Assembly (NCBI RefSeq): GCF_900095195.1 | Contig: NZ_LT606950.1 | Span: forward strand, 546,164 to 578,163 | DNA: 32,000 nucleotides | Origin: Polynucleobacter necessarius | Lineage (GTDB): Bacteria; Pseudomonadota; Gammaproteobacteria; Burkholderiales; Burkholderiaceae | Reading direction: 5' to 3' | Program-made: the position numbers and the translations under genes | Shown here: in pieces, positions 1 to 32,000 of the stretch | How the letters are laid out: each line of letters opens with the position of its first letter | Position numbering within the stretch: position 1 is the first letter of the stretch | The notes under the pieces: model-generated | The model's input: the letters and a program-made list of their open reading frames with translations, nothing else | What the model was told of the DNA's origin: nothing | Database searches by the model: none

Positions 1-19
1 GTCCGTTATTGCTTCTATC

Positions 20-2266
20 TTGGCGCAATCGAGTCGCCATCTTTTTGGTCCGACCTCGGCACCTACTACCAGCCCACTAAAACATCAGGTCGTCTCGATT
101 GAAGGCTTGATTTCAAAGTTGGGCTACCTCAAGCCCGAAGAAATTGCCCAAGTTAAAAAAGCATTTCAGTTTGCAGATGCTGCTCACCTAGGACAATATC
201 GCCATAGTGGTGAACCTTACATTACCCATCCAGTTTCCGTAGCGGAGTTGTGCGCCACCTGGCGTTTGGATGCTCCTTCCATTATGGTAGCGCTGCTGCA
301 TGATGTGATTGAAGATACAGGCTGTACAAAAGCCGATTTAGTTGAGAAGTTCGGTGCTAAAGTTGCTGAGCTCGTAGAGGGCCTAATAAAGTTGGACAAA
401 CTGGAGTTTCAGAGTCATGCAGAAGCGCAAGCAGAAAGCTTTCGCAAAATGTTTATGGCGATGGCGCGGGATGTCCGAGTGATTCTGGTGAAGTTGGCGG
501 ATCGTACGCACAATATGCGTACCCTAGATGCGGTGCCGATGGCAAAGCGTCGTAGGGTCGCCGCTGAAACCATTGAGATCTATGCGCCAATTGCCCGTCG
601 TTTGGGGCTGAATGTGATCTATCGTGACCTTCAGGACCTTAGCTTCCGTTACTCCATGCCCATGCGTTTCCGAGTCATTGAGGGGGCTGTTAGACGGGCG
701 CGAGGCAATCGCAAAGAAATGGTAGAGAAGATTTTGCAAGCCTCCCGCATGGCGTTTGCAAAAGCCAATCTGAATGTTGATCTGCGTGGCCGTGAAAAAA
801 CTCTGTATAGCATCTATAACAAGATGCGCACCAAGCATGTGAGCTTTTCTCAGGTATTGGATGTGTATGCGTTCCGCGTGACTGTGAGTAGCATTGATGA
901 GTGTTACCGTGCGCTCGGTATTTTGCATTCCTTGTATAAACCGATGCCCGGTAAGTTTAAGGATTACATTGCAATTCCCAAGCTCAATGGTTACCGGTCT
1001 CTCCACACCACCTTATTAGGTCCATCCGGAGTGCCAGTCGAGTTTCAAATTCGGACAACGGACATGCATGCGGTGGCAGAAGCCGGAGTTGCCGCACACT
1101 GGGCGTATAAGGATGGCTCACCTGATATGAGCGAAGTCCAAAACCGTGCTCACCAATGGCTTCAGTCCTTGATTGATATTCAAGACAGTAGTGGCGACTC
1201 GCAGGAATTCTTGGAGCACGTCAAGATTGATTTGTTCCCCGATGCGGTTTATGTGTTTACACCGAAAGGGCAAATACGCGCATTGCCCCGCGGTGCAACG
1301 GCTTTGGACTTTGCCTATTCCATTCACAGTGATTTAGGAAATACCTGCGTTGCTGTCAAGATCAATGGCTTGCAATTGCCGCTTCGCAGCGAGCTGAAAA
1401 ACAGCGACATCATTGAAGTGATTACTTCAGCGAACTCGCAGCCTAATCCGGGTTGGTTAGCTTTTGTACGCACTGGTAAAGCACGCGCTGCGATTCGACA
1501 CGCTTTAAAAACCAAACATTACTCCGAATTGTTGCAATTGGGCGAGCGTTTGTTGGTAAACAGCTTATGTCAACAAGGAGTTGATGCATCTTTATTGACC
1601 CCGGAGATTTGGGAGAAGCTGATGCATTGGACGGGGGATAAAAATCGCGAGGAGGCCTGCGTCAACATTGCGCTTGGTCGCCGCTCACCCCAGGAACTCG
1701 CCATTCGTCTCAAAATCCTCGTTGATGAAGAGGGTGGAACTGAACAAATGCGTTTTGGCGCAGCGGATTGGGTCACACCCAATCAAGAATTGCATCCTCA
1801 CCAGCATCAACGTCAAGCGATTTTGGTCGATGGGCGCGAGGGCAATTCCATTAGCTTTCAATCCTGTTGCCATCCCATTCCTGGCGACAACATCATCGGC
1901 TATCTTGGCAAAGGTGATGGCTTGCAAGTCCATACGAATGACTGCCCAGTAGCCTTGCGTATGCTTTCTAAAGACAGTGATAAATGGGTAGAAGTAGAGT
2001 GGAGCAAAGAGCTTAATCGAGAATTTGAAGTCGATTTAGCGATTGATACGCGTCAGGGTAAAGGTGTTTTAGCCCGCGTGGCGAGCAGTGTGACTTCTGC
2101 GGATTCGAACATCATGAATGTTTCGATGGAAGACCGCTTTAAAGAAGATTCCGTCACTATTTGTTTTACGATTCAGGTGTATGACCGTCTGCATTTATCA
2201 AAAGTGATGCGTAGCTTGCGCACCAATCCCGACGTGATGCGCGTAACGCGTACCCGCGCTTTATAA
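20..2266 (+). CDS. spoT: bifunctional (p)ppGpp synthetase/hydrolase, RelA/SpoT family
   Basis: Uninterrupted 748-aa ORF. It has the HD hydrolase motif 'HDVIEDT', the synthetase region 'KDYIAIPKLNGYRSLHTT', a TGS-like region ('VYVFTPKGQIRALPRGATALDFAYSIHSDLG') and a C-terminal ACT-like region. The TTG start at 20 comes from the ORF track, so the true start is uncertain. Confidence 0.9.
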   Translation: MAQSSRHLFGPTSAPTTSPLKHQVVSIEGLISKLGYLKPEEIAQVKKAFQFADAAHLGQYRHSGEPYITHPVSVAELCATWRLDAPSIMVALLHDVIEDTGCTKADLVEKFGAKVAELVEGLIKLDKLEFQSHAEAQAESFRKMFMAMARDVRVILVKLADRTHNMRTLDAVPMAKRRRVAAETIEIYAPIARRLGLNVIYRDLQDLSFRYSMPMRFRVIEGAVRRARGNRKEMVEKILQASRMAFAKANLNVDLRGREKTLYSIYNKMRTKHVSFSQVLDVYAFRVTVSSIDECYRALGILHSLYKPMPGKFKDYIAIPKLNGYRSLHTTLLGPSGVPVEFQIRTTDMHAVAEAGVAAHWAYKDGSPDMSEVQNRAHQWLQSLIDIQDSSGDSQEFLEHVKIDLFPDAVYVFTPKGQIRALPRGATALDFAYSIHSDLGNTCVAVKINGLQLPLRSELKNSDIIEVITSANSQPNPGWLAFVRTGKARAAIRHALKTKHYSELLQLGERLLVNSLCQQGVDASLLTPEIWEKLMHWTGDKNREEACVNIALGRRSPQELAIRLKILVDEEGGTEQMRFGAADWVTPNQELHPHQHQRQAILVDGREGNSISFQSCCHPIPGDNIIGYLGKGDGLQVHTNDCPVALRMLSKDSDKWVEVEWSKELNREFEVDLAIDTRQGKGVLARVASSVTSADSNIMNVSMEDRFKEDSVTICFTIQVYDRLHLSKVMRSLRTNPDVMRVTRTRAL

Positions 2267-2294
2267 ACTCAGTTACTTCATCCTTACGGGATCT

Positions 2295-2328
2295 ACTAGG
2301 GATACTGAACAACTAGGGATACTGAACA
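2295..2328. repeat. perfect 17-bp tandem duplication (actagggatactgaaca x2) covering the greB stop codon
   Basis: Positions 2295-2311 and 2312-2328 are identical when read directly. Copy 2 encodes the last greB codons (..DVQYP) plus the stop at 2313-2315. Copy 1 lies just beyond the stop. Confidence 0.9.
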
Positions 2329-2813
2329 TCTAGTATTTCAATTTCGGTGGGTCCAGTAGGTGTTTGGATCACTACACAATCGCCAAGTCTGGCTTTAATG
2401 AGAGCTCGCGCGATGGGAGATACCCAGCTCACATGGCCTTTTTCAAGATCGACTTCATCCACACCCACGATAGTGATCGTAGTCTCTTGACCCGCCTGTT
2501 TTCCCTCTAATGGGGAGTAGGTAACGGTTGCCCCAAAGAAGATTTGCTCGGCATCCGCTTCGCCTGACTTGCGGGCGGAATTATCGACCACCACAGCAAA
2601 TTCCAGGCGTTTATTCAGGAAACGAATACGTCGATCGATCTCCCGCAACCGCTTTTTGCCATAAATATAGTCCCCATTTTCGGAGCGGTCGCCGTTGCTT
2701 GCTGCCCAGTGAACCACCTTGACAACCTCTGGCCTATCAAGGTTTAGAAGCTGTAGGAGCTCGGCTTTGATCCGCTCGTGGCCAGCCGGGGTGATGTAGT
2801 TCTTCTCTTCCAT
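2313..2813 (-). CDS. greB: transcription elongation (cleavage) factor GreB
   Basis: ORF-track ORF 2313..2909 trimmed to the ATG at 2811-2813 ('MEEKNYITPAGHERIKAELLQL'). It carries the Gre-family core 'GDRSENGDYIYGKKRLREIDRRIRFLNKRL'. The first 32 codons of the listed ORF are simply the antisense of the tRNA. Confidence 0.85.
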   Translation of the reverse strand: MEEKNYITPAGHERIKAELLQLLNLDRPEVVKVVHWAASNGDRSENGDYIYGKKRLREIDRRIRFLNKRLEFAVVVDNSARKSGEADAEQIFFGATVTYSPLEGKQAGQETTITIVGVDEVDLEKGHVSWVSPIARALIKARLGDCVVIQTPTGPTEIEILDVQYP

Positions 2814-2831
2814 GGCATAATTATGGCTGTT

Positions 2832-2908
2832 GCGGCTGTAGCTCAGCTGGATAGAGTACTTGGCTACGAACCAAGGGGTCGTGGGTTCAATTCCTGCCAG
2901 CCGCACCA
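2832..2908 (+). tRNA. tRNA-Arg (anticodon ACG)
   Basis: Hand-folded cloverleaf. Acceptor stem gcggctg/cagccgc. D-arm gctc-agctggata-gagt. Anticodon stem cttgg/ccaag with loop ctACGaa. T-arm gtggg-ttcaatt-cctgc, which has two G-U pairs. A 3' CCA is encoded. Confidence 0.9.
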
Positions 2909-3002
2909 TCTCATTAGGGGTCTAGTTTGAAAACTGGGCCCTTTTCATTTTGGAGTATTTCACGAAGGTTTCTTGTGGATACCTTCTTGATAAAATCTCA
3001 AA

Positions 3003-4502
3003 ATGTCTTCAAAGCCCATATCTGATACCACTCTACCCAATAGCACCCACGGCGCGGTAGATGTCATTTTGGATACCGCATATCAAGGAATCAGCCCAAA
3101 AAACTGGGCTAGCCTGTTTGACTTGGCTCGTAAATCCCAGTTACCAGAATTTATTGCTAATCTGTTCGCTGGCGAACATGTCAACCAAAGCGAAGATCGT
3201 CCGGCCTTGCATTCAGCCTTGCGCAATCTCTCCAAAACACCAGTGATTCTGGATGGTAAAGATGTCATGCCAGCGGTGACTGATGTTTGGAAACGAATGG
3301 AGGCGCTTTGCAATAAATGGGTTGGCGTAACGGATGTCATTCATATTGGTATTGGTGGTTCTGACTTTGGCCCCCGCCTTGCGATTGAAGCACTGGCTCA
3401 CGTCCCCAAACTTGAAAGCCGCGGTATGCGCATGCATTTCTTGGCCAACATTGATACGGCAGAATTAGCTCGCATTTTGGACAAAGCGCAACCCAATAGC
3501 ACGCGTGTGGTGATTGTGTCGAAGTCATTCACCACCTTAGAAACCACCATGAACGCTAAGGCTGTTGTGGCTTGGCTAAAGGCCCATGGGTGTACCAAGG
3601 GTCAAATTAGCAAAGCCTTATTTGCGGTAACGGTCAACATCCCTGCTACCAAAGAGTTTGGCGTCGAAGAAGACCATATTTTCCCTTTCTGGGATTGGGT
3701 AGGCGGTCGATATTCCGTCTGGTCTGCCGTTGGATTGCCGATAGCACTGCAATATGGCTTTAAGACCTTTGAAGAGTTTCTAGCAGGCGCACATGCCATG
3801 GATTTGCATTTTAAGAGTGCGCCACTTGAAGAGAATCTCTCTGTCATTATGGCACTCGCCCTGCTCTATCAACAACAAAAACGCGATGTCAAAGCCTACG
3901 CTGCCATTCCGTATGCTGATGCTCTGGATTGGTTTCCGAGATGGTTGCAACAACTGGATATGGAAAGCAATGGCAAGAGTATTGGCATGGACGGCAACCC
4001 AGTTAAATACTCTTCCCCAGTTGTTTTTGGTAGTGCCGGAAGTAATGCACAGCACTCCTACTTCCAACTGTTTCATCAAGGCCCAGAGGTCATTCCAATT
4101 GACTTTATTGCCGTGCGCAAACCCATGAGCGATCGACCCGAGGCCATTGCCCATCACCGCATCCTGCTCTCGAATTGCTTGGCGCAAGCCCAAGCCTTAG
4201 CGCATGGTAAATCGGACAGCAACCCTAATAATGTTTACCCTGGCAAGCGCCCGAGCAATTTACTGCTCCTACCAGAACTCAATGCGTTTTATTTAGGCGC
4301 TCTACTCGTCCTTTACGAAAACCGTGCTGCCACTTTAGGCGCTCTCTGGAATATCAATAGCTTTGATCAACCTGGCGTAGAATACGGCAAGGTCTTGGCC
4401 AAGCCTATTGAGGCTGCGTTAAGTAGTGGCTCTAGCGATATTGTTGCCAATGAAAATATTGATGCGGTAACCGCCACTCGTATCAATCTTTTAAATAGTT
4501 AA
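3003..4502 (+). CDS. pgi: glucose-6-phosphate isomerase
   Basis: 499-aa ORF with PGI motifs 'IGIGGSDFGPR', 'SKSFTTLETTMNA', 'WDWVGGRYSVWSAVGL', 'QQLDMESNGKS', 'NAQHSYFQLFHQG' and 'FDQPGVEYGK'. It is shorter than typical ~545-aa proteobacterial enzymes and more divergent. Confidence 0.85.
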   Translation: MSSKPISDTTLPNSTHGAVDVILDTAYQGISPKNWASLFDLARKSQLPEFIANLFAGEHVNQSEDRPALHSALRNLSKTPVILDGKDVMPAVTDVWKRMEALCNKWVGVTDVIHIGIGGSDFGPRLAIEALAHVPKLESRGMRMHFLANIDTAELARILDKAQPNSTRVVIVSKSFTTLETTMNAKAVVAWLKAHGCTKGQISKALFAVTVNIPATKEFGVEEDHIFPFWDWVGGRYSVWSAVGLPIALQYGFKTFEEFLAGAHAMDLHFKSAPLEENLSVIMALALLYQQQKRDVKAYAAIPYADALDWFPRWLQQLDMESNGKSIGMDGNPVKYSSPVVFGSAGSNAQHSYFQLFHQGPEVIPIDFIAVRKPMSDRPEAIAHHRILLSNCLAQAQALAHGKSDSNPNNVYPGKRPSNLLLLPELNAFYLGALLVLYENRAATLGALWNINSFDQPGVEYGKVLAKPIEAALSSGSSDIVANENIDAVTATRINLLNS

Positions 4503-4529
4503 CGCAATCAACTTAAGAACAGAATTTCC

Positions 4530-5915
4530 ATGAAACTCTCTCCATCGATTTTTAAAGCTTATGACATTCGCGGCATTATCGATGAGACTCTCGATCCCTC
4601 GATTGCAAAATTAATCGGTCAGGCCTTTGGCACCGAAATGCGCAATCTCGGTGAAACAGAGATTGTGATCGGCAGAGATGGTCGCTTATCGAGCCCAAGC
4701 CTCATTGAAGCATTAACTGAGGGTCTTTTATCCACAGGCATCAATGTGATCGATTTGGGTATGGTGGCTACGCCAATGGTGTACTTTGGTGCGAATCAAG
4801 TGCTCGATGGTAAAAAGCCAAAATCCGGCATCATGATTACAGGCAGCCATAACCCGCCAAATTACAACGGCTTCAAAATGGTTCTGGGTGGCTCAGCCAT
4901 ATACGGCGAGCAAATTCAGGCATTGCGCAAACGCATTGAAGCAACAGATTTTGTTTCGGGGCATGGAAACCGCTCTACCTTTGATATCTTCCCGATGTAC
5001 CTGAAACATATTGTTGGCGATGTGAAATTAGCCCGCCCTCTCAAGATTGCCGTGGATTGTGGCAATGGTGTTGGCGGCGCATTTGCTGGTCAATTGTTTA
5101 GAGCCATGGGTTGCGAAGTGCAAGAACTCTTTTGCGAGGTGGATGGTCATTTTCCGAATCACCATCCCGATCCAGCACATCTTGAGAATCTGCAAGACCT
5201 AATTAAAAACTTACAAACCACGGATAATGAGCTCGGTCTTGCCTTTGATGGCGACGCCGATCGCTTGGGTGTAGTGACCAAAGACGGTCAAGTGATCTTC
5301 CCCGATCGCCAGATGATGCTTTTTGCAAAGGACGTACTCTCCAGAAATCCGGGTGGCCAGATTATTTACGACGTGAAGTGCACTCGTAATCTTGCCAGCT
5401 GGGTAAAGCAACATGGTGGTGAGCCGCTGATGTGGAAAACTGGCCATTCGTTAGTGAAAGCCAAGCTCAAAGAAACTGGCGCCCCTCTTGCTGGTGAAAT
5501 GTCAGGACATATTTTCTTTAAGGATCGTTGGTTTGGTTTTGATGATGGTCTATACACCGGTGCACGTTTACTAGAGATTCTGTCCAAAAAAAAAGATCCT
5601 AATAAAGCACTTAATGACTTACCAAATGCTATCTGCACCCCAGAATTACAACTGGTTTGCGCCGAAGGCGAGCCTTTTGTTTTACTAGAAACGATTAAAG
5701 CCAATGCGAAGTTCCCCACATCTGAGTCCATTAATACTATTGATGGCGTGCGCGTGGAATACAAAGATGGTTTTGGTCTCGCAAGGCCATCCAATACCAC
5801 TCCGGTGGTAGTGATGCGCTTTGAAGCAGATAGTGAAGCAGCCATTGCGCGCATTCAGGCGGAGTTTAAAGCGGTGTTGTTGGCTGCTAAGCCAGATGCA
5901 ACGTTGCCGTTCTAG
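4530..5915 (+). CDS. phosphomannomutase/phosphoglucomutase (alpha-D-phosphohexomutase family)
   Basis: 461-aa ORF with the active-site serine loop 'TGSHNPPNYNGFK', the metal loop 'FDGDADRLG' and the sugar loop 'GEMSGHIFF'. It starts 27 nt after pgi and is probably co-transcribed. Confidence 0.9.
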   Translation: MKLSPSIFKAYDIRGIIDETLDPSIAKLIGQAFGTEMRNLGETEIVIGRDGRLSSPSLIEALTEGLLSTGINVIDLGMVATPMVYFGANQVLDGKKPKSGIMITGSHNPPNYNGFKMVLGGSAIYGEQIQALRKRIEATDFVSGHGNRSTFDIFPMYLKHIVGDVKLARPLKIAVDCGNGVGGAFAGQLFRAMGCEVQELFCEVDGHFPNHHPDPAHLENLQDLIKNLQTTDNELGLAFDGDADRLGVVTKDGQVIFPDRQMMLFAKDVLSRNPGGQIIYDVKCTRNLASWVKQHGGEPLMWKTGHSLVKAKLKETGAPLAGEMSGHIFFKDRWFGFDDGLYTGARLLEILSKKKDPNKALNDLPNAICTPELQLVCAEGEPFVLLETIKANAKFPTSESINTIDGVRVEYKDGFGLARPSNTTPVVVMRFEADSEAAIARIQAEFKAVLLAAKPDATLPF

Positions 5916-5951
5916 GCAAGCACAAATCAGGGGCTCGGTTTAAGAGCTCGT

Positions 5952-7077
5952 ATGACCTCAACCGCTAGTGCTCCAATCGCCTTTGATTATCCCCAACAAG
6001 ACTCAGCGGGGGTTACTTGCACTGCCCAAGCTTGGGCCAAGGTTCCCCCTCATTTGGCTGGACCAGAGAAGGCAGCAGTCGTTGCTCGCATTAAACAGTT
6101 GCTTGTGGAAAAAGATGCTGCGTTAGTCGCTCACTACTATGTGGATGGAGATATTCAAGATTTAGCACTGGAGACCGGCGGCTTTGTGGCGGATTCCTTA
6201 GAGATGGCACGTTTTGGCAAAAATCATTCCGCCAAGAATTTAATTGTTGCTGGTGTGCGCTTTATGGGTGAGACTGCCAAGATTCTGAGCCCTGAAAAAC
6301 GCATCTTTATGCCCGACTTGGATGCAACGTGCTCTCTTGACTTAGGCCGTGATGCATCCGACTTTGTAAGGTTTCGTGCTTTGCATCCCGATCGCGTGGT
6401 GGTTTACGCCAATACCTCAGCCGCTGTTAAAGCTCAGGCCGACTGGATGGTGACCAGCTCTTGCGCCCTAGCAATTGTTCATCAATTGAAAGTAGAAGGC
6501 AAAAAAAATCCTCTGGGCACCCGATCGTCACTTAGGTAGATATATTCAGGAACAAACTGGCGCTGATATGTTGCTCTGGAATGGTGCCTGTATCATCCAT
6601 GATGAATTCAAGGCGGCTGAGTTAGAGATTCTGAAAGCTGCGCACCCTAATGCCAAAATCTTGGTTCACCCTGAATCACCACAAGCCGTAGTTGATTTAG
6701 CGGATGTGGTGGGATCTACTTCAGCCATGATTAAAGCCGTCGTCGACGGCACCGCAACTGAATATATTGTGGCAACCGATAAGGGCATCTTGCACCGCAT
6801 GCGTCAGTTAGCTCCGAATAAAAAACTCATTGAAGCACCTACAGCGGGTAATGGTGCAACCTGCAAGAGCTGCGCCCACTGCCCCTGGATGGCCATGAAT
6901 GGCTTGCAAGGCATTTTAGATTGCCTAGAAAATGCTTCCGGCGAAATCTTTATCAATGAGCCAATTCGAGTAGAGGCGCTCGGTTGCATTGAACGTATGC
7001 TCGATTTCACTAAAAATCACCCCGATCTTCTTGCCAAAGCACAGCATGGCTTTGTTAAGAATATTGGCGCCGCTTAG
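5952..7077 (+). pseudogene. nadA: quinolinate synthase NadA, frameshifted
   Basis: ORFs 5952..6539 and 6568..7077 are the two halves of NadA ('[12 protein letters not shown]', 'ATCSLDLG', '[12 protein letters not shown]' / 'GACIIHDEF', '[13 protein letters not shown]'). The frames join across an A8 run at 6501-6508. With A7 the reading is '..[31 protein letters not shown]..'. This is the only lesion I saw. Confidence 0.85.
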
Positions 7078-7146
7078 AATTCATTTCATTTAGCGTTTGT
7101 TCATTACTCATCATTGTTCATTTGGTCACTCTTCTTCAATTTATTC

Positions 7147-8003
7147 ATGTTTGATTTCAACGAAACCTTAGAGCAAGCTCGTCAACGCAATATTCACGAT
7201 GCCTTGATGGAGGATATGGGCATCTGCGATTGGACCGCGAAATTAGTTCCCAGTAAAGTTGTTCAGGCGCAATTGATTGTGCGCCAAGATGCGGTGCTCT
7301 GTGGTGTGGATTGGTTTGAGGGCACGCTGAAGAAATTAGACCCCAACGCCAAAATCACCTGGCATTACATCGAGGGCGATATGATGGAAACAGACACCAA
7401 GGTCTGCGATATCTCTGCGGATGCTCAAGCTCTGCTCTCCGCTGAGCGCACTTGTATCAATTTTTACAAACTCTGTCTTGGACTGCCAGCATCACCCGCC
7501 AACACGTTGATGCCATTGCTGGGGCCAGCCCGAATCCAAAAGGTTGCGCCGTTCTCGATACGCGCAAGACCATTCCTGGACTACGGCAAGCGCAAAAGTA
7601 TGCCGTACGAATTGGCGGTGGCCAAAACCAGCGGCTTGCCCTCTGGCATGGCATTTTGATTAAAGAAAATCATATCGCCGCCGCTGGAAGCGTCACTGCT
7701 GCACTTAAGAATGCGCAAGCTCTCAATTCTGGGGTGGATATTCAGATTGAGGTTGAGAATTTTGACGAACTTGAAGAAGCTTTGGCTGCAGGTGCTAAAA
7801 GTATTTTGATTGACAACTTTGATACCGAGCAAATGAAACAAGCGGTAGCCATCACGGCTGGACGTGCGCTCTTAGAAGCCTCTGGCGGTATTAATCTGGA
7901 TCAAATGCGTGCGATTGCCGCTGCTGGAGCGAATCGCATTTCTCTTGGCAAACTCACCAAGGATGTAATTGCTGTCGACTTCTCAATGCGTATTTTGGGA
8001 TAA
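7147..8003 (+). pseudogene. nadC: nicotinate-nucleotide diphosphorylase (quinolinate phosphoribosyltransferase) NadC, frameshifted
   Basis: ORFs 7114..7659 and 7452..8003 overlap. The frames join at the T5 run 7461-7465, and T6 would give 'SAERTCINFLQTLSWTASITRQHVDA'. The downstream part has 'LDTRKTIPGLR..KYAVRIGGGQN' and 'IKENHI'. The likely start is the ATG at 7147. Confidence 0.85.
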
Positions 8004-8008
8004 CTTAT

Positions 8009-9630
8009 TTACGCTTCCTGCGAAGTGTCGCTAGTTTCAACTTGTGGCGTCAAAATCGGTGGGTATGATACAGCCCAAGTTCCTGGGTAATCGCGACTGT
8101 AATGCAATCCCTGCTCTCACGACGCATCAAGGCTGAACGCACGATAAGCTCTGCACATTCAAGCAAATTTCGCAATTCAATCAAGTCGCGAGTCACTTTA
8201 AAATTAGCGTAATACCCCTGCACCTCATAACGAAGTAACTTAATACGGTGCAGCGCGCGATCTAGTCGACGATTCGTTCGCACAATACCAACGTAGTTCC
8301 ACATGAGAGAACGTAATTCATCCTAGTTATGGGCAATCACCACCTGCTCGTCCGCATCCTCGACTTGACTCTCGTCCCATAGGGGTAGGCTTGGCATTGC
8401 TGGCGTCTTCAATCCGGAGATATCTTCAGCGGCAGCTTTGCCAATCACGACGCATTCCAATAAAGAGTTGCTTGCAAGGCGATTCGCGCCATGCAATCCA
8501 GTGTAAGTGGCCTCACCAACAGCATACAAACCTGGTAAGTCAGTGCGCCCCTTCAGGTCAGTGACGACACCGCCACAGGTGTAATGCGCTGCTGGAACGA
8601 CAGGTATCGGCTCTTTAGGATATCTAATCCCAGACTTAAACAACGCGCATAGATCATCGGGAAATGTTCTTTGATAAATGCTTCACCTAAATGAGTGGTG
8701 TCTAGGCAAACATAATCTAAGCCGTGCTTTTTCATTTCGAAGTCAATGGCACGGGCCACAATATCGCGAGGAGCGAGCTCATTACGCTCATCATGCTCGG
8801 GCATAAAACGTGTGCCATCTGGTAATTTAAGCAAGCCACCCTCGCCGCGCATGGCTTCGGTAATCAAAAATGTGCGATCACTTGGGTGGTAAAGGCATGT
8901 AGGATGAAATTGGATAAATTCCATATTGCCCACGCGACAACCAGCACGCCAGGCCATTGCAATTCCATCGCCCGTGGCTGTATCGGGGTTGCTGGTGTAG
9001 CGATAGACCTTACCGACACCACCAGTCGCAAGCACTACCGACTTAGCAGAAATGGTTTCCACGCGATTGTTTTTTATGTCGAGCGCATAGACTCCATAAC
9101 AACGATTAGGTTTTGTGCGCTGTGTTTTTGCATCCAAATGACGATTAGTAATGAGGTCCAAAGCAATCCAATTATGAGACTTTGCCTTATCAAGTAACAC
9201 CTCATGAATCGCTTTACCAGTTGCATCCGCAGCATGAGCAATTCGGCGATGGCTATGCCCACCCTCACGTGTGAGATGCAAGCCCATCGGTCCTGACTTA
9301 TCTTCTGTAAATGGAACGCCCTGCTCCACCAACCATTTAATCGCCTGAGCACTTTCTTCGGCGATATAACGTGCGGTTGACTCCACCACTAAACCCGCGC
9401 CCGCATTTAAGGTGTCTGCCACATGAGCATCAATACTGTCATGCTCTTGGTCGACAACACCTACGATGCCACCCTGAGCCCAAGCAGTTGCCAACTTCAT
9501 TTAAGCCTCGTTTAGCCATCAAAATGACGGGTTGCGTCTCTGCCATATGCAAAGCAACCGTCAAGCCTGCTAAACCGGCTCCGATAATCAGAACCGGTAA
9601 ATCTGCCTGAGACTGGGAAGAAGTTGGTGT
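8009..9630 (-). pseudogene. nadB: L-aspartate oxidase NadB, multiply disrupted and missing its start
   Basis: Four fragments on the minus strand. The FAD-binding N-terminus 'DLPVLIIGAGLAGLTVAL' sits in the tail of ORF 9439..9960. Then come 8553..9500 ('AWAQGGIVGV..DTLNAGAGL', 'RGEGG'), 8323..8643 ('[13 protein letters not shown]', '[15 protein letters not shown]') and 8050..8304. Lesions are frameshifts near 9495 and 8617, TGG->TAG at 8323-8325 ('[13 protein letters not shown]'), and a -1 shift in the C3 run 8109-8111 (one more base restores '[12 protein letters not shown]'). The restored frame ends at the stop 8009-8011. Confidence 0.85.
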
Positions 9631-9636
9631 GGGAAT

Positions 9637-11880
9637 GCCCACTTCACCCCGACGAGATTGAATAGTAATTGCATCCCCAGCGGAGACACCCAATTGCGCC
9701 ATATCTTCACCATTCATAGATACCGTTGCCATTGGCTCAATTGCATCGAGCACGATTGCACGGCGCGTCATACTGCCAGTGTGCCAATGCTCTAACTGGC
9801 GTCCAGTGATCAAGACAAATTGGTATTCAGAATCTGGTCGCTCGTTCGCAGGAATAATGTCTGCTGGCACCAGTTTGGCTTTGCCATCGGGTGTGGCAAA
9901 GATGTCATCAAATACGATAGGACGACCTGGGTCATCAAGTGACAAACAAGAATAGGTCACATAGATTCTTTTTCTAGATGCCCCCAGGAAATCCCTTTAA
10001 TGGCACCCATGCATCGCTTGGCGCATTTCTTCATACACTTCAGCTACACCAGCATCAGGACCTTGGCAATTCCAATTGAGGCCCATGCGTTTCGCAATCT
10101 CTTGAATAATCCACAAATCAGGCTTTGCTTCACCCGGAGGCTCAACGGCTTTCTTGCCTAACTGCACCATACGGTCCGTGTTGCTGGCGGTACCGACTTT
10201 TTCAGGCCAAGCGCTCGCAGGCAAAACGACATCAGCCAATAGCGCAGTTTCCGTCATGAAAATATCTTGCACCACTAAATGCTCAAGCGAAGCTAAGGCA
10301 TGACGCGCATGATTTAAATCGGGGTCGCTCATCGCAGGATTCTCACCCTCTACATACATGCCACGAATCTTGTCGGGGTCGCTGTCGGGTGCAGTAATCT
10401 TGTGCATGATTTCAACAACGGTGTAACCCGGCCTCTTATCAAGCGGCGTGTTCCAAAACTTCTCAAACCAAGCATGCGCCTCTGGGTTATCAACCCGTTG
10501 GTAATTGGGGAACATCATCGGAATCAAACCGGCATCACTAGCGCCCTGCACGTTATTTTGCCCGCGCAATGGTTGAAAACCGGATCCAGGCTTACCAATT
10601 TGGCCAGTAATGCTGACCAAGGCAATGAGGCAACGTGCATTGTCGGTGCCGTGTACGTGCTGACTAACACCCATGTCCCACAAACTCATGGCAGACTTGG
10701 TTGTCGCAAACTCTCGGGCTACTTCACGCAAGGTTTCCGCCGGAATGCCCCAAATTGGGGCCATCGCTTCAGGGCTATAGCCTTTGATGTTTTCTTTTAA
10801 GGCTTCATAGTTATTCGCGCGATTAGCGATGAAATCTTTATCCGCCAAGCCCTCTTCAATGATCGTGTAGATCATGGCATTGAGCATCGCCACATCCGTA
10901 TCCGGCTTGAACTGCATGGTACGCCATGCATGTTTACTAATCTCCGTTTTGCGTGAATCGCATAATACGAGCTTTGCACCTCGTTTAGCAGCGTTCTTAA
11001 ACCAGGTGGCAGCAACTAGATGGTTTGCCGTTGGGTTGGAACCAATCAACATAATTAAGCTGGAATGCTCAACATCATTAACCTGGTTACTCACCGCACC
11101 AGAACCTACACCCTCAAGCGGTGCCGCCACTGATGACGCGTGGCATAGACGAGTACAGCGGTCGACGTTATTACTTCCAAAACCAGTGCGTACCAATTTT
11201 TGAAATAGATACGCTTCTTCGTTGCTTCCTTTTGCAGAACCAAAGCCAGCTAAGACTTTGAGACCATGTTTGTCTTTGAGCTCTTTGAGTTTGCCGCCTG
11301 CAAAATCGAGCGCTTCCTCCCAAGTGGCCTCACGGAAGATATCGGACCAATCTTGTTTACCTTCCAAAATCGATTCATCTTTGGGTACGCCAGGTTTACG
11401 AATGAGTGGCTTAGTTAAACGTTTTGGGTTATGGATGTAATCCATACCAAAACGACCTTTTACACAAAGACGATTGTGATTAGCTGGACCATCACGACCC
11501 TCAATACTGACAATCTTGTCATTTTTAATGTTATAGGTGATCTGGCAACCAACACCACAGAGTGGACAAACTGAATCTACCTTGCGGTCAACCGTTTGCG
11601 ATCTAATTAAACCTTTTGGCATCAACGCGCCTGTTGGGCAAGTTTGTACGCACTCACCGCAGGCAACTCAGGTACTTTCACCCATCGAATCATTGAGATC
11701 AAACACAATCTCACTGTGTGCACCGCGCATTGCGTAGCCGATCACATCGTTGACTTGTTCTTCGCGGCAAGCACGCACACAACGATTGCATTGGATACAC
11801 GCATCTAAGTTCACCGCCATCGCAGGATGCGAGACATCGCTCGCCACCTTCTCACAACGCAGCGCCTTGAGCTCTGGGCG
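9637..11880 (-). pseudogene. fdsA: NAD-dependent formate dehydrogenase alpha subunit (FdsA/molybdopterin oxidoreductase), truncated at both ends with internal stops
   Basis: Three fragments: 11668..11901 ('NLDACIQCNRCVRACREEQ'), 9997..11625 ('CPLCGVGCQ', Mo-ligand region 'CTRLCHASSVA') and 9439..9960 ('ITGRQLEHWHTGSMTRR'). There is an in-frame TGA at 11668-11670 and an in-frame TAA at 9997-9999. The N-terminal 2Fe-2S part and roughly the last 80 codons are missing. End coordinates are approximate. Confidence 0.8.
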
Positions 11881-11884
11881 AACA

Positions 11885-12139
11885 GCAGGCCTTGATCCCA
11901 TTACATCTGCTGATTTGGATCAGACCATTATGGACTTGTCTAAAAATTTAGGCATTACCTTTGTGATTGTGTCGCACGAGTTAGCGAGTATCTATGCGAT
12001 CGCTGATAAGGTCATTATGTTGGACAAGTGCGCTAAGGGCATTATTGCCGAAGGTGATTCCAAGGTATTGCGCGATATCAGCACAGATCCCCGCGTACAT
12101 CAATTCTTTAATCGCATTACGACTAAGGACGCAGCATGA
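11885..12139 (+). pseudogene. 3' fragment of an MlaF-like ABC transporter ATP-binding protein
   Basis: Only the region after Walker B survives: 'AGLDPITSADLDQTIMDLSKNLGITFVIVSHELASIYAIADKVIMLD...DPRVHQFF'. Sequence upstream of ~11885 is antisense fdsA. The stop overlaps the next gene's ATG (ATGA at 12136-12139). Confidence 0.75.
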
Positions 12140-12991
12140 GTAATAACTCAAACCCTAACTATTTCCGACTTGGCGTATTTGTCATTGCCGCGATCGCCGT
12201 CCTAATTTCGGTGATCTTGATCTTTGGCTCAGGACAATTGTTTAAGAAATCGTTTTATATCGAAACCTACATCAAGCAATCGGTCACCGGTTTAGATGTT
12301 GGAGCGGCAGTACGATTTCGGGGTATCAAGATTGGCCAAGTGAGCATGATAGGGCTTACAGGCGATATTTACGAGGAAGAGATTCCCTTTAACAAATGGT
12401 CTACGCTCACGAGTCAAGTCTATGGGTATCACGGGTGTGAATTACATCGAATTCGATTTTTTGCCAAAAAGCGCCAGTCAATATACTGAATTACCATACA
12501 GCTGGAAGCCAAAGTATCCCGTCATCCCATCGTTTCCTAACCAAGCTGATGAGATTATTTTTGGCATTCAAAAGCTGATTGATGGCATGAATCAAATCAA
12601 TATCGATGGCACTCAACAAAAGTTTGATCAGCTATTGGGTAATCTCAATAGCTTGATGGCAGGTGATGGCAAAAATAATCAAGGCTTAATTAACTCCGTA
12701 AAAGACTTGAATGTCATTTTGGAGCGCATTGCCAAGGTAACCGATAAAGACGAACTAAATGTTTTGATGCGCGAACTCGTAGGCGCTATGGTTTCCTTGC
12801 GTCAAACTATCACGACGATGCAGGGTGACACACAATTGACTATTGAAAACCTGAAGTAAACCAGCGAGCCACTCAACGAGTTTTCCCGAATTGCGAGCCA
12901 GTCGCCAGCCAGTTTGATTTGAGGTGAGCCGCCTCCGCGGATTACGCCACCCATGAATGGCACTCAGACTCAACTAGGAGCAGCAAAATGA
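12136..12991 (+). pseudogene. MCE/MlaD-family substrate-binding protein, frameshifted with two in-frame stops
   Basis: ORFs 12136..12489 (TM anchor 'LGVFVIAAIAVLISVILIF', 'LDVGAAVRFRGIKIGQV') and 12422..12859 ('MGITGVNYIEFDF') are in different frames, with the shift near 12390-12420. The reading continues through TAA 12857-12859 and TGA 12920-12922 ('SLI*GEPPP') to a stop at 12989-12991, which overlaps the next ATG. Confidence 0.75.
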
Positions 12992-13600
12992 TTAAATACC
13001 TCTTTGCTGGCATTACCACTGTCGTTCTGACTGCATGCTCTTTGCCCACGCGTGCGCCTGTGACACCAACCAGTTGGTTGGTGGCTCCACAACGTGCGGG
13101 CGCTCCATTGAAACAACACAGCGACTACTGGCTGAAGATTGGTTCCGTTAGTGTTGCTCCACCGTTTGATGGCAAGTCCCTGGTGTATCGCATCAGCGAT
13201 CAGCGTTACGAAAAAGATTTTTATAACGTGTATTCGACTATTCCATCGGAGATGATTGGTAATGCGGAGCGAGAGTGGATCAATAAATCGAACATCTTTG
13301 CCGTGGCTGTTGGTCAAAACAACAGCTTCTTTCCGTACTACAGTGAATGAGTTTTATGGAGACTATCGTGTTCGTCCCGAGGCTGTTGTCAGTGTGGAGT
13401 TTTTTCTCTCGGTAACTAATGCCGGAAAAACGAACCCATTGATTGGCTCAAACCGTTACACCAGGCGGATTGCTCTAAAGGACAATACCCCCGAAGCATT
13501 GGTATTAGGACAGCAACAAGCGCTGGCTGAAATCTTCAAACAATATGAAGAGCAGCTCTATAAGTACGCTGGTAATCTGCCAAAACCTTTGGGGCAATAA
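12988..13600 (+). pseudogene. ABC-type transport auxiliary lipoprotein (PqiC/DUF330-like), frameshifted
   Basis: The lipobox 'VVLTAC' is at the N-terminus. ORFs 12988..13350 and 13256..13600 join near 13320-13345 ('..FFPYY|TTVNEFYGDYRVRPEAVV..'). The combined ~204 codons and the position after an MCE gene fit this family. The family assignment is from memory. Confidence 0.6.
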
Positions 13601-13612
13601 GGGACATCTTCG

Positions 13613-14615
13613 ATGAAGATCATTGCAATCCCATGGAAGTATCTGGCTATAAGTGCCTTAGCAATCATCGGCTTTGGTGCAACACCGCAGGTCCGGGCTC
13701 AATCACAGGCACAACCTTTTCCTGTTAAACCGATTCGTTTCATCGTCCCGTTTGCCCCTGGGGGGGAGCACAGATATTATCGCGCGCGCTGTTGGTGATG
13801 CCCTAGGTCGTCAGCTGGGTCAGCCGGTCATTGTTGAAAACAAGGCGGGTGGAGGCGGTTCCGTAGGGGCATTAGAGGTCATGCGTGCGCCAAAGGACGG
13901 TTACACGATTGGTATGGCAACCGTATCGACTACGGCAGCCAATCCGGCGATTAATCCGAAGATTGGTTATGACCCCATTACGGATTTCACAGCCATTAGC
14001 AATATTGCTACAACTCCCAACATCATTGCTGTCAATCCATCCTTTCCGGCAAAAGACTTCAAAACGTTTATGGAGGTCCTCAAAACCAATCCTGGAAAGT
14101 ATTCCTACTCCAGTTCAGGAACGGGTGGTATTGGCCATTTGCAAACCGAGCTTTTTAAAAGCTTAACGGGAGTATTTATCGTACATATCCCGTATCGTTG
14201 TGCCGGCCCCGCATTGGCCGATACGGTTGGTGGTCAGGTCTCCATGATTTTTGATAACTTGCCATCGTCCTTGTCATTTATTAAAGATGGCAAGCTGGTG
14301 CCGATTGTTGTGGCTGCTCCAAAACGATTGGCACAATTGCCCAATGTGCCAACGTTTTCAGAAGTCGGCCTTGCTCCCGTAAATCGGATGGCTTATTACG
14401 GCTTGCTAGGTCCTGCAGGTATGCCCAAGGACGTGGTGGATAAATATTACTCAGCCTTGAAAGTGGTTGTGAATGATCCCGCTGTGAAAAAACGCATCGA
14501 AGATACGGGTTCCATCATTAATGCAAGTGGGCCAGAAGCGTTTTCAAAAGAAATCAAGGCAGAATTTGCTGTTTACAAAGAGGTCGTAGCAAAGCAAAAG
14601 CTCGCTTTAGACTAG
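13613..14615 (+). pseudogene. Bug/TctC-family tripartite tricarboxylate transporter substrate-binding protein, frameshifted
   Basis: Signal peptide 'MKIIAIPWKYLAISALAIIGFGATPQVRAQ', then 'PIRFIVPFAPGG|STDIIARAVGDAL..VENKAGGGGSVG'. ORFs 13613..13798 and 13674..14615 join across a G7 run at 13760-13766, and G6 restores the frame. The total is about 334 codons, as expected for the family. Confidence 0.85.
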
Positions 14616-14668
14616 AGTAATCGCATTTAAATGCCCAATTAAAAATAAAAATATTTTGTGGAGGCAGT

Positions 14669-15454
14669 ATGGATTTAGGGATTCATGGGAAGGTGGCTCT
14701 GGTTATGGCGTCGAGCCGCGGCTTAGGGCAGGCTATGGCCGTGGCTCTCGCGCGTGAGGGCGTGAAGGTGGCGGTAACCGGTCGGAGTGCCGAAGGCTTG
14801 CAAAAATCGGTTGAGCTCATCGAGGCTGCCGGTGGAACAGCATTAGCGCTGAATTGGGATTTATCCAATCCATCGATTATTGATGGACTCGTTTCACAAG
14901 TTGAGAGCACGCTTAGTCCAATTGATATTCTGATTAACAACACGGGTGGGCCACCACTAACGCCTGCTGCAGGACAGGATCCTGCACTCTGGCAAAAAAG
15001 TTTTAATGACATGGTGTTGTCCTTGATTGCCATTACCGATCGGGCTTTGCCTGGAATGCGTCAGCGAAAGTGGGGTCGCATTATCACCAGCATGACATCG
15101 GGAGCAATTGCGCCGATTAAAAATCTGGCAATCTCCAATACCTTGCGCGCTGCTTTGCTGGCGTGGTCTAAGACTCTAGCGACTGAGGTGGCAAGCGAGG
15201 GTATTACCGTCAATGTCATCATGCCAGGTAGAGTGGCAACCGATCGCCTGAGGCAGTTGGATGAAGCCAGTGCGAAACGTGAAGGTACGACCTACGAAGA
15301 GGTGGTCAAGGCGAGTTTGCGTCAAATTCCAATGGGTCGTTATGGTGATCCGAAAGAGTATGGCGACGCCGCAGCATTTTTAGCCAGTCAAAACGCTTCC
15401 TTCATAACGGGTACTGTTATGCGGATTGATGGCGGCCAAATTCAAGCGATTTGA
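14669..15454 (+). CDS. SDR-family oxidoreductase
   Basis: 261-aa intact ORF with a good RBS (ggagg, 7 nt upstream). It has the Rossmann motif 'GKVALVMASSRGLG', the 'NNTGG' motif and a 'VNVIMPGRVATDR' region. Substrate unknown. Confidence 0.8.
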   Translation: MDLGIHGKVALVMASSRGLGQAMAVALAREGVKVAVTGRSAEGLQKSVELIEAAGGTALALNWDLSNPSIIDGLVSQVESTLSPIDILINNTGGPPLTPAAGQDPALWQKSFNDMVLSLIAITDRALPGMRQRKWGRIITSMTSGAIAPIKNLAISNTLRAALLAWSKTLATEVASEGITVNVIMPGRVATDRLRQLDEASAKREGTTYEEVVKASLRQIPMGRYGDPKEYGDAAAFLASQNASFITGTVMRIDGGQIQAI

Positions 15455-15470
15455 TTTAATCATCAGTCTT

Positions 15471-17908
15471 ATGCAGGGCTTCATACAACGATTTAGGCAG
15501 GATCTGCGCTCTAAAGAGCTCAAGTGGTTATTGCTGGCGCTCATTATCTCGGTCTGCGCGATGACCAGTGTCAGCTTTTTGGCGGATCGTATGCATCGCG
15601 CCTTTGAATTTGATGTGCGCCAGTTACTTGCCGCAGACCTTCTCATTGCTGCCGATCAGCCGTTGCCTGAGCGGTTTATTGATGAAGCAAAAATTCGTCA
15701 ACTGCACATTGCACAGACTATTGTGTTCCCGAGCATGGCAACCGTGGGAACGCAAAGTAAGCTCGCTTCGATAAAGGCGGTCAGCCCAGAGTATCCCTTG
15801 CGCGGTGCATTGGAAGTTGAGAGATCAGCGACTTCAGCAGTCGGACTAGTCAGCGGATCGGTATATGTGGATCCTGCTTTGCTCAATAATTTACGTGCCA
15901 AGTTAGGGGACTCCATTCGTCTTGGCGATCGACAGTTTGTTATCTAAGGGGTGTTAGTTAAGGAGCTTGACCGTGGCGCTGGCTTTATGAATTTTGCCTC
16001 ACGCATCATGATTTCCCTATCGGATCTTCAATCGACTGGGCTGATTGGGTTGGGTAGTCGAGTGACTTATCATTTACTTCTTGCGGGATCCGATAAATCA
16101 ATCGCAGATTATCAACAGTGGGCAAATCAATATATTGAGACGAAAAAAATTCGTGGCCTGCGCATCGAGACACTGGAGAACGCGCAACCCATGATGCGCA
16201 AGACATTAGAGCGGGCAGAGCAGTTTCTATCCTTGGTAGCGTTGTTGACGGCCATGATTGCTGCGGTGGCGATCGGATTATCCGCAAGGCGCTACATGAT
16301 AGGCCAGGCTGATGCCTGCGCTGCGCTTAAATGCTTTGGTGCTACCAGGTGGGCAATTATTCAAAAAGAATTCACTACGCTATTGCTGCTGGGGATGTTG
16401 TCGGCTGTAATTGGCTCGGCTTTTGGCTACCTTGTTCAACATGTATTGACGGGATTACTGGGTAATCTTGTAGTAGGCAATCTGCCATCTGTTTCCATCG
16501 TGCCAGTACTGTGGAGTACGGTTTTTGCGTGGGTCTTATTGTTTGCATTTGCTGGGCCGCCGCTTCTCAATTTGGCAAATGTGTCGCCTATGCGATTAAT
16601 ACGCAAAGGGATTGGTATTGCAACTCAGGCTACTGTGTGGATCACGTTATTTACCGCAGTAGTTTGTGTAGGACTCATTTGGGTAGTTGCAAAGGATGCG
16701 AAGTTGGCACTATGGGTTGGCATGATCTTTGCAGGAGCGCTAATGCTTTTCGCGATCTTGGCGCGCTTCATATTATGGCTACTATCCAAAATACAAACAT
16801 CATACTTCCCGATACGCTTCGCGATTACAGCGATGAATCGACGCGCTGGATTTGCAGTAATGCAAATGAGTGCATTAGCGATTTCCATCATGGCAATTTT
16901 ACTGATTCTATTGCTGCGACAAGATCTTTTGAGCACGTGGCAAGGCAATATTCCGGCCGATGCGCCGAATCGCTTCATGATTAATATTCAAGGGGATCAA
17001 AGAGAGGGTATTGCACTTGCTTTACAACAAGGCGGCTTATCTAAGCCTGATTTTTATCCGATGATTCGAGGAAGGCTGATTGCGGTAAATGGTCGAGATA
17101 TTGCTCCATCCGATTACTCAGAGGAGAACGCGCGTCGCTTGGTTGATCGAGAATTTAATCTGTCCTATACCGAGCAATTGCCGATTGCTAATCGAATCGT
17201 TGCTGGGGGGGTGGATCAACGGAGCAAAACCACAAATTTCTATGGAGACGGGAATTGCAAAGACTCTCAAGCATCAGTTGGGCGATCAGCTGACCTTTGA
17301 GGTTGCTGACGAGCGTGTCGTGGCGCCCATTACCTCGTTGCGCAAATTGGACTGGGGTTCTATGCGAGTGAACTTCTTTGTCATCATGCCGCCAGCGCTA
17401 TTAAACAATATGCCGCAGTCTTGGATTACATCCTATTACCAAAGTCCAAACAAAGATGTTCTGGATTACTCCTTAAGCCAAGCTTATCCCAACATCACTC
17501 TGGTCGATGTTTCGGCATCGCTACAGCAAATTCAGGAGGTAATGGATAAGTTATCCGCCGCACTGGGTTTGTTGTTTGCATTCACCATTATTGCTGCTAC
17601 TCAAGATGAGCGTTTTCGAAACGCTGCCTTGTTAAAAGTATTAGGCGGATCTCGCAGTGTATTGAGTCAAATCGTCAGAATCGAATTGCTCTGTATTGGT
17701 TTTGTTGCTGGATTGCTGGGTGGTCTGGCTGCGGCAGTAGCTCGCTTGGGCGCTAGGTCGTTATGTCATGGAAATTGACTTTAATGCCTTTGCGCAATCC
17801 ATTTTGCTGGGTATCGCATTTGGTGTGATTGCTTCGTTAACTGCGGGCTATCGCTTTCAGAATCGCATACAAGCCACTACGGCAGTGGAGTGTTTACGCG
17901 AGGCTTAA
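15471..17908 (+). pseudogene. YbbP-like double-FtsX-domain ABC transporter permease, disrupted
   Basis: Fragments 15426..15947, 15951..17300 and 17089..17778, plus an unlisted tail ('WALGRYVMEIDFNAFAQSILLGIAFGVIASLTAGYRFQNRIQ..') ending at the stop 17906-17908. Together they make about 812 codons. Lesions are an in-frame TAA at 15945-15947, a +1 in the G7 run 17205-17211 (G6 gives 'NRIVAGGWINGAKPQISMETGIAK'), and a shift near 17743. The likely start is the ATG at 15471. No cognate ATPase is in the window. Confidence 0.8.
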
Positions 17909-18441
17909 GACAGGGTAACGACGCTCTTAGGAAGCTCCACCAACCTAGAGCCCGCTAAGCGATCCGGCAAGTTCTGGCGCAAAGTGGATACGTTGCGATC
18001 GAAATAAATGCTGATCGGCCAAAGAAATAATGCCACCGTAAAGAGCATCTCAATAATCTGCCATTTTTCTAAATGGAAGAGCGATTGCAAGATCGCGCAC
18101 GGAACAACCCAAAGAGATCCATAGATATAGCGCCAGATCGCTTGACGGCGTGAAAGGTTAAACCCATCCCGACCAATCATGCGCACTCGCCAAGTTTGCA
18201 TCGCCAACGTTTGGCCGGATTTTGTCCAATACCAAACGAAGTAAATACCAAGCACTGCATATAGATATAAAAACGTTAACCAGTTTGGCAAGGAAACGCC
18301 AAATAATATTCCGAGTCCCAGGTTGGTCAGCAGAAATGTAAAGGCAACCACGCCAAGTAATACGAGTTGCTCATAGAGGGAGCAAGATACGCGTCGCCAA
18401 AATCCCGGCGCAGGTAACGCATTAAGTTCTGCAGGGGTCAT
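17905..18441 (-). CDS. RDD-family membrane protein
   Basis: 178-aa ORF with several hydrophobic segments and an RDD-like layout ('WRRVSCSLYEQLVLLGV', 'GQTLAMQTWRVRMIGRDG'). Its start overlaps the upstream gene's stop (ATGA at 18438-18441). Confidence 0.7.
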   Translation of the reverse strand: MTPAELNALPAPGFWRRVSCSLYEQLVLLGVVAFTFLLTNLGLGILFGVSLPNWLTFLYLYAVLGIYFVWYWTKSGQTLAMQTWRVRMIGRDGFNLSRRQAIWRYIYGSLWVVPCAILQSLFHLEKWQIIEMLFTVALFLWPISIYFDRNVSTLRQNLPDRLAGSRLVELPKSVVTLS

Positions 18442-19088
18442 TTGCTAGAAGCTTCTGAGGCCTCAGTATTCGCGGGAGCAGTCGAATCTGTGGACTCCGA
18501 GGCAGCGGGGGCGACAGCTCTGGGTTTTGGTGCTGGCGGTTGTGGAGACGTCACATCTTGCTTGATGGCATGTTGCTGCAGGGTGGGGGCAGTAGTAGCA
18601 CTTGGCTTTTTCCTAGCCTCCATATCGGCTAATTTCTTCTTCTGCTCATCACTTAGCTTTTGATACGCGCTCCAAGCCTCAACTTTTTTCTCAGGTGGAA
18701 ATTTCAGGCTAGTGAAATAATTTTCACGAGCAATGCGCCGATCTTTTTGCGATAGATTTGACCAGCTCGCCATGCGTGATTGCAGGCGCTCTTGATCTTG
18801 TGAGCTCATCTTGGGATAAATGTTGGCAACGTAAATCCATTTCTTGCGACTATCAGGAGACATGTAGTCCCAATCACTCTCAAGTGGCGCCAGAATTTTT
18901 TGTTGGTTGACATTAAGCCCTTCCCAGGTGCCATCGGGCACTTTGGTAGGGACTGCGGTAGTTTTGCCGTGGCCACCACCACTGACGGTTTGTGCATGAC
19001 TCGTGCTGATGGCAAGTGAGCTCAAGCCGAGGGTGATCGCAACAGCAGTTACGATAGAACGAGCGAGTGACTTCAATGATGAAGACAT
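18438..19088 (-). CDS. secreted DUF3106-like protein
   Basis: ORF 18438..19208 trimmed to the ATG at 19086-19088, giving the signal peptide 'MSSSLKSLARSIVTAVAITLGLSSLAISTSHAQ'. It has repeated W/acidic helices ('WEGLNVNQQKILAPLESDWDYMSPDSRKKW', 'QERLQSRMASWSNLSQKDRRIAREN') and a Pro/Ala/Ser-rich tail. The family name is from memory of the conserved Burkholderiales cluster. Confidence 0.6.
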   Translation of the reverse strand: MSSSLKSLARSIVTAVAITLGLSSLAISTSHAQTVSGGGHGKTTAVPTKVPDGTWEGLNVNQQKILAPLESDWDYMSPDSRKKWIYVANIYPKMSSQDQERLQSRMASWSNLSQKDRRIARENYFTSLKFPPEKKVEAWSAYQKLSDEQKKKLADMEARKKPSATTAPTLQQHAIKQDVTSPQPPAPKPRAVAPAASESTDSTAPANTEASEASSK

Positions 19089-19098
19089 GGAGCTCAAC

Positions 19099-19560
19099 TT
19101 ACTTGCTTGGAGACAGTTCAGTAGCGCTATCTTCCGAATCTGAGAGTGGGCCATTTTTAAGGAAAGCCAAAAAGCCACTATCTGCATATGCATCGGGTGG
19201 AACGTCATCTGTCAGAAGAGCAACGTCCACTTCAGCAGTATCCGTTAGACGAGAATCGTTTTGCCAATGAGCAATGCCGATGAGTCCAAAAACGAGCACC
19301 ATTAATGGCGCCACCCAACTGGCGGTATCCCAAATGCCATTTGAGGAAGAGGTGTAATTGCCAATAGATCCTGCAAAGACAGCCTTTTGCGCACGCACCT
19401 TCTCAGCCTTACGGACTGAGAGCGCTTTCATGCGAGCAGCATGAAGACGATCTTTAATGCCAATAGGCAGGGCTTGTGCGCCTTGGTTTAACAGGGCGGC
19501 ACTGGCTCGACCGAATTGGTCGGCTTGGGTCTGGCTTAGGGCTTCGTTAAGGTGTTTCAC
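19099..19560 (-). CDS. DUF3619-like single-pass membrane protein (possible anti-sigma partner)
   Basis: 153-aa ORF with one TM segment, 'WVAPLMVLVFGLIGIAHW'. Its GTG start overlaps the sigma-factor stop (GTGA at 19557-19560), which suggests translational coupling. Confidence 0.55.
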   Translation of the reverse strand: MKHLNEALSQTQADQFGRASAALLNQGAQALPIGIKDRLHAARMKALSVRKAEKVRAQKAVFAGSIGNYTSSSNGIWDTASWVAPLMVLVFGLIGIAHWQNDSRLTDTAEVDVALLTDDVPPDAYADSGFLAFLKNGPLSDSEDSATELSPSK

Positions 19561-20127
19561 AGGGTAATTCCTTTTAATTTCAATGCTTTATCTAAGGATT
19601 GGGTTGCTCTCGAACAATGCGTTTTGACACTACCTTCGCTGCAATTCATGGCTTTGGCAGTCTCCGTAATACTTAGCTCATCCTAATAACGCATCAGGAA
19701 GGCTTCTCGTTGACGTACAGGTAATTTAGCGATTTCTGACTCCAAAGCCTGTAAAAGCTGACTTTGCTCCAGTTTTTGGGCCCCATCTTGGTGAATTTCA
19801 CTATCGTCTGCAGCAGAAAGCGACTCTAGAGGGTCAAAATCCTCGTTTTCATCGGATTTCTTGCCCATGCTGGAAAAGAGGGTGACCCATGCATTGCGAA
19901 CCTTTTGGCGTCGAAACCAGTCATGAATTCGGTTTTGCAGGATTCTGGTGAAAAGCAAGTGGTAGTTCTGCAACAGGTTTATCACCGTATTTTTCAGCCA
20001 ACTTAATCATGGCATCTTGAACAATATCGAGCGCAGCATCGTCGTCACGCACGGCATAGACTGCCTGTTTGAAGGCGCGCTGCTCGACGCTACTCAAAAA
20101 GTCAGATAGTTCTTGGGCTGATGCCAT
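19557..20127 (-). pseudogene. ECF (sigma-70 family) RNA polymerase sigma factor, frameshifted with a nonsense codon
   Basis: Region 2 is in ORF 19921..20127 ('EQRAFKQAVYAVRDDDAALDIVQDAMIKLAEKY') and continues in another frame in ORF 19683..19985 ('LLFTRILQNRIHDWFRRQKVR'). The shift is near 19955-19965. The region 4 HTH is interrupted by TGG->TAG at 19683-19685 ('REAFLMRY*DELSITETAKAMNCSEGSVKTHCSRA'). Confidence 0.8.
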
Positions 20128-20318
20128 GCAATCGATTACACCTGAATCGGTAAGAATTGGGTCATTTTAGGGGGTTGCTATAAAATATAAAGTTTACTAC
20201 CTAGATTCTCATTTACGAAGTGGTTTTTCCGGTAGCAGCGCCGTTCGAACTCAGGCCATAAGCGGGGATAGAACAGACCAAACAATTTTTTGCCGAAAAT
20301 TGCAAAGGACGAAAGAAA

Positions 20319-22103
20319 ATGAATACAAGCAGCGCTGAATTTTTAGCGACTAAAGCTAATAAAGATTCCAATACAACTCCCGTAGCAACGCCTCCAGAAA
20401 TGATTGGTGCTGAAATGCTCGTGCATGCATTGCACAAAGAGGGCGTGGAATACGTTTGGGGATACCCAGGCGGTTCTGTGCTTTTTATCTACGACGAGAT
20501 TTTTAAACAAAATAAATTCGAACACATCTTGGTTCGCCATGAGCAGGCTGCTGTACATGCTGCTGATGGCTACGCCAGAGCAACCGGTAAAGTTGGTGTG
20601 GCACTCGTGACCTCGGGTCCCGGTGTGACCAATGCAGTCACGGGTATTGCTACTGCATACACTGATTCGATCCCCATGGTGATCATTAGCGGTAACGTAC
20701 CGACTTATGCGATTGGTGAAGATGCGTTCCAAGAAGCCGATACTGTTGGTATTACTCGCCCAGTGGTGAAACACAACTTCCTAGTGAGGGATGTGAAAGA
20801 TTTGCCATTGGTGATAAAAAAAGCATTCTACATTGCGCAGACAGGTCGTCCAGGTCCAGTCTTGATTGATATTCCGAAGGATGTCTCCGCTGCGAAGGGG
20901 CCTTTTGTCTATCCCGAGACGCTGGAGATGCGTTCCTACAACCCAGTTATTAAGGGCCATAGCGGTCAGATACGCAAGGCGATTGCGTTATTGCAAGAAG
21001 CCGAACGTCCTTATATCTATACCGGTGGTGGCATTATTTTGGCTGACGCGGCACCAGAGCTGAAGGAGTTTGCCGATCTCTTGGGTTACCCAGTGGCCAA
21101 TACCTTGATGGGTCTTGGAGGTTTCCCTGGAACTAGCCCACAGTTTCTGGGTATGTTGGGTATGCATGGAACCTATGAAACGAATATGGCGATGCAACAC
21201 AGCGATGTGTTGATTGCAATCGGTGCTCGTTTTGAGGATCGTGTGATTGGTAACACTGCGCATTTTGCAAGTCATCCACGTAAGATCATTCATATTGATA
21301 TTGATCCATCCGTGATTTCCAAGCGGGTGAAAGTAGATGTTCCAATTGTTGGCAATCTCAAAGAAGTATTGATTGAAATGACGGCTCAGCTCAAGGTAGC
21401 TGGTCCACGTAAAAATGGCGACAAGGTTGCTGCTTGGTGGGATCAGATTAATGAATGGCGCAAAAAAGATTGCCTGAAGTATGACGAGGCATCGCAAATA
21501 GTGAAGCCGCAATATGTAGTCCAAAAGTTATGGGAACTTACTGGCGGTGACGCATTTGTTTGCTCCGACGTTGGTCAGCATCAAATGTGGGCTGCGCAGT
21601 TCTATAAGTTTGATAAGCCACGTCGTTGGATTAACTCGGGCGGTCTAGGTACCATGGGCGTGGGTCTGCCGTACGCTATGGGAATCAAGAAAGCATTTCC
21701 GGAGAAGGATGTATTCACCATTACCGGTGAGGGCTCTATTCAGATGTGCATTCAGGAGTTGTCCACCTGCAAACAGTACGACACTCCGGTGAAGATCTTG
21801 TCATTGAATAACCGCTACCTCGGTATGGTTCGTCAGTGGCAAGAGCTTACCTATAACAAACGGTATTCCAGCTCCTATATGGATTCATTGCCAGACTTTG
21901 TAAAGTTGGCCGAAGCCTATGGACACGTTGGTATGCGCATCGAGAAAAAATCGGATGTTGAAGGCGCACTCAAAGAAGCAATTCGTTTAAAAGATCGTAC
22001 GGTGTTCATGGATTTCCAAATTGACCCAGAAGAGAATGTCTGGCCAATGGTTCATGATGGCAAGGGTATTACTGAAATGCTGTTGGGTAGTGAGGATCTG
22101 TAA
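20319..22103 (+). CDS. ilvI: acetolactate synthase (acetohydroxyacid synthase) large subunit
   Basis: 594-aa ORF with TPP-enzyme motifs ('GYPGGSVLFIYDE', 'HEQAAVHAADGYARATGKVGV', 'GGLGTMGVGLPYAMG', 'GEGSIQMCIQEL'). It is followed directly by the small subunit. Confidence 0.92.
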   Translation: MNTSSAEFLATKANKDSNTTPVATPPEMIGAEMLVHALHKEGVEYVWGYPGGSVLFIYDEIFKQNKFEHILVRHEQAAVHAADGYARATGKVGVALVTSGPGVTNAVTGIATAYTDSIPMVIISGNVPTYAIGEDAFQEADTVGITRPVVKHNFLVRDVKDLPLVIKKAFYIAQTGRPGPVLIDIPKDVSAAKGPFVYPETLEMRSYNPVIKGHSGQIRKAIALLQEAERPYIYTGGGIILADAAPELKEFADLLGYPVANTLMGLGGFPGTSPQFLGMLGMHGTYETNMAMQHSDVLIAIGARFEDRVIGNTAHFASHPRKIIHIDIDPSVISKRVKVDVPIVGNLKEVLIEMTAQLKVAGPRKNGDKVAAWWDQINEWRKKDCLKYDEASQIVKPQYVVQKLWELTGGDAFVCSDVGQHQMWAAQFYKFDKPRRWINSGGLGTMGVGLPYAMGIKKAFPEKDVFTITGEGSIQMCIQELSTCKQYDTPVKILSLNNRYLGMVRQWQELTYNKRYSSSYMDSLPDFVKLAEAYGHVGMRIEKKSDVEGALKEAIRLKDRTVFMDFQIDPEENVWPMVHDGKGITEMLLGSEDL

Positions 22104-22594
22104 TGCGACACATTATTTCTGTATTGATTGAGAACGAGCCGGGGGCTTTGTCACGCGTTGTAGGATTGTTTTCTGCCCGCGGTTACAACATTGATACGCT
22201 CAGCGTTGCGCCAACCGAAGATCCATCGCTTTCCCGCATGACCATCGTCACTTTTGGTTCGGATAATGTCATCGAACAAATCACCAAACACTTAAACCGT
22301 TTGGTTGAAGTCGTAAAAGTATTTGATTTGAGCGAAGGTCCTCATATCGAGCGCGAGTTGATGATGATTAAGGTTCGTGCGGTGGGTAAGCAGCGCGAAG
22401 AACTGAAGCGCACAACGGATATCTTCCGTGGTCGCATCATTGATGTCACTGATAAGAGCTACACCATTGAATTGACTGGCGATGGCGCCAAGTTAGACGC
22501 TTTTATTGATTCAATTGATCGTGCCTCCATTTTGGAAACCGTTCGTTCGGGCGGTTCTGGTATTGGGCGCGGCGAGCGCATCTTGAGGGTGTAA
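22103..22594 (+). CDS. ilvH: acetolactate synthase small (regulatory) subunit
   Basis: 163-aa ORF with an ACT domain ('HIISVLIENEPGALSRVVGLFSARGYNIDTLSV'). Its start overlaps the ilvI stop (TAATG). Confidence 0.92.
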   Translation: MRHIISVLIENEPGALSRVVGLFSARGYNIDTLSVAPTEDPSLSRMTIVTFGSDNVIEQITKHLNRLVEVVKVFDLSEGPHIERELMMIKVRAVGKQREELKRTTDIFRGRIIDVTDKSYTIELTGDGAKLDAFIDSIDRASILETVRSGGSGIGRGERILRV

Positions 22595-22605
22595 TTTTTT
22601 ACTGA

Positions 22606-23664
<1,059 letters not shown>

Positions 23665-23705
23665 TTAATCCATTGCTGGATGTTTAAAAAGGACTCAGAA
23701 TAACG

Positions 23706-24353
23706 ATGATGTATCCACACCCCATTATTGCGAAAGAAGGTTGGCCCTATTTGGCGCTAGTGGGGGTAGTGGCCTTGCTAGTTCACCACTTTGGTGGAAT
23801 AGCATGGTCTTGGCCAGTGTGGATTATTTTTGTCTTTGTTCTGCAGTTCTTTCGCGATCCCCAGCGCATTCCTGCATTAGGTCGCGATCTGGTTTTATCC
23901 CCTGCGGATGGCCGTATTGTGGTGGTTGAAACTGCCAATGATCCATACGCTGGGCGTGAAACGCTTAAAATTAGCGTGTTCATGAACGTTTTTAACGTTC
24001 ACTCCAATCGCAGTTCAGTTAATGGCCTAGTGAAAGAGATTCAATATTTTCCGGGCAAGTTTGTGAATGCCGACTTGGACAAAGCCTCTACTGAAAATGA
24101 GCGTAATGCGGTGGTGATTGATGCGAACGGTCAAACCATTACCTTGGTGCAAGTGGCAGGTTTGATAGCGCGCCGTATTCTTTGCTACATCCATGTGGGC
24201 GATCGCTTGAAAGCGGGCGAGCGCTATGGCTTTATTCGCTTTGGTTCTCGCGTCGATGTGTATTTGCCTTTGACCGCCGAACCTTTGGTTTCGGTAGGTG
24301 ATAAAGTATTTGCAACCAATACTGCCTTGGCCCGTGTGCCGGGTTTGGATTAA
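23706..24353 (+). CDS. psd: phosphatidylserine decarboxylase proenzyme (short, Asd-type)
   Basis: 215-aa ORF with N-terminal TM segments, 'FFRDPQR', and the self-cleavage region '[14 protein letters not shown]'. Confidence 0.85.
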
Positions 24354-24391
24354 GTTACTCCGTATAACCTTTACCATTTATTTGGAAAACC

Positions 24392-25255
24392 TTGACTACC
24401 TTTCGCCGTCGTGGACGCATTGACCGCAGTCGCCTGAGCCATCGTAAGACTGAGCCCTCTCAAGCAGAGTGGGTGGATGCATTGGGTGATGGGGTTGACT
24501 ACGAAGTTGAGGAGCTCGAGCCTCCCAAGCCACGATTGCGCAGTAAAGGCATTTATCTTTTGCCAAACGCATTTACTACGGCTGCATTGTTCAGCGGCTT
24601 TTTTGCCATTGTCAATGCGATGAACGGTCAATTTCAGGTAGCCGCAATTGCTATATTTGCCTCATTGGTATTGGATGGCATGGATGGTCGCGTTGCTCGA
24701 ATGACCAATACGCAAAGTGCATTTGGTGAGCAATACGATTCATTGGCTGACATGGTCTCATTTGGTGTCGCTCCCGCATTGGTTGCATATGAGTGGGCCC
24801 TAAAAGATTTAGGGAAGTGGGGCTGGTTGGCTGCCTTTACGTATTGCGCTGGAGCAGCTTTGCGTTTGGCTCGTTTCAATGTCAACATTGGCATAGTGGA
24901 CAAGAAATTTTTCCAGGGCTTGCCCAGTCCAGCGGCTGGATCACTCGTTGCTGGCTTCATATGGTTGGCTGACGATAACCAGATTCCGGTCCGAGATACG
25001 GCTATTCCGTGGGTGATGTTCTTGATTGCCGTCTATGCCGGCTTGACGATGGTTTCGAATGCCCGTTTCTACAGCGGTAAAGCCTTAGATGTGCGCTATC
25101 GGGTGCCTTTTGGCGTGATGGTTTTATTGATTCTGACTTTTGTATTGATTTCATCAAACCCGCCATTAACCTTATTTGGCTTGTTTGTGGTGTATTCGAT
25201 CTCCGGATATGTGATTTGGGTATGGGAGCGCCTCAATCGAAAGCGTTTTAGCTAA
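24392..25255 (+). CDS. pssA: CDP-diacylglycerol--serine O-phosphatidyltransferase
   Basis: 287-aa ORF with the CDP-alcohol phosphatidyltransferase motif 'DGMDGRVARMTNTQSAFGEQYDSLADMVSFG' and multiple TM segments. The TTG start is from the ORF track, so the exact start is uncertain. Confidence 0.85.
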   Translation: MTTFRRRGRIDRSRLSHRKTEPSQAEWVDALGDGVDYEVEELEPPKPRLRSKGIYLLPNAFTTAALFSGFFAIVNAMNGQFQVAAIAIFASLVLDGMDGRVARMTNTQSAFGEQYDSLADMVSFGVAPALVAYEWALKDLGKWGWLAAFTYCAGAALRLARFNVNIGIVDKKFFQGLPSPAAGSLVAGFIWLADDNQIPVRDTAIPWVMFLIAVYAGLTMVSNARFYSGKALDVRYRVPFGVMVLLILTFVLISSNPPLTLFGLFVVYSISGYVIWVWERLNRKRFS

Positions 25256-25284
25256 ATCCCCATTTTTTGGGTTATATTATTTCC

Positions 25285-25362
25285 ATGTTGATGAATTTCT
25301 CACTTTTAACCGGTCTTCTTCTGCTAGCACTAAGCCTTAAGCTTGGGGCGGGTAAGGTCTGA
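25285..25362 (+). CDS. candidate leucine-rich leader peptide (leuL-like) upstream of leuA
   Basis: Hand-translated 25-codon ORF 'MLMNFSLLTGLLLLALSLKLGAGKV*'. Ten of 25 residues are Leu, including four consecutive Leu codons (CTT CTT CTG CTA, 25315-25326). The 'TGLLLL' core resembles the enterobacterial leu leader. No strong SD is seen. Confidence 0.5.
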   Translation: MLMNFSLLTGLLLLALSLKLGAGKV

Positions 25363-25402
25363 GTTGATGAGATTGATTTAATTCATTAACCACCAATACC
25401 AG

Positions 25403-25433
25403 CCCCAGCAAATTGCTGGGGTTTTTGTTTTTT
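25403..25433 (+). terminator. intrinsic terminator / candidate leuA attenuator
   Basis: An 8-bp GC-rich stem, ccccagca (25403-25410) / tgctgggg (25414-25421), is followed by tttttgtttttt (25422-25433). It lies 40 nt after the leader-peptide stop and 54 nt before the leuA ATG. Confidence 0.7.
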
Positions 25434-25486
25434 AGTACAGCGTTTCAGAATTTCATTAAATCCGTAATCCAAACTGGAGAGTAGTA

Positions 25487-27034
25487 ATGAGCGACAAAGT
25501 AATCATTTTTGATACCACCTTGCGTGATGGCGAGCAGTCCCCTGGTGCATCGATGACTAAGGACGAGAAGGTTCGTATTGCCCGTCAGCTCGAGCGTCTC
25601 AAAGTGGATGTGATTGAAGCGGGTTTTGCTGCCAGCTCTGAAGGAGATTTTCAGGCAATTTCTGCGGTGGCTGCGGCCATCAAAGACTCCACGGTTTGTT
25701 CTTTGGTGCGTGCAAACGACAAAGATATTACCCGAGCTGCTGATGCCTTAAAAGCAGCTAATGCAAAACGCATTCATGCCTTCTTAGCAACCAGTCCGTT
25801 GCACATGGCCGTGAAATTACGCATGTCACCTGAGGAAGTATTGGAGCAAGCTAAGCGATCGATTCGTTTTGCCCGAAATTTGGCTTCGGATATTGAGTTC
25901 TCGGCAGAGGATGGCTACCGCTCTGAGATGGATTTCTTGTGTAGGGTGGTAGAGGCGGTGATTAATGAAGGCGCTTCAACCATCAATATTCCCGATACGG
26001 TTGGTTATGCCACTCCAGAGTTGTATGGCGAGTTTATCAAGACCTTGCGGACGCGTGTGCCCAATTCCGATAAGGCCATTTGGTCCGTGCATTGCCATAA
26101 CGATTTAGGAATGGCGGTGGCCAACTCTTTGGCTGGGGTGAAGATTGGCGGGGCCCGTCAAATTGAGTGCACCATTAATGGCTTGGGTGAGCGCGCTGGC
26201 AATACCGCGTTAGAAGAAATTGTTATGTCCTTGCGTACTCGCAAAGATTACTTTGATATGGTTTGCGGCATTGATGCGAGCCAAATTGTTCCTGCATCAA
26301 AATTGGTTTCGCAAATTACCGGCTTTGTGGTGCAGCCTAATAAGGCGGTTGTCGGTGCAAATGCATTTGCACATGCTTCCGGCATTCATCAAGACGGTAT
26401 TTTGAAAAATCGTGAAACCTATGAAATCATGCGCGCAGAAGATGTGGGTTGGACTACCAACAAAATTGTGTTGGGCAAACTTTCTGGACACAATGCCTTC
26501 AAACAGCGCTTACAAGAGTTGGGTATCACTGTTGAAGCGGAAGCAGATTTGAACGAGGCCTTTACTCGGTTTAAGGCTCTGGCGGATCAAAAAGCGGAGA
26601 TTTTTGACGAGGACATCATTGCCATCATGTCTGATTCTGCGGCTGCAGAGGAGGGCGAACATTACCATTTCATATCGTTGAGCCAGCATTCGGAGACCGG
26701 TGAGCGCCCAAAATCTCGGGTGACCTTTCGCATGGGTAGCCAAGAGGTGAGCTCAGAGGCTGAGGGTAATGGCCCAGTAGATGCAAGCTTAAATGCCGTC
26801 GAAGAGATTGCGAAGAGTGGTGCCGAGCAATTACTGTATTCGGTAAATGCAATAACCTCCGGTACGCAATCTCAGGGTGAAGTGACAGTGCGCTTATCTA
26901 AGGGTGGTCGCATTGTGAATGGGGTAGGCACGGATCCGGACATCATTGCCGCATCAGCAAAAGCTTACTTGTCTGCTTTGAATAAATTGCATGACCCAAG
27001 CCAGGCAAAACTGAATGCCCAAATGACGCCTTAA
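25487..27034 (+). CDS. leuA: 2-isopropylmalate synthase
   Basis: 515-aa ORF with '[17 protein letters not shown]', '[16 protein letters not shown]', '[18 protein letters not shown]', 'HASGIHQDG' and a C-terminal LeuA allosteric domain. Confidence 0.95.
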
Positions 27035-27038
27035 GGAT

Positions 27039-27470
27039 GTGTTAATGACTCTCGATGCCACAAACAGCCAGGTCCAAGACCACAATAGAACCATTTACTT
27101 TGGTCTTGATATTCCGTTTTTGCACCACTTAGGTGTTGTTCCTGAATTTGCTGAAAGCGGTAAGGTTAGGATCGGCTACACCGTAAAGCCAGAGCACACC
27201 AATAGCTTTCATGTGGCTCAAGGGGGCGTCATTATGACCTTGCTTGATTTTGCGATGGGTGCAGCCGCTCGTACAGCTTCAAACCATCAACTCGGAGCCA
27301 TTACGATTGATATGAGCACGAGCTTCCTGCGCCCGAGTGAAGGAAAAATTGTGGTGGAAGGCACTTTGCTAAAAGCTGGTAAATCCATTCATTATTGCGA
27401 GGCTGTGGCATTGAATGGGGCGGGAGAAATTACTGCTAAAGCCAGCGGAACCTTTGTATTAAGAAAATAG
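27039..27470 (+). CDS. PaaI-family hotdog-fold thioesterase
   Basis: 143-aa ORF with 'NSFHVAQGGVIMTLLDFAMGAA' and 'ITIDMSTSFLRP', typical of PaaI/YbgC-like thioesterases. The start may be the ATG at 27045. Confidence 0.7.
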   Translation: MLMTLDATNSQVQDHNRTIYFGLDIPFLHHLGVVPEFAESGKVRIGYTVKPEHTNSFHVAQGGVIMTLLDFAMGAAARTASNHQLGAITIDMSTSFLRPSEGKIVVEGTLLKAGKSIHYCEAVALNGAGEITAKASGTFVLRK

Positions 27471-27622
27471 CGTTTTCTTATTAAATCATCATATTTAATA
27501 ATGATATTTATAATGAATATGTATATTTAATAACTATTAATGCCATAAACCGTAGATAAATAAAGGTTAATAACATTATTTAATGCTATTTCCGATAACT
27601 TAATATATAGAGAAATCAATAG
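27471..27622. promoter_or_regulatory. strongly AT-rich intergenic region upstream of the H-NS-like gene (probable promoter / curved DNA)
   Basis: About 150 nt dominated by A/T with many TAAT/ATTA/TATTTAAT motifs. This contrasts sharply with the flanking coding DNA. No specific -35/-10 is assigned. Confidence 0.4.
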
Positions 27623-27906
27623 ATGTCTTCTTATAAAGAGCTCTTGGCTCAGCGCGAGCAATTAGATAAGCAAATCAAAGAAGCAATTGCCCGTGAAAAG
27701 GCTGATGGTATTGCAAAAGCAAAAGCCATTATTGAGTAGTACGGTCTAGTAGCATCCGATTTATTTAGTCGTAAGGCTGGTGCGAATAGTGTAAGTGGCA
27801 AGGTAGCCCCCGAATACCGTAATCCATACACTGCGAGACTTGGACTGGTCGCGGTAAAGCGCCAAAATGGATCGAAGGAAGAGATCGCAGTAATTTCCCG
27901 ATCTAA
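27623..27906 (+). pseudogene. H-NS-like nucleoid-associated protein, nonsense plus frameshift
   Basis: Not in the ORF track as a single ORF. Hand translation from the ATG at 27623 gives the coiled-coil N-terminus 'MSSYKELLAQREQLDKQIKEAIAREKADGIAKAKAIIE', then TAG at 27737-27739, then 'YGLVASDLFSRKAG..KVAPEYRNPYT'. After a 1-nt loss near 27833 comes the H-NS DNA-binding motif 'ETWTGRGKAPKWIEGRDRSNFPI*', with the stop at 27904-27906. Confidence 0.75.
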
Positions 27907-27930
27907 TTTGACATTAAGTGGGTAATTAAC

Positions 27931-27962
27931 AAAATAGGCCGCTATGCGGCCTATTTTTTTTC
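27931..27962. terminator. bidirectional intrinsic terminator
   Basis: Stem aaaataggccgc (27931-27942) / gcggcctatttt (27946-27957) with loop tat. An A-run lies 5' and a T-run 3' (through ~27961). It can terminate the hns remnant (+) and the convergent regulator gene (-). Confidence 0.7.
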
Positions 27963-28007
27963 TTCGAATACCTGGTTTTACAACCCATTAAGTCATATAG
28001 ATGCTTC

Positions 28008-28035
28008 TAGGGGCACTTTCGGGAAAGTGCCCCTA
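28008..28035. other. 12-bp perfect stem-loop between convergent genes
   Basis: taggggcacttt (28008-28019) / aaagtgccccta (28024-28035) with loop cggg. It lies 20 nt beyond the stop of the minus-strand regulator. There is no properly placed U-tract on either strand, so terminator function is uncertain. Confidence 0.45.
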
Positions 28036-28055
28036 AAAATAGTGGCTCCAAGAGG

Positions 28056-28706
28056 TCATGACGGCTGGAATGGGGTGATGATGTGGTCCTGATCTGGACT
28101 AGTTGCGGGATAGCCAATAGTCAGCGGATTGAGATCAATTAAGCCATTTTCTAGCTCTTCCTTAATGCTATCGGTGAGATGGGGTCGGCTGCTGTGGTTC
28201 TCGTCTGCTAGGGCAACAACGCCAGGGTGAAGCTTGATAAAACCTTCATCCACCAGAATAGGTATACGCTGTGTGTCCTTGTTTTTACTCAGATAATGGA
28301 TTAGATGTACTTGCTCTACCGGGGGAATGAGTGCGTCCAAAAAGATGACGTCTGGCGTAATCGAGACCGCCTTCATCAGCCCCTCTAGGCTATCTACAGC
28401 CACTTCCATTTCTACCTCCAAATGCCAGTCAACAATCGATTTTAGGGGTTCTTCGCTATTTTCGGATCTTCGAAAGATGCCGATCGCAACGCAGTTTTGG
28501 GTGGTTTTCTGGCGCATCGCCCGTTTTCGTTTTTGTAGCTGTTGTTCAAGCGAGCTGGCCAATATTCGTCGATGACCCCCACGGGTTTTCCAGGCGATTA
28601 ATTTACCTAATTCAACCATTTTCTGAACGGCTCCCAGAGAAACCTGCAAAACTTTGGCGCTTTGTCTGGTGCTGAGATATTCCATTTCTGGCGTAATTGC
28701 TTTCAT
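28056..28706 (-). CDS. excisionase/MerR-type HTH DNA-binding protein with a C-terminal degenerate receiver-like domain
   Basis: 216-aa intact ORF. The N-terminus 'YLSTRQSAKVLQVSLGAVQKMVELGKLIAWKTRGGHRRI' resembles HTH_17/excisionase-type domains. The C-terminal part has an alternating beta/alpha pattern ('VAIGIF', 'PDVIFLDALIP', 'IPILVDEG') like CheY-type receivers, but lacks the N-terminal acidic pair. The domain call is made by eye. Confidence 0.55.
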   Translation of the reverse strand: MKAITPEMEYLSTRQSAKVLQVSLGAVQKMVELGKLIAWKTRGGHRRILASSLEQQLQKRKRAMRQKTTQNCVAIGIFRRSENSEEPLKSIVDWHLEVEMEVAVDSLEGLMKAVSITPDVIFLDALIPPVEQVHLIHYLSKNKDTQRIPILVDEGFIKLHPGVVALADENHSSRPHLTDSIKEELENGLIDLNPLTIGYPATSPDQDHIITPFQPS

Positions 28707-28869
28707 ATTCCCCTTAATTTCATTAATTCACTTGAAGATTTAGAGAATAAAAACCAAATGGCATTCAATCTGTCCGCCAATATTGAAAGCGCGGTAGGAA
28801 AGTTCTTATTCATATTGTTGGGCTAGGGAAATACCCCGAAAACCCCATAAATCAGGGAAAGCCCTTTAT

Positions 28870-28883
28870 GTGACCGTGGTCAC
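28870..28883. promoter_or_regulatory. 14-bp palindrome gtgacc-gt-ggtcac in the sucA/regulator divergent intergenic region (candidate operator)
   Basis: Perfect 6-2-6 inverted repeat read directly, about 125 nt upstream of the sucA start. No factor is assigned. Confidence 0.25.
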
Positions 28884-29006
28884 TCATGTTAAATTACTGC
28901 AGTAGTACCAGTATTTGCACAGATCAATTCGTGAAACGGTACAGCCGTGTAACGGATGGTTATAACCACAGTTTTTATTCGGGAAACCCGATGAAAGGTG
29001 AGCATC

Positions 29007-31865
29007 ATGATGCAGGATCAAAGAGGTAAATCCTATCTCTTCGGCGGAAATGCCCCCTATGTAGAGGAACTCTACGAGTCTTATTTGCACGATCCAAGTT
29101 CTGTAGAGGACCACTGGCGTGATTATTTCGATAACGTGAAACAAATCCCAGCGGTGGATGGTTCAAATCGAACCGACATTGCGCACGGACCAATTGTGGC
29201 GTCTTTTGCTGAGCGCGCCAAACAAGGTCCGATCCGAACGATTTCGGATTCTGCTGATTCAGAAAAAATGGGGCGTAAGCGCGTTGCTGTTCAGCAATTG
29301 ATTGCAGCGTACCGTAACGTTGGCAATCGCTGGGCAAACTTAGATCCTTTGAAGCGCACGGAGCGCCAGGATATTCCTGAGCTTGATCCTGCTTTCTACG
29401 GATTTACGGATGGCGATATGGATATCGTCTTCAATACCAGCAATACATTCTTCGGCAAAAATGAAATGACCCTGCGCGATTTGCTGCAGGCATTACGCGA
29501 AACCTACTGTGGCACGATTGGTGCCGAGTTCATGTTTATCGCTGATCAAAAGATCAAAAAATGGTGGCAAGAGAAGTTGGAGTCTATTCGCTCGACACCC
29601 CAATTTAATGTAGAAGAAAAGCGCCAGATTTTGGATCGCTTGACCGCTGCAGAGGGTCTGGAGCGCTATCTCCAAGCCAAATACGTTGGTCAAAAGCGTT
29701 TCTCCCTTGAGGGCGGTGAAAGCTTTATTGCCTGTATGGATGAGTTGATCCGTGATGCAGGTAGCCGCGGCGTACAGGAGATTGTGATTGGTATGGCCCA
29801 CCGTGGTCGTCTGAATGTTCTTGTAAACACCTTGGGCAAAATGCCCAAAGATTTATTTGCTGAATTTGAACACAAAGGTCCCGAGACATTGCCTGCTGGT
29901 GACGTCAAATATCACCAAGGTTTCTCGAGTGACATTTCGACTCCAGGCGGTCCCGTTCACTTATCGTTGGCATTTAATCCATCCCACTTAGAAATCGTTA
30001 ACCCAGTGGTTGAGGGCTCTGCGCGTGCGCGTATGGAGCGTCGTGGCGATATGTTGGGTGAACAAGTGATGCCAGTATTGGTGCACGGTGACACTGCGAT
30101 CGCTGGTCAAGGTGTGATGCAAGAGACTCTGGCAATGTCTGAGGTTCGCGGTTACTCAACCGGCGGTACAGTTCACATTGTGATCAACAACCAGATTGGT
30201 TTCACCACATCTGATCCCCGTGACTTGCGTTCGAGCTTGTACTGTACGGATATCATGAAGGTGGTCGATGCCCCAGTATTGCACGTCAATGGGGATGATC
30301 CTGAGGCAGTAGTTCTGGCGACGAAATTGGCAGTTGAGTTCCGCACGAAGTTCCATAAAGATGTTGCCATCGACATTATCTGTTTCCGCAAACTGGGTCA
30401 CAACGAACAAGATACGCCAGCCATGACTCAGCCGTTGATGTACAAGGTCATTGGCGCACACCCAGGTACCCGCAAACTGTATGCCGACCGCTTAGAAACT
30501 CAGGGCGTCTTGCCTGCAGGTACTGGCGATTTAATGGTGAAAGAGTACCGCGCTGCAATGGATGCCGGTAAACAAACCTCTGATCCAGTGCTCAGTAATT
30601 TCAAGGGCAAGTTTGCGGTGGATTGGTCCCCATTCCTAAATAAGAAGTGGACTGATGAAGCGGATACCTCCATTCCATTAACCGAGTGGAGGCGCTTGGC
30701 AGAAAAGATTTCTACCATCCCAGGGGGCTTTAAAGCGCACCCACTGGTAGCGAAGGTCTACAACGACCGCGCTGCGATGGGTCGCGGTGAAGCGAATATC
30801 GACTGGGGTATGGGCGAGCATATAGCTTTTGCTTCTCTGGTTGCAAGCGGCTATCCAATTCGTCTATCGGGCGAGGATAGTGGTCGCGGTACCTTTACTC
30901 ACCGTCATGCGGTATTGCATGAGCAAAACCGCGAGAAGTGGGATACCGGTACCTACATTGCGCTTCAGCATGTAACCAAAGATCAAGCCCCATTTACAGT
31001 GATTGACTCGATTCTGTCTGAAGAAGCAGTTCTTGGTTTTGAATATGGTTACGCGGCTGCAGAGCCAAATACGTTGACCATTTGGGAAGCCCAGTTTGGT
31101 GACTTTGCCAATGGCGCACAGGTAGTGATTGACCAGTTCATCGCCTCGGGTGAGGTGAAGTGGGGTCGCGCAAACGGTTTGGTCATGATGTTGCCGCACG
31201 GCTATGAAGGTCAGGGTCCTGAGCACTCTTCAGCACGTCTTGAGCGCTTCATGCAGTTGTGTGCTGATACCAATATGCAGGTGATTCAGCCAACTACGGC
31301 GTCTCAAATCTTCCACGTATTGCGTCGTCAAATGATTCGCCAGTTCCGTAAGCCGTTGGTATTGTTTACGCCAAAATCGTTGTTGCGTAATAAGGATGCT
31401 GCATCACCACTTTCAGAGTTTACGAAGGGCGGCTTCCAAACCGTCATCGGCGAACGCGACGACACCATAGATGCGAAGAAAGTGACTCGCATGATTATGT
31501 GTTCAGGCAGGGTCTACTATGACTTAGTCAAGCAGCGCACAGAGAAGAAGTCAGGGGATGTGGCGATTATTCGTTTGGAGCAGTTGTATCCTTTCCCACA
31601 TAAAGCGCTCACTGCTGAACTGAAGAAATATCCAAAGCTGGAAGAGATTGTTTGGTGTCAGGATGAGCCACAAAATCAGGGTGCATGGTTCTTTGTCCAG
31701 CACAATATCTTGGAGAACATGTCTGATGGTATGAAGTTAGGTTATGCAGGGCGTCCTGCATCAGCTTCACCTGCTTGCGGATATGCTCATTTGCACCAAG
31801 AGCAGCAGAAGTCTCTTCTCAATGCGGCATTTGCCAAATTAAAAGGTTACGTGATCACGAAATAA
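29007..31865 (+). CDS. sucA: 2-oxoglutarate dehydrogenase E1 component
   Basis: The ORF-track ORF starts at GTG 28998. ATG 29007 has an 'aggtga' SD about 6 nt upstream. Motifs are 'SYLFGGNAPYVEELYESYL', 'GMAHRGRLNVLVN', 'HGDTAIAGQGVMQETL' and 'WEAQFGDFANGAQVVIDQF'. About 952 aa. Confidence 0.95.
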   Translation: MMQDQRGKSYLFGGNAPYVEELYESYLHDPSSVEDHWRDYFDNVKQIPAVDGSNRTDIAHGPIVASFAERAKQGPIRTISDSADSEKMGRKRVAVQQLIAAYRNVGNRWANLDPLKRTERQDIPELDPAFYGFTDGDMDIVFNTSNTFFGKNEMTLRDLLQALRETYCGTIGAEFMFIADQKIKKWWQEKLESIRSTPQFNVEEKRQILDRLTAAEGLERYLQAKYVGQKRFSLEGGESFIACMDELIRDAGSRGVQEIVIGMAHRGRLNVLVNTLGKMPKDLFAEFEHKGPETLPAGDVKYHQGFSSDISTPGGPVHLSLAFNPSHLEIVNPVVEGSARARMERRGDMLGEQVMPVLVHGDTAIAGQGVMQETLAMSEVRGYSTGGTVHIVINNQIGFTTSDPRDLRSSLYCTDIMKVVDAPVLHVNGDDPEAVVLATKLAVEFRTKFHKDVAIDIICFRKLGHNEQDTPAMTQPLMYKVIGAHPGTRKLYADRLETQGVLPAGTGDLMVKEYRAAMDAGKQTSDPVLSNFKGKFAVDWSPFLNKKWTDEADTSIPLTEWRRLAEKISTIPGGFKAHPLVAKVYNDRAAMGRGEANIDWGMGEHIAFASLVASGYPIRLSGEDSGRGTFTHRHAVLHEQNREKWDTGTYIALQHVTKDQAPFTVIDSILSEEAVLGFEYGYAAAEPNTLTIWEAQFGDFANGAQVVIDQFIASGEVKWGRANGLVMMLPHGYEGQGPEHSSARLERFMQLCADTNMQVIQPTTASQIFHVLRRQMIRQFRKPLVLFTPKSLLRNKDAASPLSEFTKGGFQTVIGERDDTIDAKKVTRMIMCSGRVYYDLVKQRTEKKSGDVAIIRLEQLYPFPHKALTAELKKYPKLEEIVWCQDEPQNQGAWFFVQHNILENMSDGMKLGYAGRPASASPACGYAHLHQEQQKSLLNAAFAKLKGYVITK

Positions 31866-31909
31866 TCGTCTTCATTACTCAACATACATATCAATAAGCA
31901 AGATTAATC

Positions 31910-32000
31910 ATGGCTATTTTTGAAGTTAAAGTTCCACAACTCTCCGAATCTGTTGCTGAAGCAACATTGTTGCAATGGAAAAAGAAAGTCGGCGATGCTG
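31910..32000 (+). CDS. sucB: dihydrolipoyllysine-residue succinyltransferase (E2o), 5' partial at the window edge
   Basis: Hand translation from the ATG at 31910 gives 'MAIFEVKVPQLSESVAEATLLQWKKKVGDA', the canonical start of a lipoyl domain. It lies immediately downstream of sucA. Confidence 0.85.
   Translation, partial: MAIFEVKVPQLSESVAEATLLQWKKKVGDA

Follow-up and report, generated by a model that had tools for sequence, protein, structure and literature searches.

Stepwise and ongoing gene decay in a 32-kb window of a Polynucleobacter necessarius genome

Inactivated genes and their intact orthologues

By aligning the 32,000-nucleotide stretch of DNA analysed here (the window) to free-living Polynucleobacter at the nucleotide level, and by using intact free-living orthologues as tblastn queries, we were able to place the lesions of each damaged gene (Table 1). 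A second point of reference was sister strain R, which was reached via the cluster mates of pgi and RDD, is represented by three independent assemblies and shares 97-99% nucleotide identity with the window. The initial annotation had described positions 5952-14615 as a run of eight consecutive inactivated genes, and all eight (8/8) are broken, as judged from tblastn frames and truncations and from the nucleotide alignments. Its gene identities also hold in Pfam and tblastn, with NadA, QRPTase N and C, FAD_binding_2/Succ_DH_flav_C (NadB), molybdopterin oxidoreductase (FdsA), MlaD and TctC domains still recognizable in the fragments. The FtsX permease, ECF sigma factor and H-NS-like gene, which it had counted as further pseudogenes, each carry inactivating lesions in the alignments, and summing the checked coordinates reproduces its estimate of about 11.9 kb of pseudogene in 32 kb. 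Among the damage across the window are six substitutions to stop codons, deletions measuring 14, 21, 30 and 80 bp, and truncations that removed hundreds of bp. By Pfam and ORF checks the housekeeping genes retain their full length, except that spoT is cut by the window edge.

Table 1. Features of the window, with the lesions placed in each and the methods behind each assignment (aa, length in relatives)
Feature	Coordinates	Strand	Lesions	Evidence
Left rearrangement junction	2981..2985	.		blastn homology breaks, comparison with both parental sites in strain R
pgi and pgm, intact	3003..5915	+		Pfam full-length PGI, exact RefSeq matches
nadA pseudogene (quinolinate synthase; 375 aa)	5952..7077	+	+1 (A7 to A8 run, 6501-6508); 3-bp in-frame deletion near 6395	Pfam, tblastn, alignment
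nadC pseudogene (quinolinate phosphoribosyltransferase; 284 aa)	7147..8003	+	-1 at 7460/7461 beside T run (T5)	Pfam, tblastn, alignment
nadB pseudogene (L-aspartate oxidase; 553 aa)	8015..9633	-	+1 at 9494; 21-bp deletion at 9173; -1 at 8619; -1 at 8112	Pfam, tblastn, alignment
fdsA remnant (formate dehydrogenase alpha subunit)	9634..11883	-	TGC to TGA at 11668-11670; +1 at 10006; -1 at 9962; both ends gone	Pfam, tblastn, alignment
Right rearrangement junction	11883..11885	.		tblastn, blastn, alignment
mlaF remnant (ABC ATPase)	11885..12139	+	codons 1-179 missing	tblastn, alignment
mlaD (MCE) pseudogene	12136..12991	+	80-bp deletion at 12393; CAA to TAA at 12857; TGG to TGA at 12920	Pfam, tblastn, alignment
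ABC_trans_aux lipoprotein pseudogene (208 aa)	12988..13600	+	14-bp deletion at 13342	tblastn, alignment
tctC/Bug-family binding-protein pseudogene (331 aa)	13613..14615	+	+1 making G7 run at 13760-13766	Pfam, tblastn, alignment
MacB/FtsX-type permease pseudogene (ftsX)	15459..17905	+	TAA at 15945; +1 in G7 run 17205-17211; 30-bp deletion at 17589; +1 at 17743	Pfam, tblastn, alignment; outside 5952-14615
ECF sigma factor pseudogene	19560..20127	-	+1 near 19955; TGG to TAG at 19685	Pfam, tblastn, alignment
H-NS-like pseudogene	27623..27916	+	CAG to TAG at 27737; frameshift at 27832	alignment vs strain R

For every one of these genes, tblastn against free-living relatives returned orthologues that are single intact ORFs, and when the same interruptions were looked for in close free-living relatives, those genes were uninterrupted. 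NadA (371-375 aa) is intact in over 100 relatives and MlaD (304-311 aa) is likewise intact, each in most of 120 clusters among the matches listed, and a search of genome contigs with the nadB fragment gave, among the matches listed, relatives at about 77% nucleotide identity. The order nadA-nadC-nadB-fdsA-fdsB is unbroken in free-living loci L001-L006 and L081, where FdsA is intact at 959-964 aa and accompanied by fdsB. In the window, the 5' end of nadB is joined to an fdsA remnant in which codons 141-890 of about 963 are left. Reading the fdsA TGA as selenocysteine was rejected, given that the orthologues have a cysteine codon (TGC or TGT) there within uninterrupted ORFs.

The downstream genes belong to an Mla/MCE operon (mlaE-mlaF-mlaD-auxiliary lipoprotein) that is homologous in gene order and sequence to that of free-living Polynucleobacter, in whose loci L083-L086 both mlaE (396 aa) and mlaF (261-265 aa) are intact. 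CP061286 and two other free-living loci preserve the wider order spoT-greA-mlaE-mlaF-mlaD-aux-tctC-SDR-ftsX-RDD, and the part up to the start of tctC also lies on L084, a fourth and shorter contig. In contrast to these operons, the window copy is non-functional by sequence: mlaE is displaced, mlaF retains codons 180-264 alone at this site, and mlaD and the lipoprotein gene are disrupted. The H-NS-like gene is intact in strain R (95 aa).

One compositional remark in the initial annotation did not survive comparison. It had considered the GC content lower than usual for the order, with an implied link to symbiosis, whereas the window is at 47.8% and homologous free-living loci are at 45-47%; a GC content of about 48% is a trait of the genus and not a symbiont effect.

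Junctions of the pgi-to-fdsA block

Homology breaks precisely at both junctions. At the left junction, intergenic DNA from the tRNA-Arg/greA side, once upstream of mlaE, meets, across the microhomology CCTT, DNA that lies 19 nt before the start of pgi; in blastn, the match to the greA block stops at 2985 and that to the pgi block begins at 2982. At the right junction, fdsA codon 141 on the minus strand abuts mlaF codon 180 on the plus strand with no DNA between them and microhomology of 1-3 bp at most (1-5 bp across the two junctions). The fdsA and mlaF truncations are the two sides of this one junction (11883/11885). Small lesions and deletions, to which the damage had first been attributed, do account for most genes, but not for these two truncations, which come from a single rearrangement. 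Similarly, the run of eight consecutive broken genes is real, but it is less improbable than it appears because the genes fall into about four functional units, together with one junction.

Compared with their strain R counterparts, both pgi and pgm, which lie inside the relocated block, are 99.1-99.6% identical, free of indels and low in pN/pS. The ancestral order persists in strain R and in the free-living strains, with the pgi block beyond hemN...spoT and in the opposite orientation. Elsewhere on the 1.55-Mb contig we found a 201-aa mlaE fragment (P0341) that is 96% identical to strain R mlaE. From these sequence comparisons, the block running from pgi to fdsA appears to have been moved and inverted into the mla operon through 4-5 bp of microhomology, without the help of an insertion sequence (IS), and the steps may have been either two nested inversions or one cut-and-paste. 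A simple fdsA-mlaF deletion as the sole event, in an ancestor that already had the gene order of the window, is ruled out both by the different order and orientation in strain R and the free-living strains and by the surviving mlaE fragment. The absence of IS elements and repeats noted at the outset was borne out by a repeat search and a domain scan of the window: there were no inverted repeats, the only direct repeat was a 24-nt chance pair, and no transposase domain occurred in any window ORF scanned. Neither the lesions nor the junctions coincide with IS elements or long repeats, as IS-mediated rearrangement or decay would require. The relocation was not found in the consulted papers that cite the primary symbiont genome papers, which may themselves describe it.

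Since 19 nt separate the left junction from the start of pgi, and pgi has replaced mlaE at nearly the same distance from the intergenic DNA between greA/tRNA-Arg and mlaE, the former mlaE promoter might now transcribe the essential pgi-pgm pair, an IS-free, microhomology-mediated 'promoter capture' that would make the relocation more than neutral scrambling. We considered this idea jointly with a partial rescue of nadA A8-type frameshifts by slippage, and the combination is improbable. A promoter scan found no sigma-70-like promoter at the left junction, lending promoter capture no support, and identified one terminator-like hairpin after tRNA-Arg. If promoter capture were true, decaying operons would be reusable as expression sites early in endosymbiont evolution. 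An Rfam scan of the window returned tRNA-Arg and a sucA motif only.

Shared and private lesions in sister strains

The window and strain R have four lesions in common, namely the nadB -1 at 8619, the fdsA -1 at 9962, the fdsA TGA and the 30-bp ftsX deletion, while six other window lesions are absent from strain R in the alignment. Strain R in turn has deletions and inversions of its own, and lacks tctC entirely, along with most of nadA and nadC. Because strain R shares some lesions, lacks others and has acquired its own, the pseudogene decay in the window is real, stepwise and ongoing. The divergence between the two strains gives a measure of selection on either class of DNA. Intact genes show a pN/pS of 0.22 at a pS of 0.020, and no indel in their 13 kb shifts the reading frame. 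Substitutions amount to about 1.4-2.9% in pseudogene blocks (of at least 450 bp) versus 0.8% in intact blocks, and gap openings number 28 in 5.5 kb of pseudogene DNA (5.1/kb) versus 4 in 13 kb of intact genes (0.3/kb), an indel density about 16 times as high. Pseudogene DNA is diverging at about the synonymous rate, and its intact neighbours are under purifying selection. In LT606951, an independent symbiont lineage at 77% nucleotide identity, frameshifts have arisen separately in ftsX, DUF3106, DUF3619 and the gene for the ECF sigma factor, so that two other 'P. necessarius' lineages, strain R and LT606951, are decaying in the same genes as the window.

These comparisons bear on whether sequencing or assembly artefacts (such as homopolymer miscalls and chimeric joins) could have made a normal genome look interrupted. 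Long homopolymers underlie three of the frameshifts (A8 in nadA, and G7 in both tctC and ftsX), a T run adjoins the nadC -1, and the evidence for the two rearrangement junctions comes from one assembly of one strain. Homopolymer error cannot, however, produce the nonsense substitutions, the larger deletions or the truncations, and it would not be expected to place four identical lesions in independent assemblies of a sister strain or to concentrate indels in pseudogene DNA, while an A9 run in pgm and an A7 run in ilvI remain in frame. The junctions, for their part, fall at 4-5 bp of microhomology and not at repeats, and the mlaE fragment at another site in the genome is consistent with a genuine relocation. 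We therefore regard an artefact as highly improbable.

A related question is whether nadA, nadC and tctC, each hit by one 1-bp indel within or next to a run of one base (A8, T5 and G7, respectively), could still be functional through transcriptional slippage or ribosomal frameshifting. Slippage rescue has been proposed for poly-A tracts in other endosymbionts, and the coding sequence flanking these sites retains 79-95% protein identity to free-living orthologues. Against this, the pathway partner nadB has three frameshifts, one of them ancestral, leaving nadA and nadC without substrate supply, and the mla genes adjoining tctC are multiply broken. A programmed frameshift would be conserved among relatives in an otherwise intact pathway, but the relatives are in frame at all three sites. 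Strain R has deleted the matching sites, and its losses indicate that all three genes are dispensable. Functional rescue of these genes is thus very unlikely, and we treat them as probable pseudogenes.

Taken as a pair, the two strains, about 1-2% apart, make this a clean and well-resolved case in which lesions can be ordered: those in nadB, fdsA and ftsX came first and others are still accruing.

Source organism and relaxed selection

Ten intact window proteins match RefSeq entries WP_114662219-233 exactly; these entries carry the label Polynucleobacter necessarius (taxid 576610), and all lie on a single contig of 1,550,368 bp. A P. necessarius endosymbiont genome, STIR1 (CP001010), was reportedly described by Boscaro et al. 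in PNAS in 2013, and further symbiont genomes of the LT6069xx series are said to have come from Boscaro et al. in Nat Ecol Evol in 2017. STIR1 is described as 1.56 Mb, against 1,550,368 bp here. More generally, four papers (PMC5018217, PMC5632650, PMC9539572, PMC11253213) put endosymbiotic Polynucleobacter at 1.5-1.9 Mb, pseudogene-rich and without mobile elements, and free-living Polynucleobacter at 2.0-2.5 Mb; about 18% pseudogenes are reported for P. necessarius symbionts. The window genome falls in the reduced range (1.5-1.9 Mb, against at least 2.0 Mb in free-living strains) and resembles the symbiont genomes in species label, size class, pseudogene load and absence of mobile elements, as well as in the parallel decay of the same genes. 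The database label, genome size and pseudogene load point to an obligate endosymbiont of Euplotes, and the suggestion in the initial annotation of a host-restricted, Polynucleobacter-type symbiont in reductive decay gains support from the label, the size and the intact genes of relatives.

Local gene loss in a free-living, streamlined and auxotrophic Polynucleobacter, of the Black Queen type, would offer another explanation, as free-living members are themselves described as streamlined (about 2 Mb, 45% GC), and the window itself carries no host information. But these genes are unbroken in every free-living genome and metagenome contig examined, and selection-driven streamlining gives compact, gene-dense DNA and not about 37% pseudogene sequence. 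With a 1.55-Mb source labelled P. necessarius that matches published symbiont sizes, and with two other lineages of that name decaying in the same genes, a free-living origin is extremely improbable.

We consider it highly probable that the window derives from an obligately endosymbiotic P. necessarius of the Euplotes cytoplasm, with a 1.55-Mb genome undergoing neutral, stepwise decay together with one strain-specific relocation. Life in the host would remove selection on de novo NAD synthesis (nadABC) and NAD-linked formate dehydrogenase (fds), and also on the Mla/MCE-type lipid ABC transporter, the TctC-type solute receptor, the MacB/FtsX exporter, the ECF sigma factor and the H-NS-like regulator. 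Because these functions would no longer be selected in the host, gene-destroying mutations would escape removal and pile up neutrally as indels of one base, substitutions to stop codons, deletions ranging from 14 to about 600 bp and products of illegitimate recombination. Some of the lesions would have come from the common ancestor of the two sister strains and others would have arisen in one strain. The relocation, private to this strain, would have carried the pgi-to-fdsA block, which stops at fdsA codon 141, into the mla operon in inverted orientation through 4-5 bp of microhomology, cutting fdsA and mlaF at one junction and sending mlaE elsewhere in the genome. Relaxed selection through host dependence is the probable driver.

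Early-stage reductive evolution with many recognisable pseudogenes is familiar from Sodalis glossinidius and Mycobacterium leprae. Serratia symbiotica likewise has many recognisable pseudogenes with small indels, stops and deletions (PMC3056288). In all three, as in the window, losses fall on transport, regulation and cofactor synthesis and core metabolism is kept, but there IS expansion typically drives rearrangements, whereas the window has no IS elements or repeats and its junctions show only 4-5 bp of microhomology. Rearrangements in this IS-free genome appear to come from microhomology-mediated illegitimate recombination. The decay in the window is biology already known, with no new system or mechanism, and the drift of pseudogene DNA at the synonymous rate between two strains supports the published view that P. 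necessarius can serve as a model of how genome reduction first begins in endosymbionts. For annotation, such DNA calls for caution, as ORF callers report many spurious fragment 'proteins' from it, the mlaE fragment P0341 being one example.

Inactivated genes and their intact counterparts

GC content is ~48% along the whole window, and between 5952 and 14615 the ORF listing consists of short ORFs in alternating frames, with Pfam domains of NadA, NadC, NadB, FdsA, MlaD and TctC found only as fragments (see table). The initial annotation had described eight consecutive inactivated genes in this interval, and every one of them carries a lesion when compared to its intact free-living orthologue. 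The lesion-bearing genes add up to ~11.9 kb by their coordinates, in agreement with the pseudogene content first estimated. Full-length genes elsewhere in the window are greA, pgi, pgm, SDR, RDD, DUF3106, DUF3619, ilvI, ilvH, ilvC, psd, pssA, leuA, a 4HBT thioesterase, an HTH_17 protein and sucA, so the housekeeping set was rightly described as spared, with spoT cut by the window edge. A ~600 bp deletion took away the 3' end of fdsA, the first codons of nadB and the DNA between them, and the two remnants are now fused into a chimeric ORF that gene callers could list as a protein. G7 runs occur in the window only at 13760-13766 and 17205-17211, and both are pseudogene frameshift sites, where relatives have GGTGG-like or GGGGAG sequence.

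Features of the window, with their state in sister strain R
Feature	Position (strand)	State in window	Pfam	Strain R
greA ORF call	2313-2909	198 aa; tRNA-Arg inside its 5' end
tRNA-Arg (anticodon ACG)	2832-2908 (+)	75 nt upstream of left junction
Hairpin	2916-2943	terminator-like, after tRNA-Arg
Left junction	2981-2985	spoT-greA block homology (free-living strains and R) stops at 2985, pgi-block homology starts at 2982; CCTT common to both parental sites
nadA	6501-6508	A7 to A8 (+1); also 3-bp in-frame deletion	NadA, two halves	large deletion
nadC	7460/7461	-1	QRPTase N and C domains	large deletion
nadB	8112	-1	FAD_binding_2 and Succ_DH_flav_C, at least three pieces	absent
nadB	8619	-1		shared
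nadB	9173	21-bp deletion		absent
nadB	9494	+1		absent
fdsA-nadB chimera	9439-9960 (-)	173-aa ORF; fdsA remnant in frame with nadB FAD-binding N-terminus
fdsA		only codons 141-890 left	molybdopterin oxidoreductase, its Fe4S4 domain and Molydop_binding, three pieces
fdsA	9962	-1		shared
fdsA	10006	+1		absent
fdsA	11668-11670	TGC to TGA		shared
Right junction	11883/11885	fdsA homology stops at 11883, mlaF homology begins at 11885; microhomology at most 1-3 bp
mlaF		only codons 180-264 left
mlaD		80-bp deletion, two nonsense codons	MlaD
Auxiliary lipoprotein		14-bp deletion
tctC		+1 within G7 run	TctC
MacB/FtsX permease	outside 5952-14615	one stop; 30-bp deletion		30-bp deletion shared
MacB/FtsX permease	17205; 17743	+1 at each		both absent
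RDD-family gene	17905-18441 (-)	full-length ORF
ECF sigma factor		+1; TGG to TAG		gene gone
H-NS-like gene		CAG to TAG, frameshifts
HTH_17 gene	28056-28706 (-)	216-aa ORF		141 aa, frameshifted (L090 523-948)
sucA RNA motif	28922-29004 (+)	Rfam, 63 bits; directly 5' of intact sucA

Scanned against genomes, the longest nadB fragment gave, among the matches listed, Polynucleobacter loci (L001-L005) with the order pgi-pgm-nadA-nadC-nadB-fdsA-fdsB and every ORF intact. Only intact proteins, mostly 371-375 aa and with a best identity of 94%, were among the matches listed for frame-corrected NadA, and the joined MlaD fragments gave intact proteins of 304-311 aa among theirs. The complete genome of strain MWH-UH25E (CP061286) and two other free-living sources have one common order, all intact: spoT, greA, mlaE (396 aa), mlaF (~264), mlaD (311), ABC_trans_aux (208), tctC (~330 aa), SDR (261), MacB/FtsX (~830) and RDD. 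One shorter contig (L084) stops at the start of tctC, while two of the three loci extend to DUF3106, DUF3619, the ECF sigma factor (189) and ilvIH, also intact. The genes broken in the window are therefore single intact ORFs in the relatives searched, and the interruptions are not found there.

Shared and private lesions in a sister strain

Strain R, reached through proteins that cluster with the pgi and RDD products of the window, has 97-99% nucleotide identity to the window and comes from three independent assemblies (ERZ27248707, SRR32119647 and SRR8208349). Between the two strains, intact blocks (13.0 kb aligned) have 0.80% substitutions and 4 gap openings, none frameshifting a gene, with pS of 0.020 and pN/pS of 0.22, whereas pseudogene blocks (5.5 kb aligned) have ~1.4-2.9% substitutions and 28 gap openings. 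The pseudogenes thus diverge about as fast as synonymous sites, and random sequencing error cannot produce such a contrast. Homopolymers in intact genes (A9 in pgm, A7 in ilvI) are in frame. Four lesions, two in fdsA and one each in nadB and ftsX, are common to R and the window, indicating that these three genes were already dead in the shared ancestor. Their presence in the independent assemblies of R argues against an assembly or sequencing artefact as the source of the damage, but the inactivation of nadA, nadC and tctC, by one single-base indel each in or beside a base run, is unconfirmed because R has deleted the matching sites.

The remaining lesions of nadB, fdsA and ftsX noted as absent in the table are private to the window strain. 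Those private to R comprise the deletions in nadA and nadC, another between mlaE codon 173 and SDR codon 60, the missing ECF sigma factor, and small inversions within nadB, fdsA and fdsB, so that decay is ongoing separately in the two strains. This pattern, with the neutral-rate divergence of the pseudogenes, supports the original reading of reductive decay. In one locus of R (L087, 14562-15420 and 17368-20640), the segment from fdsA codon ~909 to nadB codon ~186 is inverted, and scrambled pieces of fdsB and of an acyl-CoA-synthetase-like gene lie on both strands. Small inversions in decaying DNA seem common in this lineage despite having no IS elements.

Two genes still full-length in the window also differ between the strains. 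The RDD-family gene has 7 nonsynonymous versus 1 synonymous differences (pN/pS ~2.2) and, given these small counts, may already be under relaxed selection. Four indels separate the copies of the HTH_17 gene, which is decaying in R and not in the window.

Relocation of the pgi-fdsA block

Both R and the free-living strains have, in spoT orientation, the order fdsB, fdsA, nadB, nadC, nadA, pgm, pgi, a DAO gene, a second TctC, hemN, rdgB, rph, yicC, gmk, rpoZ, spoT, greA, tRNA-Arg, mlaE, mlaF and mlaD, which we take to be ancestral. The window instead has an inverted block, reaching from 19 nt upstream of pgi to fdsA codon 141, between tRNA-Arg and mlaF codon 180. No repeats or IS elements were found in the window, as had been noted. 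Two nested inversions, one between the two intergenic CCTT sites and a second between points inside fdsA and mlaF, would give exactly this order; the alternative is a single cut-and-paste event. The two-inversion model predicts that mlaE survives elsewhere in the genome, and a 201-aa mlaE fragment (P0341), 96% identical to the mlaE of R, is recorded on a 1,550,368-bp contig, as for the window's source. The rearrangement is read from one assembly. The initial picture of small lesions therefore holds for most genes but not for the fdsA and mlaF truncations, since these two of the eight 'lesions' trace to one event at a rearrangement junction. Beside the left junction, greA itself is probably shorter than the ORF call, with the 166 aa of its annotated free-living counterparts.

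Probable symbiont identity and parallel decay

Ten intact window proteins are identical to RefSeq entries in the range WP_114662219-233, labelled P. necessarius (taxid 576610) and encoded on a 1,550,368-bp contig, matching the first guess of a Polynucleobacter-type symbiont. Four papers (PMC5018217, PMC5632650, PMC11253213, PMC9539572) describe P. necessarius as an obligate cytoplasmic endosymbiont of Euplotes, in a symbiosis that evolved several times from free-living ancestors, with genomes of 1.5-1.9 Mb (versus at least 2.0 Mb in free-living strains), many pseudogenes (~18%), no mobile elements, and GC of ~45% in both lifestyles. A GC lower than usual for the order had been mentioned next to the symbiont guess, but the window has 47.8% versus 45-47% at homologous free-living loci, so the low value belongs to the genus and is no sign of host restriction. 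Overall, the observation is confirmed and its interpretation supported, while both this kind of decay and the genome itself have been published before. The modest additions are the division of the lesions into an ancestral and a strain-specific set, the evidence that pseudogene DNA diverges at a neutral rate, and an IS-free relocation at microhomology accounting for the fdsA and mlaF truncations.

If ~18% of genes were inactivated independently, a run of eight pseudogenes would be highly improbable. In terms of selection, however, the eight appear to count as only about four units (nad pathway, fds operon, mla operon and tctC), with one junction disrupting two, which would make such a cluster unsurprising in this genome. 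A second genome labelled 'P. necessarius' (LT606951, 1.93 Mb; L093 1-4657), with 77% nucleotide identity to the window, has ftsX, DUF3106, DUF3619 and the ECF sigma factor frameshifted independently of the window lineage, in line with the parallel genome reduction described in the literature. After leuA, it continues with rpsO-pnp, whereas the window has 4HBT, H-NS, HTH and sucA.

Follow-up and report, generated by a model that had tools for sequence, protein, structure and literature searches.

The question raised by this locus is whether nadA, nadB and nadC of Polynucleobacter necessarius can still lead from aspartate to nicotinate mononucleotide (NaMN) and, if they cannot, how the organism obtains its NAD. 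The window (the whole stretch of DNA that was analysed, 32,000 nucleotides) belongs to a genome of 1,550,368 bp (1.55 Mb) that is 99.7% complete. Its source is a Polynucleobacter of the Euplotes-symbiont type, in which pseudogenes are already known; the closest matches among database proteins bear the name Polynucleobacter. Genome erosion in P. necessarius, an obligate symbiont of Euplotes, has been described (Boscaro et al., 2013 PNAS, 2017; as cited in PMC5632650 and PMC11253213), and independent origins of symbiotic Polynucleobacter have been reported in a review (PMC11253213). Section 22 of a published comparison describes P. necessarius as a prototroph for every vitamin (PMC5632650). Among the papers searched, none linked Polynucleobacter symbionts to nadA, nadB or the NAD pathway. 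The reading that we favor, at roughly three chances in four, is that nadABC are genuine pseudogenes of fairly recent origin, carried by a host-restricted Euplotes symbiont, and that a ready-made pyridine nucleotide would be obtained from the host.

The intact NadA (375 aa), NadC (285 aa), and NadB (551 aa) proteins of a genome of the same genus (G002, locus L004), which served as the reference for protein comparison, were used as tblastn queries against the window. Window DNA was also aligned to 11–28 intact relatives; DNA identity to relatives of the genus is 70–80%. Independent assemblies were represented by Logan contigs X4 (depth 331) and X2, which come from a sister strain and are ~97% identical to the window, and by contig X1, from a freshwater metagenome, which is ~99% identical. 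Statements on lesions shared with these assembled contigs rest on comparison tables and in part on length arithmetic. The features are collected in Table 1.

Table 1. Features of the nadABC locus, with nadD and nadE; positions refer to the window except in the last line.
Feature	Position	Strand	Evidence
nadA pseudogene (quinolinate synthase), full length	5952..7077	+	Pfam NadA on both halves; tblastn, two HSPs in two frames, residues 1-375
nadA 3-nt in-frame deletion, one Val/Thr codon gone	between 6395 and 6396	+	tblastn and DNA alignment
A8 run, +1 insertion, nadA frame lost	6501..6508	+	DNA alignment (11 relatives shown); tblastn frame change 6502-6506
nadC pseudogene (quinolinate phosphoribosyltransferase), full length	7147..8003	+	Pfam QRPTase_N and QRPTase_C in two frames; tblastn residues 1-106, 106-285
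T5 run, -1 deletion, nadC out of frame	7461..7465	+	DNA alignment; relatives T6 (AAT TTT TTA)
nadB pseudogene (L-aspartate oxidase)	8009..9633	-	tblastn, four HSPs in three frames, one internal stop; Pfam FAD_binding_2 and Succ_DH_flav_C in pieces
nadB G3 run, -1 deletion	8109..8111	-	DNA alignment, G4 in close relatives; tblastn frame change 8110-8113
nadB TGG to TAG nonsense, W447 (G002 numbering)	8323..8325	-	TGG in all aligned relatives
nadB -1 deletion	8617..8620 (~8619/8618)	-	DNA alignment, relatives GATATTAC, window GATATC-C; tblastn frame change
nadB 21-nt (7-codon) in-frame deletion, FAD domain	9172..9173 junction	-	tblastn and DNA alignment
nadB +1 insertion plus substitution	9492..9495 (~9494)	-	DNA alignment, GAAGCT-GCT in relatives, GAAGTTGGCA in window
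Deletion junction, shortened fdsA joined in frame to nadB	9625..9642	-	Comparison with G002
fdsA remnant (formate dehydrogenase alpha subunit), one internal stop, 3' end deleted	9634..10770	-	Homology search
nadD, nadE (outside the window)	G000:C1:407409-408044 and 462926-464530

The nadA gene aligns with its intact G002 orthologue over residues 1–375 at 82–89% protein identity (tblastn). The NadA family profile (PF02445) was matched over its whole length, at positions 2–133 and 131/158–295 with 150–172 bits. No uninterrupted frame was found: the +1 shift leads to a stop at 6537–6539, and what remains is a NadA-family pseudogene, not a working member. Relatives read GGY-AARAARATH at the run, several of them with A7 where the window has A8. 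This extra A had been described as the single lesion of nadA; the frameshift was confirmed, and a 3-nt in-frame deletion that had been overlooked is to be added.

In nadC the two domains (PF02749 and PF01729) scored 52 and 163 bits in different frames, and no single open frame was found. The loss of one T proposed in the preliminary description agrees with the alignment. Contig X1 measures 296 nt over 7189–7483 vs 295 nt in the window, and is thus one base longer across the T-run. The odd motif GGGQNQRLALWH of NadC might be taken for a further sign of decay; this was rejected, since the intact G002 protein has the nearly identical GSGQNQRLALWH. The lone frameshifts of nadA and nadC both lie in homopolymers, where sequencing errors are most common.

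The damage to nadB begins at its start. The gene order in G002 is 74 further FdsA codons, a stop, a spacer of 104 nt that contains a terminator hairpin, and the ATG of nadB. In the window, GTG (9642–9640) and ATT (9636–9634) are FdsA codons (RRGEVGI), FdsA homology stops at this ATT, and the NadB alignment starts at CCA 9627–9625 (~9627). FdsA residues 380–453 had no match anywhere in the window. A deletion of ~340 nt fusing fdsA to nadB took away the nadB start, and the pseudogene lacks its first ~4–5 codons, the ribosome-binding site, and the promoter region. The in-frame GTG might be read as a nadB start that has survived; this was rejected, since it is the Val codon of the FdsA motif. Pieces of NadB (TIGR00551, with PF00890 and PF02910) scored 336 and 204 bits, below the cut-off of 452.75; a full-length single frame with a start was not found. 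The sister-strain contig X4 is without the inserted base at the place corresponding to 9494, and both X4 and X2 are 21 nt longer than the window over 9111–9252. Contig X1 must carry the TAG, because its sole difference from the window over 8063–8522 is at 8260. Metagenome contigs were scanned with a 21-mer that spans the TAG site and has R as its variable base; 36 loci were returned, all with TGG and all at most 80% identical, and no close strain. Loss of the start by fusion to fdsA, three frameshifts, and the TAG had been noted for nadB, and all of them stand; the 21-nt deletion had escaped notice. Every lesion named in the preliminary description was recovered by tblastn and DNA alignment, within 1–3 nt of where it had been placed.

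We searched the genome for genes that could replace the broken ones. The genome, at 99.7% completeness, yielded no second copy of nadA, nadB, or nadC; the only other NadB-like match (TIGR00551) is SdhA (TIGR01816, 917 bits). No match to the aspartate dehydrogenase NadX (PF01958) was detected in the genome, while the control matched in three genomes. The same was true of the nicotinate and nicotinamide phosphoribosyltransferases PncB/NadV (NAPRTase, PF04095) and of PncA (isochorismatase, PF00857), the controls again being matched; pncB (PF04095) was found in none of 15 relatives of the genus, free-living ones included. PnuC (PF04973) had no match in the genome or in any of 12 genus members, and NadR (TIGR01526) gave only 19-bit matches against a cut-off of 341. 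The nucleotide transporter family NTT/TLC (PF03219) had no match in the window genome or in eight other genomes of the genus, a profile that was also silent in all 14 control genomes.

The NAD genes found intact were limited to nadD, nadE, and a gene of the PncC type. NadD (NF005410) scored 219.2 bits vs a cut-off of 214 over profile positions 19–242 of 243, and NadE (NF010588) scored 795.5 bits vs a cut-off of 479 over positions 5–543 of 546, both in full-length open frames; the PncC domain (TIGR00199) was matched at full length with 147 bits. Over a neutral period equal to that of nadABC, nadD and nadE would be expected to take 4.5–5.8 lesions (P(0) = 0.003–0.011). The predicted loss of all three steps from aspartate to NaMN is therefore borne out, each gene being broken in a genome without a spare copy. 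Judging from the genome sequence, the route aspartate to iminoaspartate to quinolinate to NaMN is genetically dead at three steps, with no recognizable spare copy, known bypass, or known gene for base or riboside salvage. The preliminary description had also predicted dependence on an external pyridine through salvage: the dependence holds, the classical salvage does not, as pncA, pncB/nadV, pnuC, and nadR are missing and, among the genes that it had suggested looking for, nadD and nadE alone were found, with the PncC-like gene besides.

Are the lesions real? Within nadA, nadB, and nadC the sister strain (X4 and X2) shows an inversion as well as deletions of 227, 533, 96, 375, and 45 nt; among these, at a depth of 331, the one of 533 nt falls in nadA and those of 96 and 375 nt fall in nadC. 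Given such large deletions in the three genes, nadABC are dispensable in this lineage. These data bear on the possibility that A8 and T5 are homopolymer miscalls of the assembly, that nadA and nadC are intact, and that only nadB is dead. Both lesions are indeed single-base length changes in mononucleotide runs; the length of contig X1 would fit T6, and the nadA run at 6501–6508 lies outside all near-identical Logan contigs. We nevertheless consider miscalling very unlikely. Homopolymer errors cannot account for the TAG, the 21-nt, 3-nt, and ~340-nt deletions, and the indels outside runs in the same genome; parts of the same two genes are deleted in the sister strain; and with nadB dead and no NadX an intact nadA and nadC would be without a known source of substrate.

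Decay of the pathway is not confined to the window genome. Different, non-coincident lesions have broken nad genes in a further three Polynucleobacter genomes of ~1.7 Mb each (G062, G078, and G166). G062 has a frameshift in nadA, its most decayed nad gene, with ~178 codons gone, and a frameshift in nadB; its nadC is open, and its nadE is stopped by TGA at about codon 380. G166 lacks ~97 codons of nadA and the first 164 codons of nadB, and also has an open nadC. In G078 a stop and a frameshift in nadA, two frameshifts in nadC, and a nadB reduced to 68 codons are accompanied by the death of nadD (a TAA, and a frameshift at a run of C8) and of nadE (TAA at about codon 161), so that all five NAD genes are lost. 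The four decayed genomes are interspersed with intact ones in the nadC tree. By these comparisons, independent decay has befallen the same pathway in no fewer than three further reduced Polynucleobacter genomes, and the order of gene decay differs among them. Since decay has reached nadE in two genomes and nadD in one, the window genome looks like an intermediate stage toward complete loss of NAD synthesis. In the genus scan, broken nadA genes in G205, G172, G176, G159, and G057 were rejected as contig-edge artefacts, the genes being open. Four assemblies (G152, G201, G212, and G227; 88–93% complete, 50–90 contigs) gave no DNA match and were left out of the conclusions.

A frameshift in a mononucleotide run need not abolish a product entirely. 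Frameshifts in poly(A) tracts of Buchnera and Blochmannia are reportedly rescued by transcriptional slippage (Tamas et al., 2008), and the nadA A8 resembles these cases as a single-base change of an A-run in an otherwise well-preserved endosymbiont gene. Putative transcriptional or translational slippage might thus rescue the A8 and T5 frameshifts at a low level, and a trickle of NaMN would come from host quinolinate or from non-enzymatically formed iminoaspartate. It would fit that both shifts lie in slippery runs, that nadA and nadC are otherwise full length with few damaging replacements (3/222 and 3/142 invariant sites), and that G062 and G166 have kept an open nadC. Efficient slippage is reported to require runs of about 9 or more, however, and those found here, of 8 and 5, are shorter; nadB is broken in at least five places with no aspartate dehydrogenase to stand in, and the sister strain is without large parts of nadA and nadC. 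Rescue of this kind is therefore the least probable of the readings considered here, and we continue to treat all three genes as pseudogenes.

The inactivation of nadABC is recent: only about 1% of the sites that are invariant in relatives have been replaced in each gene (nadB 3/369, in addition to the nadA and nadC counts above), and all three have a dN of 0.045–0.057 when compared with the nearest intact relative. The dS on the window branch is >2 or undefined against every relative, which makes dN/dS uninformative. The preliminary description had gone further and spoken of very unequal lesion loads, with nadB inactivated first. In length-adjusted binomial comparisons, nadB holds 6/9 events (P = 0.17), 5/7 disabling events (P = 0.16), and 4/6 small lesions (P = 0.26). 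The inequality was thus overstated, the nadB excess being within chance, and priority of nadB does not follow from it, nor are invariant-site replacements commoner in nadB. It is only slightly short of an even chance that the three genes lost constraint together at host restriction, the excess in nadB reflecting chance and its greater length. The binomial probabilities and the lack of enrichment in nadB agree with this, as do the decay of G062, heaviest in nadA with nadC open, and the large deletions in both nadA and nadB of G166. Against simultaneous loss, the nadB TAG is the only lesion shown to be common to the independent, near-identical strain represented by X1, and several others (the insertion at 9494, the loss of 21 nt in nadB, and probably the T5 of nadC) appear to be missing from X1 or X4. 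The shared TAG gives weak independent support to the view that nadB went first.

How, then, is NAD obtained? Selection on the NAD pathway would have been relaxed inside the host, after which small indels, one nonsense mutation, and three deletions would have accumulated; of the five single-base indels, three fall within mononucleotide runs. A pyridine nucleotide would have to enter from the host, because nadABC are dead and the predicted salvage genes are missing. The net supply would be a ready-made nucleotide (NaMN, NMN, or NAD) out of the host cytoplasm, presumably taken up through a carrier without recognizable homologue, a step that we infer, no transporter candidate having been found. 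NadD, the glutamine-dependent NadE, and the PncC-like protein have been kept and may then finish or recycle NAD from the mononucleotide.

Alternatively, whole NAD may be imported, with nadD, nadE, and pncC only recycling the NMN released by NAD-dependent DNA ligase or simply not yet hit. The death of nadD and nadE in G078 and the stop in nadE of G062 point this way for the window genome also; G078, without nadD, nadE, and nadABC, is left with whole-NAD import only, and PncC, NadD, and NadE form an established NMN recycling loop. Against this stand the full-length nadD and nadE of the window genome, which should have several lesions if neutral, and the NTT/TLC homologue seen in none of nine genomes, a count to be read with its silent control. 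We regard import of whole NAD as a serious alternative with the odds against it, and retain the supply of a ready-made nucleotide as our working model. No known carrier family fits, because PnuC is absent and a TLC gene was undetected by a profile silent in its controls. A tentative and rather doubtful extension is that Polynucleobacter, its free-living core genome included, has an unrecognized uptake route for NAD, NMN, or NaMN. If so, it would explain how at least four host-restricted lineages independently dropped de novo NAD synthesis without gene gain, and also the further loss of nadE and nadD in G078 and G062.

The loss of nadABC is ordinary symbiont gene decay, one more dead pathway in an organism known for its pseudogenes. 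It contradicts, as regards nicotinate and NAD, the vitamin prototrophy given in the section of the comparison cited above (PMC5632650), and the lesions correct metabolic reconstructions in which a split gene is scored as present. A concrete item may be added to the list of what Euplotes supplies, namely a pyridine nucleotide and not a vitamin base, because the genome and the genus members searched are without an enzyme of base or riboside salvage. The four genomes form a small natural series of the dismantling of a cofactor pathway, from nadABC only (window) to nadE as well (G062) and to five genes (G078), and this series points to a putative carrier of nucleotides that can be looked for, the genus being culturable.

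Several host-associated bacteria offer comparisons. Haemophilus influenzae depends on V-factor, taking up nicotinamide riboside by PnuC and using NadR; de novo and nicotinate routes are likewise missing there and host pyridine nucleotides are needed, whereas the window genome is without PnuC and NadR and has NadD and NadE instead. NAD-auxotrophic intracellular bacteria (Protochlamydia with NTT4, Chlamydia with Npt1, and Rickettsia) import NAD by TLC/NTT nucleotide transporters. The window genome shares with them an intracellular life without de novo NAD synthesis and a probable dependence on host nucleotides, carried further in G078 with its five lost genes; it differs in keeping nadD and nadE and in that no TLC gene was detected in it or the eight other genomes, with the control silent. 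Shigella, a nicotinic acid auxotroph with inactivated nadA and nadB, keeps nadC and pncA/pncB and grows on nicotinate. Point lesions in nadA and nadB of a host-adapted lineage from prototrophic ancestors are common to both, but here nadC is dead too and pncB is missing from the genome and the genus members searched. A further likeness is the genome erosion of P. necessarius itself (Boscaro et al.), which agrees in genus, in small genome size, in near-full-length pseudogenes among intact housekeeping genes, in their formation through deletions and small indels, no mobile DNA being involved, and in the parallel decay of independent symbiotic lineages.

The nad genes of the window are flanked by an open phosphomannomutase/phosphoglucomutase gene (4530-5915) on one side and by the remnant of a formate dehydrogenase alpha-subunit gene (fdsA) on the other. 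The families of quinolinate synthase (NadA), quinolinate phosphoribosyltransferase (NadC) and L-aspartate oxidase (NadB) were each found by Pfam to be broken across several short ORFs. The window was also searched by tblastn with NadA (375 aa), NadC (285 aa) and NadB (551 aa) from G002, a genome of the same genus with an intact nad locus (L004). Two frames together span residues 1-375 of NadA and two span residues 1-285 of NadC; for NadB, residues 6-551 are spread over three frames, and one stop lies within them. Protein identity to the queries was 79-91%. Lesions were placed by alignment with 11-28 intact orthologues. The lesions listed for these genes in a preliminary description were recovered in every item by tblastn and orthologue alignment; the two in-frame deletions, in nadA (3 nt) and nadB (21 nt), had been overlooked. 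The NadC active-site stretch (7600-7640, + strand) reads GGGQNQRLALWH, versus the usual ...NHR.GL.D. This motif was rejected as a sign of decay, as the intact G002 orthologue has nearly the same one (GSGQNQRLALWH), a trait of the genus.

Genes and lesions of the nad locus in window coordinates
Gene	Position	Strand	Feature	Basis
nadA	5952-7077	+	gene extent	Pfam, tblastn
nadA	6395/6396	+	in-frame deletion, 3 nt	orthologue alignment
nadA	6501-6508	+	A7 to A8, +1 frameshift	orthologue alignment
nadC	7147-8003	+	gene extent	Pfam, tblastn
nadC	7461-7465	+	T6 to T5, -1 frameshift	orthologue alignment
nadB	9633-8009	-	gene extent	Pfam, tblastn
nadB	~9494	-	+1 frameshift	orthologue alignment
nadB	9173/9172	-	in-frame deletion, 21 nt	orthologue alignment
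nadB	~8619/8618	-	-1 frameshift	orthologue alignment
nadB	8325-8323	-	TGG to TAG; TGG in every relative	orthologue alignment
nadB	8111-8109	-	G4 to G3, -1 frameshift	orthologue alignment

The genome is a single contig of 1,550,368 bp (99.7% complete). Family searches and tblastn across the whole genome found nadA, nadB and nadC at the window locus only, and the claim that they are lost stands. The other NadB-like match is SdhA and was rejected as a spare NadB; aspartate dehydrogenase was not found in the genome. The nearest database proteins carry the name Polynucleobacter, and DNA identity to genomes of the genus is only 70-80%. All features seen accord with P. necessarius, a symbiont of Euplotes.

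The deletion that removed the nadB start was reconstructed from G002, where FdsA reads ...QSRRGEVGIHVRRDDG... and continues for 74 further residues to its stop, followed by a spacer of 104 nt that holds a terminator hairpin, and then the nadB start (MASSIPTSAQ...). The FdsA|NadB junction in the window is QSRRGEVGI|PTPTSSQ. A deletion of ~340 nt has therefore removed the 3' end of fdsA and the spacer, together with the start signals and first 4-5 codons of nadB. It left a chimeric open frame (9439-9960, - strand, 173 codons) running from the FdsA molybdopterin-binding domain into the NadB FAD-binding N-terminus, and includes an in-frame GTG (9642-9640) after a G-rich stretch; because of the nadB lesions downstream, this frame is irrelevant to function. 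The fdsA gene (9634-11850, - strand) is likewise a pseudogene, with one internal stop near 9961-9996; its last 74 codons went with the deletion that beheaded nadB, and its N-terminal iron-sulfur part is absent upstream of a 542-aa ORF (9997-11625). Beside it, the ORFs of 11750-12859 (+ strand) are short and overlap one another, and only a fragment of an MlaD domain (12136-12489) is recognisable among them; this suggests further decayed genes.

Assembled contigs of public sequencing runs were compared with the window. Runs X4 (depth 331) and X2 contain a strain ~97% identical to it, in which all three genes are more decayed: nadA has deletions of 227 and 533 nt, nadC of 96 and 375 nt, and nadB a 45-nt deletion and an inversion (~9111-9631). 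The three genes are therefore dispensable in the lineage. The changes in X4 and X2 all fall within 5921-9633, and the right edge of the inversion is at most 2 nt from the fdsA/nadB junction of the window. Both runs retain the 21 nt absent from the window nadB (163 vs 142), and the extra base at 9494 is explicitly absent in X4; the two disagree with each other at 9493-9494. X1, a freshwater metagenome, yielded short contigs ~99% identical to the window. One of these (8063-8522) differs only at 8260, so the nadB TAG is common to X1 and the window. Length arithmetic suggests that X1 contigs do not carry the nadA 3-nt deletion (664 vs 661 nt), the nadC T5 shift (296 vs 295) or the 9494 insertion (404 vs 405). 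No near-identical contig covering the nadA A8 run was found among the public-run contigs.

The pseudogene phase of the three genes is short. Changes at sites invariant in relatives number 3/222 in NadA, 3/142 in NadC and 3/369 in NadB (stop counted), and each of the three genes has a dN of 0.045-0.057 when compared with the nearest intact relative; dN/dS is uninformative because dS is saturated. It had been proposed from the unequal lesion loads that nadB was inactivated first. This argument fails, as the length-corrected excess in nadB is non-significant (P = 0.17 for 6/9 events, 0.16 for 5/7, 0.26 for 4/6). The same order receives weak independent support from the TAG, the only lesion shown to be common to another strain.

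The preliminary description had also predicted salvage of an external pyridine precursor. None of the proposed genes, NAPRTase (pncB/nadV), isochorismatase (pncA), PnuC or NadR, was found in the genome; a search for a TLC/NTT transporter, run without a positive control, gave no match. NadD, glutamine-dependent NadE and a PncC-domain protein are intact. A neutral phase as long as that of nadABC predicts 4.5-5.8 lesions for nadD and nadE (P(0) = 0.003-0.011), so both are probably still used in this genome. Their role would be either the completion of NAD from a mononucleotide taken up from outside or NMN recycling. Among genus members searched, most with intact nad genes, a NAPRTase-family gene was found in 0/15 and PnuC in 0/12; free-living relatives lack both, which left no ancestral salvage as a fallback, and the members searched appear to depend on de novo synthesis and a PncC/NadD/NadE loop alone. 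Overall, the lesions were confirmed and the feature is real, and the interpretation first attached to it was borne out only in part.

According to a published metabolic comparison (PMC5632650, section 22), P. necessarius is a prototroph for every vitamin. Read from its genes, the window locus contradicts this as regards nicotinate/NAD; the comparison may have counted the split nad genes as present. Our literature search found no paper on the NAD pathway of the symbiont. Its pseudogene-rich decay is already well known, and the nadABC loss adds a new example to a known type of event; the one interesting point it leaves is the missing uptake route.

In a genus-wide search (241 genomes), nearly every genome proved to carry one full-length copy of nadA. 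The exceptions are three genomes of ~1.7 Mb: G062 (nadA with a frameshift and codons ~139-316 gone, nadB with one frameshift, nadC open), G078 (nadA with a stop and a frameshift, nadC with two frameshifts, nadB reduced to codons 1-68) and G166 (nadA without codons 234-330, nadB without codons 1-164, nadC open). Their lesions and those of the window do not coincide at any site. In G078, nadD is frameshifted at a C8 run and also has a TAA (L054:500-520 and 707-709), and nadE has a TAA at about codon 161 (L056:948-950); the nadE of G062 has a TGA at about codon 380 (L057:1591-1593). Judged by these reading frames, NAD-gene decay is further advanced in G078 and G062 than in the window genome, and G078, if no other, must import whole NAD. 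On the most economical reading, host-restricted Polynucleobacter would take host pyridine nucleotides through a putative carrier, and the window genome may represent an intermediate stage toward total loss of NAD synthesis. In a single-gene nadC tree, the four decayed genomes are scattered among intact ones, a pattern that would fit the independent origins reported for symbiotic Polynucleobacter strains of 1.7-1.8 Mb (PMC11253213).
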